NCBI GenBank assembly: GCA_001829415.1
Contig: MIBE01000010.1
Span: 69,926 to 133,925, forward strand
Direction of reading: 5' to 3'
Origin: Spirochaetes bacterium GWF1_51_8
GTDB lineage: Bacteria > Spirochaetota > Brevinematia > Brevinematales > GWF1-51-8
DNA: 64,000 nt
Part shown: piece after piece, positions 1 through 64,000 of the stretch
How the letters are laid out: the number at the start of each line of letters is the position of its first letter
How positions within the stretch are numbered: position 1 is the stretch's first letter
Program-made: the position numbers and the translations under genes
The notes under the pieces: generated by a model
What the model was told of the DNA's origin: nothing
The model's database searches: none
What the model saw: the letters and a program-made list of their open reading frames with translations, nothing else

Positions 1-519
1 GAACAGGACAAAGCTGTGCGAGAAAAATTCCCATCCGAGGAAATAGCTGAAATAGGCAAGCTCGAAGAAGAAGAAAAGCGATACCGAGGAAACGGCATGT
101 TTCGCGAACGGGTAATATAGTTTAAAGTCGGGGAAAACCTTGACCGCGACCGTGATCGCGATAGCCATCAGGACGAACGCCCCCGCAAGAAGCGGCAGTC
201 CCACCTTGTAGTTTCCGAATGTCAATCCCAGTTTCTTGAAAACATTTTTTCCTTCCAGAAGAAGTCCGGAGAGAAACGGGATCACGAACAGGTAAATAAA
301 CGAAGATGTAAACCAGATCATATACATCCAGTAATCGAGTTCCATCTGGTTCGTCGTTTTAATCCCGAAGATGCTTTCGCGGACAAACGTGTGGACGGAT
401 GGGTCGAAGCTGAGGTATTTATAGATCATGATCGACGCTACCGCGAAGGTGAGATAGAGCAGTTCCCGAGTGAGGTAGGGCTTGATAATCCCGATCAGTT
501 TTATAAACAGTTTTTTCAT
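1..519 (-). CDS. Polytopic membrane protein of unknown function; C-terminal part lies outside the window
   Basis: Minus-strand frame stays open from ATG 519-517 (preceded by AGGGGGAAAT) to position 1. Translation MKKLFIKLIGIIKPYLTRELLYLTFAVASIMIYKYL...LAYFSYFLGWEFFSHSFVLF is mostly hydrophobic helices. Absent from the ORF track because there is no in-window stop. Confidence 0.5.
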   Translation of the reverse strand, partial: MKKLFIKLIGIIKPYLTRELLYLTFAVASIMIYKYLSFDPSVHTFVRESIFGIKTTNQMELDYWMYMIWFTSSFIYLFVIPFLSGLLLEGKNVFKKLGLTFGNYKVGLPLLAGAFVLMAIAITVAVKVFPDFKLYYPFAKHAVSSVSLFFFFELAYFSYFLGWEFFSHSFVLF

Positions 520-770
520 ATTTCCCCCTGATGTTGAAATATTATAATTGAACGGAAGGGATTTGTAAATATTATTAAAATATAACGATTTTAACTTCGA
601 TAATTTGACATTACATATGGAATAATATTAAAATACAGGACTGTTTTTTTTCAAATCTGGGGTATGATTCTCACACAAGCTTGCTAATACTAGAAGTATG
701 CATAATAGAATGGGGATGCGGTGATAAAAAAGGGACCTTATTCTATTTGACTAACGTTTTGGAGGAAGCA

Positions 771-1490
771 ATGGCAAGAATCTTGATCGTCGATGACGAT
801 AAGAACTCCGCATTGGCTATTAAAGACAGCCTGGAGTTCGAGAGCTATGAGGCGATAGTATCCCTTTCCGGAAAGGACGGGATGAACCGTGCCCTCAACG
901 AAACCTACGATCTTATTCTGCTGGATATCTTATTACCCGAGGTTGACGGATATGAAATTCTGCGCGAACTGAGGAAGATCAAAAAAGATATTCCGGTAAT
1001 CATTGTATCGGGAAAAACTTCGGACGAGGATAAAGTCTTCGGTTTGAATCTCGGCGCGGACGACTATGTTGTCAAGCCGTTCTCGATGACCGAACTCATC
1101 GCCCGTATCCGCGCGCAGTTACGCCGTGTGAATATTCTTCGCGGTTCCAGCGTCTCTCATGTCGGCCCGTATCCCGGATACGAACCTGTCACTATCAAGA
1201 TCGGAGAATCGCTTGTGTTTCTCGATAAGATGATCAGCAAGCTGAACGATGTCGAGTTCCCGTTGACCCCGAAGGAATTGGGCATCATCCGCCTTCTCTA
1301 CAAGAACCGCGGAAAGGTTGTCGGGCGCGATATGATGATGAAAGAGATATGGGGCGAAGACGTCTATGTCACCGAGCGCGTGATCGATACGAACGTCGTC
1401 TCGATCCGTAAGAAGATCGGCGATACCGGGCGCAGGGCCAAGTATATCAAGACCGTTTTCGGCGTAGGGTATAAACTGATCGAAGGCTGA
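771..1490 (+). CDS. OmpR/PhoB-family response regulator (REC plus winged-helix)
   Basis: ORF 681..1490 trimmed to ATG 771, which follows GGAGGAAGCA. REC signature MARILIVDDD...DLILLDILLPEVDGYE...VSGK. C-terminal LTPKELGIIRLL...YIKTVFGVGYKL is a winged helix. Confidence 0.85.
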   Translation: MARILIVDDDKNSALAIKDSLEFESYEAIVSLSGKDGMNRALNETYDLILLDILLPEVDGYEILRELRKIKKDIPVIIVSGKTSDEDKVFGLNLGADDYVVKPFSMTELIARIRAQLRRVNILRGSSVSHVGPYPGYEPVTIKIGESLVFLDKMISKLNDVEFPLTPKELGIIRLLYKNRGKVVGRDMMMKEIWGEDVYVTERVIDTNVVSIRKKIGDTGRRAKYIKTVFGVGYKLIEG

Positions 1491-2507
1491 TTATTCAGTT
1501 CCGGATAACGAGTCGAGCGCATGCGAAAGCCTGCGGATATCGTGATAAGTATGTTCGGTCGAGAGGAATCCGATTCTTCCGGAAAGGAAGACTCCGTGCT
1601 TCATTAATTCAGCCGTATCGACCGGCGGCTTGAGAATAAAGATCGAGCCTTTCTGCGCGGCGATATGCCGTGCGGGTATTCTGTTCCACTCCTTCGCGCC
1701 CAGCCCGTGCCTTTTATAGAACTTCAACGTTTCATTGATAGCGATTGTCTTGTACACCGGGATCAATTCGCCCATAGGCGTCTCCCTCGATGCAGACATC
1801 ACTGCCGCGCAGTCCATCCCGTTCGCGAGGATATTCCCGCAGATTGAAAAATCCGTATTCTCCGGTTTGACCATCAGTCCGACACCGTCGCGGAATGCCG
1901 TCCTGTTCTCCACCGCGATCCTGACTTTCGCGCGGTAACCCATCGGGTCAACCGGTTCGAGGTTGTTATCGAAATCCAGCGGCTCGTAAAAGAGCACGCC
2001 GTAGTCATTATCGCGGATAGCGATCCCGCTGTTCGCCGCCCCGGCGGTTTTCAGGATATCCGACAGGTAATTTGAAGTACATCCTATCGTCCCGGCGGGC
2101 AATCCGCTTAAAAGCCCCGCAACCGCCGAAGAAATACAGTTGTAGAACGAGACGCTCTTGAACCGGAAGTATTCGGAGATCGTGGCGATGAGCCGGGTAT
2201 GGAATTTATTCATCATGCCGGACTCGGTCCCGGCGGAGATGCCGTTCTTGATAAAACGGGTCAGAGTCTTGTGGTTGTGTCCGGCGATCGCGCTTCCGTG
2301 ATTGAGGTGAAAATCCGCGTACTTGTTCCCATCGATATCGTAAAGGTAAGCACCCTTCTCCTTGTTGATGATGACAGGGTAGGGCGAACGGATATTGAAA
2401 GAATTCAGTTTTTCAGTGAAACGGCGGGAGAGATTATCCTTAAATTTCAGCGGATCGGGAAAGTCGGACAAAGCATCCTCCAAAAAATAAAGCGCCGCGT
2501 TCATCAC
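1491..2507 (-). CDS. HemL-like (class III aminotransferase fold) protein, shortened and lacking the PLP-binding lysine
   Basis: KGAYLYDIDGNKYADF...AGHNH aligns by eye with the HemL N-terminal region, and FLSTEHTYHDI with the HemL C-terminus. The position equivalent to LGKIIGGG reads ICGNILANG (Asn codon at 1833-1835). The protein is 338 aa against about 426 aa for HemL. Confidence 0.6.
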   Translation of the reverse strand: MMNAALYFLEDALSDFPDPLKFKDNLSRRFTEKLNSFNIRSPYPVIINKEKGAYLYDIDGNKYADFHLNHGSAIAGHNHKTLTRFIKNGISAGTESGMMNKFHTRLIATISEYFRFKSVSFYNCISSAVAGLLSGLPAGTIGCTSNYLSDILKTAGAANSGIAIRDNDYGVLFYEPLDFDNNLEPVDPMGYRAKVRIAVENRTAFRDGVGLMVKPENTDFSICGNILANGMDCAAVMSASRETPMGELIPVYKTIAINETLKFYKRHGLGAKEWNRIPARHIAAQKGSIFILKPPVDTAELMKHGVFLSGRIGFLSTEHTYHDIRRLSHALDSLSGTE

Positions 2508-2532
2508 GCGACGCTTATTAAAAACAGTTTAA

Positions 2533-4083
2533 TTATCTGGCGTATTCGACCACACGTGTTTCGCGGATCACCGTGACCTTGATCTGACCGGGATACTTCA
2601 TCGTACCCTCGATCTTTTTCGCGATATCCCTTGCGACCATGAGCGAGGTTTCATCATTGATCTGCTCGCTATTGACAAAGATACGAATCTCGCGTCCGGC
2701 TTGGATCGCATAAGCCTTATCCACGCCCTCGATCGAGGTAGCGATACTTTCGAGGGTGTGCAGACGTTTGATATAGTCCTCGAACGATTCGCGGCGCGCG
2801 CCGGGACGAGAGGCGGAAATAGCGTCGGCGGCAACGATCAGCGATGCCTCGACAAACTTAGGCTCGACTTCGCCGTGGTGCGACGCGATCGCATTGACGA
2901 TACCTTCGTCCATCCCGTACTTGCGTACGACCTCGGCACCGGAGAGCGCATGGCTTCCGTCGCCGTTGGATTTGATCGATTTACCGATATCGTGAAGGAG
3001 ACCCGCGATCTTGGCGTTATCGATATTGCTGCCGATCTCGCCCGCGAGCATTCCGGCGATATTCGCCACTTCAATCGAGTGGAAATAAATATTCTGACCG
3101 TAACTGGTGCGGTATTTCAGTCTCCCGATATAAGGATAGAGGTCGCGGGGCAGGGTCACCTTGAGATCGATACAGGCCTGTTTGCCGAGTTCGACGATCT
3201 CCTGGTTGATTTCCTGTTCGACCTTGAGGATGATCTCTTCGATGCGTCCGGGATGAATCCGGCCGTCGACAATCAAACGCTCGAGGGCGATTTTCGCGAT
3301 TTCTCTTCGGTAGGGATCGAACGACGAAATCACCACCACTTCGGGTGTGTCGTCGATAATCAAGTCTATTCCGGCGATCGATTCGAACGCCCGAATGTTT
3401 CTACCTTCTCTTCCGATGATGCGGCCCTTCATTTCGTCGTTGGGCAGCTGTACTGTGGTAATGGTCTTTTCGGCTGTGACTTCCGCTGCATTGCGTTCGA
3501 TAGAGGCAACGATGATCTCTCTGGCTTTCGAGTCGGCTTCATCGCGAGCGTCTTCTTCGATCTGCTTGATCAGCTTGATCGAATCGCGTTTCGCTTCATC
3601 CACCATTTCGTTTAAAAGCTGCTGTTTTGCCTCTTCAGCGGTCATCTGCGCGACTTTTTCAAGTTCACGGAGGTGACGCTCGTATGCCTTCTGGAGTTCC
3701 TGTGACTTTTTCTGGAACTCCTGTTGCTGCAAAGCGAAATCTTTTTCTTTCCTTTCGAGGCCTTCGTACTTCTTATCCAGAGAATCTTCTTTTTGGATCA
3801 TTCTCCTCTGAAGCTGTTGGAGTTCGTTATTCCGTTCGTTGAACTCCCGTTCCATCTGTTTACGCTCATTAAAGATGTTGTCTTTAGCTTCGAGCAGGAT
3901 CTCCTTTTTCTTGGTTTCAGCTTCTTTCTGAGCTTCCGCCAAGACCTCTTTAAACTTTTCTTCCGCCGAATGCAACCGGTTCTTCGCATACCACATCCGA
4001 ATCCCGAAACCGGCCGCTAAACCAATTACTAGAAGAGAAGGGTACAAAGCAATTTCCAATGGTGTCATGAGTTTCCCCTTCAA
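2533..4083 (-). CDS. rny: Ribonuclease Y (N-terminal TM helix, coiled coil, KH domain, HD domain)
   Basis: 516 aa. KH motif GRIIGREGRNIRAFE and HD motif LLHDIGK...ASHHG. The long Lys/Glu-rich coiled coil after a single TM helix is typical of RNase Y. Confidence 0.93.
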   Translation of the reverse strand: MKGKLMTPLEIALYPSLLVIGLAAGFGIRMWYAKNRLHSAEEKFKEVLAEAQKEAETKKKEILLEAKDNIFNERKQMEREFNERNNELQQLQRRMIQKEDSLDKKYEGLERKEKDFALQQQEFQKKSQELQKAYERHLRELEKVAQMTAEEAKQQLLNEMVDEAKRDSIKLIKQIEEDARDEADSKAREIIVASIERNAAEVTAEKTITTVQLPNDEMKGRIIGREGRNIRAFESIAGIDLIIDDTPEVVVISSFDPYRREIAKIALERLIVDGRIHPGRIEEIILKVEQEINQEIVELGKQACIDLKVTLPRDLYPYIGRLKYRTSYGQNIYFHSIEVANIAGMLAGEIGSNIDNAKIAGLLHDIGKSIKSNGDGSHALSGAEVVRKYGMDEGIVNAIASHHGEVEPKFVEASLIVAADAISASRPGARRESFEDYIKRLHTLESIATSIEGVDKAYAIQAGREIRIFVNSEQINDETSLMVARDIAKKIEGTMKYPGQIKVTVIRETRVVEYAR

Positions 4084-4180
4084 AAATTTTAAAAGCTACA
4101 CACCCATAATTTTATAACAAATCCACGGTTAGTCAAGAAAAAGAGGGAATTATTTGATTTTCGGCAGTATTTGGGCTTAA

Positions 4181-4391
4181 TGACAAACTCATTTTATCTT
4201 TGCGTGGCATCATGGTGAGCTTGCCTGCCTTCTCCTTCGGAGAAGGAGACAGGCCGAACCATAGCCGAAGCAATCTATTTAATTACTGGATATATCAATT
4301 AAATAGACTGCTTCTACCGCGCTTCAAAAATTTTTCGTAGCGCGGTATCGCAGTGACAAAAAATCGTGCATTTCATGACTTTGTCAACACG
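4181..4391. repeat. Palindromic mini-repeat, copy 1 (long imperfect hairpin with a nested sub-hairpin)
   Basis: Arms GAAGCAATCTATTTAATT (4267-4284) and AATTAAATAGACTGCTTC (4297-4314). Outer arms TGACAAA / TTTGTCA. Nested UUCG hairpin CCTGCCTTCTCCTTCGGAGAAGGAGACAGG at 4224-4253. Related copies at 30612-30750 and 51684-51844. Confidence 0.85.
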
Positions 4392-4561
4392 CCCATTGAT
4401 GGGTTTTTATCAGATTAAAACATGAAATATAAACAGTGTATGATGAAATAACTTTACACCCGCCGCCACTCGATTCTCATGATACTATCCTATCGGGCGG
4501 TTTTTTGACGTCACGTCTTCACGGTGTTATACTATATCCCAATTACAGAAAGGAGCGGCGT

Positions 4562-5371
4562 ATGAACGAAGGCTGGAAGAAGTACTCGGAGGCCAACCGT
4601 ACCGCGTGGAACGAAGCCGCGCCCATTCACCGGAAAACGAGGCCAGTAGACCTGAACGAGTTCTTCTCGAAACCCGGCGCGTCCCTGCTCGATCCTGTCG
4701 AGACCGGAATTCTTAAGTCGTTCGGCCTCGACGGTAAGACCGTAGCGCAGCTATGCTGTAACAACGGGCGCGATCTCATCTCGATTGTCAACATCGGGGC
4801 GAAATCCGGGACGGGCTTCGATATCTCAGACGGTTTTATCGAGGAAGCCCGTGAACTCGCGAAAACCGCCCGCGCGGATTGCGAATTCGTCCGCACCGAC
4901 ATTCTCGACATCGGACATGAATACGACAACCGTTTCGATATTGTCTATATCTCCATCGGCGCGCTCGCGTGGATGCCCGATCTCGAAGTGTTCTTCGGGA
5001 TTGCCGCCCGCATCATGAGGCCCGGCGGAAATCTTTTCATCTACGAGCACCATCCGATGACTTATCTCATTCCGTTCGAGGAATCCGGGTTTGCGCCCGA
5101 GGGGCTTGTGCTGAAGCCGGAGTATTCCTATTTTAATAAGCAGACAATTGAGGGACGGGGGCTGGACTATTTCGGCTTCACTGAGTACGGCGCGTCGAAG
5201 AACTTCGAGTTCCAGCATACGTTGGGCGAGATTGTCAATTCGGTGATCGGCGCGGGGATTGAGCTATGTGAACTCAAAGAGTATCCGCACGACATCGCTA
5301 ACGGATTCAAATGGGCGGAGGAGATGGGAAAGTTCCCGCTGAGCTATACGTTGACCGGGCGGAAGAAATAA
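4562..5371 (+). CDS. Class I SAM-dependent methyltransferase
   Basis: ORF 4436..5371 trimmed to ATG 4562, which follows AGGAG. Motif I-like VAQLCCNNGRDLI, then FDIVYISIGALAWMPD and GGNLFIYEHHP, typical of the Methyltransf_11/23 fold. Confidence 0.8.
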   Translation: MNEGWKKYSEANRTAWNEAAPIHRKTRPVDLNEFFSKPGASLLDPVETGILKSFGLDGKTVAQLCCNNGRDLISIVNIGAKSGTGFDISDGFIEEARELAKTARADCEFVRTDILDIGHEYDNRFDIVYISIGALAWMPDLEVFFGIAARIMRPGGNLFIYEHHPMTYLIPFEESGFAPEGLVLKPEYSYFNKQTIEGRGLDYFGFTEYGASKNFEFQHTLGEIVNSVIGAGIELCELKEYPHDIANGFKWAEEMGKFPLSYTLTGRKK

Positions 5372-5402
5372 GGGCGGTTCTAAAAACTGCTAACATTTAT
5401 AA

Positions 5403-5999
5403 CAGGAGAGTTCTAAAAATTCTCCACGGATGCAAAACCATCTGTTCTTTCTTTCTTCAAAACCAGAAAGAAAGAACCAAAGAAAGAGGTTCCCCGCCCG
5501 ATGCCGTTCCGAAGAAGAAGGGCGCGAAACGGGAAACGCCGAAACTCGCGTTCAACTGCCAAAAAAAAGCGTTAGAAAGTCACGCTTCGGACATCGGCGT
5601 TTCTTGCCGTTCCGCTTGGTAGAAGTCACGGCATAGCGGCGGGGTTCGAACAGCCGAAGATATAACTACATGGCAGAATTGAACTTGGCTGTTTGACCCG
5701 CGCACTTTAAAGCGCTTTAAACTACCGGAAAATCCGACCAAGGGCGCATGTCCGACACAGTCCCGTTGTCGCTCAAGAGGTCATTTCATGCGAGTTGCGC
5801 CCGTCTCGGATTTTCCTGCTGTTCTCCTGAGCTTTATCAGCGCGCCGGGTAGCTTGCCCCGCGTTCCTTGCGGGGTTCTTTGCTTACTTTCTTTCTGCCC
5901 GCTCACCGCGCCTTCCGCCGATGGCGTCGGCGGACAGGGAAAGAAAGTAAGAGTGTATTCATAGATTTTCTAAAACCCTTAAGGTTTTTAGAAGTACCC
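5403..5999 (+). repeat. About 600-nt hairpin-dense non-coding element, copy A (candidate large structured RNA or non-autonomous mobile element)
   Basis: Reverse-complement match to 54055-54654. Multiple perfect stems, for example 5444-5456/5465-5477, 5533-5542/5594-5603 and 5727-5737/5806-5816, and a long-range pairing 5492-5506/5629-5644. No ORF is conserved between the copies. Confidence 0.9.
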
Positions 6000-6036
6000 A
6001 ACATTAAGTATGATATATCTTGATAGTACGCCCAAT

Positions 6037-6081
6037 GGTCACCTCCTTGCCTGCCTTCTACGAAGGTTATTAGAAGTGACC
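6037..6081. repeat. Small palindromic unit GGTCACYTCC...GAAGTGACC carrying a half copy of the GCCTGCCTTCT module
   Basis: GGTCACCTCCTTGCCTGCCTTCTACGAAGGTTATTAGAAGTGACC. The same outer arms occur at 51616-51649. The inner GCCTGCCTTCTACGAAGG matches the sub-hairpins at 4224-4253 and 30708-30733. Confidence 0.7.
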
Positions 6082-6087
6082 ATAGAA

Positions 6088-7395
6088 CTAACGCTTCCCC
6101 CATATCTTTACCACTGTCTCTTTCCCTTTTACCTTCGTCTCGCCGAGGGGCAGGAAGCAGTCCTGGAGTTCCCGAGGCAGGCATGAATAGAGCGTGTCCG
6201 TTACGATCAGCGGGTTGGCGTAGTCTTTCGTGAGTCCCTCGATCCGCGACGCGAGATTGACCGTATCGCCGATCACGGTAAACTCCTGCCTGTCCAGACT
6301 TCCGATAGTGCCGAGGAGCGCTTCGCCGTAATGGATGCCGATTCCGTTCTCGAAAACAGGCTCGCCGAGTTTAGTCCATTCGCGGTTGAGATCGGCGAGC
6401 GCCGCGCGCATCGCTATCGCCGCCCGGACCGCGTGATCGCAGGGGTACTCGAGCGGGGTCAATCCGCCGAAGTAAGCCATTACTGCGTCGCCGATAAATT
6501 TGTCGACAACCCCGCCGTGCGCGGTGATGCACTCTACCATCCGGTTGAAGTAACGGTTCAGATGCCCGACCACCTGTGTCGGTGAACGGGATTCGCTGAA
6601 GGCGGTGAACGAACGGATGTCCGAGAAGAGCACCGCGATCCGGTGTACCTCGCCGATCGTGCCGGATTTCTCGCGAATCAGCTTCTCCTTCACTTCCTCG
6701 GAAACGAATTTCCCGAAGAGCTTGCTGATGGACTGTTTCTCGTTGAGTTCGCCGAGGATTCTATAGATGAGCGATTTGAAGTGCGAGGACAGCGCCGCGA
6801 CGAGGTAGCCTGTGAAGATCATTGTCAGCGCCTTGAACATATGGAGCGGCATCGATGTCAGGTCCTGGATGACAGTCGGGCTTGCGCCGGATAGTCTGCC
6901 GAGCTCCGATGCCGCGAGCAGGGAGCATCCCGCGTATCCGATCCCGGTGAGCCATCCTCCCAGCCTCGACAGCGTCTCGTTAAACAGGAAGCCCGTCATC
7001 ACAATCAGGAAGAAGTTTAGGTAGGAGAACGGCCCTGTGATATACGCCGCGGCCCCGCCCTCGATAAAAAAGTGGCTGAGAATAAAAAGTGTAGTCGGGA
7101 TAAGGAGATAGGGGATAAAGATGCCGTAGATCAGCCGCACCGACAGCTTACCCGATCTCGCCGCGATGAAGAGGATGAAAGAAAGTATCCCGCCCGCGAA
7201 CGCCATCAAGCCGGGGATGAATACGTCGGCGATCAATCCCCACACTGTCAGGAGGAGGATGAACGCGCCGCCGCCGAGCCCCAGTATCGCGGCGAAAATC
7301 CCGCCGTTCTGGAGCACGGTGTTGACTTCTGTCCGAATTTCCCGTTCGACGATACTCCTGTCGAAATCCTTCAAATCTTTCATTTTATCCGGCAT
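6088..7395 (-). CDS. Membrane-anchored class III adenylate/guanylate cyclase
   Basis: 435 aa. N-terminal half has about 6 TM helices. C-terminal CYCc signatures VLFSDIRSFTAFSE, KFIGDAVMAYFG and FTVIGDTVNLASRIEG. Confidence 0.88.
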   Translation of the reverse strand: MPDKMKDLKDFDRSIVEREIRTEVNTVLQNGGIFAAILGLGGGAFILLLTVWGLIADVFIPGLMAFAGGILSFILFIAARSGKLSVRLIYGIFIPYLLIPTTLFILSHFFIEGGAAAYITGPFSYLNFFLIVMTGFLFNETLSRLGGWLTGIGYAGCSLLAASELGRLSGASPTVIQDLTSMPLHMFKALTMIFTGYLVAALSSHFKSLIYRILGELNEKQSISKLFGKFVSEEVKEKLIREKSGTIGEVHRIAVLFSDIRSFTAFSESRSPTQVVGHLNRYFNRMVECITAHGGVVDKFIGDAVMAYFGGLTPLEYPCDHAVRAAIAMRAALADLNREWTKLGEPVFENGIGIHYGEALLGTIGSLDRQEFTVIGDTVNLASRIEGLTKDYANPLIVTDTLYSCLPRELQDCFLPLGETKVKGKETVVKIWGKR

Positions 7396-7414
7396 CGATG
7401 CCTCCGTGGAAAAC

Positions 7415-7870
7415 TTACTGCCAGAGCAGGCAAACTCCCGCCGCGAACGCGATACCCCAGATCATCCCCGCGATCACTTCCAATGGCGAATGCCCTTTAA
7501 ATTGAGGAATCTTGCGTTCGTAGGTCTGTTTCGCCGCTTCCAACGACTTCTGCCCCATTTCGAGCGAGCATTCGACCGCGGTACGGAGTTTGAGGATGTC
7601 GTAGATCAGAATCGCGGACACCGACGCCGCGAGGGCGAACAGGGGCGATTTCCAGCCCGACGTGATCCCGACCGCGACGGCCGCCGCCACGATGAACGCG
7701 GTATGCCCCGACGGTATCCCGCCGTACTTGGAAATCTGGCGGATATCCGGCGGCTTGCCCTTGAAAATAGGCAGGATCACCTTAAATAACTGTGCGGATA
7801 CCTGAGCCGCGAGCGCGGCGGCGAGCGGTTTATTAAAGATCAGCTCCCAGAAATTCCAATCGTTCGGCAT
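7415..7870 (-). CDS. Divergent PAP2 (DUF212, acid phosphatase/haloperoxidase-related) membrane protein
   Basis: 151 aa. YGGIPSGHTAFIVAA and GHSPLEVIAG motifs with 4 hydrophobic segments. 19 nt upstream of the cyclase gene, so probably co-transcribed with it. Confidence 0.75.
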   Translation of the reverse strand: MPNDWNFWELIFNKPLAAALAAQVSAQLFKVILPIFKGKPPDIRQISKYGGIPSGHTAFIVAAAVAVGITSGWKSPLFALAASVSAILIYDILKLRTAVECSLEMGQKSLEAAKQTYERKIPQFKGHSPLEVIAGMIWGIAFAAGVCLLWQ

Positions 7871-8091
7871 AGTATTTCTCCATTGAGTGATGGAATATTA
7901 TATACCCGAAAAAACAAACGCGCAATCGGAAAAAGGAATGTAGATCGTCTTGATACACTCCGCCTTCGGCGTCATACCCGATGACCGGATCTATACGCCC
8001 CGAAGGGATCGATCTATCGATGGAAAGGGGGAAAGAAGAGATAGGTGATTCTCTTCCCTTTATCTGCGAGGGGAAGGGGATAAGAAAATGT

Positions 8092-8120
8092 AAAAAAAGC
8101 CCCGGACGGATATCCGGGGC
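8092..8120 (-). terminator. Rho-independent terminator downstream of the hydrolase gene
   Basis: The minus strand reads GCCCCGG-ATATCCGT-CCGGGGC followed by TTTTTTT. The stem is 8099-8105/8114-8120. Confidence 0.8.
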
Positions 8121-8133
8121 GTAAGTAGTACGG

Positions 8134-9165
8134 CTATTTCAGGAAGTCCGCGACTAGTGCCGCGAACTCGGCGGGTTTACCCTCGTAGGGGAAATGGTCC
8201 GCGCCCTCGATAACTTTCAGGGTCGAGTTCGGCAGGATCGACTGGTAGAACTTGCTCGCCTCGACCGGGCAAAGGTCCTTATCGCCGTGAAGGATCAGCA
8301 CCGGAATATCGACCGTTTTGACAAACTCGGCCGCGTCGAGCCGTTCGCCCGTGCTGAAGTTCGGCCCGTGTCCCGCCCATCCGCCCGTCCTGTCCATTGC
8401 GACCGGTGTCATCGGAAGCCCCATATTCGAACAGGCCGCCGCGTAGTAGATAAAAAATTCCTCGTTGAGCAGACGTAAAGTGTCTTCGGTGTGCATGAAG
8501 AGATTGCCGTAGTCGAAGTAACGTTTCATATAGTCCTGATAGTTCGAGATCATACTATCCGGCAGGTTAAACATCACGAGGTCGTAGAGGCCGGGTATCT
8601 CCTTGGGGTTCTTGATCATATGCGCCGGGGAGATCAGCACCATCTTCTCGACATGCCCGGGGAATTCCGCGGCATAAAGCGCGGCGAGGAATCCGCCGTA
8701 AGAATGCCCGATCAGGATGAGTTTATCGACATTGAGGATTTGCCTGATCTGCTCGATATCCGAAAGAAGCGCGCCCAGCCCGAGTTTCGACTCGAGTGTC
8801 GTCATGTTCTTGAAGTAGTCGGGCGAGTCGAGCACCCATACGGGACTGTCGGATTTCCCGCAGCCGCGCTGGTGGAAGTAATGGAACTGATACTCCTCCG
8901 TGAGGGGTTCGAGCCCCGTCCATTCCTTCGCGTAGGGGAAGCCCGGCCCGCCGTGAAGCACGAGCACCGGGGTGCCGTTACCCTGGCTGAAATGGTAGAG
9001 CTGGGTGCCGTCCGCCATCGTCCAGTACGGACTGGTGCTGAGTTGTTCCGGCGCGGCGATCTTCAAATCCTTGAGCTTGCCCGGCTGGTACATTCCCTGC
9101 ATCGGCCCGCAGGATGTGAGCGCGGCGAGAGTAAGAAGAATGAAGTACGGTATAAACTGTTTCAT
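8134..9165 (-). CDS. Alpha/beta hydrolase lipoprotein (proline iminopeptidase-like)
   Basis: Lipobox LAALTSCG, HGGPG oxyanion motif, nucleophile elbow GHSYGG, and C-terminal GDKD...ADHFP. Confidence 0.8.
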   Translation of the reverse strand: MKQFIPYFILLTLAALTSCGPMQGMYQPGKLKDLKIAAPEQLSTSPYWTMADGTQLYHFSQGNGTPVLVLHGGPGFPYAKEWTGLEPLTEEYQFHYFHQRGCGKSDSPVWVLDSPDYFKNMTTLESKLGLGALLSDIEQIRQILNVDKLILIGHSYGGFLAALYAAEFPGHVEKMVLISPAHMIKNPKEIPGLYDLVMFNLPDSMISNYQDYMKRYFDYGNLFMHTEDTLRLLNEEFFIYYAAACSNMGLPMTPVAMDRTGGWAGHGPNFSTGERLDAAEFVKTVDIPVLILHGDKDLCPVEASKFYQSILPNSTLKVIEGADHFPYEGKPAEFAALVADFLK

Positions 9166-9175
9166 GTTCGGCCTC

Positions 9176-9793
9176 CTATATTTTATCCATCGGCTGACGG
9201 ATGATTGTTTTCCATTTCGCGGGAATTGTTCTCCGGATATCGGTCAGGTAGATTTCATGGTGATAATCCCGGTTGCGGTATCCTTGAGCGGTGATAAAAT
9301 CGTGCAGTTTTCTGATGGTCGCGGGTTCTTCGGTGAACGGCCCCACGTGCAGGATTTGCGCGCAGAGCCCCTCGCGGTAGGGTTCGAAACGGAGCTTGCC
9401 GAGGGCGGCGGGATTTTTCTTACGGCGAACATCCTCGACCGCGCGGCCGTACATCTCGCGGGTGACGAACCCGGGCTGCAGGATCATCATCCGCCATTTC
9501 CACAAGTCGCGTTTCGACTCGGTAAAGCTTGAAAGGTCGTCCGCCCACCACAGCCCTTCGAGGGGCATCACCCCGAAATCGATTTCCGGCGGTGCTTTTT
9601 TAACCATAAACTTGATCGCGTAAGCGACCGGGTAGAGCGCGTTCAACGCCTCCATGTATTCGGCGGACTTGTTCGGATCGCCCTGTCCCTCGATAGCGAG
9701 ATAGTTCCATTCCGGGAGTTCGACAATCGACGGCTCGCCGGGCTTCTGGCCGTAAAAGTTCTTCATCTCTTTCTTCAGGTCTCTTTTTTCCAT
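9176..9793 (-). CDS. GyrI-like small-molecule-binding domain protein
   Basis: 205 aa. ELPEWNYLAIEGQGDP...YPVAYAIKF...EGLWW...GLCAQILHVGPF pattern is typical of the GyrI-like/SOUL fold. Confidence 0.7.
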   Translation of the reverse strand: MEKRDLKKEMKNFYGQKPGEPSIVELPEWNYLAIEGQGDPNKSAEYMEALNALYPVAYAIKFMVKKAPPEIDFGVMPLEGLWWADDLSSFTESKRDLWKWRMMILQPGFVTREMYGRAVEDVRRKKNPAALGKLRFEPYREGLCAQILHVGPFTEEPATIRKLHDFITAQGYRNRDYHHEIYLTDIRRTIPAKWKTIIRQPMDKI

Positions 9794-9803
9794 CTATCGC
9801 CTC

Positions 9804-10259
9804 CTATTTCCGGGACTTGCCCGTCATCGAGTCTATGTCGATACGGATCACGAGTGTCCGCGAAAGCTCGTTTTCATCGAACTCGTGCCCGCGCCCGGAG
9901 TATTTCACCATGATCGCGTTTAGCCCCGCGATCTTCTCTCCGCGCTCTTCGATAATCGAAGCACGCCCGTTCAGGACGACGCTCTCGTAGCGCAAGCCCC
10001 ATCCGCACGCGGTTTCCGATCGAACGATCGATTCGCTTGCGACGGCGGTGAACGAGACCGACGGGTTTGCGCGGATCAGCTCGAGCTTCCTGCCCTCGGG
10101 CGCGCAGTGAAGGTAGAGCCTGCCGTCCGTGTAGCCGTAGTTAAACGGGATGCAGTACGGCGTATCGCCATCGCACATCGCGAGCACCCCGTAAGGCGCT
10201 TTCATCAGTATCTCGAGGATCGCTTCGGGCGATACTATCTCACGGTCCTTTCTCCGCAT
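9804..10259 (-). CDS. Pyridoxamine 5'-phosphate oxidase-family (FMN-binding split barrel) protein
   Basis: 151 aa. MRRKDREI...YGVLAMCDGDTPYCIPFNY...LYLHCAPEGRKLE is the typical N-terminal pattern of this family. Confidence 0.75.
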   Translation of the reverse strand: MRRKDREIVSPEAILEILMKAPYGVLAMCDGDTPYCIPFNYGYTDGRLYLHCAPEGRKLELIRANPSVSFTAVASESIVRSETACGWGLRYESVVLNGRASIIEERGEKIAGLNAIMVKYSGRGHEFDENELSRTLVIRIDIDSMTGKSRK

Positions 10260-10262
10260 CGG

Positions 10263-11255
10263 TTATTTCTCCATTTCATAGTAGTTCAGCGCCGAAAGCG
10301 CCCTTAACGTCACCCATTCGCCTTCCTGTCCGTCCTTCTCCAGATTGACCGCGAGCATTCGCCTGTGGGAACGCCCGTTCGTCCACCACCCGTTCGGCAG
10401 ACGTTTGGACAGCAGTAAGTCGACTGCGTCGCCGGTGCGGCTGTCACGTACCCCCAGCTTCGCGAGGATAGTGAGGACTTCGAGGATATCGCTTTCCCAA
10501 AGATTCGGAAAGCCGAGCTCGGTCCATTTCTTCATCGCGATGCGTTCGGGATTTCGGCTGCTTTTATGAATACGGTGGATCAGGATATACTCGATTCCCT
10601 TTGTGATCGCGGCGTCAATCTTTTCGGTACGCTGTTCCGGCGGCAGTTCCGCGAACGCCTTAAGCATTTTTACTACACCTTGGTGGCAGGTATGCCGTCC
10701 CCAGCATTTCTCGAAACGGTAAAAACTTTCGCTGCCTGCCCGGACTTCGCCATCGCCGTCGTCGTAACGCTGGTAGGACGCCATCCAGTCCAGAGCCTGT
10801 TTCACACGTGGGTCGCCGCCGTATCCGAAGCGGATGAGCGCCCACACCATGTTTCCTGTCAGGCACGGGATGATGCTGTCGGTGCGGCCGCCGCCGGTAT
10901 CGCCGGAATAGGCGAATCCTCCGCTCGTTCTGTCGTAGGACGCGGAGAGCAGAAACTCACACATCGAGCGGATACGCGGGTCGCCGCCGTCGGCATAAAG
11001 ATCGGCGAGAAGGATCATATTCCAGACCGTGCCTTTATATTTGCTGCGGACATAAAAGTCCTCCGGCTGTCCCCAGTACCCGCCGGGATTTTGCTTACCG
11101 AGGATAGCGGGCACCGGCCCTTCGGACATGACCGCGCGTTTCGCCTGAACCACCGCCGGATCGTCTTCGGGGCGGCCTTCGAGAGCTGTAAGCGCCTCGT
11201 AACGGACGGACGGGTACTTCGAAGAAAGCAGTTTTTCGACGATTTCGTTATCCAT
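10263..11255 (-). CDS. Alpha/alpha-toroid (prenyltransferase/terpene-cyclase-like repeat) protein, function unknown
   Basis: 330 aa with repeated GGYWG / GGFAY / NGWW aromatic-Gly repeats. Overlaps the padR stop by 8 nt. Confidence 0.45.
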   Translation of the reverse strand: MDNEIVEKLLSSKYPSVRYEALTALEGRPEDDPAVVQAKRAVMSEGPVPAILGKQNPGGYWGQPEDFYVRSKYKGTVWNMILLADLYADGGDPRIRSMCEFLLSASYDRTSGGFAYSGDTGGGRTDSIIPCLTGNMVWALIRFGYGGDPRVKQALDWMASYQRYDDGDGEVRAGSESFYRFEKCWGRHTCHQGVVKMLKAFAELPPEQRTEKIDAAITKGIEYILIHRIHKSSRNPERIAMKKWTELGFPNLWESDILEVLTILAKLGVRDSRTGDAVDLLLSKRLPNGWWTNGRSHRRMLAVNLEKDGQEGEWVTLRALSALNYYEMEK

Positions 11256-11829
11256 CGCGGCCTCCCTCCCGGTCTATTTCAGTGATCGCTTTTTCAATGA
11301 AATCGAGCTCGTTACGAAGCTGGGAGAACGAGTGCTCGAACAATAAACGCGCGGGCAAAGGAAGGTGTTCGCCGCCCTGCGCATGGTATGTCCGTTCGAC
11401 CGATATAAGGACGGTGTTCAGCCCGTCTCGCCGTCTGCCGAGCGCCTCGATCTGCTCGGGCTTACTCAGGATCGGGATGCCCGCGAGAGCGAGATCGAAA
11501 CGGCTGTGGCGCGAGCCGGGAGACGATAACGCGGCATAGACTGCGTCCCTAAGCGCGCGGATACCCGTATCGGTCAGGCTGTAGAGCCTCGGAAGCGGGC
11601 CGCGCCCTTTCTTCTCGAGATCGAGCCTGCCGCCCGCGAAGCCCCGTTTCTTCAGCTTATCGAGCCCCATATAGATCGAGGTCGTCCCGATATCCGCCCA
11701 ACTACGGAATCCGCGTTCCTCGATCAGGGTGTCGATATCGTAACCCGAGATTTCACCCTTTTCGAGGATGATCTCCATCAGCGCGAATTCCGCGTTCGAG
11801 ATCTGATTTTCGCTATTCTTATACTTCAT
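11248..11829 (-). CDS. PadR-family transcriptional regulator
   Basis: 193 aa. Winged-helix GEISGYDI...SIYMGLDKLKKRGF...YSLTDTG. First gene of a minus-strand cluster running down to 8134. Confidence 0.85.
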   Translation of the reverse strand: MKYKNSENQISNAEFALMEIILEKGEISGYDIDTLIEERGFRSWADIGTTSIYMGLDKLKKRGFAGGRLDLEKKGRGPLPRLYSLTDTGIRALRDAVYAALSSPGSRHSRFDLALAGIPILSKPEQIEALGRRRDGLNTVLISVERTYHAQGGEHLPLPARLLFEHSFSQLRNELDFIEKAITEIDREGGRDG

Positions 11830-11864
11830 ATATGTAATATAACATATATGAAGTAAAAAGTCAA
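11824..11864 (-). promoter_or_regulatory. padR promoter with a perfect 12-6-12 palindromic operator
   Basis: Minus strand: TTGACT (11864-11859), 17 nt, TATATT (11841-11836), 6 nt, ATG (11829). Palindrome CTTCATATATGT-AATATA-ACATATATGAAG at 11824-11853 covers the -10 box and the start codon. Confidence 0.65.
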
Positions 11865-11930
11865 GGGGGTAAAAGATTTTTTTTATTTCGCGGGCGTGTT
11901 ATAATACGGAACGGTTATTCGGAGGAACGA

Positions 11931-12776
11931 ATGATAATGAGACTCTTGTCGAAGGTTTTCGGGAAGAAGAGCAAGACGCGCGTGGAAATAGCGCGCGACG
12001 CGTACGAACGGAAGGATATGAAACTGCATAAAACCGCCCACGAGCTACAGGCTATCGGTAACGAGCCGTGGCACAAGACCGGAGCGGGGCGTTATATCGG
12101 CTCGGCGGTCTACGGCGCGAGCGACGGGATCGTTACGACGTTCGCGGTAGTGGCGGGTGTCGCCGGGGCGAGTCTTTCCCCGGGCGTGGTGCTGATCCTC
12201 GGCTTCGCGAACCTCTTCGCGGACGGGTTCTCGATGGCGGTCGGCGACTACCTTTCGTCGAAATCCGAAAAAGACTATTTTAAAAGCGAGCGCGACCGGG
12301 AAGCGTGGGAAGTGGAAGTCACTCCCGAAGGGGAAACCGCCGAGATACGCGAGATTTACCGAAGGAAGGGGCTGGAAGGCGAACAGCTTGACAAGATGGT
12401 CGAGATCGTGACGGCGAACAAGGAGCTTTGGATCGAGACGATGATGCACGAAGAGCTCGGTATGATGGAAGATGGCGAGACATCGCCGATAAAAAGCTCG
12501 ATTGTCACATTCCTCTCGTTCGTGATCGCGGGTTTCATGCCGCTTGCCGCCTACGTCTTCGCATCGTACATCCCGGTGTTCCGGCAGAATCTTTTCCTTT
12601 CGGCGTCGGTCATCACGGGAGCGACCCTGTTCGCGGTAGGGGCGCTGCGTCAGAGGATCACGGCGGTCAAATGGTACCTCGGCGGGCTCGAGATGCTTCT
12701 TGTCGGCGGGCTTTCAGCGGCGGTGGCTTATTTCGTCGGCTTCCTTCTCAAAACCATTTTCGGGATCAGTGTCTGA
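11931..12776 (+). CDS. VIT1/CCC1-family iron/manganese transporter
   Basis: 281 aa. GASDGIVTTFAVVAG, FADGFSMAVGDYLS and a central acidic cytoplasmic helix region (EAWEVEVTPEGE). Confidence 0.8.
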   Translation: MIMRLLSKVFGKKSKTRVEIARDAYERKDMKLHKTAHELQAIGNEPWHKTGAGRYIGSAVYGASDGIVTTFAVVAGVAGASLSPGVVLILGFANLFADGFSMAVGDYLSSKSEKDYFKSERDREAWEVEVTPEGETAEIREIYRRKGLEGEQLDKMVEIVTANKELWIETMMHEELGMMEDGETSPIKSSIVTFLSFVIAGFMPLAAYVFASYIPVFRQNLFLSASVITGATLFAVGALRQRITAVKWYLGGLEMLLVGGLSAAVAYFVGFLLKTIFGISV

Positions 12777-13651
12777 TGAAAGTCCTCGTCCCGCGCCATT
12801 CCGGGTTTTGTCCCGGGGTCAAGACCGCCGAAAAGGAGATTTTCCGTCAACGCGAGAATTCCGGCGGGGCGATTTATGTCTTCGGCGAACTCATCCATAA
12901 CAAGAGCTATATCTCTCACCTGAGGGATAACGATATTATAACCGCGCGCGAAAGGTCGGAAATCCCGCCCGGCGCGGTGACCGCGATCCGGACTCACGGC
13001 ATGGACCGCGGCGAGGAGGAACAGCTCAGGAAATCGTTCGAGGTGATCGACCTGACATGCGTTAAAGTGAAGAAGCTCCAGGAGTTGATCCGCGGATTCT
13101 CGGATAACGGCTATCATATCGTGATCGCCGGGAAGAAAGACCACCCCGAGGTATTGGGATTAATCAGCTACGCGGAAAGCTTTACCGTGATCGAGAATCT
13201 CCGCGAGCTGGACGAATATACCGGCGGGCTTGGGGAAGGGAAGGGATATGGTAAGATCGCGGTCGTTTCGCAGACCACGTCGCCGGAAGAGCTTTTCGAT
13301 GCGGTCTGCGCGAAGATCGGTGCGGCGCTTCCCGTGGGAGTGGAGTTTAAGGCGGTCAACTCGATCTGCCCCGTGACCACCCTCCGCGAGCAATGCGCTA
13401 TCGGGCTGCAGGATGGCGCAGATATCACCTTTGTGATCGGCGACGAAAAATCTTCGAACTCCAAAAAACTATTCGAAATATTGAAACGGCGTTCGGATAA
13501 CACGTGGTTTGTCGAAGACCTTGACGGGGTGAAAAAAGTCCTTTCCGGCGGGATGGAACTGCGCCCGGAAATGACCGCCCTTGTCGTCTCGTCGTCGTCC
13601 ACTCCGGCGTTCGTCGAACAAAAAATCCGGGATTTCCTGCTCAATATTTAG
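12776..13651 (+). CDS. ispH: 4-hydroxy-3-methylbut-2-enyl diphosphate reductase
   Basis: ORF 12428..13651 trimmed to ATG 12776, which overlaps the upstream TGA. MKVLVPRHSGFCPGV, IHNKSY, VVSQTT and NSICPVT motifs supply the three Cys ligands. Confidence 0.9.
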   Translation: MKVLVPRHSGFCPGVKTAEKEIFRQRENSGGAIYVFGELIHNKSYISHLRDNDIITARERSEIPPGAVTAIRTHGMDRGEEEQLRKSFEVIDLTCVKVKKLQELIRGFSDNGYHIVIAGKKDHPEVLGLISYAESFTVIENLRELDEYTGGLGEGKGYGKIAVVSQTTSPEELFDAVCAKIGAALPVGVEFKAVNSICPVTTLREQCAIGLQDGADITFVIGDEKSSNSKKLFEILKRRSDNTWFVEDLDGVKKVLSGGMELRPEMTALVVSSSSTPAFVEQKIRDFLLNI

Positions 13652-13717
13652 CAAATGTCGATGAAAAGGATTATAATTTATCGAAGGTAAAAAAGGTTTT
13701 ATCCGGCTGGGGATACG

Positions 13718-16700
13718 ATGAACGGAATAGGCGATATAATCAGGAGCGAATGGAACAAGGCTCGAGAGGGCATCATACGGAGCCTGATTCTCAAAAATAA
13801 TTCACCGTCGATGGGCGCTTCCGATCTTGAACTTGTCCGGAACAATGCGGCGCATCCCGAAAACTTTTTCCATTATAACCTGCGCTCCACGGAATCCGTA
13901 TCGCCTTATTACCCGTTACTGGATAGCCTGTTTTCACTCATCGCATCGCGGGAAGCCGGGGATATCGAATCGGTCGTTTCCTCGGCGGGAATCTATCCCC
14001 TTCACCGGCGCATCTTTATCGATGCATACAGCCGAAGGCCGATCGTACGCGACGAGGAACTGATCGACGAGGAGCTGTCGTTCGAACGGCTGGAAATGAA
14101 GCATTCTATCCTCAACCTGTTCAATTATCTCACCGAAGGCAAGCCGTTCCTCATCCTGATAGAAAACATCCAGAATATGTCGGATTCTACTCTCGAAATG
14201 CTCGATTTCTTCCATCAGAATTCCCGCAGGGCATCGGGCTTGTTCGTTATGACCTATATTCCCGATCAGGTTTCGGTGTTCGAGAAACGCGAGTATCTCG
14301 CGAAGATCATCGAGACTGGGGGCGGCGAACGCCAGTACGAGCTTGAAACCGGGATAGACTCTCCCGGGGTGAAACCCGAAAGAAAAAAGGGCGGTACGAG
14401 CGATATCGTGAAGAGGATCGACGAGTGCGAATCACTTCTCCGTTTCTTCAACCTCCCGGAATGTAAAACACTCGCATTGGAGATATACGAGCAGATCGAG
14501 AAGGAAAGCGAGAAGGCATACGAGGAGCATAAACTCCGCCTGCTCGTGATACTCGGCGATGTGTTTAAATATCTGGGGGACTCGGGCGGCGGCCTGTTTT
14601 ACTACAACCTGCTGATCGATAACGCGAGAAAGTTCGGTCATAACGGCTACATCCTCAAGGCGATGCGGTGTATCGCATCAATTTACATAGTTCGGGGCAA
14701 CAACGAGGAAGCCCGGCACGAAGTTTCGACAGGGATAAAGTTCGCCGAACAGTACGGCAGTGATGAAGAACGGTTTTATCTTTACTTCGACCTCTACATG
14801 ATCTACCAGCAGGAGCACCGGATCGTCTATATGAGGAACGCCGCCGATACGGTCTTTTCGTTCGCGGGGCGTGTGGACAAACCCAATCATTTCGCGATGG
14901 TGTACCTTGTCGATATCTACGACCCGGACCAGGAATTCCGGCTCAATAAAAACATTTCGCGCGGTCTTTCAATCCTGCGGAAGATCAAGAACCGTTTCCG
15001 TCTCGCGAAATACCACCACCAGGTGGGCGCGATGCGGATCTACACGGGCAGCCACAAGGAAGGGCTGAAAGACCTGAAGAAAGCGAGGAAAATATTTTAC
15101 CAGCTCGGCGAGTTCAAGTTCGCGCAGAAGATCAATAACAGCCTCGGGTATTACTATTTTATCCGGGGGCTTTACGCCGATTCCGTCAAAACGTTTTTCA
15201 AGGCGCTCGACCTTGTGTCGCGTGATAAGGATTTTTACGAGGCGACGATCACCGTCTTTAACATCGCGTTCCTGTTCTTTTATATCTTCGAGTACCGACT
15301 CGCTTTGGAGTATTTCGAGTACCTGATATCCATGATGAAGTCCCTCGAACTCCGGTTTATCCCGTACCACCCGATAGAAGAGGTCTACCTGTTCTGCGCG
15401 ATCATTCTGCTGAAACTCGGTTCGGCGGGTGAAGCGGAATACTACTTCAAGCTGTCCCGGAAAAGAATCACCTCGTCGAATACCCGGCTAGAAGACTGGG
15501 CGGAACCGAGGCTTTGGGTGAAGTATTATCTGGGACTCCGTCACGGCGAGGATTCTTATTTCGCGGGTATCATAAAAACGCTGGAACAGCCCCGGAGCAA
15601 TGTTTACTTTATTACAGTCGCCCCGCACCTTTACCTCGAATACGCCCGGTTTATCCGGGACAAACTGGGCGATCCGGAACGCGCGGCCGCAGTTATCGAG
15701 AGGGGGCTGGAAGTCTGCCGCATGAACGACCGGCATCCGTTCGACAGGTACCTTCTGAGAGAGCTCAATCGGGATATTCGGATTCCCCCGATGACCGTCG
15801 CATCGGGGAAGACCGAGATGCTTTCCTCGATGATCAACACGATCGAGTACGACCGGAACCAGAACAAAATCCATTCGCTGATCGACAGAATCCATTTCCT
15901 GAACACATTCCAGGCCATGATCGACGGGCTGCGGAGCAGGGAAGCGATTCTCAGGAAATCGTTCACTCTCATCACGGAAAACCTGATCGTCGAGAGATCG
16001 TTCGTCGTATTCGTGAGCGCACAGGGAGAGATGATCTTCGACAGTTCGATCGATAAGGACAGCGAGGAGAAGGTCCGTTCGATGATGCGGGTCCTGCTCC
16101 GTTACCCCTCGTACTTCTGCGAAGAGGTCGTGGAGGAACCCGAGCTGAAGGTCGTCAATCCGTTCGGTTTCCATTCCGTCGCGTCGTTCGTGATCGACGA
16201 GAGCATACGGGGAAAGCACTTTTTCCTCTATGCCACGCTGAGCGTCGAACGGAGGATCGGCCCCGAGGACTATCAAATCCTATCTCTGTTATCCAAGCAG
16301 ATCGTGTTCGCGCTTGAAAAGAACAACCTCTATGAGGAACTCGAGAACGAACGGAACGATCTCCTGCACCGGAATAAGATTATCGATAACGAGCTGGAGA
16401 TGGCGAAAAAGATACAGCTGAATATGATCCCGCGTCATAGTCCGAGGCCGGGTATCGCCTACTTCTACCTGCCGATGGAGCAATTGGGCGGCGACTTCTT
16501 CGACTTTATCCAGATCGGCCCGGACAGGATCGGGGTGTTTATTTCCGACGTTTCCGGACACGGAGTCCCCGCGGCGTTCGTGACGTCGATGATCAAGAGT
16601 TTTATCCTCCAAACCACGCTCCATGACGATCCCGCGCAGATGCTCCAGCAGTTGAACCAGTCGCTATTTAACCAGACGGCCGGATTGTTCATCACGGCGT

Positions 16701-17143
16701 TCTACGGAATTATCGACTTCTCCGGCCTGACACTCCGTTTCGCCAACGCCGGGCATAATATGCCGTTCTTTCTCCGCAAAGAGAAAGGTGAAGTGACGTT
16801 AACTCAAATACCCAGTTACCACAACGGGATGCCGATAGGGGTTTTTTCCACACAGGAAATGGCGGATATCAAAAGAGAATTTGAGAACCAGCAGATCGCG
16901 CTGGCAAAGGACGATAAGCTGATCTTCTACACGGACGGATTGACCGAAGCGATTAATATTATGAGTCCCGATTCTGCCGAGCAGAAGATCGACTACGAGA
17001 ATACCCGGCTGACGGAAACCCTCATTTCAGGATGGGGGCTTGATTCGAATGCGTTTCTGGAGAAGATATTCGCGGATTTGGTGGAATTCAGAGGAAGCGA
17101 AAACTTCGACGACGATATCTGCATCATCTGCATCCATGTCTGA
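13718..17143 (+). CDS. Large multidomain SpoIIE/PP2C serine phosphatase (N-terminal region lacking a P-loop, TPR-like repeats, GAF-like region, PP2C)
   Basis: 1141 aa. C-terminus has GGDFFDF, SDVSGHGVPAAF, NAGHN, YTDGLTEA and DDICIICI. The middle is helical-repeat rich. I saw no Walker A motif at the N-terminus. Confidence 0.8.
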   Translation: MNGIGDIIRSEWNKAREGIIRSLILKNNSPSMGASDLELVRNNAAHPENFFHYNLRSTESVSPYYPLLDSLFSLIASREAGDIESVVSSAGIYPLHRRIFIDAYSRRPIVRDEELIDEELSFERLEMKHSILNLFNYLTEGKPFLILIENIQNMSDSTLEMLDFFHQNSRRASGLFVMTYIPDQVSVFEKREYLAKIIETGGGERQYELETGIDSPGVKPERKKGGTSDIVKRIDECESLLRFFNLPECKTLALEIYEQIEKESEKAYEEHKLRLLVILGDVFKYLGDSGGGLFYYNLLIDNARKFGHNGYILKAMRCIASIYIVRGNNEEARHEVSTGIKFAEQYGSDEERFYLYFDLYMIYQQEHRIVYMRNAADTVFSFAGRVDKPNHFAMVYLVDIYDPDQEFRLNKNISRGLSILRKIKNRFRLAKYHHQVGAMRIYTGSHKEGLKDLKKARKIFYQLGEFKFAQKINNSLGYYYFIRGLYADSVKTFFKALDLVSRDKDFYEATITVFNIAFLFFYIFEYRLALEYFEYLISMMKSLELRFIPYHPIEEVYLFCAIILLKLGSAGEAEYYFKLSRKRITSSNTRLEDWAEPRLWVKYYLGLRHGEDSYFAGIIKTLEQPRSNVYFITVAPHLYLEYARFIRDKLGDPERAAAVIERGLEVCRMNDRHPFDRYLLRELNRDIRIPPMTVASGKTEMLSSMINTIEYDRNQNKIHSLIDRIHFLNTFQAMIDGLRSREAILRKSFTLITENLIVERSFVVFVSAQGEMIFDSSIDKDSEEKVRSMMRVLLRYPSYFCEEVVEEPELKVVNPFGFHSVASFVIDESIRGKHFFLYATLSVERRIGPEDYQILSLLSKQIVFALEKNNLYEELENERNDLLHRNKIIDNELEMAKKIQLNMIPRHSPRPGIAYFYLPMEQLGGDFFDFIQIGPDRIGVFISDVSGHGVPAAFVTSMIKSFILQTTLHDDPAQMLQQLNQSLFNQTAGLFITAFYGIIDFSGLTLRFANAGHNMPFFLRKEKGEVTLTQIPSYHNGMPIGVFSTQEMADIKREFENQQIALAKDDKLIFYTDGLTEAINIMSPDSAEQKIDYENTRLTETLISGWGLDSNAFLEKIFADLVEFRGSENFDDDICIICIHV

Positions 17144-17148
17144 TAGAA

Positions 17149-18030
17149 TTACTTCCAGTATTTGCCGTAGAGAAGCTCGAGTTTTTTCTTAGCGTCAGGC
17201 GAGACCGTGCTCATATCGGTCATCACCGCGAACCGGGCGGCGTTCGTGCACCCGCAGGCGCGTTCTTCACCGAGACCCTGCAGGACGAGCGGCAGGACGG
17301 AGTTGATCGTTTTGTTGTTTTCCTTCATATGCCCGAGCACCATCCCCACGCCGACTTCCTCGGTATCCTCGCGCCAACTGTCATAGTCGGTCGCCATCGC
17401 GATAGTGATATAGCACATTTCCGCTTCACGCGCGAGTTTCGCCTCGGGCAGGGCAGTCATCCCGATAATACCCGCGCCCCAGCTTTTATAAAGACGGCTC
17501 TCGGCGCGTGTGGAGAACTGCGGCCCTTCCATCACCACCAGCGTCTCGTCAGTGAATAGTTTTTTATCCGGGGACTTTGCGCGGAAGTAATCGCCGATGA
17601 TCCGTGCGGCTTGCGCTCTTGTTTCTTCGCAGAACGGGTCGGCGAACGCGATATGGCCGACAATCCCGCCGCCGAAAAAGGTGGACGGGCGGTTTTTCGT
17701 CCTATCGACGATCTGGCGGGGCAGGATGAAGTCGGTCGGTCGAATCTCTTCCTTGAGACTGCCGACCGCGCTGACGGAAACGATCTTTTCCACCCCGAGC
17801 ATCTTGAACGCATAGATATTCGCGAGCTGGGGAACTTCCGACGGGGTATAACGGTGAGTCCGGCCGTGACGCGGAAGGAATGCCGCCTTGCGGCCGCCCA
17901 GTTCGCCGATCACGATCTTGTCGGACGGTTTCCCGAACGGCGTATCGATATCCAGTTCCTCGATTATTTTCAGGCCGTCGAGCGAGTACACTCCGCTCCC
18001 GCCGATCACTCCGATACGGATGGTTTCCAT
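17149..18030 (-). CDS. mtnP: S-methyl-5'-thioadenosine phosphorylase
   Basis: ORF 17149..18138 trimmed to METIRIGVIGGSG (ATG 18030). FLPRHG, SAVGSL and MTALPEAKLAREAE motifs. The upstream 36 aa are Arg/Gly-rich and overlap tsaE. Confidence 0.88.
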   Translation of the reverse strand: METIRIGVIGGSGVYSLDGLKIIEELDIDTPFGKPSDKIVIGELGGRKAAFLPRHGRTHRYTPSEVPQLANIYAFKMLGVEKIVSVSAVGSLKEEIRPTDFILPRQIVDRTKNRPSTFFGGGIVGHIAFADPFCEETRAQAARIIGDYFRAKSPDKKLFTDETLVVMEGPQFSTRAESRLYKSWGAGIIGMTALPEAKLAREAEMCYITIAMATDYDSWREDTEEVGVGMVLGHMKENNKTINSVLPLVLQGLGEERACGCTNAARFAVMTDMSTVSPDAKKKLELLYGKYWK

Positions 18031-18458
18031 GCAAAATCTCCTTCGACCAGGATTATTCTCTCTTTCTCCGCCGCGCCCATTCGGACGGTGACACGGTAGA
18101 TATTTCCCTCGATCAGCGGTTCGGCCGTCTCGGGCCATTCGATCAGCGTGTAGTCCGCGCGCGAGATCATATCCTCTATGCCTAATTCGGCCGCTTCTTC
18201 GGCGGTCTTGAGGCGGTAGAGGTCGTAGTGCAGTATGGTAAGCTGATCGTTTTTATACTCATTGAGCAGGGTGAAAGTTGGGCTGGAGACGAGGGTTCCG
18301 GGAAAGTACGAGTTGATGAAGCCGCGCGAGAAGCAAGTCTTCCCTGCGCCGAGGTCGCCTGTTAGCAGGACGATACTGCCCCGTGGGAGCATCCCCGCGT
18401 AGTCCGCGCCGATACTTTCGGTCTGCGGAGGATTGTTCGAGATGTACTCAATATCCAA
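18006..18458 (-). CDS. tsaE: tRNA t6A37 biosynthesis ATPase TsaE
   Basis: 150 aa. LTGDLGAGKT P-loop, SPTFTL and HYDLYRL motifs. Overlaps the mtnP start by 25 nt. Confidence 0.88.
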   Translation of the reverse strand: MDIEYISNNPPQTESIGADYAGMLPRGSIVLLTGDLGAGKTCFSRGFINSYFPGTLVSSPTFTLLNEYKNDQLTILHYDLYRLKTAEEAAELGIEDMISRADYTLIEWPETAEPLIEGNIYRVTVRMGAAEKERIILVEGDFAWKPSVSE

Positions 18459-19929
18459 CTTGGTAAACCTCTATCGGCTTGGATTTCCCCTTGACCGAGA
18501 TCGGGTCGAGCTTTGCGATATGCGCTTTGTTCGGCAGATGGTCGTAGACCGCGCGCGAGATGATGATATGGTCTTGCCCCGCCGCGCCGCACAAACGGGC
18601 CGACAAGTTGACCTCGTCGCCGATGACGGTGAAGTCCTTACGGTCCTTCGAGCCGATACTTCCTCGGACTACGAGCCCAGTATTGATCCCGATCCCGACA
18701 TGGACGGTGATGAGGCCTTTTTGCTTTCTATCATTATTCATCTTCGCGATTGTTTTCTGGACGGCGATAGCGGCGGCGACCGCGCGCTGGCATTTCTGGT
18801 TATCGCTGAATACCGCGACTATTTCATCGCCGACAAACTTGTCGATATCGCCCTCGAAGTGCCGGATGATCTGAGTCTGAACATCGAGGAAGAGGTTGAG
18901 GATATCGACCACCTGCTGGGGATCCATCGTTTCACTCATCGCCGTAAATCCCCGGATATCCGAGAAAAACATCGCCACTTCGACACGTTCGGTACGCCCA
19001 TGCATCAATGATTCATGCTCTTCATTCAAAGAAACCGAATTCTGAATCATCTTGACGGTAGAAGTAGAAACGAACTTCTGCATCTCGAGCTTTTCACGGA
19101 TCGAGAGCACCATCTCGTTGAATGTGCTCGCGAGAATACCGATCTCGTCATGGTACGGAAGCTCGATTTTTGCGTTGAGATCACCCTCGCCGAAACGTCT
19201 CACCATCTGAGTGAGCTTGAGGATCGGCTTGACTATCGAGTTGGCGCCCCGAATAGAGATCAATATCCCGATAATAATAATAGCGCCGGTAATCAGCGCG
19301 ATCAGGCCGCGTATCTTGTCTATCTCACGGTCGATCAGTTCTTTTGAGAAGCGGAGCAGGATCAGCCCGATTTGTTTATTATTCAGTTCCTCGATCTTGA
19401 CCGGGATAGCGTATTCGAACCCGGGAGTGATTCCCTGCGAGTTCGTGAACGACAGTGACTGCGGATTGAGGTAAAATCCCGTGATTTTGGAATACTTTGT
19501 TTCGAGCGCGGCGACCTCGTTGGAGGAAGGCGATACCCCCGCATAGAGGTGCAGTTTCTCGAGCGCGGCGGTGAGGATTCCGGTGTAGCCGATATAGAGG
19601 ATGCCCTCCGTGTCCTTGAGCGACAGGATAGCGTCCTGGGTCATCGAACGGGAGTCGAAATTCATCGAGACGGTGCGCGAGAGGTCGGTGACGATTTTCT
19701 GGGACAACTGGTGGGTCTTCTGAATCAGCACCTGTTCCATATTGATCGTGATGATCGCCCCGATAGGAAGTGCGACAAGCAGGATGATCACTATTTCAAA
19801 AAGAATGACTTTCAGCTTGATTTTTTTAGCGATATACTCGAAAAACGCGACCAAGAAGAATTTCCTTCGTTCCGCCGCCGCGCTCTCGTTTTTTAAGATC
19901 GGTTCTTTAACCTGAATTCCATTCCCCAT
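18448..19929 (-). CDS. Membrane sensor adenylate/guanylate cyclase with HAMP domain
   Basis: 493 aa. Two TM segments flank a periplasmic-type domain. HAMP region (PILKLTQMVRRFGEGDL...DEIGILASTFNEM). CYCc signatures (MFFSDIRGFTAMSE, KFVGDEIVAVF, FTVIGDEVNLSARL). Confidence 0.88.
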   Translation of the reverse strand: MGNGIQVKEPILKNESAAAERRKFFLVAFFEYIAKKIKLKVILFEIVIILLVALPIGAIITINMEQVLIQKTHQLSQKIVTDLSRTVSMNFDSRSMTQDAILSLKDTEGILYIGYTGILTAALEKLHLYAGVSPSSNEVAALETKYSKITGFYLNPQSLSFTNSQGITPGFEYAIPVKIEELNNKQIGLILLRFSKELIDREIDKIRGLIALITGAIIIIGILISIRGANSIVKPILKLTQMVRRFGEGDLNAKIELPYHDEIGILASTFNEMVLSIREKLEMQKFVSTSTVKMIQNSVSLNEEHESLMHGRTERVEVAMFFSDIRGFTAMSETMDPQQVVDILNLFLDVQTQIIRHFEGDIDKFVGDEIVAVFSDNQKCQRAVAAAIAVQKTIAKMNNDRKQKGLITVHVGIGINTGLVVRGSIGSKDRKDFTVIGDEVNLSARLCGAAGQDHIIISRAVYDHLPNKAHIAKLDPISVKGKSKPIEVYQVGY

Positions 19930-20084
19930 ATCCGGTCCTAACTATAGTGTGTCTATTATATCCCGAACCCCGATTTTTTGCAAAGAATAGGCTTTGAAAC
20001 AATAGTAAAACAAAACCGGATTTTACTTGACAGAATGGTATAATAATGTACATTATAAATATAGGAAAAAACAGGGGGACAAAA

Positions 20085-20936
20085 ATGAGCGAAATCAGAA
20101 AACCGGCCGTCGCGAGCATGTTCTATCCTGACGAAAAGATCAATCTGAAAAAAATGATCAATACCTTCCTGTCGAATGTACCCGACGATGTGACCGAGTA
20201 CTTCATTAAAAAACGTATCGATAACCTTTTCGGGATTATTTCACCCCACGCCGGATATGTCTATTCCGGTTCTGTCGCCGCTCACGCTTACGCGTTACTG
20301 AAGCAGAAGGCGGTCGATACGATCATTCTCATCGGCCCGAGCCATTACAACCAGTTCTCCGGGTACGCGCTGACCCATTTTTCCGCGTTCGAGACACCGC
20401 TCGGCGAAATCCCGGTGGATGAAAAGCTGACGGCGATCATCAACGAAAGGGGGCGTAACGTTTTCGAGTATGTCGATACGGCGCATATCCGCGAGCACAG
20501 TATCGAAGTGCAGCTGCCGTTCCTGCAAACCACGCTTATCAATAACTTCAAGATCGTCCCTATCCTGATGGGCGAGCAGACCATTTCCAATGTCACCCTC
20601 GGCGCGGATATCCTGAAAGACGTGCTCTCGACCTACGATAAAAGCTATCTGATCGTCATATCGAGCGACCTGTCGCATTACTACAGCGACGAAGCCGCGC
20701 ATAAACTCGACGACCGCTTCCTCGAGATAGTCGAGGGGATGGACGCGCAGAAGCTGATGCAGGCGCTGTCTGTGGGCGAGACCGAGGCGTGCGGGGGCGG
20801 CCCGGTCGCGGTTTTGCTGGAGCTCGCGAAGAAGATGAGTCGCGGCTCGATCAGGAACCTTGTCTACAACAACTCCGGCGACACGTCGGGCGATTATTCG
20901 CGTGTGGTTGGGTACCTCGCTTCCGCGGTTTGGTAG
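20085..20936 (+). CDS. MEMO1-family protein (AmmeMemoRadiSam system protein B)
   Basis: ORF 20046..20936 trimmed to ATG 20085, which follows AGGGGGA. RKPAVASMFYP, SPHAGYVYSG, DLSHY and GGGP motifs. Confidence 0.82.
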   Translation: MSEIRKPAVASMFYPDEKINLKKMINTFLSNVPDDVTEYFIKKRIDNLFGIISPHAGYVYSGSVAAHAYALLKQKAVDTIILIGPSHYNQFSGYALTHFSAFETPLGEIPVDEKLTAIINERGRNVFEYVDTAHIREHSIEVQLPFLQTTLINNFKIVPILMGEQTISNVTLGADILKDVLSTYDKSYLIVISSDLSHYYSDEAAHKLDDRFLEIVEGMDAQKLMQALSVGETEACGGGPVAVLLELAKKMSRGSIRNLVYNNSGDTSGDYSRVVGYLASAVW

Positions 20937-21101
20937 CCCGTACTGTCAACGATACGGCCGGGCGTCCTTTTACTCATCCCGTTTTTATCCTTCACGCCGG
21001 TATTCCGGTAGAATATGTTTGATTCTCAATACCCGCGCAGACCGCGCGGAAGAAAAACCTAGACGTTCTCGGGAGTATCGTATGCGAAGCAGGGAGTGCG
21101 G

Positions 21102-21608
21102 TTACTTCCGGTAGATCCCGGTGATCTCGCCGTAGTACACACGGTGATAGTCCGAGCCGTGGTAGTTCTTTTCGATCCCATCGTCAAGGAAATTCGCGGG
21201 GACGAGATCGTGAAAGTAGATCTTTCGGCATTCGATAATCAGGTCGGACTCCGCGAAACAGATTGTGCCGTTATCGGTCTCGAGCGCAGTCAGTTTACAG
21301 TCGCGGGTCTTGTCCACGTCGCGCCCGGAAAACGATCCGCAGAAATTGAGCGCTTCGCGGTATGTCTCGGGAAAGAACGAGAGGGTGAAGAGGGTGTTTG
21401 TTTCGAGCAGGCCGTAGGTATGACGGCTCGGGCGGACATACACCGTGACTACCGGCTTGAACCACAGGACGCCGAACGTGCCCCAGCTCGCGGTCATCAT
21501 ATTGTGCTGTTCCTTGTTCCCCGCGCCGATCAGCATCCATCTCGTGCCGATCATCTCGAACGGGTTGCCGGTCAACTCTTCCGGCCGGATAGATTGAAAT
21601 CCTTTCAT
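21102..21608 (-). CDS. Flavin reductase-like FMN-binding domain protein
   Basis: 168 aa. NPFEMIGTRWMLI...NMMTASWG...VRPSRHTY pattern of the flavin reductase-like domain. Confidence 0.75.
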   Translation of the reverse strand: MKGFQSIRPEELTGNPFEMIGTRWMLIGAGNKEQHNMMTASWGTFGVLWFKPVVTVYVRPSRHTYGLLETNTLFTLSFFPETYREALNFCGSFSGRDVDKTRDCKLTALETDNGTICFAESDLIIECRKIYFHDLVPANFLDDGIEKNYHGSDYHRVYYGEITGIYRK

Positions 21609-21616
21609 ACTCGCCC

Positions 21617-22297
21617 CTAATTGACTAAGTAAACCTGGTACTCTTTCGCGACAAGGTTCTGTTTGTTGTCGCGGTCGGTTTTATAGAACGCGATCACGTA
21701 CTCGCCCTCGGGATAGTCGGTCAGGTCGAGACGCAGTTCGGGGTCGTCGACCGGCTGGCTGAAAACCAGTTCGCGATTCGGTCCGTATATCTCGAGTGTG
21801 TAATCGTATCCCTTCTCGCATCCGTCGATATAAAGATCGACCGGCGTATTCTTCAGGCGGCAGACGTTCTCGAACGGGTAGACGCTGAGAGTGCCCTTCA
21901 GCTTGGACATCTCGAAATCGTCGTAATGATATACCGCGCCGTTCTTTGCGCGGATGATCAGTTCGATCTTCTTATCCAGCATCGACTTTTTCAGGAGCGG
22001 TATCTGGAGAAACACGAGCGATTGATCGTCGAACCGGAACTCCATATCACCCGCCTTGGGCTTGATCGCGGCGGTCTCGCCCGCGCAGAGGATTTCTATC
22101 GAGGCGACGTCCTTCCATACGGCATTCCGCGCTTCGATCCAGAATCCGATCACGGACTCTTTCTGTTTCCCGGTACAACGTGTCTTACACCCGTACTCGA
22201 TCCTGAAAGAATCGCTGTTGAGGTAATTACCCGCACCGCACCCGCTTAAAATGAAAGCGGATGCGATGAAAAAGAGCGATAAAAGACGAATCATCAA
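21617..22297 (-). CDS. Hypothetical lipoprotein
   Basis: 226 aa. Signal plus lipobox FILSGCG. No recognisable catalytic motif. Confidence 0.6.
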   Translation of the reverse strand: MMIRLLSLFFIASAFILSGCGAGNYLNSDSFRIEYGCKTRCTGKQKESVIGFWIEARNAVWKDVASIEILCAGETAAIKPKAGDMEFRFDDQSLVFLQIPLLKKSMLDKKIELIIRAKNGAVYHYDDFEMSKLKGTLSVYPFENVCRLKNTPVDLYIDGCEKGYDYTLEIYGPNRELVFSQPVDDPELRLDLTDYPEGEYVIAFYKTDRDNKQNLVAKEYQVYLVN

Positions 22298-22374
22298 AGG
22301 CTCCGATTTTTATCTACATTATCGGAGTTTTATGAAAAGCCTCGAGTATTACCGCCCTTCTTGACGGGTCAGGC

Positions 22375-22653
22375 TCATTTATCCTGTATGACGATAGGTT
22401 TCCCTTCGGTAAAAGCCTTGGCGACTTTTTTCCTTGCCCTGTCATAGATACGGGTGAGGGTAGGACGGGAAACTCCCATTCTCTCGGCGGCCTCTTCCTG
22501 GAAGAGGTCTTCATAGTCGCAGAGCCTGATCGATTCGTACTCTTCGAGCAGAAGCTGCACCTCGTCATGCGGATCGATTTTTACCCCCTGCGGCTTGAAC
22601 ACTGAAACCTTGGGCGGGCCCTGAATAATCCGGGCTTTTTTTTGTCTGGACAT
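22375..22653 (-). CDS. DUF134-family small DNA-binding (HTH) protein
   Basis: ORF trimmed to MSRQKKARI (ATG 22653). F.P.G motif, and EEAAERMGVSRPTLTRIYDRARKKVA is a sigma-70 region-4-like HTH typical of DUF134. Confidence 0.75.
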   Translation of the reverse strand: MSRQKKARIIQGPPKVSVFKPQGVKIDPHDEVQLLLEEYESIRLCDYEDLFQEEAAERMGVSRPTLTRIYDRARKKVAKAFTEGKPIVIQDK

Positions 22654-22673
22654 ACGCACCACCTTATAAAAAA

Positions 22674-24602
22674 TTATTTCTCCAATACTTGTCTCGCCAA
22701 TCCCCATTCGTTATTCGATATCCGCTCGGGGATGAACCTGTCGGCGGGGGGCTTGTACACCGCCGGGTAGCCTATCGGCAAGAGCGAAAACGGAATTATC
22801 CCGTCCGGTATCGAGAGCAGTTTTCTTAAGCCCCCGACACGATCCTCCCTGGGATAAACACCGAGCCAAACGGAACCCAATCCGAGGATTTGAGCTTCCA
22901 GCAGCATATTCTCCGTAGCCGCGGAACAATCCTGCACCCAATATCCGGCGTGCTTCTCGAGCGAGGGGTCGCCGCATACCAATACCGCCACAGGCGCTTC
23001 CAGTATCATATTCGAATGGGGGTGAATATCCGGAACTCGGTCGAGTGTCTCGCGCCGGTCTATCACTACAAAATGCCACGGCTGCTGGTTTCCCGCGGAC
23101 GGCGCGGCCATTCCCGCACGGAGGATCAGATCGATCATTTCCGACGGGACCTGCTCGGGACGGTAGTGCCGGATACTGCGCCGTGTATAGATCGCGCAAA
23201 GGGACGGCTGTTCTTCCGATCCGGTGGTATAGCACATCGTCTTGATTTCTTCATAGCTTTGCGGAGGAGCCTTCTCCGGGTTTCCTTTCACTTCTTTATT
23301 CCGCAGAAGGACTTCCACACGGTTCCTGCCGCGGTTTTTCGCGGCATAAAGTGCGTTGTCCGCCCGCTTGATGAGTTCGTCGACACTCTCGCCGCCGATC
23401 AGCTGGGTGACGCCGAAACTGCATGTGATCGGTTCCGCGCACTCCGTTTCGAGTTGGGATATCTTAAACCGCAGGCGTTCCGCGATCAGCGTCGCCTCGG
23501 CAATCCCGGTTTCGGGCAGGCAGATCACGAACTCCTCGCCGCCGTACCTGCCGAATATATCTTCCGTCCGGATGCTGTTCCGGATCAGTTTGACGATCTG
23601 CAGGATGGCCTTATCGCCCGTCTGGTGTCCGTAGGTGTCGTTGACACGTTTGAAGAAGTCGATATCGAAAAGCGCAAGCGAGAGGGTGTGGTTATAACGT
23701 GTCGAACGGTGAACCTCGGACTGGAGTTCGTCGAGGAACTTTTTCCGGTTGTAGATCCTTGTCAACGGGTCCTTCATCGATAGCTCATGGTAGAGCGACT
23801 TGATGGTTTCCAGAAGGGTGATGTCGTTAAACGACAGCAGGTATTGTCCGTTGTCCGGAATCGACGTGATATGCACGAGGAACGTATGGGCGTCCTCGGG
23901 CCCGTCGTCCGGCCCCTTGAGGTACATAGTAAAATCGAGGCCGGGGTGCTGGGCGATTTCCGCAAACCAGACCGGAAACTTCTTTTTCGAATAGAAATCC
24001 TTTTCCTTGGGAGAAAGGTAATCGTCGAGGGTTTTTCCGCTCCGCTGAAATTCCTCGAACGACGCGAACCCCATGAAGGTCAGGAATGTCTGATTAAGTT
24101 TGACGATATCCTGCCCGTCGGTGATCATCAGGAACGACGGGATAACATCCATGATCGTCTGGAGAAGGCGGTTAGCGGTATCGAGTCTGTTCTGCTCGGT
24201 CAAAAGGATCGCGACCTCGGTGAGCGAGTCGACCAGCCGGTTCTGGCTGATAGGCTTCTTGATATAACGGTCGATGCCGAGTTCGATGGCCTCGATCAGG
24301 AACTCTTCGTCGTTATAGCCGGTAGTGATGATGATCGGGACTTTACGGAGCTTCTTGATCTCCTTGATCATCTCGAGACCGTCCATGACCGGCATTCGGA
24401 TATCGGTGATGACTATATCGGGATTTTTTTCTTTGAATAGGGCAAGGCCTTCCTCGCCGTTGGGAGCGCTATAGATTTCCCGGACTCGCCGTTTCAGGAT
24501 ACGCTCCATACTCTCACGGACAAGCGGTTCGTCTTCGACAAGCAGAATATCGATCCGGCTCAGACAATCGTGAACATTCGGGATAATTCGCTTTTTTTTC
24601 AT
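22674..24602 (-). CDS. Response-regulator diguanylate cyclase fused to a C-terminal nitroreductase domain (REC, PAS-like, GGDEF, nitroreductase)
   Basis: 642 aa in a single frame. REC (ILLVEDEP...DIVITDIRMPVMDG), GGDEF (RYGGEEF, NRGRNRV), then RRSIRHY...APSAGNQQPWHFVVI...LGLGSVWLG, a classic nitroreductase. Confidence 0.85.
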   Translation of the reverse strand: MKKKRIIPNVHDCLSRIDILLVEDEPLVRESMERILKRRVREIYSAPNGEEGLALFKEKNPDIVITDIRMPVMDGLEMIKEIKKLRKVPIIITTGYNDEEFLIEAIELGIDRYIKKPISQNRLVDSLTEVAILLTEQNRLDTANRLLQTIMDVIPSFLMITDGQDIVKLNQTFLTFMGFASFEEFQRSGKTLDDYLSPKEKDFYSKKKFPVWFAEIAQHPGLDFTMYLKGPDDGPEDAHTFLVHITSIPDNGQYLLSFNDITLLETIKSLYHELSMKDPLTRIYNRKKFLDELQSEVHRSTRYNHTLSLALFDIDFFKRVNDTYGHQTGDKAILQIVKLIRNSIRTEDIFGRYGGEEFVICLPETGIAEATLIAERLRFKISQLETECAEPITCSFGVTQLIGGESVDELIKRADNALYAAKNRGRNRVEVLLRNKEVKGNPEKAPPQSYEEIKTMCYTTGSEEQPSLCAIYTRRSIRHYRPEQVPSEMIDLILRAGMAAPSAGNQQPWHFVVIDRRETLDRVPDIHPHSNMILEAPVAVLVCGDPSLEKHAGYWVQDCSAATENMLLEAQILGLGSVWLGVYPREDRVGGLRKLLSIPDGIIPFSLLPIGYPAVYKPPADRFIPERISNNEWGLARQVLEK

Positions 24603-24607
24603 AATTC

Positions 24608-24636
24608 AATTTAAAGAACAAAAGGCGTTTTGTCAA
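24608..24636 (-). promoter_or_regulatory. Sigma-70-type promoter of the REC-GGDEF-nitroreductase gene, probably giving a leaderless mRNA
   Basis: Minus strand: TTGACA (24636-24631), 17 nt, TAAATT (24613-24608), 5 nt, ATG (24602). No Shine-Dalgarno sequence. Confidence 0.5.
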
Positions 24637-24671
24637 GCGGAGTCTTACCATAAAGAGGTTTAATCCATTGA

Positions 24672-26216
24672 TTATTTCGGTTCGTAGACCATGATGCTGA
24701 TATCGTCCTCGAAGGTCTTCTGCCCGTAGATTTCACGGAGATGATGAACGGTTTTTTCTATCATATCGGTCGGATTTAGAGATTTATATTGCTCGACAAG
24801 GTTTAAAATATAGCTGACACCGAGGAGATCCCCGGTTTTGGAGTCCTGTATCTCGAAAAGCCCGTCGGTGAAGAGGAAAATCCTGTCGTCAATCTCGAGC
24901 TGGATTTGCCCGGTGTCCCATTTGTGCTCGGTGAAGATCGGCGAGATAAAACTGCTGCGGTTCCCGACCATCTCGACCCGGCGCGGATTGTAGATTATAA
25001 ACGGCGGATGCCCGGCTCGTGTATAGTATAGCATTCTTTCTTCCGGATCGATCAGCAGGACGGACATTGTGATGAAATATCCCTCGATCAGGTAGTCGTT
25101 GAGCTCGACCGCGACCTTTTCCAGAAGGGTCTGGGTGTCGATCACCCCGGCGAGAATAGTGCGGATAATACCGCGCATGAGAAATGTGAAGAGCGCCGCG
25201 ATCAGGCCGTGCCCGGAAACGTCGCCGGAAATGATGAAGATCAGCTCGTCGATCTTGATGATCTCGAGGTAGTCCCCCCCGATCTCCTCGCAGGGGTAAT
25301 AGCTGGTGTAGATACGGTAAAGCTCGTTGTCGATCATCCTCTCGGGTTCCATCGACTGCTGGAGCCGCGCCGCGAATTTCAGTTCTGTCCTTATCTTTTC
25401 GTTAAACTGCTTGAGCTGGTTCTGGGTCTCTTTCTGCGAGGTGATATCCTGCAAGGTCGCCAGATACCCGGAAAGCCCGTCCGCGTCTTCGTTCTTCAGA
25501 CGGTTGATCGCGACGGAGAAATAGCTGACGCAGTCCTTGTTGGAGATGTCGGGTATTTTACAGAAATCCATCTTCTTCTCATACTTCACCGAGCCCGTCG
25601 AATGGAGGATTTCGGCCGATTCGAGAGTGATGAACGGGCTGTCGAACAGCTTAATCGTACGGAAATGGGCCGGATCGGCGATACCGAAAAATGTGATAAA
25701 GATGTCGTTGATATAGGCGGGGGAGCCGTTCTCGTCGTAGATCGCGATCCCGATCGGAGCCTGGGTGTAGATACTCTTGAGCTTTGCCTCGTTCTCACGG
25801 AACTCACGGGCGAGACGGTGACGTTCGGCGGCATAGGTGATCGAACGGGTCAGCGAACTGTAATCGGCATTATCCTTGATGAGACAGTCCTGCGCGCCCA
25901 TGTTGACCGCATCCATTGCCGGGCCGTGGGCTTCGCTGCCCGAGAGGATAATCGTCGGGATTTTCTGGACATATTCCGCGAGGAATACGAACGCTTCGGA
26001 GCCTTGTTTTTCTTCCGGGAGGAGGTCGAGTAGAATCAGGTCGAACTGCTCCTCGTTCAGGGCTTTCCGCGCGGCGTTCAGTTTGTCAAATATAGTGAAC
26101 TGAAAATCGAACCTAACGTTTTCCCCGGCGGGCGGGTTCTCGAGAATCCCGATAATCTGCTCGGCGTCCCTCGGATTGCTTTCTATAAACGCGATTTTTA
26201 CTACTTTGTTATTCAT
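24672..26216 (-). CDS. Response regulator, PAS, SpoIIE/PP2C phosphatase (RsbU-like)
   Basis: 514 aa. REC (DLILLDLLP), a PAS-like middle region, and C-terminal GGDYLEI, GDVSGHG, RAGHPP, FTDGLFE and DDISIMV. Confidence 0.85.
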   Translation of the reverse strand: MNNKVVKIAFIESNPRDAEQIIGILENPPAGENVRFDFQFTIFDKLNAARKALNEEQFDLILLDLLPEEKQGSEAFVFLAEYVQKIPTIILSGSEAHGPAMDAVNMGAQDCLIKDNADYSSLTRSITYAAERHRLAREFRENEAKLKSIYTQAPIGIAIYDENGSPAYINDIFITFFGIADPAHFRTIKLFDSPFITLESAEILHSTGSVKYEKKMDFCKIPDISNKDCVSYFSVAINRLKNEDADGLSGYLATLQDITSQKETQNQLKQFNEKIRTELKFAARLQQSMEPERMIDNELYRIYTSYYPCEEIGGDYLEIIKIDELIFIISGDVSGHGLIAALFTFLMRGIIRTILAGVIDTQTLLEKVAVELNDYLIEGYFITMSVLLIDPEERMLYYTRAGHPPFIIYNPRRVEMVGNRSSFISPIFTEHKWDTGQIQLEIDDRIFLFTDGLFEIQDSKTGDLLGVSYILNLVEQYKSLNPTDMIEKTVHHLREIYGQKTFEDDISIMVYEPK

Positions 26217-26246
26217 ACGAATTCCCGGTAAGAAATGCTTTCAATT

Positions 26247-26275
26247 ATCATACAGGAAGAGGCTTTGTTTGTCAA
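26247..26275 (-). promoter_or_regulatory. Sigma-70-type promoter of the REC-PAS-SpoIIE gene
   Basis: Minus strand: TTGACA (26275-26270), 17 nt, TATGAT (26252-26247). ATG at 26216. Confidence 0.5.
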
Positions 26276-26287
26276 TGAAGCGCGTGT

Positions 26288-27562
26288 TTAGTTCCCGTAG
26301 CGTATCTTGTCGAGCCAGTCGCGTATCTTCTTCTCGAAACCGAGATCGCCGGGCTCGTAATACTGCACGTCCTTCTCGGTATACTTCTCGTTGACGAAAT
26401 GGTTCGGAAAGCCATGGGGATACTTGTACCCGACACCCTTGCCGAAATCCTTCTCCGCCTCGAAAACGGCGTTCTTGAGATAGGGCGGTACTTTCATCGT
26501 GTTGCCGTTACGGATTTCCTCGCGGGCCTTATTGATACAGAGGACGGAATTGCTCTTGGGCACACCCGCGAGCAGAAGGGTCGTTTCCGACAGCACGAGC
26601 TGGGCTTCAGGCAGGCCGATGAACTGGCAGGCCTGATAACACGCGACAGCCACGGGGAGGGCTTCGGGATAGGCGAGGCCGATATCCTCGCTCGCGAGTA
26701 TAATCAACCGGCGTGCGATAAAAAGCGGGTCTTCGCCGCTCTCGAGCATCATCCCGAGGTAATAGATCGCGGCGTCGGGCGCGCTTCCCCGCACCGACTT
26801 GATGAACGCTGAGATGACGTCGTAATGTCCCTCTTCGGAGGAGTAACGCGTCTCCGCTTTCTGGAGGATGTTGAGGATGCCTTCCTCGGTGACCCTGTAT
26901 GTCTCAGCCGCACCCTGCGAGAGCACGGACAACTCGAGGGTGTTGAGCATCATCCTCGGGTCGGGCGTGTACTCGATCAGCTTCTCCCGCGCCCCGGACT
27001 CAAACTCGATGCTGAGCTTCTTCAGCGAGGCGTCTTCGGCAAGGGCGCGCTGGAGTATCTTGTCCATATCCTCTCTGCCGAGTATCTTGAATTCGTAGAT
27101 GAAAAGCCGCGAACGGAACGCGGGCTGGATGATGAAATAGGGGTTTTCGGTGGTCGCGCCGATCAGCGTAACGATACCATTCTCCATAGCGGACAGAAAC
27201 GCGTCCTGCTTGGGTTTGATCAGGCGGTGGATTTCGTCGATGAAGACGACTGTCTTTTCCCCGGCGAGGCTCCGTTGTTCCGCGCTGTAGATGATCTTCC
27301 GGATTTCGTCGTTGTCGAGGGTGAGGGCGTTACACAGCGCGAAGTAATACTTCAACTCGCGCGAAAGGATTTCCGCGAGACTGGTTTTCCCGGTGGCGGG
27401 CGGGCCGTAGAAGATCATCGAGTGCAGGATGCGGTTTTCCAGCATCGTGGCGATAGGCTTGCCCTTTGCCGTGAGATGGGTCTGTCCGACAAACTCATCC
27501 AATGTCTTGGGCATCATCCGCCGCGAGAGAGGCAGGTTGGCGTTTTGAAAGAGCTCCATCAA
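26288..27562 (-). CDS. rarA: Replication-associated recombination protein A (AAA+ ATPase)
   Basis: 424 aa. GPPATGKTS Walker A, VFIDEIHR Walker B, ATTENP, and a MgsA C-terminal domain (HYDVISAFIKSVRGS). Confidence 0.9.
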   Translation of the reverse strand: MMELFQNANLPLSRRMMPKTLDEFVGQTHLTAKGKPIATMLENRILHSMIFYGPPATGKTSLAEILSRELKYYFALCNALTLDNDEIRKIIYSAEQRSLAGEKTVVFIDEIHRLIKPKQDAFLSAMENGIVTLIGATTENPYFIIQPAFRSRLFIYEFKILGREDMDKILQRALAEDASLKKLSIEFESGAREKLIEYTPDPRMMLNTLELSVLSQGAAETYRVTEEGILNILQKAETRYSSEEGHYDVISAFIKSVRGSAPDAAIYYLGMMLESGEDPLFIARRLIILASEDIGLAYPEALPVAVACYQACQFIGLPEAQLVLSETTLLLAGVPKSNSVLCINKAREEIRNGNTMKVPPYLKNAVFEAEKDFGKGVGYKYPHGFPNHFVNEKYTEKDVQYYEPGDLGFEKKIRDWLDKIRYGN

Positions 27563-28221
27563 TCCCTCGGATCGAGAATGGCGATCTCTTCCTGGAAGAT
27601 TTTCAGCTTATAATCGAAGTCCTTGCTCCAATGCTGGAAGTAGGTCGGGCCGAACACGATAGGCGCGATCTGGTAGAGTCGTTTCCATACGACCGCGCAC
27701 ATCTCCCGTATTTCCCATTGGGCATGCGGGCTGACCCGGAGGTCGATGATATGGAGCCATTCCCGGAAATTCGCGGTGATCGTCAGCGATGTCGGGGTGG
27801 CGTTCGGCAGAAGAAAACGCGCGTCTTCCTTGCGGATACCCATTTCGAGCAGGAGACGATAGCCTTCCTGTAAACTTTTCATCGCACCCTCGTAGAGCGC
27901 GAGAGCTTGGGGGCTTGCGGCGACCGAATCCGGCACGATATATTCGAAATGCGACTCGGTGACATAACGCTGGGAGCGCTGGGTGAAACTCGCGATCCGG
28001 TGCCGCACCAACTGGTGGGATGCCGCGCGGGATATCCCGTCGATATAGAAACTCGCCCATGAGTGTTCGAAAATGGAAAGATGCCCGTTCTTCATCAAGG
28101 TCGGCAGAAAGCTCTTGTAGGAATCCTCGCTGATCTTGCTATGGGAGTCGTAGCAGATTCGGGCGTTAAACTCGATATTCTTCTCCGGGTCCGGATTGTA
28201 AGACCGTAACTCAACATTCAT
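27559..28221 (-). CDS. thyX: FAD-dependent thymidylate synthase
   Basis: 220 aa. ThyX motif RHRIASFTQRSQRY. Its stop overlaps the rarA start by 4 nt (27559-27562). Confidence 0.92.
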   Translation of the reverse strand: MNVELRSYNPDPEKNIEFNARICYDSHSKISEDSYKSFLPTLMKNGHLSIFEHSWASFYIDGISRAASHQLVRHRIASFTQRSQRYVTESHFEYIVPDSVAASPQALALYEGAMKSLQEGYRLLLEMGIRKEDARFLLPNATPTSLTITANFREWLHIIDLRVSPHAQWEIREMCAVVWKRLYQIAPIVFGPTYFQHWSKDFDYKLKIFQEEIAILDPRD

Positions 28222-28230
28222 CTTTCCCTC

Positions 28231-28250
28231 GTTCGTTCGTTCGTTCGTTC
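28231..28250. repeat. Tetranucleotide microsatellite (GTTC)x5 in the thyX 5' region
   Basis: GTTCGTTCGTTCGTTCGTTC lies directly upstream (minus-strand sense: GAACx5) of the GAGGGAAAG-ATG of thyX. Confidence 0.9.
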
Positions 28251-28263
28251 GATATTTATCCGT

Positions 28264-29016
28264 TTACCTGTTTCTCAGTTTTGTCAGGAGGCGAAGAATT
28301 TCAAGGTAGAGCCAGATCAGCGTCATCATCAGGCCGAACGCGCCGTACCATTCGTAATACTTCGGAAGCGAGCCCTGCGAGCCCTGTTTGATGAACTCGA
28401 AGTCGAGGAGCAGATTGAGCGCGGCGATAATACAGACGACCGCGCTGATCCCGATCCCGAGCGGGCTCGATTCGTGCAGGAACGGCATCCCGCCGCCGAA
28501 GAGGCGCATGATCATGTTGACGCCGTACATCAATGCTACGCCCGCGGTCGCGGCGAAGATGCCGGTGCGGAGCCCGTTCGTCACCTTGATGATCCCGGTC
28601 GCGTAGATGAAGAGCATCGCCGCGAAGATACATAACGTGATCATGACGGCCTGTATGACTATTCCCTTAAACTGCATTTCTACGAACGCCGACAATGTGC
28701 CGAGGACGACGCCTTCCGCGACCGCGTAGATCGGCGAGAGGTAAGGAGCGGCTTTCTTCGCGAAGATGATGACCACGCCGAGAATAGCCGCGAGGATCGA
28801 ACTGCCGATCAGGACGGGCATCACCATGTCGAGGTATTCGCCCTTGAAGAACATATTCCACACGAACCCCGCGGGTAGAAGGAGCAGGACGAAAAGAAGC
28901 AGAGTTTTCAGCATCGTGCCCTGAAGGGTCATGACGCTCCCGCCTTCTATCGTCTCCGCGCCGGACTCGAACGTACTCTTCATGAACGCCGGATTGCCCG
29001 ATTTAAAAAGGTTCAT
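28264..29016 (-). CDS. Bax inhibitor-1/YccA-family membrane protein
   Basis: 250 aa with 7 TM segments. The C-terminal LGAFGLMMTLIWLYLEILRLL is typical of BI-1. Confidence 0.85.
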   Translation of the reverse strand: MNLFKSGNPAFMKSTFESGAETIEGGSVMTLQGTMLKTLLLFVLLLLPAGFVWNMFFKGEYLDMVMPVLIGSSILAAILGVVIIFAKKAAPYLSPIYAVAEGVVLGTLSAFVEMQFKGIVIQAVMITLCIFAAMLFIYATGIIKVTNGLRTGIFAATAGVALMYGVNMIMRLFGGGMPFLHESSPLGIGISAVVCIIAALNLLLDFEFIKQGSQGSLPKYYEWYGAFGLMMTLIWLYLEILRLLTKLRNR

Positions 29017-29125
29017 TTTTTCCTCCTGAATTTGTCCGGGTTAATTATACTATTCCCCGGGTTTCTTCGCAATAATCCGTTTTAAGATTGAGACAGGTTT
29101 CAAGAATTCGGTTTGGGGAGACCGC

Positions 29126-29815
29126 TTATCCCTTGGTGAGTTCGGCGATCTTCCATTTTCCGTTGATCTTTTTCAATGTCGCGTGAAGGCTGTATTCGAG
29201 ATAGATATTTTCCGCCAGGACATATCCTTCCATGCCGCCGTATGTCCTCACCTTGTAATAGATATTATTATCATCTCCCGGGGTGTATTGAAGCACGATT
29301 AATACTTCGTAGGATACGGATTTTAGGATTTTCCCTTTTTTGTCGGGATTCTTGTAGACCGGCGTATTCTTCATATTTGCGATACAAGGCTGGGCGCACA
29401 CATTCTTAACGGCATCCATTACTTGCGGGAACGCGCCGTACCAATAGGGGATAAGATATGCGTTTTTTGAGCCCTTAGCAAAGTCTCCGCCCCGCGACAA
29501 AATTTGCTCAAAGCCGTTCCAGAAAAACGGGTCGCCCGGGTCTTCATCGAGACCGAAATATTCGATAAAGCCGGCAATTCCCGGCTTTTCGGCTTTGGAA
29601 TAAAAAATATCCTTCGCGCATACCGATTTCAGTCCTTCGATATCTTTTTCCTGAACGATTGATTTCAGCTCATCGATAAATACCTTTAACGACAGATCGG
29701 AGCCCGATTTATCTTGAGGCTCTATTATTACCTGCTTAAATTCCTTGGACGATCCCGCTCCGGAATACGAAACAAGTAAAACCGTAAAGACGATAGCCCC
29801 AAAAAACCTCATCAT
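29126..29815 (-). CDS. Secreted hypothetical protein
   Basis: 229 aa with an N-terminal signal peptide MMRFFGAIVFTVLLVSYSGAG. The C-terminal part (PVYKNPDKKGKILK...YYKVRTYGGMEGYV) looks SH3b-like. Confidence 0.55.
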   Translation of the reverse strand: MMRFFGAIVFTVLLVSYSGAGSSKEFKQVIIEPQDKSGSDLSLKVFIDELKSIVQEKDIEGLKSVCAKDIFYSKAEKPGIAGFIEYFGLDEDPGDPFFWNGFEQILSRGGDFAKGSKNAYLIPYWYGAFPQVMDAVKNVCAQPCIANMKNTPVYKNPDKKGKILKSVSYEVLIVLQYTPGDDNNIYYKVRTYGGMEGYVLAENIYLEYSLHATLKKINGKWKIAELTKG

Positions 29816-29963
29816 TCATTACCCCTTGATACAATCTCATCCTTTCCCGATATGATTCGATACAGTATACCATTCCCGCTCCTTCTTTGCAAAAAACCGG
29901 ATTGTGATTCGCGATTGAAGAAGCACACCGCGATTTCCGATATATACACCCAGGGGATTTGAC

Positions 29964-30548
29964 ATGGAATGGTGGGCGTTCTTTTTACAAAGCGATCTAT
30001 TCAAATGGGGCTTACTGCCGCTTTTGATCTTCTGCGGGCGGCTCTGCGATGTCAGCCTCGGCACGATGCGCGTCATCTTTATCGGGAAAGGATACCGTTT
30101 CCTCGCACCGCTGATCGGTTTCTTCGAGGTGATGATCTGGCTTCTCGCGATGAGGCAGATCATGGGAAATCTCGACAATCTTGTTTACATGGTCGTCTAC
30201 GCGGCAGGTTTCGCGATGGGCAACTTCCTGGGCATCTATATCGAGAAACGGCTTTCTCTCGGGATGGTGCTTGTGCGGGTGATTGCCCGTGATGACTGCG
30301 GCGAACTCATCGATTTCCTGAGGCAGAATAAATTCGGAATCACCGTTCTCGATGGCGGGGGCGCGACCGGGCCTGTCAAACTGATCTTCTCCGTGATGGA
30401 ACGCAAGCAGGTGGAAGCGTATATCGATCTCGTGGAAACATTCAATCCGGGAACGTTTTTTACGGTCGAGGATATGCGGCTTGTCCACAGCCATTTCTTC
30501 CCGGTGAAAAGAGAGAAAACCGGCCGTCCGTTCATCAAGAGAAAATAA
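29964..30548 (+). CDS. UPF0316/DUF2179-family membrane protein
   Basis: 194 aa. Three TM helices, then a DUF2179-like soluble domain (GITVLDGGGATGP...FFTVEDMR). Confidence 0.75.
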   Translation: MEWWAFFLQSDLFKWGLLPLLIFCGRLCDVSLGTMRVIFIGKGYRFLAPLIGFFEVMIWLLAMRQIMGNLDNLVYMVVYAAGFAMGNFLGIYIEKRLSLGMVLVRVIARDDCGELIDFLRQNKFGITVLDGGGATGPVKLIFSVMERKQVEAYIDLVETFNPGTFFTVEDMRLVHSHFFPVKREKTGRPFIKRK

Positions 30549-30611
30549 TGAATCAAAGGCACTTCTAAAAACTCGTAAATAATAGGGAATTATCATACAT
30601 ATGAGGAATAG

Positions 30612-30750
30612 CCTTGTCATTGCGAGTGTAGCGAAGCAATCTATTTCATTATTCGAAAATAAATTACACCGATTGCTTCTACCGCGCTTCAATAAGTTTC
30701 TGTAGCGCCTGTCTACCTTCGGTAGAAGGCAGGCGGTATCGCAATGATAA
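30612..30750. repeat. Palindromic mini-repeat, copy 2
   Basis: GTCATTGCGAG...GCGAAGCAATCTATTTCATT...GATTGCTTCTACCGCGCTTC...CGGTATCGCAATGA. Nested hairpin CCTGTCTACCTTCGGTAGAAGGCAGG at 30708-30733, here in the opposite arm compared with copy 1. Confidence 0.85.
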
Positions 30751-30810
30751 AATAATTTCTTTCTTCTTTAACAGTACTCGATCACTCACGAGTTTTAAAA
30801 CTGCTTATTA

Positions 30811-31773
30811 TCAATTCTGCACGAGCCCCATCACCGGACGGTAGAACCAGACCTGCCCGGACGTCTTGTAGTTCAGGTCGAGCTCGCTCACAAGCACCGT
30901 CTTCTTATTCATCACATTCTGGTGCGCCACTTCGTAATGGAGTTTACCGAGCACCTTATAGACTATCGCCGTATGATCGGGACTGCCGTAGGTCTCCCAT
31001 GTCGTTCCGTTTTTCGTCTTGATCGTGATCTTCACCGTACTGAACTGGATGATGTCACCGGGCAGGATTTCGTCCTTTTCAGGATCGAGCGGAATACCGA
31101 AATCGGTCGTCCTCACCCAATCCGCGCTGAAGAGATCGAGCGCCGCCTGAGCGAGGTCCCAGCACTCGCCGCGTCCGACCTGCTGGCCCATGTTGGCGTC
31201 GACAAATGCGAGGACGTACGGATTGAGGAAGAGCTTCTTCTTATCCTGCGGGATATCCTTCTCGGACTGCACTCCGAATGCCGCGAGGGCCTGGAAGGTT
31301 TTCGCGTCGATACTGTCCGCGCCGAAAACGGTCACCTTGTAATTCCCAGCCCCGTCCTTCAGGAGATAGTAGACATTGAAATTCCCGTCCCAATCCGGCA
31401 TGAATTTGATATCGTGGGACTTTCCGCCGGAGCTTTTTATCTGGATCCAGAGAATCTTATACTTGGTCCAGCCCGCGAACGGCAGGGAGTAGCCGATCAC
31501 CGAGGGCACGGGCGAGAGTTTGAGGGTGTCCTCACCGCCGAGGTAGACCTGCACGGGCGCGCTTTTACTGTTCTGGTACTTGTCATGGTCGGGCGGCAGC
31601 GGCGATTTGACCGCCTTACCCCCAGTCTTTCCTGTCAGGTCGAAACCCTGCGCGATTTTATCCTGCGCCGAGGCGGTGTCTGACGGCTTGTCCTGCTTCT
31701 TGACAGCCTGCCCGCCGCAGGACAGTGTCGATAGCGCAATCAGAATTCCCGTGAACAACGATAAACCTTTCAT
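30811..31773 (-). CDS. Lipoprotein with a possible C-terminal papain-fold (CHAP/NlpC-P60-like) domain
   Basis: 320 aa. Lipobox ALSTLSCG. Candidate catalytic pair GECWDLA ... SPDHTAIV. The domain call is tentative. Confidence 0.45.
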   Translation of the reverse strand: MKGLSLFTGILIALSTLSCGGQAVKKQDKPSDTASAQDKIAQGFDLTGKTGGKAVKSPLPPDHDKYQNSKSAPVQVYLGGEDTLKLSPVPSVIGYSLPFAGWTKYKILWIQIKSSGGKSHDIKFMPDWDGNFNVYYLLKDGAGNYKVTVFGADSIDAKTFQALAAFGVQSEKDIPQDKKKLFLNPYVLAFVDANMGQQVGRGECWDLAQAALDLFSADWVRTTDFGIPLDPEKDEILPGDIIQFSTVKITIKTKNGTTWETYGSPDHTAIVYKVLGKLHYEVAHQNVMNKKTVLVSELDLNYKTSGQVWFYRPVMGLVQN

Positions 31774-31802
31774 TTCACCGTCCCTCCGCTGTTAGTATAA
31801 AA

Positions 31803-31831
31803 ATCTTACGGGAGGAAGCGGGATTTGTCAA
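31803..31831 (-). promoter_or_regulatory. Sigma-70-type promoter of the lipoprotein gene
   Basis: Minus strand: TTGACA (31831-31826), 17 nt, TAAGAT (31808-31803). GGAGGGA Shine-Dalgarno precedes ATG 31773. Confidence 0.5.
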
Positions 31832-31849
31832 GCGGCGGGCGAAAACTCG

Positions 31850-32569
31850 TCAGTTGAGCCGGGTGCGGAATTTCAGATACCCGAGGATGAGAAACAAAAA
31901 ATGACTCGCGAACCCAAGAAGGAGCACGGGCAGAAAGACTTCCCATCCGGCGGAGAGCGACTCGAACGATTTACCCGCCCAGAACGACGGCATGATCCCG
32001 CCGATATACTGGAGCGGCGATTTCGTGAAAAACGGGACGCACATCGGCAGGAAGAACACGCCGTCCAGCTTTGCCAGCGCCAGTCCCTCGACTTTGTTGC
32101 TCGCGAACGAGCTGAGGAATAGCGTCACGATCGGCGCCTCGAGTGAAGTCATGAGCGCGACCGGGATGAACCGGATAAAGTCGAATTGCATCAGCCCTAT
32201 GAACGGGGTCAGCGCGAGCACCATCACAAGACTCGTCAGTGTCGGGATGGATAACTTGTACCAGACATAACCCATCTTGCCGAGCGGGGTCACCGCGAGG
32301 GCGGTCAATGTGTTCTCGTCACGGTCGTCAAGGAGCATGAACCCGATCACGAACCCGTACATCGACGGGACGATCACCGGGAAGAACGCGGTGATAAGGG
32401 GGTAGTAGTCCCGAAGTTCGAAATAGGGCGCGGCAAGTTCCCTGAGCGGCGGAATTCCAAACTTGAAGACGAGCGCGATCAGGATCGGCGCTAACGTGAT
32501 CGCGATCAGGATGCTGTCACGGCTGATACTTTTAATATCGGTTTTCAGTAATGCGGCTATTCTTTTCAT
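31850..32569 (-). CDS. ABC-2-type transporter permease
   Basis: ORF 31850..33022 trimmed to MKRIAALLKTDIK (ATG 32569, overlapping the upstream stop as ATGA). Six TM segments. Confidence 0.75.
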   Translation of the reverse strand: MKRIAALLKTDIKSISRDSILIAITLAPILIALVFKFGIPPLRELAAPYFELRDYYPLITAFFPVIVPSMYGFVIGFMLLDDRDENTLTALAVTPLGKMGYVWYKLSIPTLTSLVMVLALTPFIGLMQFDFIRFIPVALMTSLEAPIVTLFLSSFASNKVEGLALAKLDGVFFLPMCVPFFTKSPLQYIGGIMPSFWAGKSFESLSAGWEVFLPVLLLGFASHFLFLILGYLKFRTRLN

Positions 32570-33279
32570 TTTTTCTCCCCTTGAACATGGACAATCCCAT
32601 CTTCGACACGTTTTCTCGCCCATAGGAACGTCCCGATGTTCCATACCGCCATCACGGCGTAGGCCGCGGCGATACGGAGAGGTTCGATCTTCGACGGATC
32701 GAACGCGCCGCCTATCAGGGTGATGGACGCCCATGTCGGGAACGCCCAGAAAACGTAGGATGTCAGGACGCCGTAGTAGTCGAGCGCGGGTACGAAGAAG
32801 AGTGTCAGATACACGACAGCCGTGAGGAAGTAGGCATTGACACTTTTTACCCTGCTCACCGCGACGATCCCGATCTGGATGAACACGGTCGATGTCAGAA
32901 GGATGCCGGTGAGGAAGAGCGCCCAGTTGAACCCGAGGCCGACCGAAGTAACCGCGATGAGCGAGCTTGTCACAAGCGCGAGCGCGGAAAGCGAAAGATC
33001 TTTCGCGGCGATGTATTCCCACACACGGATCGGTGTGACGAAAAGGTTCTGGAGGGTGTTCTCGTCCTTTTCCATCAGGATCAGTCCGCCGATAAAGGCG
33101 AAGCCCAGTACCGACGGGTCGGTGAAAACGATCAATGCGGCGATGGGCGCCCGTGCGGACGGCTCGATGAGATTGAGCATGACGATGTAGAGTGCTGTCA
33201 GCACGGTGTAAGCGTAGTAGAACCCGTGGCGGAAGTGCAGGACGAACTGGTAGCTTAAGACCGCGATGAAACGAGTCAT
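32566..33279 (-). CDS. ABC-2-type transporter permease
   Basis: 237 aa, six TM segments. 4-nt overlaps with both neighbouring genes. Confidence 0.75.
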   Translation of the reverse strand: MTRFIAVLSYQFVLHFRHGFYYAYTVLTALYIVMLNLIEPSARAPIAALIVFTDPSVLGFAFIGGLILMEKDENTLQNLFVTPIRVWEYIAAKDLSLSALALVTSSLIAVTSVGLGFNWALFLTGILLTSTVFIQIGIVAVSRVKSVNAYFLTAVVYLTLFFVPALDYYGVLTSYVFWAFPTWASITLIGGAFDPSKIEPLRIAAAYAVMAVWNIGTFLWARKRVEDGIVHVQGEKK

Positions 33280-34151
33280 GACGCCTCCCCGGGAACGGCG
33301 CCCAGTTCGCGGCCGGTGAGCTTAATGAAGATATCCGCGAGCGATGCTTCCTGCGAATGGATTGTTTCGATCTTCTCGTTTTTCAGGATGTCGAGGAACT
33401 TTTTGTTTCCCCCGATCCCGTCGAAGTCGAACTCCTCGCTTTTTACCGTAGAGTTATTCCGGTACTCGACACGGACGGTCTTCCGTCCGTACTTGATTTT
33501 CAGCTCACGGGGGGAATCCGCCGCCGAGATAGTGCCGTCCACAATGAACGCCACACGGTCGCAGAGTTCGTCGGCATCGGTCATATTATGGGTGGTCAGG
33601 AAAACGGTTTTACCGGAGGCCTTCTTTTCGAGGATGATATCCTTTATAATCCGGGCGTTGACAGGATCGAGCCCGGAGGTGGGTTCGTCGAGGAAAAGGA
33701 GATCGGGCATATTGAGCAGCGAACGGCAGAAGTTCAGGCGCATCTTCATTCCTTTGGAATAGTTCGCCACCCGGACATCGCGGTCGTCGTATAGCCCGAC
33801 ACGCTTCATCAGTTCCGAGGGGTTCTCGGTCCTGCCGGAGTAGAGCGACGCGAAGAAACGGAGGTTCTCGATACCGGTCAGTTTGCCGAACAGGTTGGGG
33901 AACTCGAACGAGACCCCGATATGTTCGTAGAACTCCGGGCCAGCCTTTCCTGCTTCGGTGCCGTTGACAATAGCGGCTCCGGCGTACCCTCGCAGGATGC
34001 CGATGATAATCTTCTGGGTGGTCGACTTACCCGCGCCCGACGGCCCGAGGAAGCCGAATATCTCGCCCGGCTCGATATTGAAGTTTAAGCCGCGTACCGC
34101 CTCGGCCGGCGCGCCGGGGTAGGCGTAATGCAAATCCTTAACGTTTATCAT
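33276..34151 (-). CDS. ABC transporter ATP-binding protein
   Basis: 291 aa. Walker A GPSGAGKST, signature YSKGMKMRL, Walker B LLFLDEPTSGLD. Confidence 0.92.
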   Translation of the reverse strand: MINVKDLHYAYPGAPAEAVRGLNFNIEPGEIFGFLGPSGAGKSTTQKIIIGILRGYAGAAIVNGTEAGKAGPEFYEHIGVSFEFPNLFGKLTGIENLRFFASLYSGRTENPSELMKRVGLYDDRDVRVANYSKGMKMRLNFCRSLLNMPDLLFLDEPTSGLDPVNARIIKDIILEKKASGKTVFLTTHNMTDADELCDRVAFIVDGTISAADSPRELKIKYGRKTVRVEYRNNSTVKSEEFDFDGIGGNKKFLDILKNEKIETIHSQEASLADIFIKLTGRELGAVPGEAS

Positions 34152-34159
34152 GAAACCTC

Positions 34160-34759
34160 CTATTCTCTGATAAGCGAATCGCAGACGATGTCGATGAAGA
34201 GATCGAGTACCTTGTCGAAAACATTTTCTCCGATTTCCTTCTTATGCAGGAGTGAGAAGAACATGAGCTTCAACAAGCCGGAAATGGCCTCGGGGGCAAT
34301 ATGCTTTTTATCGTCGCGCAGAAGCGATAAAAACGCCGTGATATTATGGTCTGCGTCGTTCTTCAAATGCGCCTCGACTCGTTCTGGGGGAAGCCGCCGG
34401 AGAAGATTTGTGTATTCGTCCTTATCGGTGACAACCCTGAAAATCGGCTCTTTCTCCACCGCCTCCATCTGGTAGCGCAGGAATTTCTTCATCGTCTCCC
34501 TCGGCTTGAACGGTTCACGGAAAAACTCATTGACGACGGCGTCCCTGTTTTTTGCTTCGAGTTCTTCCATAATATCCATAAAGAGTTCTTCCTTGGAATC
34601 GTAGAAGATGTAGAACGAGCCCTTGGCGATCCCGGCGGCCTTCGCGATATCTTCGATATTGGTGCGCTTGATCCCGTAGGCGGAAAAAAGCTCCTTTCCG
34701 GACTTCATGATATCGCGGCGGATCAGTTCCCGTTCTTCCGGCTTGAACGCTCTCGGCAT
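34160..34759 (-). CDS. TetR/AcrR-family transcriptional regulator
   Basis: ATG 34759 (GAGGAG lies 5 nt upstream). HTH FSAYGIKRTNIEDIAKAAGIAKGSFYIFY. First gene of the ABC operon. Confidence 0.88.
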   Translation of the reverse strand: MPRAFKPEERELIRRDIMKSGKELFSAYGIKRTNIEDIAKAAGIAKGSFYIFYDSKEELFMDIMEELEAKNRDAVVNEFFREPFKPRETMKKFLRYQMEAVEKEPIFRVVTDKDEYTNLLRRLPPERVEAHLKNDADHNITAFLSLLRDDKKHIAPEAISGLLKLMFFSLLHKKEIGENVFDKVLDLFIDIVCDSLIRE

Positions 34760-34773
34760 AGACACTCCTCGCA

Positions 34774-34833
34774 GTGACTAAATATAATAAATAGTCACAG
34801 AGATATTGTAGCATATCCTTTCCCCGGTGTCAA
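34774..34833 (-). promoter_or_regulatory. tetR-ABC operon promoter with palindromic operator
   Basis: Minus strand: TTGACA (34833-34828), 17 nt, TACAAT (34810-34805), then the inverted repeat GTGACTA-N11-TAGTCAC (34774-34798) between the -10 box and the Shine-Dalgarno sequence. Confidence 0.6.
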
Positions 34834-34839
34834 GGGGCA

Positions 34840-34875
34840 GGAAAAGAAAAAGGCGCCTTTTTTACGGGCGCCTTT
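34840..34875 (-). terminator. Rho-independent terminator of the cupin-purD-phosphoesterase operon
   Basis: Stem AAAGGCGCC/GGCGCCTTT (34849-34857/34867-34875), followed on the minus strand by TTCTTTTCC. Confidence 0.55.
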
Positions 34876-35061
34876 CCTTATCAATCGAAGGAGGTGTATA
34901 CGCTTGTTTTGAGGAGGAGCGGGGACACAGTGGGTGTGTGCCCCCGCGATGTATGTGTTATTCGGTGTGTTGTTTTCATATATATCAGACGCCGAAACGC
35001 GGGATCGGTTAGACGAGGTGGAAATATTTTTAGCGCAGATTACTGATGGTAAAACAGCGGT

Positions 35062-36168
35062 TTACTTCTTAAGCTGAAACGTGTCCACCGTCTCGTTCTG
35101 GAGCGTGTGCGCCGTGACAGTGATCGAATCGCTAGCGACATCGAACAGCGTAAACACGTTCTTCGCGTGATACTCAAACTGGCGGTACGGGTTATCGCTT
35201 CCCGGGGTATCGGTGATCGGCGAGACGCTCCCGCCCGTGATATACAAGATCCCGTTCTTTACCGAACGCTCGTACAGGTTGTCCATCCCGTTAATCACGA
35301 GATCGACCTTGTATTGCTCGAGTAACGGGATCAGTGTCGCGTGGATCTGCGGCATGGATTTATCGTTCTTCTTGGCGGTGGTCGAGAACGGCGCGTGATG
35401 GAACACGACGATCTTCCATTTAGACTTCGCGGTTTTCAGTTCCTCGACAAGCCAGATATACTGCGCGGAATCCTTTTCGAGGTACATCCCGGTATTGAGC
35501 ACGATCACCGTCGCGTAGGGAAGTTCGTAGGAGTAGAACGGGAAACGTTTATTGGATACATCGAAAAGCTTTTCCCAAATTTGGCCGTAATAATCCTTTA
35601 CCCCGACTACCGGCATAAACACACAACCCTTGAAAAGCTTTTCCCCGGCGGTGAAGAATTTCTGCCATTCGTCAAAATTGTAGCTGTCTTTCGTGAGGTT
35701 ACCGGGTATGATGAAAAAGTTCGGTGCGAACTGCTTGACGGTTTCGCTCATCTTCGAGAAATCGTTCAAACTCTCCGCGGTATCGCCGAACACGGCGAAA
35801 CGGAACTTGTCGGCCGGGAACATCGAGAGGCAGGACTGCTTTCCGTGGAACTGCGGGATCAGGGACTCGATTGTGAACTGGTAGTTCTTCGAGGGTTCGA
35901 CCTTGACCGGAAACGCATGAAACTTAACCTTGTTTTCTTTCTTTACAAAGACGATCTTACCGTCATGTATCTTGAGATTGAATTTTTCTTTCTTTCCGGT
36001 GAAGTAAGCGACCGTTACGCTTTTAGCCTTTTTACTGGAATAGGTCATATACGGCCCGAAGCCGGAAGTGATGTTCTGCGCGAATGCATGGCCAGCGAAA
36101 AGCCCCGGTACCAGCACTCCGATAATGACCGCGATCTTTAACCAAATCCCTTTTAAAACCGTAAACAT
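35062..36168 (-). CDS. Calcineurin-like metallophosphoesterase (purple acid phosphatase-like), secreted
   Basis: 368 aa with a signal peptide. FAVFGDT, PGNLT, VFHHAP and NGMDNLYER motifs. Confidence 0.8.
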   Translation of the reverse strand: MFTVLKGIWLKIAVIIGVLVPGLFAGHAFAQNITSGFGPYMTYSSKKAKSVTVAYFTGKKEKFNLKIHDGKIVFVKKENKVKFHAFPVKVEPSKNYQFTIESLIPQFHGKQSCLSMFPADKFRFAVFGDTAESLNDFSKMSETVKQFAPNFFIIPGNLTKDSYNFDEWQKFFTAGEKLFKGCVFMPVVGVKDYYGQIWEKLFDVSNKRFPFYSYELPYATVIVLNTGMYLEKDSAQYIWLVEELKTAKSKWKIVVFHHAPFSTTAKKNDKSMPQIHATLIPLLEQYKVDLVINGMDNLYERSVKNGILYITGGSVSPITDTPGSDNPYRQFEYHAKNVFTLFDVASDSITVTAHTLQNETVDTFQLKK

Positions 36169-36177
36169 GATGCCGCC

Positions 36178-37470
36178 TTATTTGATGTTATTGTTCTTGA
36201 TCGCCTTCAAACCCTTTGCGCCGATGTCCTTACGGTAGTACTTGCCGGCGAAATCGATCTTCGCGGCCTTCTCGTACGCGCGGCGGATCGACTGTTCGAG
36301 GGTCGTCCCCAGCGCGGATACGCAGAGCACCCTGCCGCCGTTAGTGACTACGCGCCCGTCGGATAACGCCTTCGTACCGGCATGGAAGACGAAACAGTTG
36401 GTTTCATCGCCGAAGCTCCCCGCAAGCGGATCGCCCTTCCGGTAGCTGTCGGGATACCCTTCCGCCGCGATCACCACACCCGTGCAGTAGCCGTCGTAGT
36501 AACCGAATGTCAGCCGCGACAGTTCCTCGTGCATACACGCCCAGACCGCGGTAAGGAAATCAGTCTCGAGGAGCGGCAGGATCACCTGCGCCTCGGGGTC
36601 GCCCAGACGGACATTATACTCGATTACCGACGGCCCGCTCGGCGTGAGCATCAGCCCGAAGTAAAGGATTCCTGTGTACGGATTGCCCTCTTTGGCCATC
36701 CCGGCGACGGTCGGTTTGATGATGTTCTCTTCTATCATTGTCCGTGTCACGCTATCGAGAAACGGCACCGGGGCGTATGCGCCCATCCCTCCGGTGTTCG
36801 GCCCTTCGTCGCCGTCGAAGATGCGCTTATGGTCCTGAGCGGACGCGAGCCACCTGTAGTCCTTGCCGTCGGTCAGGATGAACACGCTGACTTCTTCGCC
36901 CTCGAGGAGGTCTTCCACGACAATCCTGTTCCCGGCGTCGCCGAACTCGCGTTTGACCATAATTCTATTGATCGAATCCAATGTTTCCTGTACCGTCTTA
37001 TTGACTATGGCGCCCTTTCCCGCCGCGAGTCCGTCGGTCTTGACAACGAACGGCTTCCCAGCTCCCGCGACATACTCGACCGCGGCCTTGGGGTCGTCGA
37101 ATATCCTGAAGCGCGCGGTAGGGATGGTATTCCGGGCGAGGAATTCCTTCATGAACGATTTGCTTCCCTCGAGCTGGGCGGCCTTCTTGGTCGGCCCGAA
37201 CGTCTTGATCCCTTCGCGGCGCAGACAATCGACTATGCCGTCCACAAGCGGAGTTTCCGGCCCAACGATCACAAGATCGATCTCGGCGTCCTCGCAGAAG
37301 TCGATGACCTCGCCGAACGGGTACTCCAATGACAGGAGGATATTTTCGCCGTACTTGAGAGTTCCGCCGTTGCCGGGAGAGATAAAGACCTTCCGCACCA
37401 ACGGGCTTCGTGCGACCGACCATGCGATCGCGCTTTCGCGTCCGCCGCTCCCGATTACCAGGATATTCAT
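36178..37470 (-). CDS. purD: Phosphoribosylamine--glycine ligase
   Basis: 430 aa. MNILVIGSGGRE, ATP-grasp core (VVKTDGLAAGKG), GPNTGGMGAY and VIEYNVRLGDPE. Confidence 0.95.
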   Translation of the reverse strand: MNILVIGSGGRESAIAWSVARSPLVRKVFISPGNGGTLKYGENILLSLEYPFGEVIDFCEDAEIDLVIVGPETPLVDGIVDCLRREGIKTFGPTKKAAQLEGSKSFMKEFLARNTIPTARFRIFDDPKAAVEYVAGAGKPFVVKTDGLAAGKGAIVNKTVQETLDSINRIMVKREFGDAGNRIVVEDLLEGEEVSVFILTDGKDYRWLASAQDHKRIFDGDEGPNTGGMGAYAPVPFLDSVTRTMIEENIIKPTVAGMAKEGNPYTGILYFGLMLTPSGPSVIEYNVRLGDPEAQVILPLLETDFLTAVWACMHEELSRLTFGYYDGYCTGVVIAAEGYPDSYRKGDPLAGSFGDETNCFVFHAGTKALSDGRVVTNGGRVLCVSALGTTLEQSIRRAYEKAAKIDFAGKYYRKDIGAKGLKAIKNNNIK

Positions 37471-37484
37471 CGATTACCTGCCTT

Positions 37485-37769
37485 TTATTTGGATAGTTCC
37501 CCGAAAAAGTAATGTTTCCTGACGTCCTCGATCACTTCCCAGACGCATTTTAGGCCTTTCGGGAATGTCACGATATCGCCCTTTCCGAATTCGACGCTTT
37601 CACCGCCGGGTTTTGAGGTGACCTTGACTTTACCCTCGAGGAAGTAGCAGATTTCCTGCTCGTCGTATTCCCAGTCGAAAACGCTCTTTTCTTTCTCCCA
37701 GATCGGCCATTTCCGTACGCCGAGTTCCTGGAGTTTCTCGGGGGTGGCTTTCTCGACTTTGGCTACCAT
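37485..37769 (-). CDS. Cupin (DUF861/EutQ-like) small protein
   Basis: 94 aa. WPIWEKE...FDWEYDEQEICYFLEGKVKV...GDIVTFPKGLKCVWEV. Confidence 0.75.
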   Translation of the reverse strand: MVAKVEKATPEKLQELGVRKWPIWEKEKSVFDWEYDEQEICYFLEGKVKVTSKPGGESVEFGKGDIVTFPKGLKCVWEVIEDVRKHYFFGELSK

Positions 37770-37793
37770 TCGCGCCTCCTTCGAATCGGTATT

Positions 37794-37822
37794 ATTGTAA
37801 GAACAACGGCGTTTTTTTTCAA
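37794..37822 (-). promoter_or_regulatory. Sigma-70-type promoter of the cupin-purD operon
   Basis: Minus strand: TTGAAA (37822-37817), 17 nt, TACAAT (37799-37794). GAAGGAGG Shine-Dalgarno precedes ATG 37769. Confidence 0.5.
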
Positions 37823-37872
37823 GCGGAGGGAAGGAGTATTTTAGGCATAGGACGCAGGCGGAGGGTTTTGTA

Positions 37873-38040
37873 TTATTCGCCCGGCGCGTACTTTATCAGC
37901 TCCTCGATGACCGCGAGGGGTTCGGCTGCCTCGAACGAAAAGACCGGGTTGGGCAATGCGGACAGGGCGGCGGTTAGGCCTTCCGGGGTAAGCCGGATAC
38001 TTCGCCCGGGATCGCCGGGATTGAACATGAAACGTTCGAG
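37873..38040 (-). pseudogene. Detached 3'-terminal fragment of a ybaK-like gene (duplicate of 39052-39161 plus an alternative C-terminus)
   Basis: The minus-strand frame reads ...LERFMFNPGDPGRSIRLTPEGLTAALSALPNPVFSFEAAEPLAVIEELIKYAPGE*, with the stop at 37873-37875. 37931-38040 matches 39052-39161 with 4 mismatches in 110 nt. Confidence 0.8.
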
Positions 38041-38994
38041 CTATTTCTGTATGATATCCACCGTTTTTGCATATTGGTTACAGTATTCGCCACGGTCGGG
38101 ATCGAAGTATTTATGCTTGATGTTTTTCCCGTCGGGATAATCGTTATGCCCGCTTTTGGATAACACCGGGTCGTCCTTGGTCACATCAACGATATGCCAT
38201 GCTCCGTCGTAGTAAACTTCGTTCCACCCGTGAATACTCTTAGTTACACCGTTCTCTTTTTTCACACCCAGTATGCATTTAGCGGGGATCCCTATCGCAC
38301 GGCATAATGCGGCGGTTAGCGAACTGTATCCCCGGCAGACAGCCTTTCCAGTCTGCAGCACCTGCAACGCCGTATCCTCACTGTCCGGATCGGAATGGTA
38401 ACTGCAATGCTTCGCGACCCAGTCGTGGATGGCAAGGACTTTTTCCTTTTCCATCGAGAGCCCCATGGTTATTTCCTGCACCTGCTTAATTATTGCAGGA
38501 TCGAGCGATTGTACCCAATAGGAGGGTACCAGGTACGACAAGTTGTTGGTATTGATATTAATAATATAAAATTTCGCCATCCTTATCCAGACACCTTTAT
38601 CGTCCGGCCCAGCCAAAAGGGTTATCCGATAGCTTCCCTGATTGAGCTTGAAAAATATTGTATATTCGAAAAATCCCGGACCCTCCTGGAAATATTTAAT
38701 TCCTACGCCGGATGTTTCATGAAATACGGAGACCGCCATCTTTGGATAGGGATTAGCTAATAGATTGGTGCCGGAAATCGTGAAATAACCGTCCGCGCGG
38801 TTGGTCATCCCCCAGTCTCCGTTAATAGTGCCCCATTCACCATACTTTGTCTGGTGGTACATTTTTCCCGTGCCCACCGTGCCGAGATACCCGTTCAAAT
38901 GATACCCGCCAGGAAGTGTAATTCCGAAGTTTTGTTCCGCGCCAAGAGGTAAAGTCATAATGCATAATAAGAAAACAAGGATAGATAGTTGCAT
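38041..38994 (-). CDS. Secreted transglutaminase-like cysteine protease-fold protein (cassette gene)
   Basis: 317 aa with a signal peptide. Cys-His-Asp triad context CRGYSSL ... HGWNEVYYDGAWHIVDVTKDD. The stop codon abuts the 110-bp repeat. Confidence 0.8.
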   Translation of the reverse strand: MQLSILVFLLCIMTLPLGAEQNFGITLPGGYHLNGYLGTVGTGKMYHQTKYGEWGTINGDWGMTNRADGYFTISGTNLLANPYPKMAVSVFHETSGVGIKYFQEGPGFFEYTIFFKLNQGSYRITLLAGPDDKGVWIRMAKFYIININTNNLSYLVPSYWVQSLDPAIIKQVQEITMGLSMEKEKVLAIHDWVAKHCSYHSDPDSEDTALQVLQTGKAVCRGYSSLTAALCRAIGIPAKCILGVKKENGVTKSIHGWNEVYYDGAWHIVDVTKDDPVLSKSGHNDYPDGKNIKHKYFDPDRGEYCNQYAKTVDIIQK

Positions 38995-39008
38995 GTCGGA
39001 ATCCCTCG

Positions 39009-39527
39009 TCAGTTCGATATTTTTTTAATAATTATACCGGATTCTCCGGATTCGAACGTAAAGACCGGGTTGGGCAAAACGGACAGGGCGGCGGTCAGGC
39101 CTTCCGGGGTAAGCCGGATACTTCGCCCGGGATCGCCGGGATTGAACATGAAACGTTCGAGGGTGAAAATTTCGCGGTCGATATAGATCGGAATGGTGCC
39201 GGATGTGTGGCCGAACGGCGGAACGGAACCCGGGCGGCATCCAGTGTTCGCGGAAACTTCTTCGTCGGTCGCGAAACGGATATCCTTTGTGCCGAACTCC
39301 TTTTTGAACATCCGGGCCTTGATCTGCTTTCCGGCGGTCGTCACCACGAGGTAAAACTTACCCTTCGCGTGAAAAAGGATGTTCTTGCTTCCGGCGCCTA
39401 TGGTCCAGCTTTGGAGGGCCCGTTCGCGCGCGGAGTCGTCGGTAGTGACGACCGCGGCGTGCTCTATCTCGTCATAGGGGATATCCGACTTCTTCAGGAT
39501 AGAAACGATTTTGTCATAGACCGTCAT
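39009..39527 (-). CDS. YbaK/ProX-type aminoacyl-tRNA editing domain protein
   Basis: 172 aa. KNILFHAKGKFYLVV and GCRPGSVPPFG motifs. The last 14 aa are encoded by the unique sequence between the repeat and the cassette gene. Confidence 0.8.
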   Translation of the reverse strand: MTVYDKIVSILKKSDIPYDEIEHAAVVTTDDSARERALQSWTIGAGSKNILFHAKGKFYLVVTTAGKQIKARMFKKEFGTKDIRFATDEEVSANTGCRPGSVPPFGHTSGTIPIYIDREIFTLERFMFNPGDPGRSIRLTPEGLTAALSVLPNPVFTFESGESGIIIKKISN

Positions 39528-40174
39528 CAGGGTTTTACCTTGAGTATATAGTCGCGCGAGAAATTATTGCCCCAGTAAGTTTCGGAGCCGATCATGCAGG
39601 AAAGGTAGAAGTGGATGAAGTCGGCGTTTTTCAGGTCCTTGATCCGCACCGTGAAGGTATAGATCGATGCGCCGAATTGCGCCGGGAGGTCGTGGGAGAA
39701 TACCGCCGCGGTCTCCTGCACGCTCTGCCATTTGTCAGTCGTGAAGAACACCTTGACCTCGGAGATCTCGCCGGACTTGCGGATACCGATCCTGCCCGAA
39801 AAAACCGCGCCGTTGATGGAAGCGTCGATCAGGTAGATCGCACCGGATTGAATCATGATCTCCGGCATATCGTTCGAGATGAGATAATAACTGCCGTTGT
39901 TGTCGTCGATAAATACGTCGCTGCCGTTACGGTACTCGATTACGAACGGGAGCCCGTTGGGGGGAACGTCGCCGATCTCGAAAACGGCATGCCAGCATTC
40001 CTGGTTGTCGCCGGTGAACCCCGCGTAACCCGCGAGGCAATACTCCGCGCCGGTGACCGGATTTTTGATACAAACCCGTTTTTCGAACCCGAGATTTTCT
40101 ACTTCGGCGTAGATTTCGATTTTTAATTTGCCGCTTACTTTTTTAAATAAAGCATACGCGAGTTGAATACTCAT
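39527..40174 (-). CDS. Tandem CBM21-like (glycogen/starch-binding type) domain protein
   Basis: ORF trimmed to MSIQLAYALF (ATG 40174). Two repeats resemble the CBM21 consensus: VENLGFEKRV...FVIEYRNGSDVFIDDNNGSYYLI and VKVFFTTDKWQS...YLSCMIGSETYWGNNFSRDYIL. Confidence 0.5.
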   Translation of the reverse strand: MSIQLAYALFKKVSGKLKIEIYAEVENLGFEKRVCIKNPVTGAEYCLAGYAGFTGDNQECWHAVFEIGDVPPNGLPFVIEYRNGSDVFIDDNNGSYYLISNDMPEIMIQSGAIYLIDASINGAVFSGRIGIRKSGEISEVKVFFTTDKWQSVQETAAVFSHDLPAQFGASIYTFTVRIKDLKNADFIHFYLSCMIGSETYWGNNFSRDYILKVKP

Positions 40175-40247
40175 GGTACGCTCCGTATATTTTTTACGAG
40201 CTATTATATTTGAGCGGGTGAAAAATATCAAATCCCGGCGTAAGGAA

Positions 40248-40496
40248 TTATTCTTCAATCAGAAAGGAGTTCTTTTCGAGCACATCGACAAGGAAATCGA
40301 GGTCGGCACCGTCGCCGGCCTGAAACGAGATTTTTTTGCCGCGGTAATGGATATCCCTGACCTTCGGGTCGCTCGCGAGGATTCCCTTCACACGCGCAAA
40401 CTTCTCCTCGTCGAGCTCGTCCCGGAACTTGATGATGACCATGCTCGAAGCGTGTCCCTTGATCTCTTTGCGTTCGCGGCGGTATTTACATCCCAT
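40248..40496 (-). CDS. Small hypothetical protein
   Basis: 82 aa. GAGGTG Shine-Dalgarno precedes ATG 40496. No recognisable motif. Confidence 0.4.
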   Translation of the reverse strand: MGCKYRRERKEIKGHASSMVIIKFRDELDEEKFARVKGILASDPKVRDIHYRGKKISFQAGDGADLDFLVDVLEKNSFLIEE

Positions 40497-40587
40497 TTAT
40501 CACCTCTTCCATAGTATCGGACGAACGGGGCGGAATTTGATTTTTTTCGCTTTCTCTCTTATCCTAACATCCGCGCGAGGAGCTGTT

Positions 40588-41892
40588 ATGAAAGCGTCTA
40601 TCCTGACTATCGGCAACGAGTTACTCGACGGCCGGATAGTCGACACCAACTCGACCTATATCGAACGCGAACTGCTCGGCGCCGGAGTGATCACAGCCGC
40701 GAAACTCGCTGTGCGCGACGGTATTCCCGAAATCAAAGAGGCGCTCGCTTTTCTCGCGGAGCGTTCGGAAGTACTAGTCATCACGGGGGGACTCGGGCCT
40801 ACAGTCGACGACTTGACCCGTGAGGCGGTAGCGGAATTCCTCGGCCGGAAGATCGGGTTTGACGAGCAGGTCTACGAGCAGGTCAAGGTGTTTTTCACAC
40901 GGATCGGCCGCACGCCGCCGGAAGGAAACCGCCGTCAGGCATTCGTAATAGAAGGCTCGGAAGTGCTGAAGAATCCCAAGGGCACCGCGCCCGGATTTTA
41001 TATAGACACGACATGGAACGGCAGGCCGCTCAGGATCGCGTCGTTCCCCGGAGTACCATCAGAGCTCAAGGGAATGCTCGGGTTTCTCACCGGGAAGCTC
41101 CGCGCGGAACAGTCCGTTCCCGAATGGGGGCCGACGGTGTATGCCAGAACGATGGGATTGCCCGAGGGGCTTCTCAACGACAAGGTGAAGGAGATTTTAC
41201 CCCCAGGCGTCGGGTTCGGGACGATCGCGATGATGGGGTTAGTCGATCTGAGGTTCGATTTCGCCGATCTGTCGGTGGCTCCCGAAACCGCGCACGCGGC
41301 TATCCGCGAACTAATGGAAGCGTCGCCTTTTATCCGGCGGAAGGTTTACTCCTACGATCCCGATATTACACTCGCGCGGGCGGTGGTGGACGGAATGCGC
41401 GCACAGGGAAAGACCCTTGTCACGGCGGAGTCGTGCACCGGCGGGATGATCGCGGCGGCGGTTACGGATATCGCGGGGAGCTCGGAAGTCTATTACGGCG
41501 GAGTCAATGTCTATTCCGATATGCTGAAGGAAAAATTGCTCGGCGTACCGGGCGAAACGATAAAAGAATACGGCGCGGTCAGTTTCGAGACTGCGTTCGC
41601 GATGCTCGAAGGTTTGAAAAAGATTTCCGATTCCGATTACCGGATCGCGGTCACCGGAATCGCGGGGCCGTCGGGCGGAAGCGAGGCGAAACCTGTCGGG
41701 ACGGTGTATATCGGGTTCGGCGACAGAAACGGCGGGTTTGTGATGCGTTTTCTCTTCCCGGGCGACAGGCCGTGGATACGGACGAACTCGGTATCGAAAT
41801 CGTTGGAAATAGTCTACGACGCCCTGACATACGGACGGGCGGATATAGAGAGATTCGGCGCGAAAGAAGTCCGCGCCTCAAACGGAGGATAA
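40588..41892 (+). CDS. cinA: CinA-family protein (MoCF-binding domain plus PncC nicotinamide-nucleotide amidohydrolase domain)
   Basis: ORF trimmed to MKASILTIGNELLDGRIVDTNS (ATG 40588). C-terminal TAESCTGGMIA and GGVNVYS motifs. Confidence 0.88.
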   Translation: MKASILTIGNELLDGRIVDTNSTYIERELLGAGVITAAKLAVRDGIPEIKEALAFLAERSEVLVITGGLGPTVDDLTREAVAEFLGRKIGFDEQVYEQVKVFFTRIGRTPPEGNRRQAFVIEGSEVLKNPKGTAPGFYIDTTWNGRPLRIASFPGVPSELKGMLGFLTGKLRAEQSVPEWGPTVYARTMGLPEGLLNDKVKEILPPGVGFGTIAMMGLVDLRFDFADLSVAPETAHAAIRELMEASPFIRRKVYSYDPDITLARAVVDGMRAQGKTLVTAESCTGGMIAAAVTDIAGSSEVYYGGVNVYSDMLKEKLLGVPGETIKEYGAVSFETAFAMLEGLKKISDSDYRIAVTGIAGPSGGSEAKPVGTVYIGFGDRNGGFVMRFLFPGDRPWIRTNSVSKSLEIVYDALTYGRADIERFGAKEVRASNGG

Positions 41893-41893
41893 T

Positions 41894-42433
41894 ATGGAAC
41901 AGACTCAAAATAAAGAAAGCAACACGAAGATGATCGTCGCTCTCACTGCGGGGATTGTTCTCTTTCTCGGCGGAGCGGCGGCGTTGGTTGCGTGGCGTAA
42001 CGGTATCTTCCTGATCCCCGTAGCCCTCGGGATAGCGTCGGTACTGTACAGCGCGCTGTCGGGCAGGGCGGAACGGAAAGCGAACACCGTCTCCGAGGAA
42101 AACGCCCCACGTGCCAAGACAGACTGGACTCTCCTTAAGTACTACCTGATCATGGCGGGGATACTGGTGGCCGAGATCGGACTGCTGTACCTTGTGTTTA
42201 TGATACAGGCCGCCGGAAAATTAATCTATGTCCTGTCCGCGCTCGCCGTGTTTATCGGTATCGCGGTATTCCTGATCGTCGTCCGTATCCGTGAACGCGC
42301 CAAGGTCAAGCCGGTATCGGAAGTCCTCGGCGGATACCTCCGTGTGACAGCATGGGTGACCGTCGCGCTCTTCGGGCTGTTCGTGGTGCTCATCCTCGTG
42401 AAATCCGCGTCCCTCTTCGCGATTTTCCATTAG
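41894..42433 (+). CDS. Hypothetical membrane protein (4 TM)
   Basis: 179 aa. Hydrophobic segments; the start is 2 nt after the cinA stop. Confidence 0.55.
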   Translation: MEQTQNKESNTKMIVALTAGIVLFLGGAAALVAWRNGIFLIPVALGIASVLYSALSGRAERKANTVSEENAPRAKTDWTLLKYYLIMAGILVAEIGLLYLVFMIQAAGKLIYVLSALAVFIGIAVFLIVVRIRERAKVKPVSEVLGGYLRVTAWVTVALFGLFVVLILVKSASLFAIFH

Positions 42434-42491
42434 CGTTTTATTTCCCGCGCTTCTCTTCCGATAATACTAACGTAGTACTGCTGGAGGAGCA

Positions 42492-42977
42492 ATGAATCCA
42501 ATCGATATCGCCGTATTCGTCATCCTGATAGCCGGGTTTATCTGGGGCTTTTCTAAGGGATTTATCTATATGATCTTCAGCCTGCTCGCGATCATCGCGG
42601 GGGTCTTTGCGTCGGGAAAACTCGCCCCGCTTATCATGCCGTACATTTTCGGCGATCAGCCCTCGCAGGTCGGGTATATCGTGATCTTCATCGTCGTTTT
42701 CATCGTCATCTATTTTATCGTGAAGAAGCTGACCTATCTCATCCTTGACGTGGTGGAGTTCCTCGAGCTCGAATGGCTCGATTCGCTATTGGGCGGGGTG
42801 ATCGGCCTCGCGCAGTTCCTGATCATCGCGGGGGTGTTGGTCAACCTCGCGCAGGGAACCGGGCTTCTTCAACTAATCCCGCAGGATAACGAGATCAAGT
42901 TCGCGTACGTGGTCTCCGCCACCTCGCGCAACGTCATCGACTTCATCGCCGGGAATATCGGCCAGGTAAAAATCTAA
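42492..42977 (+). CDS. cvpA: CvpA-family membrane protein
   Basis: 161 aa. N-terminal MNPIDIAVFVILIAGFIWGFSKGF is typical of CvpA. Four TM segments. Confidence 0.75.
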   Translation: MNPIDIAVFVILIAGFIWGFSKGFIYMIFSLLAIIAGVFASGKLAPLIMPYIFGDQPSQVGYIVIFIVVFIVIYFIVKKLTYLILDVVEFLELEWLDSLLGGVIGLAQFLIIAGVLVNLAQGTGLLQLIPQDNEIKFAYVVSATSRNVIDFIAGNIGQVKI

Positions 42978-43031
42978 ACAATTTCTCGCCCGAAGTTTGC
43001 CCATTTCAGAATCCTTGCTTATCCTATTGCG

Positions 43032-43511
43032 ATGGAGGATTCGATGAGAAATCTGCTGTCCAAGTTCAGCCTGAAAACGCAGACTCCCGTGCTGATCGTG
43101 AACCCGCCCGCGGAGTTCGCCGAGGGCCTCGCCGAATTCGAGGCGGCGACCGAGGTACACGGCGTTCCCGACGCCGGGACGAAATACGGCTTCGCGCTCC
43201 TTTTCGCGAAGGACGCCGCCGAACTGGAAAAGTACGCACCCGCCGTTCTGAATTCCTACGAGGGCGACGCGGTACTCTGGTTTGCTTATCCGAAAAAGAC
43301 GTCGAAGAAGTACAATTCCGACCTTTCACGCGACGAGGGCTGGAGGGTGCTCGGCAACGCCGGACTCGAGCCGGTCAGCCAGATCGCGGTCGACGACGAC
43401 TGGTCGGCGGTCCGTTTCCGCGCGGTGGGGTATATTAAGAAAATGATCCGGCCGGAGGGCGGGATGCTGAGCGAAGCCGGACGCGCCCGTGCGAAGAAAG
43501 ATAAAAAGTGA
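43032..43511 (+). CDS. Conserved hypothetical cytoplasmic protein
   Basis: 159 aa. Codon usage matches neighbouring genes. No motif that I can name. Confidence 0.5.
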   Translation: MEDSMRNLLSKFSLKTQTPVLIVNPPAEFAEGLAEFEAATEVHGVPDAGTKYGFALLFAKDAAELEKYAPAVLNSYEGDAVLWFAYPKKTSKKYNSDLSRDEGWRVLGNAGLEPVSQIAVDDDWSAVRFRAVGYIKKMIRPEGGMLSEAGRARAKKDKK

Positions 43512-43984
43512 CCAATCCCATACTCGGGTTTTTCCGAACTATCGGCCTATTCGTCGCCGGACGGGTAAAGTATCATACCGGAAGTAAGGGGCAAGTCCTC
43601 ACCATGGACGACGGTAAGAAGTTCACCGTATTCCGCCATGTCGTGATCCGTCCGGGGAAAAACGCGCCCGAGCCGCAGGCTGTGTTCGTTGTCCGTTTCC
43701 GCCCGAAGAAAATGTCCGTCCGCGCGAATATCCGTTTCTCCCTCCTCCCGATGATGATCTTTATGGGGTTTTCCGGCTTCCGTTCTAAGTACTGGGCGGT
43801 GGATTACGAGACCGGATTGTGCCAGGGGCTTTACGAATGGCAGACGGCCGCCGATGCGGAGAACTACAGCCGTTCGGTCGCGATGCGGTTCATGGCAAAA
43901 CGTTCCGACCCTGTGTCCGTTGAATGGAGGATAGTGGAAAAAGGAAAAGATAAGAAAAGTTTATTTGAGCTTAAAGACAAATAA
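43508..43984 (+). CDS. Hypothetical protein
   Basis: 158 aa. 4-nt overlap with the upstream gene suggests translational coupling. Confidence 0.5.
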   Translation: MTNPILGFFRTIGLFVAGRVKYHTGSKGQVLTMDDGKKFTVFRHVVIRPGKNAPEPQAVFVVRFRPKKMSVRANIRFSLLPMMIFMGFSGFRSKYWAVDYETGLCQGLYEWQTAADAENYSRSVAMRFMAKRSDPVSVEWRIVEKGKDKKSLFELKDK

Positions 43985-44167
43985 TCTCCAAGTAAGAATG
44001 CGTTTGCGATTCAGGCGGGAATGCGGTTTCCACGCCGGATTTGGGCTGTACTTCAATTCCACCAGGCCGAGGATGACGCCGATCACACAGATGAACGCGG
44101 ATAATCATAAAAAAGGTGAAAGAAACGGATTTACCCGAGATTGAAGAGATTATCAAGGAGAAGAGGA

Positions 44168-44428
44168 ATGATTTCATCGGCGAATGGAATAAGCATTTCG
44201 GAATATGAGGTCACAAATATCGAACGATTAGGATTTTGGCTGTATGTCGACGATACGGAATATTTCGTCAGTTTCGACCGGTTTCCCGCATTTAAAAACG
44301 CGCCCGTGGGGCAAATTCTGAATGTAAAACGCCTCGACCCTTCGCAATTCAACTGGCCCGATCTGGATATCGACGTCGATATCGAATCGTTGAGCGCACC
44401 GGACAAGTATCCGTTGGAATATAAGTAG
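44168..44428 (+). CDS. DUF2442-family small protein
   Basis: ATG 44168 follows AAGGAG. GFWLYVDDTEYFVSFDRFPAFKNAP...NWPDLDIDVDIESL is typical of DUF2442. The sequence just upstream reads like the C-terminal remnant of a DUF4160 partner (..FIGEWNKHFGI*). Confidence 0.65.
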   Translation: MISSANGISISEYEVTNIERLGFWLYVDDTEYFVSFDRFPAFKNAPVGQILNVKRLDPSQFNWPDLDIDVDIESLSAPDKYPLEYK

Positions 44429-44509
44429 AAAAAATCCGCATGAGTATTGTTATCGCATGGAGACTGCGGTAAGGCCGATGCGGCAGGCTTACTGTATTAA
44501 TAAAACTTC

Positions 44510-44588
44510 TTACAAAAACCTTTCGTCGAAAAACCGTTTCGCTTCCTTCACCAGCCTCTCGCGCTTCCCGAACAGCACCTTCGCGGGG
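44510..44588 (-). pseudogene. Detached duplicate of the last 79 nt of the DinG-like helicase gene
   Basis: Matches 45457-45535 with 3 mismatches. The minus frame reads ...AKVLFGKRERLVKEAKRFFDERFL*, against ...FFNERFL* in the intact gene. Confidence 0.85.
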
Positions 44589-44615
44589 CGTTTTTTTATT
44601 TCGGCAGGCGGGGTA

Positions 44616-44653
44616 TAAGAAAAACGGGAAAAGTAATTATCATACTTTTCCCG
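44616..44653 (-). terminator. Rho-independent terminator of the cassette gene
   Basis: Stem CGGGAAAAGTA/TACTTTTCCCG (44625-44635/44643-44653), followed on the minus strand by TTTTTCTT. Confidence 0.7.
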
Positions 44654-44676
44654 TAAGGTTTGTTAATACGATCGGG

Positions 44677-45273
44677 TTACCATGTGATGATATAGGTACA
44701 ACTGTTAGTCCCGTTCTTTCGACAAGGCGCCGAATCAAGATGGGTGACTGAAGCTTTCAGTTCGAATTTTTTTGCCATTGCGGTGATGATTCCTTTATCA
44801 AAATCGCAGGGATAGGGATTGTTGCATTCGCTGATTATCATATTTTTACTGCTCAATCTCTCGAAGCCGTAATGCCCGATACCTTCCTTCATGTTTCCGG
44901 TGCTCGGATCGAAGAGCGGAATATTGTTTTTCCGGTGATTCATATGATACGCGACGTCGATAGATTTTATAGCGGTATCGATATCCTTGACCCACGGGGG
45001 AAAGATCGCGTTTTCAGGTATTTTTAATCCTATTTGGAAGAGAGTCCCGCTTCCTACTTCCTTTCCGATATTTTCGAATGCTTTCAGCCATTTTTCCTGA
45101 GAATACCATGCATCTTTGTTAATCACCGCTACGCCATCGGAACCTTTTTCTCCGATTCCCTGTTCAAGCAGATACTTTGATGCCATAATTTTAAAATTCC
45201 TGAACCCGTCAACAATAGAAAATACCGTCGTACCGTTTACCTCGATTCCGTTTTCAAATACCCTGTACTGCAT
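44677..45273 (-). CDS. Hypothetical protein (cassette gene controlled by the GTTTCTAT operator)
   Basis: 198 aa; MQYRVFENGIEVNGTTVF...CTYIITW. No motif that I recognise. GGAGGAAGG Shine-Dalgarno precedes the ATG. Confidence 0.6.
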   Translation of the reverse strand: MQYRVFENGIEVNGTTVFSIVDGFRNFKIMASKYLLEQGIGEKGSDGVAVINKDAWYSQEKWLKAFENIGKEVGSGTLFQIGLKIPENAIFPPWVKDIDTAIKSIDVAYHMNHRKNNIPLFDPSTGNMKEGIGHYGFERLSSKNMIISECNNPYPCDFDKGIITAMAKKFELKASVTHLDSAPCRKNGTNSCTYIITW

Positions 45274-45310
45274 ACCTTCCTCCGGATATAGAATTCAATT
45301 GAAAACACTG

Positions 45311-45377
45311 ATAGAAAAACATAGTAACATGTTTCTATACATAGAAACATGTTACTATGCATAGAAACATTTGTCAA
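45311..45377 (-). promoter_or_regulatory. Promoter plus tandem palindromic operators of the cassette gene
   Basis: Minus strand: TTGACA (45377-45372), 17 nt, TAACAT (45354-45349). Palindromes GTTTCTATACATAGAAAC (45331-45348) and GTTACTATGCATAGAAAC (45351-45368), plus a degenerate unit at 45311-45328. Confidence 0.65.
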
Positions 45378-45456
45378 GGAAATTTGTGATTTGTATCGAT
45401 TGATAAAGAAAAACAGAGGCATATTACAGAGAAATGTTAATACAAGCGGAGCGGGA

Positions 45457-47937
45457 TTATAAAAACCTTTCGTTGAAAAACCGTTTCGCTTCCTTCACCA
45501 ACCTCTCGCGCTTCCCGAACAGCACCTTCGCGGGGGGGAGCGAGTTCAAAAAGTTACTGCCGTAGTTCTTCGTCTTCAAGCGGTTGTCCATGATCGCGAT
45601 CACGCCTTTGTCGGTCTTACTGCGGATCAGGCGGCCCATTCCCTGCTTGAGGCGGAGGATCGCGCGGGGCAGGCTGAAGCTGATGAACGAGTTGACACCC
45701 TTCGAGTCTAAGAGCGCGACCTTCGCGCGGTAGATCGGGTCGTCGGGATTGTCGAACGGGAGTTTCTCGATGATAACGCAGCGGAGGTTGTCGCCCCGGA
45801 TATCGATCCCCTCCCAGAAGCTCGATGTCGCGAAGAGGACGCTGTAGCCCCGGCTCTTCATCGTGTCGAGCAGGAGGTTGCGCGCGCGTTCGCCCTGACG
45901 GATCGGGAGGAGGCCGTGCTCCATCAGCTCGTTCTTCAGGAGGCCGTACATCTCGGTCAGCCGGAGGTAGGATGTGAACAGCGCGAGGACACCGCCCTGG
46001 CTCGCGAGGCAGAGGTCGCGGACAAACCCGGTCTTCTCGCCGGTCACCTTGCTGTGCTCCCCGCCGTCCTCGAGGATATAGATTTCCGCTTGTTTCCGGT
46101 AGTCGAACGGCGAGGGGAGCGAGAGTTCGAGCATCTCCTTGTTCGACGCCAAGTTCAGTCCGGTGCTCATCCGGAAATAATCGAACTTTTTATTGACCGA
46201 GAGCGTCGCCGAGGTGAAGATCGTGAAGTCCTTCTTGCCGAAGATCGAGTTCGCGAGGAAATCGCCGACCTCGAGCGGGCTGAAGGAGAAACGGATGTTC
46301 TTCGGGGTGACCTCTATCCATCGCACCTGCTCGGGCGTGGTTTCGGAGAGGAAGACCGTGTTGAAGATATCGCTCATCTCGATCAGGGTGTCGATCCGCG
46401 AACGGACGATACGGACGATGTCGGTATACGAGTTGTCGGTCGCGCTGTCGAACAACCGGTTCATGAGCGATGTCAGTTCCCCGACAAACTTATTGAGCAT
46501 GCCGAAGAGCGACTGGAGCTTGTCGCGCAGGTATGCGAAGTCTTTCGTGCCCCGGTAGACGTCGTCGATCCCGATTGTCGACGAGAACTCCGATCCCTTC
46601 CGTAAAACCTTCATAAACTCGTCGAAAAGCTCGTGCGACACACCCGCGACCGTTTTCAGCAGGTTGAGGAGCTGTTCGTAACTTTCGACCAGCTCGGGAT
46701 GCGCATGGATACCGCCCTTCCTCGCTACCAGAGTAATCAAGCCCGATTCACTGCTGTCGCGGCGCTTCTTGAAATAGAGCTTACGCAGGTGGTAAAAGAG
46801 GCTCTGGAACGAGAAGCTCCGGGAGAGCGAACGGAGCGCGGTGTCTTCTATATGGTGCGCTTCGTCGAACACGATTCCGGAGTAGAACGGCATGACGTTG
46901 CGGTAGGACTGGATATCGATCGACGAGAAGACGAGCGAATGGTTCGCGATGACGATCTGCGCCTTTTCCGCGCCGAGCCTCGCTTTATAATAGAAACACG
47001 CGCTGTAGTAACGGCACCGTTTGCGGTCGCACATCATGCTCTCGCTTCTGATCTCTTCCCATATCTCTTCCTTGACCTGCTCGGGGTACTCCCCACGGGT
47101 ACCGTTATGCCCGCTCCGCGACCAGAGCTCGATATCGTGCAGGAGCAGGCCCTCGTTCTCGCTCTCGAACAGGGAACTTTGTGTATCCTTGTCGCGCAGG
47201 AGGTCTGTGAGCCGTTTCCGGCAAAGGTAGTTTCCACGTCCGACCAATACCGCGTGATAGAGCGGTTTATTCAGGTACTTCATCACGACCCGTTCGACGA
47301 TCTGCATATCCTTTTCCGCGATCTGCTGCTGGAGATTGATCGTGTGGGTGGAGATCATCACGCGTTTTTTATTCTCTACCGCCCAAAGCGCGGCGGGGAT
47401 AAGGTACGAAAGTGATTTCCCGGTGCCCGTCCCGGCTTCACAGAGCAGTATCTTCGAGTCGTTGACAGCCCAGACAACGTGCGCGACCATATCGATCTGC
47501 TCGCCGCGCGGTTCGAAGTTCGCGATATTCTCCGAAAGGACGCCGTGGTCGCCGAACAGCCCCAGCACTTCCTCGTCCTTGAGGTAGACCCGCGAACGGG
47601 GCTGGAGGACGATATTGACCTCGGTGCATTCGTTATTGACGATATAGAAGCCGACCATCCTGTTCGCGAGAAGCGATGAGAGTTCGATATCTTCCACCGA
47701 CGGCACGGTGTTCCCCGACGGGTGATTGTGGATGACGACGTCGCCGGACAACGCTTCCATCATCGAGATGACGGTCGCGTCCTCGCTCCCGAACGACATC
47801 GGCGAGACCTCGACGGCTTTCCCGCTCCGGTCGACACTGCCGGAGAACGAGACTTCGTTGCCGCCGTTCTTGTCGATATATTCTACGATAGTCCTGATCG
47901 CGTCTTCGGAAAGGACCTGAGCTGCGTTTACTTTCAT
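45457..47937 (-). CDS. dinG: DinG/XPD-family Fe-S DNA helicase with an N-terminal RadC-like JAB/MPN domain
   Basis: 826 aa. JAMM motif HNHPSGNTVPSVED (47689-47730). Walker A AGTGTGKS, DEAH box VFDEAHH, four Cys of an XPD-type cluster (LCRK, MMCD, RCRYY, SACFY), and a C-terminal helicase_C_2-like region. Confidence 0.85.
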   Translation of the reverse strand: MKVNAAQVLSEDAIRTIVEYIDKNGGNEVSFSGSVDRSGKAVEVSPMSFGSEDATVISMMEALSGDVVIHNHPSGNTVPSVEDIELSSLLANRMVGFYIVNNECTEVNIVLQPRSRVYLKDEEVLGLFGDHGVLSENIANFEPRGEQIDMVAHVVWAVNDSKILLCEAGTGTGKSLSYLIPAALWAVENKKRVMISTHTINLQQQIAEKDMQIVERVVMKYLNKPLYHAVLVGRGNYLCRKRLTDLLRDKDTQSSLFESENEGLLLHDIELWSRSGHNGTRGEYPEQVKEEIWEEIRSESMMCDRKRCRYYSACFYYKARLGAEKAQIVIANHSLVFSSIDIQSYRNVMPFYSGIVFDEAHHIEDTALRSLSRSFSFQSLFYHLRKLYFKKRRDSSESGLITLVARKGGIHAHPELVESYEQLLNLLKTVAGVSHELFDEFMKVLRKGSEFSSTIGIDDVYRGTKDFAYLRDKLQSLFGMLNKFVGELTSLMNRLFDSATDNSYTDIVRIVRSRIDTLIEMSDIFNTVFLSETTPEQVRWIEVTPKNIRFSFSPLEVGDFLANSIFGKKDFTIFTSATLSVNKKFDYFRMSTGLNLASNKEMLELSLPSPFDYRKQAEIYILEDGGEHSKVTGEKTGFVRDLCLASQGGVLALFTSYLRLTEMYGLLKNELMEHGLLPIRQGERARNLLLDTMKSRGYSVLFATSSFWEGIDIRGDNLRCVIIEKLPFDNPDDPIYRAKVALLDSKGVNSFISFSLPRAILRLKQGMGRLIRSKTDKGVIAIMDNRLKTKNYGSNFLNSLPPAKVLFGKRERLVKEAKRFFNERFL

Positions 47938-47949
47938 TCGTTCCCCGGA

Positions 47950-50550
47950 TTATAGGTAATGCACGAGGTCTTCCTGCTTGATGAGGACCTCACGGGGCTT
48001 GCCGCTCGATTTGGCGGCGGCGAGGATACCCATCCCGTCCATCGCTTCCATGATTCGCGAGGCGCGGTTGTAGCCGACACGGAACTTACGCTGGATGAAC
48101 GACGCCGATATCTCGCCGTACTCGACCGCGAGCTTCAGCGCTTCGCCGAACAGCGGATCGTCCTTGAAGTCCGCCTCGTGCGCGAGATGCTCGTCGTGAG
48201 TCCGGGTCATCAGCTCCTCGAAGTCGATCTTGTAGTCGGCGCTCCCGTTCCGTTTCAGTTCGGTCGAGATGCGCTTGATGTCCTGGTTCGAGACGTAGGG
48301 CGCCTGGATACGGAACATATCGTTGAACGCCGGGGTCAGGAAGAGCATATCGCCTTTGCCGAGCAGTTTCTCAGCCCCGCTCCTGTCGAGGATCGTGCGC
48401 GCGTCGGTCTGTGTGCTCACCCGGAACGCGATACGCGACGGGAAATTCGCCTTGATAAGCCCGGTGACTACATCCACCGAAGGACGCTGGGTCGCGACGA
48501 CAAGATGAATACCCACCGCGCGGGCCATTGCCGCGATACGGGAAATCACCTTTTCCGTCTCCTTGGGCGAACGGAGCATCAGGTCGGCGAACTCGTCGAT
48601 CACGATCACGATATACGGAAGTTCTTCCATCGGCTCCTCGCCGTCCTTCTTCCGCGTCTTGTTGATCTTCTTCGCCTGTATGTTGTAGTCGGAGATGTTG
48701 CGGACATTCATCTCGCTGAGCACCTTGTAACGCCTGTCCATTTCACTGACCGCCCATTCGAGGGCGAGCAGCGCTTCCTCGGGCTGGGTGATGACAGGGG
48801 CGAGCAGGTGCGGGATGCCGCCGAACAGTTCGAGTTCGACCATCTTCGGATCGATCATGATGAACTTCAATTCGTTCTCGCGCCGTTTGAATACAAGCCC
48901 CGCGATCAGCGAACTGACATAGACGCTCTTACCGCTTCCGGTCGTACCGGCGATCAACAGATGGGGCATATCGATCAAATCCTCTACTATAATATTGCCC
49001 GTGATATCCATCCCGAGGATGAGAGGAAGGATGGCGTCGTTATCGCGGAACTCGCCGCTTTCGATGATGTTGCGGAGCACGATATTCCGGCGGTACTTGT
49101 TCGGCACTTCGACCCCGATGATGCTCCGGTTGCCGATAGGTGCGACGATCCGGATATTGGTCGCGCCGAGGTTGAGCGCGATGTCGTCCTGTAACGTGAC
49201 GATATTGCGGAGTTTCAGCCCGACCGGCGGAACCATCTCGTAACGGGTGATGACCGGGCCGCGCGTGTAGCCTGTGACGCGGATATCTATCTTGAAGCTC
49301 CTGAACGTGCTTTCGATGATCCCGCTAACTTCCTTGACCTCGCGCTGGTCGTCCTCGTAGGAATGCGTCTCGAGGCTTTGGTCGAGGATACTGCTTTCCG
49401 GGAAGAGGAACGGCTCGGTCTCGTCGTCATAGATATCTTTCAGCGATACGGTCTTGGGCTTCTTCTGCTTCTTGAACTCGTGGTAATCCGCCTCACCTAC
49501 AATGTCCTCGGCGTTCTCGGTGTCGAGCGGGGGAAGTGTCTCCGGTACCGGCTCGGCCTTATGGTCGGGTGTGAACGGCGGCTCGTCGGGCGGTATTTCC
49601 ACGGCGGCGGGCCGGTGGGGCTCGTCGATCATCGCGGGTACGGACTCGATGTCAGGCCCGGTTTCTTTGACGGGGGCCTTGCCCTCGTCGAAAAGGAGCG
49701 AGTCGAACTTCCTGCCTATCCCGAGCAGTATCCTTTCCTTCTCGCGCGGGTTGGATAGAAACGACGGGAGGTTCGCGCCGTCGGGCTTGACTATCCCGGA
49801 GTCGTTCGCGGCCGGCGGCCTGAGGAAATCGGGCTCCGGCATCCGGGGCGCCGGAGCGCTTTCAAATATATCTTCAAGATCGGCGGAGGGCTTCTCGCCC
49901 TGGCGGTATACTTTAGGATGAATCGCGTGCGGATCGATCAGGACGTCGGTCTCGGCTTCGCCGCGTTTCTCGCCCCTGATGATGAGGCCGAACAGGTGGA
50001 ACGGCGCAAGCGCGATCTGCCCGATAGTCCGCGCGAAGAAGAACGCCGCGAACCGGAAGAGCTTCATCGTGCCCGAAAGCGACAGAAGGAACATGAGCGA
50101 GAATATTCCGATCAGCACATACGGATGGATGATCTCGGAGAGGCTGTTCATAAGCCCGATGCCAAGCATTCCTTTATCTATAAACGAGAGATTGCCGAAG
50201 AGGAGCGCGGTTAATGCCGACAGGCTGATGGACGCGATCGTGAAAAGGCTCGCCTTGAGGAGTATGCGCCCGGTTTTGGCGCGGATCAGGATATTGAGGC
50301 CGATCACGAGGATCGCGAAATCCACGAGGAAACCCGCGACCCGTCCGTAAGTGATGACGAAGAACGAGGAGACGCTTGCGCCGATATCGCCCGCGATATT
50401 CTCGACCGGGCGGTTTACTTTGGATACGAAGAACGCGGAGTCGTTAGGCGTAAAGCTGGCTAACGACAGCAGTAAAAACGCCGCGAATCCGATGAACAGG
50501 TATCCGGTAACGATACTCGGCAGGTGAAAGACGCGCTCCTTTTCCTCCAT
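47950..50550 (-). CDS. ftsK: DNA translocase FtsK/SpoIIIE
   Basis: 866 aa. N-terminal TM helices, a Pro-rich linker, the motor domain (AGTTGSGKS, VIVIDEFADL), and a gamma winged helix (QRKFRVGYNRASRIME). Confidence 0.95.
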   Translation of the reverse strand: MEEKERVFHLPSIVTGYLFIGFAAFLLLSLASFTPNDSAFFVSKVNRPVENIAGDIGASVSSFFVITYGRVAGFLVDFAILVIGLNILIRAKTGRILLKASLFTIASISLSALTALLFGNLSFIDKGMLGIGLMNSLSEIIHPYVLIGIFSLMFLLSLSGTMKLFRFAAFFFARTIGQIALAPFHLFGLIIRGEKRGEAETDVLIDPHAIHPKVYRQGEKPSADLEDIFESAPAPRMPEPDFLRPPAANDSGIVKPDGANLPSFLSNPREKERILLGIGRKFDSLLFDEGKAPVKETGPDIESVPAMIDEPHRPAAVEIPPDEPPFTPDHKAEPVPETLPPLDTENAEDIVGEADYHEFKKQKKPKTVSLKDIYDDETEPFLFPESSILDQSLETHSYEDDQREVKEVSGIIESTFRSFKIDIRVTGYTRGPVITRYEMVPPVGLKLRNIVTLQDDIALNLGATNIRIVAPIGNRSIIGVEVPNKYRRNIVLRNIIESGEFRDNDAILPLILGMDITGNIIVEDLIDMPHLLIAGTTGSGKSVYVSSLIAGLVFKRRENELKFIMIDPKMVELELFGGIPHLLAPVITQPEEALLALEWAVSEMDRRYKVLSEMNVRNISDYNIQAKKINKTRKKDGEEPMEELPYIVIVIDEFADLMLRSPKETEKVISRIAAMARAVGIHLVVATQRPSVDVVTGLIKANFPSRIAFRVSTQTDARTILDRSGAEKLLGKGDMLFLTPAFNDMFRIQAPYVSNQDIKRISTELKRNGSADYKIDFEELMTRTHDEHLAHEADFKDDPLFGEALKLAVEYGEISASFIQRKFRVGYNRASRIMEAMDGMGILAAAKSSGKPREVLIKQEDLVHYL

Positions 50551-50551
50551 G

Positions 50552-51379
50552 CTATATTATCCCCATCGCCCCCAGGACAATCGCCGTGATCCCGATAGCG
50601 AAACAGTAAAACGAGAAAATCCAGAACTTTCCGGACTCTACGATTTTAAGTAAAAGTTTCAGCGCGAGGAATCCCACCCCGAACGCGACTACGAAGCCGA
50701 TGATGTACGGCAGTTTCGGCAGAAGCCCGTCGGCGGGACATGCGGCCTGCGGATCGAACCATTCGAGGAGATTGACCGCGAGGATGGCGGGTAACGAGAT
50801 CAGGAACGACAGCCGCCCCGCGAACTTGCGTTCCGCGCCGAGATAGAGCGATGTCGCGATTGTGGTGCCCGAACGCGACACACCCGGAAGGATTGCGACG
50901 CCCTGCGCGACGCCCAGTACGAGCGCTCTCAGGAAGCCGAAGTTGTTCTCGGTGCGTTCGCTTTGCCGGACGAATTTCGTCACGAGCAGGATGGTTCCCG
51001 TCACGAGGAGACACGCGCCGACAATGACCGCGCTTTGAGTCAGGCTCTCGAATTTATCCTTCAGAAATATCCCCATGAATCCCGTAGGGATGCTCGCGAT
51101 AATGATATATAAAACCATCTTCAGTTCGCCGTTCATTTTCTTCTCACGGACAGCCTGGGGAATAGTGCCGAGCGATTTGAAGAGCTTGGCGATCTCGTCC
51201 CAGAATACGAAGATAGTGGCGAACATAGTCCCGAAATGGACGATGGCGAAGAAACGGAGGTCGGCGGTGCCCGGCCCGAACAGTTTATCCGCAAGGGCGA
51301 GATGCCCCGAACTTGAAATAGGTAAAAACTCGGTCAGTCCCTGCACGACCGCGAGAATGATCGACTGTAGTATATCCAT
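50552..51379 (-). CDS. uppP: Undecaprenyl-diphosphate phosphatase
   Basis: ORF trimmed to MDILQSIILAVVQGLTEFLPISSSGHL (ATG 51379). PGVSRSGTTI motif. Confidence 0.9.
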   Translation of the reverse strand: MDILQSIILAVVQGLTEFLPISSSGHLALADKLFGPGTADLRFFAIVHFGTMFATIFVFWDEIAKLFKSLGTIPQAVREKKMNGELKMVLYIIIASIPTGFMGIFLKDKFESLTQSAVIVGACLLVTGTILLVTKFVRQSERTENNFGFLRALVLGVAQGVAILPGVSRSGTTIATSLYLGAERKFAGRLSFLISLPAILAVNLLEWFDPQAACPADGLLPKLPYIIGFVVAFGVGFLALKLLLKIVESGKFWIFSFYCFAIGITAIVLGAMGII

Positions 51380-51615
51380 ATTCCTCTCCCGATTATTATG
51401 AGATATATTGTATTTCAAAACCCCTTTTTTATCAATTACTGGCAGATAATATTATGAAGCGAATTATTTTCGCGGATTTCTGGTATAAATCCGGTTCCGG
51501 TTCTATAATATATCCGGTTCGAAGGGGATCTTCATTTAAAAATCAAAAATCAGGGCGGTTCTGAGAACCTTGCCTCTTCCGCGGTCAATGAAAAACTCTT
51601 ATTAAGACGCCCGAA

Positions 51616-51649
51616 GGTCACTTCCTTTAATTTGTAGTTAAAAGTGACC
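51616..51649. repeat. Small palindromic unit GGTCACTTCC...AAGTGACC
   Basis: GGTCACTTCCTTTAATTTGTAGTTAAAAGTGACC. The same outer arms occur at 6037-6081. Confidence 0.7.
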
Positions 51650-51683
51650 GCAAATCAATAACGCCGGGTATCATAGGGGTTTG

Positions 51684-51844
51684 TTGACAAACTTGTCTTG
51701 TCATTGCAAGGCGTCATGGGGAGCTTGCCGAAACATAGCCGAAGCAATCTATGTTATTAACTGATTAATAATTACATAGACTGCTTCACCGCTTCGCGTT
51801 TCGCAGTGACAAGAAATCTATTTAATACCGGCTTCGTCAACACG
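51684..51844. repeat. Palindromic mini-repeat, copy 3 (no nested sub-hairpin)
   Basis: TTGACAAAC...GTCATTGCAAG...GAGCTTGCCGAAACATAGCCGAAGCAATCTATG...CATAGACTGCTTCACCGC...GCAGTGACAAG...CGTCAACACG. Collinear with copy 1 apart from the missing 30-nt module. Confidence 0.85.
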
Positions 51845-51892
51845 ACCATAGGTTCCGGGGGGAACCGATATATCTGTAATCCGGGGAGATCG

Positions 51893-52819
51893 ATGACACT
51901 GGAAAGTCTTGTCGCGAATATTCTTGCGTTCATTTTCGGCGGTATTGGGCTGATCGTGACCCTGTTTTTAGGCATCCGGCACAAAAAGGATGTAATCTGG
52001 ATTTATTTCGCGATCCAGCTCTCCTTGGTGGGATACCTAATCGCGGGATTCGTGATCGATTTTAACACGCTTGCCGAAACACCCGATATGCTCCTGAGCC
52101 GTATTCTGCACTCGATACGCAGTCTCAACATTTTTATCTTTCCGCTGTTCTTCCACACCATCTTCGAGATGAAACACCGAATCATCAGGAATTCCGCCTT
52201 TCTCACCCTCACTATTCTCAATATCCTTCTCGCCGTGTCGCCGTTCTACTACGATACCGCCGCAGCGTCGTTCGGATGGGGTTTCTTTCTCGTGAACGCC
52301 TGCGAATTGGGTTCGATACTCTACATACTGGGCATCACGATTGCCAACCTGAAAAAGCTCGACCGGAGCAGGGTGCAGGCCGTATTCGTGTTCTTTTCCT
52401 GCCTGATGATCACCCAGCTCATTTTCCGTTTCGGGACGGAATACCTCGGATGGTTCGACCGGACGACGCTGTTCCTTGTCAAGGAGAGTTTTATCAACCC
52501 GGTGCTGTACTTCCTGTGGAAGCTCGCGTTCCTCTGGATGATCTCCGACGTGATTATGCTGAAGGAGACTCAGCCGTGCACGACAGACGAACGGGACGGG
52601 TGCAAATCCGTTCTGACCGGCAGGGAAATGGAAATATCCGCGCTGTTGGTCGACGGTAAGAAAAACCGGGAGATCAGCGGCCTGCTGGGGATTTCGGAAT
52701 TGACAGTGAAGACGCATATCAAGAATATCTACGCGAAGGCCGGGGTGAAAAACCGTGTCGGCCTCAGTCATTATATAAATCCGCCGGAAAATAAACCGTT
52801 GAAGCAAAACGGAGTCTAA
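51893..52819 (+). CDS. Polytopic membrane protein with a C-terminal LuxR-type HTH
   Basis: ORF trimmed to ATG 51893. About 7 TM helices, then LTGREMEISALLVDGKKNREISGLLGISELTVKTHIKNIYAKAGV. Confidence 0.75.
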   Translation: MTLESLVANILAFIFGGIGLIVTLFLGIRHKKDVIWIYFAIQLSLVGYLIAGFVIDFNTLAETPDMLLSRILHSIRSLNIFIFPLFFHTIFEMKHRIIRNSAFLTLTILNILLAVSPFYYDTAAASFGWGFFLVNACELGSILYILGITIANLKKLDRSRVQAVFVFFSCLMITQLIFRFGTEYLGWFDRTTLFLVKESFINPVLYFLWKLAFLWMISDVIMLKETQPCTTDERDGCKSVLTGREMEISALLVDGKKNREISGLLGISELTVKTHIKNIYAKAGVKNRVGLSHYINPPENKPLKQNGV

Positions 52820-52926
52820 TCGTGTGTGCCGCCGAAGGATAAAAGCCCCCGATTCTTGAGAATAGTTTCTATCGGGATTATAATATTAGGTCGATAAAGA
52901 GAATATAAAATAACGAGGAATTCGAC

Positions 52927-53049
52927 ATGGAACAATCCGGTAACTTGATAGTAAAAATCGTGGTGGGAGTCATTCTCGCCGTACTGTTAGTACTGATGCT
53001 CGTGCCGCAGGATTTCTGGCTCGGCCTTTCGATGAAATATTTCCAGTAA
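52927..53049 (+). CDS. Possible 40-aa single-TM micro-protein
   Basis: ATG follows GAGGAA. MEQSGNLIVKIVVGVILAVLLVLMLVPQDFWLGLSMKYFQ*. Ends 9 nt before the next gene. Below the ORF-track size cutoff. Confidence 0.3.
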   Translation: MEQSGNLIVKIVVGVILAVLLVLMLVPQDFWLGLSMKYFQ

Positions 53050-53058
53050 GGAAAGCGG

Positions 53059-54024
53059 ATGGCTGAAGGGCTAACATTTTATTCGAAATCCGAACTCATC
53101 TGCCCTGTCTGCGGAGTAGGTCATAAACGTGAGGAAATGCTCACCGGGCGCGGGAGATTCAACGCCGGGGCGTTATCCAACGAGCTCCGCCGCAGTTATA
53201 TCGCCACCCAGAAGTTCGGTGAAGTCAATCCCCTGATTTATCCTGTCGCGGTCTGCCCGAGCTGTCTGTTCGCGGCGGACAAGGACGATTTTACCAAAGT
53301 CCCCCCGAAATCGGTAGAACAGCTTCTCGAACTCCAGCAGGTTCGCGGGAAGTATATGCTGAAAATTTTCGGCATGGTTCCGGATTTTGTCGGCCCGCGC
53401 GAACTGATCAGCGGCATCGGAAGCTATATCCTCGCGATCAGTTCTTCGCCTTTTCTCGATAAACGCAAACAAGCCCCGACTATAAAAATGGGTATCTATT
53501 CGCTCCGGACTGCATGGCTGATGATCGACTTGTTCAGGCAGACTAACGAGCCGAAGTATCAGGAGCTGTCCGACCTGTTCTACCGGAAGGCCTCGGAGTT
53601 CTACGAGCAGGCGCTCGAACTTCAGTCGAAGGGCATCGAGCCTCTCGACGGCGCTAGATGGCTCGGGCCGGATACGGATTACAATTTCGGGTATGACGGC
53701 TTCCTCTATATCGACGCCGTCCTCAAGTATAAAACCGCCGTGTTTATGGAAGACCCGATCGAACGTGTGAAGTGCTACGAAGGGGTGAAGCGCATCCTGT
53801 CCAAGGTGTTCGGTATCGGGCGTAAGGCTAAGGACAAGCCCGAGATACTGCTCAACCTTTCCCGCGAAGTATACGATAAGATCGGTGAAGAAGTGGAGAA
53901 ATTGAAGGAATCGCTGGGCGACCTCAACGAGCTCGAGAACCTCGAGCAGGCTGTTGAGGAAGCCGCGAAACAAGCCGCTAAGGAAGACGCCCAAGCGTCC
54001 GCCGAAGCGCCCGCCGAAGAATAA
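53059..54024 (+). CDS. DUF2225-family protein (zinc ribbon plus helical domain)
   Basis: 321 aa. CPVCG...CPSCLFA zinc-ribbon pairs at the N-terminus and an acidic/Ala-rich tail. Confidence 0.7.
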   Translation: MAEGLTFYSKSELICPVCGVGHKREEMLTGRGRFNAGALSNELRRSYIATQKFGEVNPLIYPVAVCPSCLFAADKDDFTKVPPKSVEQLLELQQVRGKYMLKIFGMVPDFVGPRELISGIGSYILAISSSPFLDKRKQAPTIKMGIYSLRTAWLMIDLFRQTNEPKYQELSDLFYRKASEFYEQALELQSKGIEPLDGARWLGPDTDYNFGYDGFLYIDAVLKYKTAVFMEDPIERVKCYEGVKRILSKVFGIGRKAKDKPEILLNLSREVYDKIGEEVEKLKESLGDLNELENLEQAVEEAAKQAAKEDAQASAEAPAEE

Positions 54025-54054
54025 TATACTCACGGACGAGTGATAATGCCTGAC

Positions 54055-54654
54055 GGGTAGTTATAAAAACCTTAAGGATTTTAGAAAACTATAAATATAC
54101 TCTTACTTTCTTTCTGAGCGGGCACCGCGCCTTCCGCCAGCCTTCCATCTCAGAAGGAAAGTGAACAGGACGATGGCGTCGGCGGACAGGGAAAGAAAGT
54201 AACAAAGAACCCCGCAAGGAACGCGGGGCAAGCTATCCGCCGCGCTGATAAAGCTCAGGGGAAGAGCCGGAAAATCCGGAAAAGGCATAACTCCTCCCTT
54301 CGGTCGTCGAACAAATGCCTTTTCTTCGGATTTCCCGGGAGTTTGAAGCGCTTTAAAGTGCGCGGACAAAACAGCCAACTTCAGTCACCTATTCATGTCT
54401 TCGGCTGTTCGAACCCCGCCGCTATGCCGTGACTTCTACCAAGCGGAACGGCCAGAAACGCCGATGTCCGAAGCGTGACTTTATATCGCTTCTTTTGGCG
54501 GCCGACCGCGAGTTTCGGCGTTTCCCGTTTCGCGCCCCTCTTCTTTGGAACGGCATCGGGCGGGGAACCTCTTTCTTTCGTTCTTTCTTTCTGGGTTTGC
54601 AGAAAGAAAGAACAGTGGGTTTTACATCCTTGGAGATTTTTTTGAACTCTCCTG
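54055..54654 (-). repeat. About 600-nt hairpin-dense non-coding element, copy B (reverse orientation relative to copy A)
   Basis: The reverse complement aligns end to end with 5403-5999. It carries a 33-nt insertion (54139-54171) and an oppositely oriented IR-flanked segment (54103-54203). Confidence 0.9.
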
Positions 54655-54719
54655 ATGAAATCTAAAATTTATATATTGCTTTTTCGTACGCTCTATTTTT
54701 AATATAAACGGAGGAAAAA

Positions 54720-56123
54720 ATGTCCCAGCGCATCGCATTCGATTATAATAATATGATGGCTGATAATATCGGCACGAGGATGGGGATCAGTTCCGAACGG
54801 CTCGCGAGTTTCGCGAAGATCACCGCTAAGGCGCATGAAGATATGCTCCGCCGCCGTAAGGCGAACGAGCTCCCGTTCTACGATCTTCCTTACCAGAAAG
54901 ACCTTGTCAAACGGCTGCAGACCGCCGCGAAGGAATATATCGGTAAGTTCGACACTCAGGTCGTGATCGGGATAGGCGGTTCGGCGTTAGGCCCGCTCGC
55001 CCTCCAGACCTCGTTACGCAACTGTTTCTGGAACGAGCTTCCCGCCGGAAAACGGAACGGGATGCGCACTTATTATACGGATAACGTCGATCCCGACTGG
55101 ACGAAAGAGCTCATGGAACTGATCGACCCTAAGAACACCCTGTTCCTGATCGTCACCAAATCCGGGAGCACGTCCGAGACCATCACGACGTTTTTCATTC
55201 TCCAAAAGTTCCTAATCGAAGCGGTGGGCGAGGCCGAGTACAAAAAGCACCTCGCGTTCGTGACCGACCCGTCGAAAAGCATCCTCAAGGAGATCGCCGA
55301 GAAGGAGAACATCCCGTGGTTCCCGATCGAACCTCTTGTCGGTGGACGTTTCTCCGTGCTGACGCCGGTGGGGCTGTTTCCCGCGGCGCTGATGGGGATC
55401 GATATCGAGAAACTGCTCGCGGGTGCGGCCGAGATGGACAAATGGACGTCTACCGCCGAACTTCACAACAACCCCGCGTACCTCTACGCCGTGCTTCAAT
55501 ACCTCGCGTATCAGAACGGCGCGCCTATTTCCGTGCTGATGCCTTATTCCAATAAAATGTCCCGCCTCGCGGACTGGTATGTCCAGCTTTGGGCGGAAAG
55601 CCTCGGGAAGAAGTTTACTCTCGACGGCAATATCCATTTCCAGGGCCCGACACCGCTGAAAGCGGTCGGCGCGACAGACCAGCACTCGCAGGTTCAGCTT
55701 TTCAAGGAAGGCCCTTATGATAAAGTCGTCACGTTTATCCGCGTGGAGAATTTCGAGCACTCGTTGAAAATCCCATCGCTCTACAGCGAATACAAGGGGA
55801 TCAACTATCTCGGCGGGCATACGATGAACGAGCTATTCGACGCGGAGCAGAAGGCCACCGAGGTCGCGCTCGCGAAGGAAGGCCGCCCGAGTATCACGAT
55901 CACCGTGCCGAAAGTGGACGAGTTCACGATGGGGCAATTGATCTATCTCTTCGAGGTGGCGACGGTCTTTTCCGGCTATCTCTATCAGCTCGATCCGTTA
56001 GACCAGCCCGGGGTGGAAGAGGGGAAGAACTTCACCTACGGACTGCTGGGACGCGCCGGATACGAAGATAAAAAGAAGGAATTCGATGGAATTTATAAGA
56101 AAAACAAGGATTATATTCTTTAG
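54720..56123 (+). CDS. pgi: Glucose-6-phosphate isomerase
   Basis: 467 aa. IGIGGSALGP, VTKSGSTSET and GGRFSVLT motifs. GGAGGAAAAAA precedes the ATG. Confidence 0.93.
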   Translation: MSQRIAFDYNNMMADNIGTRMGISSERLASFAKITAKAHEDMLRRRKANELPFYDLPYQKDLVKRLQTAAKEYIGKFDTQVVIGIGGSALGPLALQTSLRNCFWNELPAGKRNGMRTYYTDNVDPDWTKELMELIDPKNTLFLIVTKSGSTSETITTFFILQKFLIEAVGEAEYKKHLAFVTDPSKSILKEIAEKENIPWFPIEPLVGGRFSVLTPVGLFPAALMGIDIEKLLAGAAEMDKWTSTAELHNNPAYLYAVLQYLAYQNGAPISVLMPYSNKMSRLADWYVQLWAESLGKKFTLDGNIHFQGPTPLKAVGATDQHSQVQLFKEGPYDKVVTFIRVENFEHSLKIPSLYSEYKGINYLGGHTMNELFDAEQKATEVALAKEGRPSITITVPKVDEFTMGQLIYLFEVATVFSGYLYQLDPLDQPGVEEGKNFTYGLLGRAGYEDKKKEFDGIYKKNKDYIL

Positions 56124-57981
56124 CCTGCTCTGCGCGATGATGGCGTCGGGAAACCTGAATGCTCAGGACCCGACCGCCTACCTGAACGAAGGCATCCAGC
56201 TCTACCAGGAAGAACGTTACTACCAGGCGCTCGACTCGTTCCGTAACGCGCTCAAGCTGAATCCGTACTACGGTCTGGCATACCGTTATCTCGCGGAAGT
56301 CTATTTCGCGATAGGCGCGTATAACGAGAGTCTCGATACCGCGGTGACCGCACTCAAGTACGCGCATAACAATATCGACGCCATGCTCCTCGTGGGGAAC
56401 AGTTACCGTGAGCTCGGGCGGAACAAGGAAGCGGAAGACTACTATAATACTATCCTGAAGCTATTCCCCGCAAACTCGGATGTCTACCGGAATATGGGGA
56501 TACTTTACCTGAAGCTCAACAAGATGCCGCAGGCATACGATTTTCTGCAGAAAGCGGTGAGACTCGCGCCGGAATTCTGGCTCGGGTATGTCTCGCTCGG
56601 AGATTATTATTACCAGCTCGGTAAGGAAAAGGACGCGGAATTGAACTACCAGCAGGCGTTCGACCTGAACTCCCGCGACCGTCTGGCGTTTTTCTATCTC
56701 GCGGATTTCTACTACAAGACCGGGCGTTATAACTCCGCGATCACCCTTCTTGAAAAAGGCGAAATACTATTCGAGAATTTTATCTCCGGGATCAATCTCC
56801 TGGGCGACTGTTACCTTAAGACCGGGAATAACCCGAAGGCGGTGGAGAAGTACCAGTGGCTGCTCGACGCCGAGTTCAAGAAGAGCGATGATTTCCTCAA
56901 ATGGACCTACTATAAGATAGCCTACGCGAGTGAAAAGATATCCGCCGAGACGGCGCTCGAGAACTACCGTAAGTCCTATGAGTTCGATACGAAGAACCAG
57001 ATGATCCGTTACTCGATGGAATCGTTCGTCGCGAAAAGTTTCCCTATCGACGCGGAGATCAGGACGGAACTCGGGCAAATCTATTTTAAGCTGGCGCAGG
57101 CGGAATACTCGGCGGGGAATATGGTCTGGTATCTCCTGCACCTGAAACGGACGGTCTATCTCAATCCGTTCCATTCGGACGCGAGGATGAAGATCGTAGA
57201 GTACTACGAGTTCAGGAAGGATTACCTGCGGGCTTACGAAGAGCTCAAGGCGAGTTTCATTGTCGATAAGAACTACAAGATCAAGGATAAACTGGCGGCG
57301 TACGACTGGAAAATCCAGAACAAACAGCTTGCTCTGCCGAAAGCGGAGTACTACCAGTACAAGGGCGTGCTGATTACCGACAGCGATTATTTCAATTTTA
57401 ATACCGTATTTCCTGAAATAATATTATTCTATTCTAAGTATTTTGAAAAGTTTAAGTTTACGATACTCGATTACCGAAAAAAAGATGGAATAAACAATGT
57501 TCTCGAGTTTATACGGAAGAATAATTACAATTTCTTCGTACTCGTGGAGATGACCGGAAAACACGATGTGATCAAGTTCACGGTGTACGATAATGTCGGG
57601 AAAGAGGTGGAAGCGCTCTCGATCAACTTCAAACCCGATAAGCTCGACGGGGCGATAGACCGGTTTCTTACATGGATGGACACGGTGTTTCCGTCGGTGG
57701 GTTTTGTGAAGAACGAGATGTCCAAGGGTAAGTTTCAGCTCAGTTTGGGAAAGAACAATGGGGTGAAGCCCGGGGACCAGTACATGGTGTTCGATATGCA
57801 GACGGATATCAAGCAGTATGCGATCCTGAAAATCGATACCGCGGATACGTTCGAATCGGTGGGAAGTGTCGTGACGAATATGGGAAAGATTTACGACAGT
57901 CTCAAAAGCAAAAAGATAATAAAAAACGATTCCATATTGAAAAAACACTTGACAAAACTGAAAAGGATTTTAGTATATTAA
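56086..57981 (+). CDS. Secreted TPR-repeat protein
   Basis: 631 aa. Signal peptide MEFIRKTRIIFFSLLCAMMASGNLNAQ and multiple TPR units (YYQALDSFRNALKLNP...). The start overlaps the pgi end by 38 nt; an alternative start is possible. Confidence 0.7.
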   Translation: MEFIRKTRIIFFSLLCAMMASGNLNAQDPTAYLNEGIQLYQEERYYQALDSFRNALKLNPYYGLAYRYLAEVYFAIGAYNESLDTAVTALKYAHNNIDAMLLVGNSYRELGRNKEAEDYYNTILKLFPANSDVYRNMGILYLKLNKMPQAYDFLQKAVRLAPEFWLGYVSLGDYYYQLGKEKDAELNYQQAFDLNSRDRLAFFYLADFYYKTGRYNSAITLLEKGEILFENFISGINLLGDCYLKTGNNPKAVEKYQWLLDAEFKKSDDFLKWTYYKIAYASEKISAETALENYRKSYEFDTKNQMIRYSMESFVAKSFPIDAEIRTELGQIYFKLAQAEYSAGNMVWYLLHLKRTVYLNPFHSDARMKIVEYYEFRKDYLRAYEELKASFIVDKNYKIKDKLAAYDWKIQNKQLALPKAEYYQYKGVLITDSDYFNFNTVFPEIILFYSKYFEKFKFTILDYRKKDGINNVLEFIRKNNYNFFVLVEMTGKHDVIKFTVYDNVGKEVEALSINFKPDKLDGAIDRFLTWMDTVFPSVGFVKNEMSKGKFQLSLGKNNGVKPGDQYMVFDMQTDIKQYAILKIDTADTFESVGSVVTNMGKIYDSLKSKKIIKNDSILKKHLTKLKRILVY

Positions 57982-58007
57982 GGGTATAATTCTTGAGGAG
58001 GATATTG

Positions 58008-60314
58008 ATGGATTCCAGCTTGTTTTTCTGGATAGAAGCCATCATCGCCGTATTCATGGGCTTATTGATGATACTTAATTACTTGAATTATAAAAAGAAA
58101 ACCGACACGGCTGATATATTTAAATCGCTTTTCTTCGTATTCATATTAATTCTTGTAAAGTCGGCTGTTTATATAGGAATTAACTTCACCGACGTGCTCT
58201 GGTTCGCGTTCGAAAAAGACAACGCGGTCGTAGTCGGCGATATCATTTTCGGTATCATCAAGCCCGAATACAACATGCCGAACCAGGTTCCCCCTCTGCC
58301 GGTGTATGAACTCAAGTTCTTCATCTGGCAGATCATGGAAACCCTCTTTATCATCGGATTGAGCTATGTCTTCATCCTCCGCCGCAAAAAAGCGGAAACG
58401 GACAAGGTCGGCGGCATCCGTATGATGAAGTGGCTCCAGGTAATCCTGCTCGCTCTTATCGCGCTCACGGTCGGTCTCCTTTCCATGCAGTCCCAATCCG
58501 CGGTACGTATCACGGAAGCGGTCAAGGAAAACACGGGCAACAACAGCGAAAAGTTCTTTGTGACCGAGAACGGGTGGGAAGTGATCGATCTCAGCACCGA
58601 TGACCCCGCGCCTTACCAGTTATTGAAGGACAAGGATAAAGAGACCCTGAGCGTAACGATGAACCTCTACGACTCCGGCATACCCGCGATTGAATTTATC
58701 AAAGGCTGGGCCGGGCGCGCTGTGCTCGTGCTCTGGAAAGTGCTCCTCATGGTCTTCGCGTTGCTCGCGATATCGTCAACGTTCGGGTATATCGCGAACC
58801 TGCTCGAATATATCGATAAGAACAAGAAGATACTCTATATTTACCTGTTCCTCCAGATCGTAGTCTATATCGGATCGACCGCTGTCAGTTATTACTCGAG
58901 CGGCATGGTCTGGTTCGCGATCGACCTATTGGGCCTCATCCTGTTCTCGGTATTCGCATACCGTGTGCACTCGCAGTACATCCATGATATCGAAGAAGCA
59001 GTGGAGAGCCTCGCGAACGAACGCGACCTGATCATCAAGTTGATGAAGGATATCAGCGCGATCATCGGCGCGGGTGAATTCGACCTCGATACGATCGTCA
59101 AGCAGATCGTGGATGCGTGTGTGACCGGCGCGAACTGCCGTGGGGGAACCGTGTTCCTTCGCGATGAAGTCACGAGCCGTCTCAATGTCAAGTATGTCAA
59201 CGGGCTTTATCCGCCGACCCGCTCGTTCAAGATGCTCGCCGGGATGACATTGACGGAATCCGTTATTATAGAAAAGCTGAAAAGTGAAAAGATAGCAGTG
59301 GGTGAAGGCCTTCTGGGTAAGGTCGCCGAGAGCGGCGAATTGATCTACATCCCGGATACGTTGAAGGACGAGTCGTTCGTACAGACTATTCCCGATACGA
59401 TGCTCGTGACCTCGTTCATCGCCGTGCCGTTGAAGAGCCAGGACGAAGTATTCGGCGTACTGTCTGTTGTCGATGACGCCCGCTCTTTCCTAGAAAGCGA
59501 CGTGAGCTTGATCGAGACCCTCGGAGAACAGGCCGCTATCACTATCAAACAGATCCAGATGTATAAAGAAATATTAGACAAGAAACAGGCTGAAAAGGAA
59601 TTGAGCGTTGCGGGTGAAATTCAGTCCTCGCTCACGCCTCATTCGTTCCCCGAAGCCGACAAGTATGAGATGTTCGCGTTCTCTATCCCCGCGAAAGGGG
59701 TAGGCGGCGACTACTACGATTACATCGATTTCGGAAATAACAAGATCGCGGTCACGATGTTCGACGTATCGGGAAAAGGCGTTCCCGCGGCTCTCATCAT
59801 GGTGATGATCCGGAGTATCTTACGCACCATCGCGTCACTCGACGAGGACACGAAGGACGTATTGACCAAGCTGAATAACACGATTTCGGAAGAAATAGTA
59901 GAAGACCGTTATGCAACTGGATTTTACTTGCTATTTGACGCGGAAAGGGGTATAATGAGTTATACCAATGCAGGTCACGGCCCGCTTTGTTTATACCGCA
60001 AGAGCAAGGACACATTCGAGTTTTTGGATACGGACGGGATGCCTGTGGGTATCATGTCGGGAATCGAGTTTGGACAGAACTATACGACTCTTGAAAAAGG
60101 GGACATCGCAATCCTCTACACCGATGGTATCACCGAAGCTATGAACCTGGAGCATGAGGAATACGGTATGGATAGCATGCAGGAAGTGGTAAGAGCTTGT
60201 AAGAATATGCCCGCTCAGGAAATAGCGAATAGAATTCTTGACGGTGTAAATCATTTTGTAAAATCTGCGCCGCAGCATGATGATGAAACATTACTTGTGT
60301 TGAAGATGAAATAA
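58008..60314 (+). CDS. Membrane-anchored GAF-SpoIIE/PP2C phosphatase
   Basis: ATG 58008 follows GAGGAGG. Multiple TM helices, a GAF-like region (GGTVFLRDE...LLGKVAESGE...AVPL), then GGDYYDY, FDVSGKGVPAAL, NAGHGP, YTDGITEA and DDETLLVL. Confidence 0.85.
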   Translation: MDSSLFFWIEAIIAVFMGLLMILNYLNYKKKTDTADIFKSLFFVFILILVKSAVYIGINFTDVLWFAFEKDNAVVVGDIIFGIIKPEYNMPNQVPPLPVYELKFFIWQIMETLFIIGLSYVFILRRKKAETDKVGGIRMMKWLQVILLALIALTVGLLSMQSQSAVRITEAVKENTGNNSEKFFVTENGWEVIDLSTDDPAPYQLLKDKDKETLSVTMNLYDSGIPAIEFIKGWAGRAVLVLWKVLLMVFALLAISSTFGYIANLLEYIDKNKKILYIYLFLQIVVYIGSTAVSYYSSGMVWFAIDLLGLILFSVFAYRVHSQYIHDIEEAVESLANERDLIIKLMKDISAIIGAGEFDLDTIVKQIVDACVTGANCRGGTVFLRDEVTSRLNVKYVNGLYPPTRSFKMLAGMTLTESVIIEKLKSEKIAVGEGLLGKVAESGELIYIPDTLKDESFVQTIPDTMLVTSFIAVPLKSQDEVFGVLSVVDDARSFLESDVSLIETLGEQAAITIKQIQMYKEILDKKQAEKELSVAGEIQSSLTPHSFPEADKYEMFAFSIPAKGVGGDYYDYIDFGNNKIAVTMFDVSGKGVPAALIMVMIRSILRTIASLDEDTKDVLTKLNNTISEEIVEDRYATGFYLLFDAERGIMSYTNAGHGPLCLYRKSKDTFEFLDTDGMPVGIMSGIEFGQNYTTLEKGDIAILYTDGITEAMNLEHEEYGMDSMQEVVRACKNMPAQEIANRILDGVNHFVKSAPQHDDETLLVLKMK

Positions 60315-60344
60315 CAAAATAGGATAATATTTCAGGAGGACCTT

Positions 60345-60683
60345 ATGGAAATAAACAGAAGAGAGTCGGGCGACGTCGTCATCTTTGACATCAACGGTGA
60401 AATCGACCTCTATAATGCCCCGGAAATTAAAGAAAAAATCAAAGAAGAAATGAATAACGGAAAAGTGAATATTATTATCAACCTCGATAAAGTAAGCTAT
60501 ATCGATAGCTCCGGTATCGGCGTGTTGATTTCCAGCCTTTCCAACCTGAAAAAGGTCGGCGGTGCGTTGAAACTGATAAATGTTTACGCGTCCGTCAGAA
60601 AGGTTTTCGAATTGACGAAACTCACCAGTTTCTTCGAGATCCACGATAGCGAAGACGACGCATTAGCGGCGTTCAATAACTAA
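60345..60683 (+). CDS. STAS-domain anti-sigma-factor antagonist (SpoIIAA/RsbV-like)
   Basis: 112 aa. YIDSSGIGVLIS contains the phosphorylatable Ser context. Lies directly downstream of the PP2C gene. Confidence 0.88.
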   Translation: MEINRRESGDVVIFDINGEIDLYNAPEIKEKIKEEMNNGKVNIIINLDKVSYIDSSGIGVLISSLSNLKKVGGALKLINVYASVRKVFELTKLTSFFEIHDSEDDALAAFNN

Positions 60684-60777
60684 TCGGGACCACGGTTAAA
60701 TGGGTGTATCTTTTGTGTCCGTCTCCTTTTGTTTTGCTTGAGTTCGATCTCTCGGGAATATTTACATTTCATATAGA

Positions 60778-60804
60778 AGAGGCTTGAAAAGGCCTCTTTT
60801 TTTA
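60778..60804 (+). terminator. Rho-independent terminator after the STAS gene
   Basis: AGAGGCT-TGAAAA-GGCCTCT followed by TTTTTTT. Confidence 0.8.
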
Positions 60805-60824
60805 TTTTCAAAACGAAAAAAGCC

Positions 60825-60871
60825 TTTACAGGATTTATAATCCTTTATATAATGTTTCTATGTATAGAAAC
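60825..60871 (+). promoter_or_regulatory. trpR-like/trpB2 promoter with palindromic operator
   Basis: TTTACA (60825-60830), 17 nt, TATAAT (60848-60853), immediately followed by GTTTCTATGTATAGAAAC (60854-60871). Confidence 0.65.
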
Positions 60872-60884
60872 GGCAGACGTGGCA

Positions 60885-61160
60885 ATGGATCTTTATGACG
60901 CGTTTCTCAGTATTGAGAATAAAGGGGACATCGAAAAACTGTTCGACGAACTGTTTACGCCGTCGGAGAAGAAAAGACTCTTATTGAGATGGAGACTGCT
61001 CGGGATGCTTAGGCGCCGGACGCCGCAAAGGAAGATTGCGTCGGAATTGGGGATTAGCCTCTGCAAGATCACCCGCGGCGCGGGGATACTCAGGAAAAAA
61101 GATTCGTTATTATATAGAATACTCAGTGAAGGAGATAAAGATGGAAATTCAGAAGATTGA
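60885..61160 (+). CDS. TrpR-like (YerC/YecD family) DNA-binding protein
   Basis: ORF 60852..61160 trimmed to MDLYDAFL (ATG 60885). [20 protein letters not shown]...[18 protein letters not shown] is the TrpR-family HTH pattern. Confidence 0.75.
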
Positions 61161-62496
61161 TCTCGCCCAGAAAGATATGCCGCGCAAGTGGTATAATATC
61201 CAGGCCGATCTGCCCAAACCTCTCGATCCGCCGTTAGGCCCCGACGGGAATCCTGTCACCCCGCAGCAGCTTGCGGCGATTTTCCCGATGGGTGTTATCG
61301 AGCAGGAAGTATCCACGGAGCGTTGGATCGATATCCCCGAAGATGTTCTCGACGTTTATGCCCGTTGGAGACCCGCGCCAATTTTCCGCGCTATTCATCT
61401 TGAAAAAGCGCTCGGCACTCCCGCGAAAATATACTATAAATATGAAGGTTGTTCGCCCGCCGGATCGCACAAGCCGAATACCTCGGTCGCGCAGGCGTAT
61501 TACAATAAGAAGGAAGGCGTTAAGCGTATAACGACCGAAACCGGAGCAGGTCAGTGGGGCAGCGCGCTTGCGCTTGCCGGCGCTCTCTTCGGTATCGAAG
61601 TCCGGGTCTATATGGTGCGCACCAGCTACGACTCCAAACCCTACCGCAAGATGATGATGAGCACATGGGGCGCGGAATGTTTCCCCAGCCCGAGCGATAA
61701 GACGGAATACGGCCGCAAGGTACTTGCGCAGGACCCGAATTGTCCCGGAAGCCTCGGAATGGCTATTTCGGAAGCTGTCGAAGAAGCGGCGTCCCGTAAG
61801 GATACCAATTACTCCCTCGGAAGCGTGCTGAACCATGTCCTCATGCACCAGACAATCATCGGTCTCGAGTGTAAGGCACAGCTCAAGCAGATCAACGTCT
61901 ATCCCGATGTCGTGATCGGATGTGTCGGCGGCGGAAGCAACTTCGCCGGCATCGCATTTCCTTATCTTTATGACAAATTGACCGAAAATAAAAAGGTGGA
62001 TATTATCGCCGTCGAGCCGCGTTCGTGCCCGACGATCACGAAGGGTATCTACGATTACGATTTCGGCGATACAGCCGGGATGGCGCCGATTGTGAAAATG
62101 TACACGTTGGGGCATACGTTTATGCCGCCGGCCATTCACGCGGGCGGGCTCCGTTACCACGGTATGGCGCCGCTGGTAAGCGCACTCGCCAACCAGAAAC
62201 TGATCGAAGCGCGCGCGTATCACCAGACGGAAGTGTTCGAAGCGGGCGTACTCTTTGCGAGAACTGAGGGAATGGTTCCCGCGCCGGAAACCACCCATGC
62301 CTTGAAATGCGCTATCGAAGAAGCGAAAAAGGCGAAAGAGGAAGGAAAAGAGAAGACCATCCTGTTCAATTTCAGCGGTCACGGTATTTTCGATTTGGCT
62401 TCCTACGACAAATTTTTGAGCGGACAGCTCGAAGATTACGAGTATCCTGAAGAAGAGATACAACGAGCCCTAAAAATATTACCTTTTAAGAACTAA
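61141..62496 (+). CDS. trpB: Tryptophan synthase beta chain, TrpB2 type
   Basis: ORF trimmed to [20 protein letters not shown] (ATG 61141). [10 protein letters not shown] carries the PLP Lys, with [11 protein letters not shown] and [11 protein letters not shown]. Overlaps the trpR-like stop by 20 nt. Confidence 0.88.
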
Positions 62497-62499
62497 TTG

Positions 62500-62529
62500 A
62501 AAAGGGGCGTTAAGCCCCTTTTCTTTTTT
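62500..62529 (+). terminator. Rho-independent terminator after trpB2
   Basis: AAAAGGGGC-GTTAA-GCCCCTTTT followed by CTTTTTT. Confidence 0.8.
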
Positions 62530-62647
62530 GGGCGGTTTTTAAAACGCATAACAGTCTTGAATTGAGTATGTTATTCAAATAAATCGCCAAATGGTCATAT
62601 AATAAAAAATCAGTATTTGAAATGACCATGAGATTGTGGAGGGGAAA

Positions 62648-64000
62648 ATGAAAGATCACGATGTCAATGGGAAAACTCTGCTGATCATAGGCGCGGGCCT
62701 TCTCCAAATTCCCGTTATCGAACGGGCTAAAGAGCTCGGTATCGATACGGTTGTGGCCGACGCCAATCCGAACGCGATAGGGGTGAAGACCGCCGGGCAT
62801 TTTATCCGTTCCAGCACGCTCGACGCGGAAGGGACGGTCTACGAGGCCGAGAAGTTCAGCGAGAGCGTGAAGAAGATCGACGGCGTGCTTACTGTCGGCA
62901 CGGACGCTTCGTACACTGTGGCGATGGCCGCGAAGAAGCTCGGACTTCCAGGGATCGACCCTGAGGTAGCTCTCCGAGCCACGGATAAGTACCTGATGCG
63001 CAAAGCCCTGCGCGCCGAGAACGTCCCGGTACCCGACTTCGAAATTGTCGACGCATACAATAAAGCCATCGAAATCTACGAGAAGCTCGAAGGCGACTGC
63101 GTGATCAAGCCGGTCAGCAGTATGGGCGCGCGCGGTGTCAGGCGTATCATCCATCTCGACGACCTGAAAGAGGCTTACGAGACAGCAAAATCCTTCTCCC
63201 AAAGCGGAAAGGTTGTCATCGAGAAATATATCGAATCTCCCGAACTCAGCATCGATTCATTGATCTATAACGGGCAGATCATGATTACCGGCATCGCGGA
63301 CCGGATCATCGAATACGATCCCTTCTTCGTGGAGACCGGGCATATCATGCCGTCGGAACTCCCGGAAGAACAGCTCAATTACGCGGTAGAGATATTTGAA
63401 AAGGGTGTCCGCGCGATAGGCATCACGAACGGCGCGGCGAAGGGCGATATCAAGATATCGTCGAGCGGGTGCTTTATCGGCGAGATCGCGGCGAGACTCT
63501 CCGGCGGCTTCATGTCGACCTATACCTATCCTTATTCGTCAGGCGTAGACCTCATGAAGAACGTCATCTATATCGCGCTCGGGCTTGCCCCGGTCGACCT
63601 CCAGCCCACGAAGGACTGGGTGTCTATCGAACGCGCGATAATCGCGCCTCCCGGGGTCATCTCCCGGATCGAGGGGCTGGACGAGGCGAAGAAGATCAAG
63701 TATGTCAAAAACGTGATGTTCGATTCCAAGGTCGGCGACAAGATTCTTTCCCCGCGCAATAACCTCGACAAGTCGGGGCATATTATTGTCGCGGCTCCGA
63801 CCCGTCACGAGGCGATCATCGCATCTCATAAGGCGATACAGGCGATCAAAGTCCTGACTGTCGAGGACGACGACCAGAAGATACCCCAGCTCGAAATGGA
63901 CGAGTACGCGAGGCAGCAGTTCAACGGGCGATGCTTTGTCTGCGAGGACTGTAACGGTATCCGCTGCAGGGGTATGCTCCCCGGGATGGGCGGTATCGGC
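62648..64000 (+). CDS. ATP-grasp enzyme with a Cys-rich C-terminal extension (possibly an FMN-dependent oxidoreductase domain); 3' end lies outside the window
   Basis: ATG 62648 follows GGAGGGGAAA; the frame stays open to 64000 (451 codons, checked by hand). LLIIGAGLLQ, VIKPVSSMGARGV and the ATP-grasp core are present. The last residues CFVCEDCNGIRCRGMLPGMGGIG resemble the N-terminus of anaerobe-type FMN alpha-hydroxy-acid oxidoreductases. Missing from the ORF track because there is no in-window stop. Confidence 0.7.
   Translation, partial: MKDHDVNGKTLLIIGAGLLQIPVIERAKELGIDTVVADANPNAIGVKTAGHFIRSSTLDAEGTVYEAEKFSESVKKIDGVLTVGTDASYTVAMAAKKLGLPGIDPEVALRATDKYLMRKALRAENVPVPDFEIVDAYNKAIEIYEKLEGDCVIKPVSSMGARGVRRIIHLDDLKEAYETAKSFSQSGKVVIEKYIESPELSIDSLIYNGQIMITGIADRIIEYDPFFVETGHIMPSELPEEQLNYAVEIFEKGVRAIGITNGAAKGDIKISSSGCFIGEIAARLSGGFMSTYTYPYSSGVDLMKNVIYIALGLAPVDLQPTKDWVSIERAIIAPPGVISRIEGLDEAKKIKYVKNVMFDSKVGDKILSPRNNLDKSGHIIVAAPTRHEAIIASHKAIQAIKVLTVEDDDQKIPQLEMDEYARQQFNGRCFVCEDCNGIRCRGMLPGMGGIG

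Follow-up and report, generated by a model that had tools for sequence, protein, structure and literature searches.

The promoter of a gene for a 198-aa protein and the promoter of a trpR-trpB2 operon, both in the 64-kb window (the whole stretch of DNA analyzed here), carry copies of one palindrome. We consider it probable that this palindrome is a TrpR operator shared by the two units, that both are repressed by tryptophan-bound TrpR, and that the 198-aa gene was recruited to this control recently. Binding of the box by TrpR, tryptophan as the co-repressor, and the direction of regulation are our best reading of the sequences. When tryptophan is ample, Trp-bound TrpR dimers would occupy the boxes and exclude RNA polymerase; when it is scarce, the trpR-trpB2 and 198-aa units would both be derepressed. 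Classical repression is the simplest mechanism because the targets of the box elsewhere are genes of biosynthesis and uptake, the boxes overlap core promoter elements, and the contact residues of the repressor are retained.

The motif GTTWCTAT-N2-ATAGWAAC, with up to two mismatches allowed, has exactly three matches in the window:

45331-45348: palindrome copy 1, GTTTCTATACATAGAAAC
45351-45368: palindrome copy 2, GTTACTATGCATAGAAAC
60854-60871: palindrome copy 3, GTTTCTATGTATAGAAAC

The mean expectation over 100 dinucleotide-preserving shuffles is 0.03 matches, and none of the 100 shuffles reached three. The occurrence of three boxes is real and far beyond chance, and the preliminary description was correct in reporting that the motif of the trpR-like operon is used twice more in front of the 198-aa gene. 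The 8-mer ATAGAAAC by itself is also enriched in the window, with 10 copies versus 1.5 expected.

Copy 3 belongs to a compact operon whose elements are as follows:

60775-60800: terminator of the gene upstream of trpR
60825-60853, plus strand: trpR-trpB2 promoter TTTACA-17-TATAAT (promoter scan, 11/12 matches)
60854-60871: putative autoregulatory TrpR box, abutting the -10 hexamer of the trpR-trpB2 promoter
60885-61160, plus strand: TrpR-family repressor gene, 91 aa (Pfam PF01371; recognition helix SLCKITRG)
61138-62496, plus strand: gene for a TrpB2-type tryptophan synthase beta-like enzyme (NF009057 / TIGR01415)
62499-62523, plus strand: terminator-like hairpin ending the trpR-trpB2 operon

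The operon is thus bracketed by terminator-like hairpins, and a GAF-SpoIIE/STAS gene pair is the neighbor of trpR; trpE and trpD were looked for in the 64-kb window, and neither was found. The promoter scan returned the same hexamer pair that had been named at the trpR-like gene, and the reported overlap of this gene with a TrpB2-type trpB also held: the two genes share 23 nt, and the second scores 747 bits with the TrpB2 model NF009057 (cutoff 366) and 153 bits with the canonical trpB model TIGR00263. The box starts 23 nt past the -35 hexamer and, lying against the -10, would place the operon under autoregulation.

The 91-aa protein scores 55.3 bits with PF01371 (cutoff 27), covering 79 of 88 model positions, and falls below the E. 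coli-type TrpR equivalog model of NCBIfam, TIGR01321 (42.1 bits, cutoff 67.25); it belongs to the TrpR family but to a distinct clade that is not of the E. coli type. Because the protein lies under this equivalog cutoff, we infer the identity of its co-repressor, rather than reading it from the model. In E. coli TrpR, T44, R54, R84, and G85 are tryptophan contacts. A phmmer comparison with the TrpR chains of the PDB aligned FTPSE, LRWRL, and ITRG of the 91-aa protein to LTPDE, TRVRI, and ITRG, so that the equivalents of all four contacts are conserved, while the equivalents of E. coli T81 and S88 differ (K and I).

Comparison with other genomes ties the palindrome to this regulator. In the loci with the closest TrpR homologues (L081-L085, 59-69% identical), the trpR-trpB2 pair is conserved, and the box appears either as GTTTCTAC-GT/AT-ATAGAAAC right after TATAAT or as GTTTCTAT-GA-ATAGAAAC right before the gene; the box keeps its position amid promoter sequence that has otherwise diverged. 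Public metagenome contigs, scanned for exact matches to GTTTCTAYNNRTAGAAAC, yielded at least 120 loci. Among the 120 matches listed, a trp gene directly flanks the palindrome in 42 loci, the flanking genes being TrpE (16 loci), TrpB/TrpB2 (14), TrpR (9), and TrpD (6), and two further loci among these matches carry TrpX, a tryptophan ABC-transporter binding protein. Family models run on the flanking genes gave 492 bits for anthranilate synthase I (TrpE), 751 bits for TrpB2, and 239 bits for TrpX, and confirmed the TrpD domains. The other intergenic matches listed adjoin miscellaneous genes and 28 matches lie inside long ORFs; both of these sets look like background. The box had been expected to define a small regulon; this expectation was not borne out, since across metagenomes it would control trpE, trpD, trpB2, trpX, and trpR.

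The trp-linked sites also have the geometry of promoter elements. On their promoter side, 35/45 such sites have TTGAC within 40 nt, versus 1/45 on the mirror side. The distance from the -35 to the box takes three main values (23-24, 15-16, and 11-12 nt), the first being commonest; the box would accordingly cover +1, cover the -10, or supply the -10 from its TATA-rich center. The extended consensus of the palindrome is AT-box-AT, 22 bp in all. Elsewhere, trp promoters often have tandem boxes, spaced by 18 bp in about eight loci, by 20-22 bp in several, and by 49 bp in others, so that tandem operators are typical of the TrpR-box regulon and a spacing of 20 bp is no conserved constraint. Several of the trpE-leader boxes in the metagenomes are embedded in longer palindromes, in which the flanking sequences differ from locus to locus and complementarity is kept.

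A TrpR homologue stands beside a box in 22 loci, including the window and its four closest relatives, and in all 22 of them its recognition helix is SLCK[IV]TRG. These comparisons strongly support GTTTCTAT-N2-ATAGAAAC as the operator of a widespread TrpR clade with this helix; with its outer bases, AT-GTTTCTAT-N2-ATAGAAAC-AT, it defines together with the helix a signature for TrpR proteins from many uncultured phyla. The earlier proposal, in which the TrpR-like repressor has this palindrome as its operator and the 198-aa promoter reuses it, therefore gains comparative support, with binding itself a prediction. Our literature searches found no prior description in searchable papers of this box, of the helix signature of its clade, or of a trpR-trpB2 operon, and a TrpR regulon is not mentioned by Rodionov 2004 (PMC545781).

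By analogy, the system would be mechanistically a TrpR repressor-operator pair like that of E. coli. Both have a PF01371 repressor, an 18-22-bp palindromic operator over -10/+1, an autoregulated repressor gene, tandem dimer sites, and a regulon of biosynthesis and uptake (in E. coli the trpEDCBA, aroH, trpR, and mtr operators). The tandem sites of E. coli overlap, with a spacing of 8 bp, whereas the spacing here is 18-22 bp; further differences are that trpR shares one operon with trpB2 and that the repressor scores below the TIGR01321 cutoff. The helix is SLCKITRG here and GIATITRG in E. coli, and the operator is GTTTCTAT-N2-ATAGAAAC instead of the E. coli TGTAcTnGTnnACnAgTACA (PMC9413887); thus, a different recognition helix goes with a different operator.

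The layout of the operon recalls trpRBA of Chlamydia trachomatis, in which trpR is the first gene, is followed by a trpB, and encodes a repressor acting at the promoter that precedes trpR (PMC7755916). The resemblance lies in trpR heading an operon with a trpB gene; in contrast to Chlamydia, the enzyme here is a stand-alone TrpB2 without trpA, the genes overlap by 23 nt with no intergenic region, and there is no sign of YtgR-type control. A third relative is HisR, of the YerC/YecD branch, which senses histidine, controls his genes, and binds cacTTTA-N6-TAAAgtg (PMC9413887). It shares with the present regulator the protein family, a palindromic operator (20 bp in HisR), and frequent autoregulation (PMC9413887). 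The preliminary description had called the regulator TrpR/YerC-like. We retain the first half of that name, for a TrpR of the tryptophan regulon, and reject a YerC/YecD-HisR identity (TIGR02531), because the protein scores 26.7 bits with the YerC model (cutoff 42.2), the box is flanked by trp genes, and the motif differs.

These findings bear on the debate over the role of TrpB2. Very often, a stand-alone trpB2 comes second in a trpR-trpB2 operon that carries the box, while an earlier neighborhood survey found no second conserved gene neighborhood for trpB2 (PMC1854888); the operon places TrpB2 inside what would be a tryptophan-repressed regulon.

The other two copies of the box, O1 and O2, lie in the upstream region of the 198-aa gene, which is organized as follows:

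45372-45377, minus strand: -35 hexamer TTGACA (promoter scan of the 198-aa gene)
45351-45368: putative TrpR box O2, distal, with one mismatch (the GTTACTAT half)
45349-45354, minus strand: -10 hexamer TAACAT, with a 17-nt spacer from the -35
45331-45348: putative TrpR box O1, proximal, GTTTCTATGTATAGAAAC in transcription direction, with AT on both sides
45319-45360, minus strand: 42-bp palindrome from the box array; as RNA, a 19-pair hairpin followed by UUUUUCUAU
45311-45328: two half-site-like 8-mers, ATAGAAAA and ATAGTAAC (plus-strand reading), that continue the 10-bp register and form no palindromic box
44677-45273, minus strand: 198-aa gene, with an H-NOX/V4R-like predicted fold and no Pfam or NCBIfam family
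44624-44654, minus strand: intrinsic-terminator-like hairpin and T-run ending the 198-aa unit

In transcription direction, the region reads TTGACA-aat-GTTTCTATGCATAGTAAC-AT-GTTTCTATGTATAGAAAC-AT-GTTACTAT-GT-TTTTCTAT. The pair TTGACA-17-TAACAT (45377-45349, minus strand), which had been picked out as the promoter, was also the best candidate of the region in our scan, with 10/12 matches. O1 is identical to the trpR box at 18/18 positions in transcription direction, abuts the -10 hexamer as the trpR box abuts its own, lies 23 nt from the -35 as at trpR, and covers the expected transcription start, predicted near 45342. O2, 20 bp away, fills the spacer between -35 and -10, its final 4 bp doubling as the start of the -10; both boxes carry the full AT-box-AT flanks. 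The repressor-type layout originally described, with one box overlapping the -10 by 4 bp and the next covering the expected start, is thus present, and TrpR bound to the two boxes would occupy the spacer/-10 and start-site regions of what looks like a sigma-70-type promoter. The gene has a strong Shine-Dalgarno sequence and, with its own promoter and its own terminator, would be monocistronic, downstream of the helicase gene.

Two finer points of the initial account of the array need revision. The stretch 45311-45328, taken there as a further degenerate unit, reads GTTACTAT-GT-TTTTCTAT in transcription direction, that is, two left-type half-sites in direct orientation, with more than five mismatches to the box and no palindrome, and so it does not qualify as a third box. 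The alternation of 8-mers every 10 bp is there to be seen; as a conserved property, the "helical register" is not upheld, because 18 bp is the usual spacing of tandem boxes in other genomes. The array as a whole is a 20-bp tandem duplication that gives rise to the 42-bp palindrome at 45319-45360.

In this genome, that of a Brevinematales spirochete, the 198-aa gene lies within a 947-bp insertion (measured from repeat start to repeat start) that is flanked by 79-bp direct repeats of 96% identity:

45457-47937, minus strand: gene for a DinG/YoaA-type helicase with an N-terminal RadC/JAB-like segment, the upstream neighbor, conserved and syntenic in Brevinematales
45457-45535: direct repeat copy 1, formed by the final 79 bp of the helicase gene, stop codon included
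44510-44588: direct repeat copy 2, repeating this helicase 3' end just past the 198-aa terminator

The two repeat copies exactly bracket the promoter, the 198-aa gene, and the terminator. In L208, the closest relative available (helicase 74% identical), the GAF-SpoIIE gene, the helicase gene, and cvpA follow in the order seen here. Its helicase-cvpA interval measures 563 bp versus about 2.5 kb in the window, and contains neither the 198-aa gene, nor the DUF2442 gene, nor the two ~158-aa genes of unknown function, nor a box. The box, with up to three mismatches allowed, is absent from 83 loci with 198-aa homologues (L001-L080, L086, L087, and L210), and no 198-aa homologue occurs among the 120 box-carrying metagenome matches listed. 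The proposed link between trpR and the 198-aa gene therefore stands within the window and does not extend beyond it, with 0/83 orthologous loci carrying the box and the insertion missing from the closest relative. As judged from these comparisons, the link of the box to the 198-aa gene is recent and lineage-specific, and the gene, brought in by an insertion particular to this lineage, would be a recent recruit to the Trp regulon. An origin of the 198-aa promoter as a copy of the trpR promoter was considered and rejected, since the similarity of the two promoters stops at the box.

Because the 198-aa gene sits in an insertion, its boxes need not have been selected; they could have traveled with the inserted DNA or been copied. 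That they are incidental to the insertion, as in a promoter fragment from some other TrpR-controlled gene, with no tie to tryptophan physiology, is a possibility that we take seriously while doubting it. It would account for a unit held between direct repeats and absent from the closest relative, for a box/198-aa link seen in no other genome sampled, and for an array that is a simple 20-bp tandem duplication; on the other hand, O1 and O2 are intact, with full consensus flanks, and are correctly placed on a strong promoter whose unit has its own terminator, and the want of similarity to the trpR promoter beyond the box leaves no sign of a copied segment. This question concerns the adaptive meaning of the boxes and not the mechanism, as boxes that came with an insertion may still bind TrpR. 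As for the binding protein, trpR is missing from the retrieved fragment at many of the trpE or trpD loci with a box, as would be the case if the palindrome were bound by a different regulator of tryptophan genes and not by the adjacent TrpR-like protein. We regard that as very improbable: the TrpR homologue stands directly beside the box in 22 loci, an arrangement typical of autoregulation, and these share one recognition helix that departs from that of E. coli in step with the different operator. A palindrome of 18-22 bp also suits the TrpR family (PMC9413887).

The array could also be mainly a nucleic-acid hairpin, either an intrinsic terminator against helicase read-through or a cruciform, with its likeness to the trpR box secondary. 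A terminator scan finds a stem of 19 pairs (45360-45319, minus strand) with TTTTTCTAT behind it. The hairpin has a folding energy of -27.5 kcal/mol (z = -6.8) and lies about 100 nt downstream of the helicase stop codon, in the sense orientation of both the helicase and the 198-aa gene; the trpE-leader boxes that lie inside longer palindromes with variable yet complementary flanks point the same way. However, the stem is AU-rich, with G-C in 5 of its 19 pairs, and such folding is automatic for any tandem palindrome array; moreover, a terminator leaves unexplained the 18/18 identity to the trpR box, the 22-bp consensus flanks, and the exact placement on the -35 and -10, so that we hold this reading to be unlikely. 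With transcription expected to start inside the box, the transcript would not contain the complete palindrome, so that the site of action must be the DNA and not an RNA hairpin. A search of the array and trpR regions against Rfam gave only sub-threshold matches to generic hairpins. The two roles are compatible in any case: the boxes could govern the promoter of the 198-aa gene and the hairpin shield that gene from read-through, in which event the termination of helicase read-through would leave the 198-aa gene dependent on its TrpR-controlled promoter.

The structure prediction proposed in the preliminary description for the 198-aa protein was run, and the AlphaFold2 model (pLDDT 95.8) has an H-NOX/V4R-like fold: the top 34 Foldseek matches in the PDB are H-NOX proteins or sGC (E from 2.5e-5, TM 0.5-0.6), with AxCeSD and TRAPP subunits among the lower-ranked matches. 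H-NOX, V4R, and TRAPPC3 form one structural superfamily (PMC10933270). At the level of sequence, neither Pfam nor NCBIfam has a model matching the family, PF07700 (HNOB) matched none of 32 family members at E values up to 10, and V4R (PF02830) matched one of the 32 weakly (E = 0.0049), the window protein not being significant; a profile search of PDB sequences with the family returned nothing meaningful.

The family is large: clustering gives more than 900 groups at 90% identity and about 1,000 representatives at 50%, and 499 species genomes encode it. Members were seen in Spirochaetota, Myxococcota, Nitrospirota, Clostridia, Bacteroidota, Synergistaceae, and termite-gut Treponema, and between phyla they share 55-70% identity. 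The invariant residues include Y109, H110, N112, H113, R114, C150, C184, and C192, with C156 and H178 nearly invariant; these make up two conserved patterns, YH-x-NHR (109-114) and C156(C150)...H178-x5-C184-x7-C192. By sequence alignment only, H110 or H113 is a candidate proximal His and Y135-x-[FY]-x-R139 a candidate YxSxR-like motif, Y135 being invariant and R139 present in the alignment consensus.

The bacterial H-NOX proteins (Tt, So, and Vc) resemble the 198-aa protein in fold, in a length of about 190 aa, and in occurring as stand-alone genes near, or fused with, kinases, GGDEF proteins, and chemoreceptors. They differ from it in that it has no PF07700 match and an identity of 11-18%; for their proximal His and YxSxR heme motif it offers the candidates named above. 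The zinc site of Shewanella H-NOX consists of C139/H161/C164/C172, and the C-x7-C that ends it also ends the Cys/His pattern of the 198-aa family (PMC7108781). The V4R domain of DmpR has a zinc site of Cys151/Glu172/Cys177/Cys185, again with C-x7-C, and a pocket His that positions the aromatic ligand (PMC7264223). The V4R proteins DmpR, MopR, PoxR, and XylR are thus like the 198-aa protein in structural superfamily (PMC10933270) and in C-x7-C spacing and unlike it in their output, as the 198-aa protein has no AAA+ or DNA-binding output domain.

The genomic context of the family is one of signaling. In about 20 of 82 homologue loci (hand count), a signaling gene of the same orientation begins or ends no more than about 100 bp away, often overlapping by a few bases, and encodes a hybrid histidine kinase, a chemoreceptor, an RR-GGDEF protein, or a Ser/Thr kinase-SpoIIE protein. 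Domains of the 198-aa type are also fused to RR-HisKA-HATPase, Cache-HAMP-MCP, MCP, Ser/Thr kinase, and HisKA segments, mostly at the C-terminus of the signaling protein. Because of its H-NOX/V4R-like fold and of a family fused or adjacent to kinases and chemoreceptors, the 198-aa protein is predicted to be a stand-alone signaling or sensor module and not an enzyme of tryptophan metabolism. Of the functions first suggested for it, sensing agrees with this fold and context, while nothing supports an enzymatic part in tryptophan or serine metabolism.

These data draw attention to a widespread, unnamed H-NOX/V4R-like signaling domain, for which possible ligands or cues are heme with a gas, redox via the Cys site, and an aromatic compound. 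They also name tryptophan limitation as a condition under which one member of the family should be expressed, which provides a handle for finding the ligand. More specifically, the 198-aa protein may be made only under tryptophan limitation, sense an aromatic tryptophan-related cue such as indole, and pass the signal to a kinase, phosphatase, or chemotaxis partner; this is a speculative extension that we would bet against, and, if true, it would couple tryptophan starvation to behavior. Indole, the example cue in that extension, is the substrate of TrpB2, whose gene would be co-regulated.

The 198-aa gene, which encodes an H-NOX/V4R-like protein, lies with its promoter and terminator between the two copies of a direct repeat, which are 96% identical, are separated by 947 bp start to start and represent a duplicated 3' end of the helicase gene. 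No insertion was found at the corresponding place in L208, the closest relative available; site-specific integration and recombination are candidate mechanisms for it in the window. The rest of the cvpA-helicase interval is likewise variable, and the three genes listed for it are all missing from L208; neither product of the overlapping pair gave a significant family match. The window features are as follows.

44510-44588 and 45457-45535: direct repeat, 79 bp
45457-47937, minus strand: DinG/YoaA-type helicase gene
42978-44500: remainder of the variable cvpA-helicase interval
44141-44428, plus strand: DUF2442 gene, in the variable region
43032-43511 and 43508-43984: overlapping genes of 159 and 158 aa, in the variable region

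The N-terminal segment of the helicase shows a weak RadC/JAB match (residues 67-92). The recurrence of this PF04002 annotation across many homologues, including those of Geobacter relatives, suggests a conserved JAB-helicase fusion.

The TrpR box, the palindromic putative operator found twice on the promoter of the 198-aa gene, occurs in several arrangements at metagenome loci. In several trpE leaders (L100, L118, L122, L153, L188, L190, L193), it is embedded in a longer perfect palindrome, with 5-12 additional complementary bp on each side, and the flanks vary in sequence between loci while their complementarity is kept. The extended palindrome looks like a covarying stem, and a hairpin is possibly superimposed on the operator in these leaders. 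Tandem boxes that abut directly, with an 18-bp period, precede trpR-trpB2, trpB2 or trpE at five loci (L111, L123, L192, L203, L206); the window, where the spacing is 20 bp, has another geometry. At two further loci, two exact boxes spaced at 49 bp flank a weaker third one.

L116, 167-233: boxes at 49-bp spacing
L176, 3594-3660: boxes at 49-bp spacing

Downstream of both sets lies a gene for a 98-aa Cys-rich protein, for which no family match was found; it is a possible further non-trp target of this TrpR clade.

Gene callers begin the TrpR homologues at an ATG spanning the junction of the -10 element and the box (TATAATGTTTC), giving 103-aa products.

Window, 60852: junction ATG
L081, 10001: junction ATG
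L083, 7931: junction ATG
L084, 2015: junction ATG

For the window TrpR, we consider the NCBI call of 91 aa from 60885 more plausible than the 103-aa call.

Directly upstream of trpR-trpB2 is a partner-switching pair (window 57993-60683), in which a GAF-SpoIIE phosphatase is combined with a STAS protein, and the gene order is kept in L081, L083, L084 and L208. SpoIIE-type proteins also adjoin the 198-aa homologues in L032 and L087, and the pair is a possible candidate partner of the 198-aa protein. The beginning of the GAF-SpoIIE gene contains a sequence that departs from the box at three positions (GTTTTTCTGGATAGAAGC, window 58022-58039). Relatives share it (L081, 7165; L083, 5092), and it is probably kept as coding sequence rather than as an operator.

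What the first reader, a model, noticed from the sequence alone, without database searches (positions are those of the whole stretch)
54103..54203. An inverted-repeat-flanked segment inside the 600-nt element lies in opposite orientation in the two copies (possible invertible switch)
Near the 3' end of the element, a 13-bp perfect inverted repeat CTTACTTTCTTTC / GAAAGAAAGTAA(G/C) brackets an internal segment (copy A 5884-5951; copy B 54103-54203). The rest of copy B is the reverse complement of copy A. This internal segment, however, reads the same way on the window + strand in both copies: CTG..CACCGCGCCTTCCGCC...GATGGCGTCGGCGGACAGGG. Relative to the element body it is therefore flipped. The segment is not self-palindromic: 19 nt lie on one side of the CCGCCGA-TGGCG-TCGGCGG core hairpin and 6 nt on the other, so the orientation difference is real. 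Copy B also carries a 33-nt insertion (54139-54171). That insertion contains a third copy of the repeat arm, CTCAGAAGGAAAGT (54149-54162), complementary to 54105-54118 with one mismatch, which gives alternative pairing or recombination partners. An 8-nt block next to the left arm is itself exactly reverse-complemented between the copies (GCCCGCTC at 5897-5904 versus GAGCGGGC at 54116-54123). The segment sits just downstream of the terminator-like hairpin of the element. IR-bounded segments found in both orientations are the hallmark of site-specific DNA inversion. Alternatives are template-switch inversion at a quasi-palindrome, or independent insertion of a small palindromic unit in either orientation. 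No recombinase gene is present in this window.
Basis: seen in the sequence. Interest (0 to 1): 0.7.

Follow-up and report, generated by a model that had tools for sequence, protein, structure and literature searches.

The report
Mirror-image hairpin cassette, not a switch
The "flipped" segment is real, but it is a small GC-rich hairpin cassette sitting on one side or the mirror-image other side of a palindromic hairpin in a multi-copy non-coding repeat, and nothing suggests it works as a reversible DNA switch.

Summary
The two ~600-nt copies (5405-5999 on +, 54055-54654 on -) are reverse complements. The arm-bounded segment (5883-5951 / 54102-54202) reads the same way on the + strand in both.

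It is not a simple inversion. A 10-nt block, Y (TGCCCGCTCA), keeps its orientation relative to the element and only changes sides.

I recovered at least 16 copies of the element from the same groundwater spirochaete MAG. They carry five alleles of this hairpin (H3):
- an empty form, arm-Y-arm, a 15-bp stem with a 6-nt loop (5 copies);
- X 3' of Y (copy A type, 6 copies);
- reverse-complemented X 5' of Y (1 copy);
- the same with a nested second cassette (copy B type, 3 copies);
- a different cassette at that site (1 copy).

X belongs to a genome-wide family of CCTTC...GACAGG mini-hairpins. These also come and go in an unrelated repeat family. Each locus shows one fixed state wherever a second assembly or sample was available. 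The nested cassette occurs only in one orientation. The window has no recombinase gene.

Best reading: the palindromic target is occupied on either strand by a small insertion-prone cassette. A programmed invertible switch is not supported. Read-level data were not available.

The parts
5405..5999 (+). Element copy A: ~595-nt structured non-coding dispersed repeat
   Evidence: Inverted-repeat match to copy B. nhmmer hit to the family profile, E 1e-205. Strong fold, z -6.6. Its flanks 5367-5404 and 6000-6083 are contiguous in a paralogous site of the sister genome, L009:1629-1746, with AACA duplicated.
5444..5477 (+). H5: 5' subterminal hairpin GTTCTTTCTTTCT / AGAAAGAAAGAAC. Its arm motif matches H3.
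   Evidence: 13-nt perfect inverted repeat (I3). Conserved in all copies. It carries a cassette (W) in L021, L039 and L040.
5856..5876 (+). T: GC-rich terminator-like hairpin, followed by TCTTTG and the T-rich left arm of H3
   Evidence: Terminator-like consensus match. It is an optional module, absent in L021, L039, L040, L043 and L044. The following UUCUUU is predicted to pair with AAAGAA at 5479-5484.
5883..5895 (+). H3 left arm L (CTTACTTTCTTTC), copy A
   Evidence: I4; invariant across copies.
5896..5905 (+). Y (TGCCCGCTCA): TG..CA closes the stem and CCCGCT is the loop of the basal hairpin. In copy A it lies 5' of X.
   Evidence: It is the whole interior of the hairpin in the empty alleles L039, L040 and L044.
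5906..5938 (+). X: 33-nt GC-rich hairpin cassette (CCGCG + CCTTCCGCCGA-TGGCG-TCGGCGGACAGG), form 1 position (3' of Y)
   Evidence: Identical in winA, L021, L029/L037, L035 and L036 although their bodies are 65-90% identical. Matches the cassette-family pattern GCCTTC..GACAGG.
5939..5951 (+). H3 right arm R (GAAAGAAAGTAAG), copy A
   Evidence: I4.
5952..5999 (+). Tail of copy A, with terminal hairpin 5968-5993 and end ..TTAGAAGTACCC
   Evidence: I6. Aligned in all copies and in the same orientation relative to the body in both forms.
54055..54654 (-). Element copy B. It lies between the DUF2225 gene and pgi and is absent from that intergenic region in the sister genome.
   Evidence: E 8e-196. 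The sister genome GWF1_49_6 has only ~98 bp between the DUF2225 gene and pgi.
54102..54114 (-). H3 right arm R of copy B (reads CTTACTTTCTTTC on the + strand)
54115..54124 (-). Y of copy B: TGCCCGCTCA on the element (-) strand, now 3' of the cassette
54125..54138 (-). X' (reverse-complemented X on the element strand), 3' part, form 2 position (5' of Y)
54139..54171 (-). Z: 33-nt second cassette nested inside X'. It has the same type of termini (CCTGT..AAGGC) and contains an inverted copy of the Y-end plus R-arm junction.
   Evidence: I7, 81. Homologous Z in L023 (32 nt) and L022/L027 (62 nt). A Z-type core replaces the X core in L038.
54172..54190 (-). X', 5' part
54191..54202 (-). H3 left arm L of copy B (TTACTTTCTTTC, 12 nt; one C is missing)
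   Evidence: I8.
54209..54229 (-). T hairpin of copy B
54580..54613 (-). H5 of copy B
   Evidence: I5.
4227..4253 (+). K cassette (GCCTTCTCCTTCGGAGAAGGAGACAGG) of the same mini-hairpin family, inserted in an unrelated repeat (R2)
   Evidence: Absent from the R2 copy at 51683-51810.
30708..30730 (-). K cassette of the same family in another R2 copy, at a different site and in the opposite orientation
   Evidence: Absent from the R2 copy at 4181-4365.

Best explanation
The segment is the interior of H3, a conserved subterminal hairpin of a ~600-nt structured, non-coding dispersed repeat. The repeat has at least 16 copies in this uncultivated spirochaete MAG.

Shown:
- The basal hairpin is a perfect 15-bp A/T-rich stem (CTTACTTTCTTTC-TG ... 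CA-GAAAGAAAGTAAG) with a 6-nt loop (CCCGCT).
- A 33-nt GC-rich mini-hairpin cassette, X, is present in some copies. It lies between the 13-nt arm and the TG/CA pair. X belongs to a genome-wide family with termini CCTTC...GACAGG.
- Because the host stem is a palindrome, the same insertion site (CTTTC|TG) exists on both strands. In copy A, X occupies it on the antisense strand (arm-Y-X-arm). In copy B it occupies it on the sense strand (arm-X'-Y-arm), and a second cassette Z is nested inside.
- The loop Y never flips.

The apparent inversion is therefore mirror-image occupancy of a palindromic target, not recombination between the arms.

Inferred:
- The states are heritable alleles fixed at each locus.
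- They have been spread and reshuffled among copies by element propagation and recombination or gene conversion.
- How the cassette gets in is not shown. It could be strand-specific insertion of a small mobile hairpin (in the manner of REP elements or mitochondrial GC clusters). It could also be replication or repair template switching on the quasi-palindrome, using another copy as donor.
For: Anatomy of the two forms:
- In element orientation, form 1 is L|TGCCCGCTCA|X|R and form 2 is L|X'|TGCCCGCTCA|R. The exact reverse complement of form 1 would carry TGAGCGGGCA instead.
- The junction CTTTC|CCTGTCC and the following TG are identical on the respective strands.

Empty allele:
- The empty form L-TGCCCGCTCA-R was predicted from this model, before it was seen.
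- It then appeared in translations (..SLLTFFLPAQKESK..).
- It was confirmed in DNA in L039, L040/L041/L042 and L044. L043 is also empty but with a variant loop.

Other alleles:
- L034 has X' without Z. L038 has a different cassette with the same termini at the same site.
- All alleles fold as stable hairpins, -13.6 to -25.8 kcal/mol as DNA, z -4.6 to -6.6.

Cassette family:
- GCCTTC-N(6-30)-GACAGG occurs 3 times in the window against 0.17 expected, and 0 of 100 shuffles reached 3.
- Members occur in H5, in element bodies and in other intergenic sites.
- They show precise presence/absence in the unrelated R2 repeat, in either orientation.

Relation to the element bodies:
- X is 33/33 identical between copies whose bodies are 65-90% identical.
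- Form does not track body similarity: same-form pairs average 79.5% identity and different-form pairs 82.8%.

Stability:
- Each locus seen more than once shows one state.
- The end of the Logan contig L008 at 54129 is what a k=31 graph gives where sequence becomes shared with other form-2 copies. This is my inference.
Against: - No solo X was found outside H3 in about 270 kb of held sequence. X itself is not shown to be independently mobile.
- No target-site duplication or common target motif was seen for the cassettes.
- Cassette W in H5 sits at the L|TG junction in the opposite orientation to X'. A strict rule of one site and one orientation does not hold across cassettes.
- No transposase or HUH enzyme could be looked for in the rest of the genome.
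- Nine copies were found with a pattern that requires the X-R junction, so allele frequencies are biased.
- All data are short-read metagenome assemblies. Some of the apparent module reshuffling could be chimeric assembly across conserved blocks.
- Minor-orientation reads at a locus cannot be excluded.
Confidence: 0.65

Rival explanations
1. Programmed phase-variable switch. A site-specific recombinase inverts the DNA between the 13-bp arms and toggles some function of the element.
For: A perfect inverted repeat brackets the segment. Both arrangements exist in several copies and do not follow body phylogeny. A third arm-like copy lies in Z (I7).
Against: - Y is never inverted, 0 of 11 cassette-bearing copies.
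- Empty alleles exist.
- Z occurs only in form 2 and has diverged there.
- Each locus has the same state in every assembly or sample available.
- Only 43 bp separate the arms, short for a recombinase synapse. This rests on general knowledge and was not tested here.
- No recombinase domain was found among 50 window ORFs scanned; 4 of the other 5 carry non-recombinase Pfam labels.
- No promoter or coding payload lies in the segment.
Confidence: 0.04
2. A rare spontaneous rearrangement within an X-bearing hairpin. One route is inversion between the arms followed by re-inversion of the TG..CA-flanked block Y. Another is a fold-back template switch that makes arm-X'-Y-X-arm, followed by loss of one X. 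The new allele then spread by gene conversion. Empty alleles would be secondary precise losses.
For: - X and X' are exactly identical, and the GG/CC bulge and the loop TGGCG/CGCCA are exact complements.
- Z contains an inverted partial copy of the Y-R junction, a footprint typical of template switching (I7).
- Template switching is known to invert hairpin loops and to copy bulges across stems (PMC8794818).
Against: - It needs at least two precise events. By my own working through the four-point template-switch model of PMC8794818, a single switch on form 1 gives L-X'-Y-X-R, not form 2.
- No intermediate carrying both X' and X, or carrying Y', was seen among 16 copies.
- Precise loss of X with no flanking microhomology would have to recur in several body clades.
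Confidence: 0.2
3. Assembly artefact: a short-read assembler mis-joined a palindromic repeat.
For: The element is a multi-copy repeat with identical blocks of 54 nt or more. Several contigs break inside it.
Against: - Form-specific junctions are novel sequences that require real reads.
- Each form recurs on several contigs with unique flanks.
- ENA, JGI, NCBI and Logan assemblies agree at copies A and B.
- The arms (13 nt) are shorter than any assembler k-mer.
Confidence: 0.03

Closest known systems
Invertible DNA switches (invertons: Hin/Gin, FimB/E-type invertible promoters)
   Same: A short inverted repeat brackets a segment that is seen in two orientations relative to its surroundings.
   Different: The whole bracketed segment is not inverted, because Y keeps its sense. 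The segment can be absent. No payload, no nearby recombinase, 43 bp between the arms, and one state per locus.
Hairpin-associated small inversions and template-switch mutations (chloroplast stem-loop inversions; rRNA/miRNA loop inversions, PMC8794818)
   Same: The rearrangement is confined to the inside of a perfect stem. Inverted partial copies such as Z, and bulges that change strand, resemble template-switch footprints.
   Different: A loop inversion keeps length and gives an exact reverse complement. Here the true loop never flips, and a 33-nt module changes side. One template-switch event does not produce the observed form.
Small mobile GC-rich hairpin elements (yeast mitochondrial GC clusters such as GC42, PMC4478555; sponge and fungal repetitive or double-hairpin elements cited there)
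   Same: Cassettes of 25-35 nt that are GC-rich and hairpin-forming. They show precise presence/absence between homologous sites, conserved termini with variable cores, and nesting or merging of cassettes.
   Different: This is a bacterial chromosome. No target-site duplication or target motif was seen. Few members are known so far. Mobility is inferred only from presence/absence.
Modular dispersed intergenic repeats of bacteria (BOX, Correia/NEMIS, REP/BIME, RPE; MITE-like elements)
   Same: The host ~600-nt element is multi-copy, intergenic and non-coding. It is polymorphic for insertion and built of modules that are present or absent in different combinations.
   Different: It is much longer and more highly structured than those repeats. 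It has invariant G.U pairs on one strand that suggest a folded RNA or single strand. Terminal inverted repeats and target-site duplication are unclear. No sequence relative was found in Rfam, plasmids or phages.
IS200/IS605-type elements and their ORF-less derivatives (PATEs), and insertion sequences that target REP hairpin loops (e.g. IS1397); recalled from memory as a lead only
   Same: Two similar subterminal hairpins (H5 and H3) in direct orientation. Hairpin DNA serves as the site of insertion. Insertion next to a fixed sequence on either strand would explain the mirror images.
   Different: No TnpA or HUH gene was seen or searchable. The distances from hairpin to element end are longer than in typical members. 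Cassette W breaks a strict orientation rule.

Membership tests
Inverton / site-specific invertible switch | Inverted repeats flank the segment | tested here: met
   13-nt perfect arms in A and 12-nt in B (I4, I8).
Inverton / site-specific invertible switch | Everything between the repeats is reverse-complemented between the two states | tested here: not met
   The 10-nt block TGCCCGCTCA keeps element sense in all 11 cassette-bearing copies and only changes side.
Inverton / site-specific invertible switch | Both orientations coexist at one locus in a population | tested here: inconclusive
   A single state was seen at copy A, copy B, L029/L037, L022/L027 and L040/41/42 across JGI, ENA, NCBI and Logan assemblies and two BioSamples. 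Consensus assemblies cannot show minor variants, and no reads were available.
Inverton / site-specific invertible switch | Cognate serine or tyrosine recombinase | tested here: not met
   No recombinase, integrase or transposase Pfam domain in 50 of 55 window ORFs at E<=1e-5. The genes next to 9 other copies are not recombinases as far as I could judge from ORF sizes and the first 60 residues of each product, without a domain scan. A trans-acting enzyme elsewhere in the genome could not be tested.
Hairpin loop inversion by template switching | The inverted stretch is the loop or spacer of a stem, its length is kept, and it is an exact reverse complement | tested here: not met
   The loop CCCGCT is not inverted in any of 16 copies, and a 33-nt side module moves instead. 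Z does carry an inverted partial copy of the neighbouring sequence (I7).
Small mobile GC-rich hairpin cassette (GC-cluster-like) | Precise presence/absence at homologous sites | tested here: met
   H3 is empty in some copies and X-, Z- or F3-bearing in others. R2 copies occur with and without K cassettes. Element-body inserts are present in L029/L037 and absent in winA.
Small mobile GC-rich hairpin cassette (GC-cluster-like) | Family of copies with shared termini at unrelated sites | tested here: met
   CCTTC..(G/A)ACAGG members were found in at least 6 kinds of context, with enrichment of 3 against 0.17 expected in the window.
Small mobile GC-rich hairpin cassette (GC-cluster-like) | Target-site motif or duplication; demonstrated transposition | tested here: not met
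   No duplication or common flanking motif at the cassette borders. X was found only in H3. Transposition itself cannot be tested here.
MITE-like / dispersed intergenic repeat (host element) | Multi-copy, non-coding, insertion-polymorphic | tested here: met
   At least 16 copies. Absent between the DUF2225 gene and pgi in the sister genome. A paralogous empty site exists for copy A. Only spurious ORFs are present.
MITE-like / dispersed intergenic repeat (host element) | Terminal inverted repeats and a target-site duplication of fixed length | tested here: inconclusive
   AACA is duplicated at copy A, and ATCA/GTCA at copy B. The termini GGAGAGTTCTAAAAA and GGGTACTTCTAAAAA match at 11-12 of 15 positions by my reading.
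Any Rfam RNA family | Covariance-model match | tested here: not met
   No hit at the gathering threshold in the window. Only chance-level hits with E>3 in 5300-6100.
IS200/IS605-derived ORF-less element (PATE) | Y1 HUH transposase in the genome; cleavage next to subterminal hairpins | not testable with these tools
The only supporting feature seen is the architecture, with H5 and H3 as similar direct subterminal hairpins.

The most novel reading that the evidence does not exclude
X, Z, W and K form a previously undescribed family of ~25-35-nt mobile GC-rich hairpin cassettes in a bacterial chromosome. They would be a bacterial counterpart of mitochondrial GC clusters. They insert strand-specifically into single-stranded hairpin DNA, perhaps through a HUH/RAYT-type enzyme. 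On this reading, the side of Y on which X sits records which DNA strand was targeted. The host ~600-nt element would be a new large structured RNA or mobile element that these cassettes remodel.
Probability: 0.2. Interest if true: 0.6.

Novelty: new member of a known kind. Interest (0 to 1): 0.3.

Why it matters
As an invertible switch it does not hold up, so no new phase-variation system is being claimed. Two things remain. First, inverted-repeat-flanked segments that differ in orientation between repeat copies can arise from mirror-image occupancy of a palindromic target. An internal block that keeps its sense, and the existence of empty alleles, distinguish this from true inversion, which is useful when screening for invertons. 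Second, this uncultivated groundwater spirochaete carries an undescribed, highly structured ~600-nt repeat family that is being remodelled by tiny GC-rich hairpin cassettes. That is modestly interesting for how structured non-coding elements gain and lose helices.

Tried and rejected
- Rfam at the gathering and E-value thresholds gave nothing meaningful.
- The genome-contig scan with a 20-mer from the most conserved block gave 5 hits, all chance matches in high-GC genomes.
- Two viral-contig scans gave no hits. BLASTN of the element against plasmids and phages gave none.
- I asked whether the absolute orientation of X follows the replication strand. GC skew is too weak and the loci too short: 3 agree and 6 disagree, so the test is uninformative.
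- I asked whether H3 form correlates with the direction of the neighbouring genes. It does not (ORF maps).
- I asked whether form correlates with body phylogeny. It does not.
- I tried to derive form 2 from form 1 by a single template switch. It gives L-X'-Y-X-R instead, so it is rejected as a one-step route.
- I considered the end of Logan contig L008 inside the segment as a sign of heterogeneity. It is explained by k=31 and sequence shared with other form-2 copies.
- I considered L021:2400-2560 as a second, diverged element on the other strand. It is the 5' part of the same minus-strand copy, with a cassette in H5.
- The look-up of P0049, an empty allele in the NCBI MAG, failed, so that copy rests on its translation only.
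- MAFFT aligned Z with the Y-X part of form 1. I judged this weaker than the match of the Z termini to the X' termini.

Full report
**1. Observation**

The window holds two copies of a ~600-nt element: copy A at 5405-5999 on the + strand and copy B at 54055-54654 on the - strand. Their bodies match as inverted repeats at 78-91% (I1-I5). Within them, 5883-5919 matches 54102-54138 and 5919-5950 matches 54171-54202 as direct repeats (89% and 100%; D7, D8). The segment bracketed by CTTACTTTCTTTC / GAAAGAAAGTAAG therefore lies the other way round relative to the body.

**2. Source organism and nature of the element**

The DUF2225 protein next to copy B is 100% identical to a protein of the MAG "Spirochaetes bacterium GWF1_51_8", from Rifle groundwater. 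More distant homologues are labelled Brevinematia.

In the sister genome GWF1_49_6 the DUF2225 gene and pgi are about 98 bp apart, so copy B is absent there. The two flanks of copy A are contiguous in a paralogous site of that genome, L009:1629-1746, and 4 nt (AACA) are duplicated in the window. The element is therefore an insertion-polymorphic repeat.

It has no Rfam match and no relatives in plasmids or phages. It folds far better than shuffled sequence, with z of -6.6 and -8.0. An alignment of nine copies gives a consensus structure with compensatory changes. It also has several invariant G.U pairs that would be A.C mismatches on the other strand. The sense strand, as RNA or single-stranded DNA, is therefore the folded one.

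The architecture, 5' to 3', is:
- a leader hairpin;
- H5 (GTTCTTTCTTTC-TGCAAACCCA-GAAAGAAAGAAC);
- the core;
- T, an optional terminator-like hairpin;
- H3, the hairpin of this finding;
- a tail hairpin.

**3. More copies**

One metagenome scan with the X-arm junction found nine further loci. Two of them are the same copy, and none is copy A or B. Searches with translations of spurious ORFs, which do not depend on H3, added more. In total there are at least 16 copies. All come from the same sample set or MAG, and one rests on its translation only.

**4. What the segment really is**

In element orientation the copies found by the scan fall into two discrete forms.
- Form 1: L | TGCCCGCTCA | X | R. 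Found in copy A, L021, L026, L029/L037, L035 and L036.
- Form 2: L | X' | TGCCCGCTCA | R. Found in L034, and with a nested insert Z in copy B, L022/L027 and L023.

X' is the exact reverse complement of the 33-nt X. The 10-nt block Y (TGCCCGCTCA) is not inverted. It keeps its sense and only changes side. A recombination between the arms would give TGAGCGGGCA, and that is never seen.

This suggested a simple ancestral hairpin, L-Y-R, shaped like H5 with TG..CA closing a 6-nt loop (note). That predicted empty allele was then found. It appeared first as the translation ..SLLTFFLPAQKESK... It was then confirmed as DNA (CTTACTTTCTTTC-TGCCCGCTCA-GAAAGAAAGTAAG) in L039, L040/41/42 and L044. L043 is also empty, with a variant loop.

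L038 carries a different cassette with the same termini at the form-2 site. All alleles fold as stable hairpins.

X is thus an optional cassette lying between the 13-nt arm and the TG/CA pair. The stem is a palindrome, so the site CTTTC|TG exists on both strands. The two forms are the two mirror-image occupancies of that site.

**5. X belongs to a wider cassette family**

The pattern GCCTTC-N(6-30)-GACAGG occurs 3 times in the window against 0.17 expected. Members with CCTTC...(G/A)ACAGG termini include:
- X, Z and the L038 core;
- W, in H5 of L021, L039 and L040;
- inserts in element bodies;
- cassettes in another repeat family, R2.

In R2 one copy has a 30-nt cassette that another copy lacks. 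A third copy has a 26-nt cassette at a different site and in the opposite orientation. Gain or loss of such mini-hairpins at precise borders is therefore a general process in this genome.

**6. Is it a switch?**

The evidence is against it.
- Y is never flipped, and empty alleles exist.
- Z occurs only in form-2 copies, where it has diverged and acquired a further insert. That state is therefore old and stable.
- Every locus seen in more than one assembly or sample shows one state:
  - copy A in JGI;
  - copy B in ENA, JGI and Logan;
  - L029 = L037;
  - L022 = L027;
  - L040 = L041 = L042, from two BioSamples.
- The Logan contig that ends inside the segment at 54129 ends where a k=31 graph first meets sequence shared with other form-2 copies. 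It needs no heterogeneity.
- No recombinase or transposase domain was found among 50 window ORFs scanned. Of the 5 not scanned, 4 (FtsK, DUF2225, PGI and the TPR protein) carry non-recombinase Pfam labels in the gene tables. The genes next to other copies did not look like recombinases or transposases from ORF sizes and N-terminal sequence alone.
- The arms are only 43 bp apart, and the segment holds no promoter-like or coding payload.

Read-level data were not available, so rare variants cannot be excluded.

**7. How the alleles spread**

H3 form does not follow body similarity. Same-form pairs average 79.5% identity and different-form pairs 82.8%. Both the alpha and beta body types carry both forms. 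X is identical between copies whose bodies differ by 10-35%.

The other modules (T, a 44-nt hairpin, the central hairpin variants, W) also reassort. This points to recombination or gene conversion among copies, or to repeated cassette insertion. Some chimeric short-read assembly cannot be ruled out.

**8. Mechanism (inferred)**

There are two candidate routes.
- **Strand-specific insertion of a small mobile hairpin into the palindromic target.** This explains the identical junctions on either strand. W in H5 has the opposite orientation at the same kind of site, however, and no enzyme, target-site duplication or solo X was found.
- **Template switching during replication or repair.** Z contains an inverted copy of the Y-R junction (I7), and such events are documented in hairpins (PMC8794818). 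A single switch on form 1 would give L-X'-Y-X-R, not form 2. Either an empty recipient with another copy as donor, or a second event, is required.

**9. Verdict**

The sequence observation is real. The invertible-switch interpretation is not supported.

The case is a new example of known kinds of things: modular dispersed repeats and small GC-rich hairpin insertions. The closest analogue for the cassettes is the mitochondrial GC clusters (PMC4478555). It is of modest interest, mainly as a caution for inverton screens and as a pointer to an undescribed structured repeat family.

Noticed in passing
window 4181-4365, ~30600-30760, 51683-51810: A second repeat family (R2), about 150 nt long, with a TTGACA-containing leader and two hairpins. 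It lies upstream of genes and has no Rfam hit. Its copies differ by precise presence or absence of GC-rich mini-hairpin cassettes (4227-4253 on +; 30708-30730 on -).
   Followed up: partly
window 5367-5404 + 6000-6083; 51553-51650; L009:1629-1790; L040:1050-1110 and 1640-1690: Small units made of GGGCGGTTCTAAAAAC plus a GGTCAC...GTGACC hairpin are the sites into which the 600-nt element is inserted, in either orientation (copy A and L040). The hairpin resembles the element's own tail (..TTAGAAGTACCC). It may be a REP-like target family.
   Followed up: partly
window 5463-5485 against 5876-5897 (copy A); 54191-54209 against 54573-54591 (copy B): The 3' arm of H5 plus its linker is about 20 nt complementary to the T-tail plus the 5' arm of H3. 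An alternative long helix could therefore enclose the whole core instead of forming H5 and H3. The four arm copies form a cruciform-like set.
   Followed up: partly
alignment A2 of nine element copies (window 5405-5999 and relatives): Invariant G.U pairs and a few compensatory pairs support a sense-strand fold of the ~400-nt core. The element may be an undescribed large structured RNA. Its function and expression are unknown.
   Followed up: partly
L021:1932-2547, L039:1291-1847, L040:1112-1622: A subfamily of the element lacks the terminator-like hairpin T and has a 28-nt cassette (CCCCTATGGCATGCCTTCGGGGACAGGC) in H5. Presence of T and presence of an H3 cassette go together: 10 of 10 copies with T carry one, against 1 of 6 copies without T.
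   Followed up: partly
L036:318-4633: One element copy sits between two tandem paralogous genes (584 and 602 aa). Their upstream regions repeat about 40 nt, including a tail-like hairpin half.
   Followed up: no
window 37918-38040 / 39039-39161 and 44510-44588 / 45457-45535: Two further direct repeat pairs (123 nt at 92%; 79 nt at 96%) of unknown nature.
   Followed up: no
window 5987-6014 (+): The only sigma-70-like promoter match near copy A spans the element's tail (TTTAGA) and the flank (TATGAT) and reads outward. It is not conserved at copy B.
   Followed up: no
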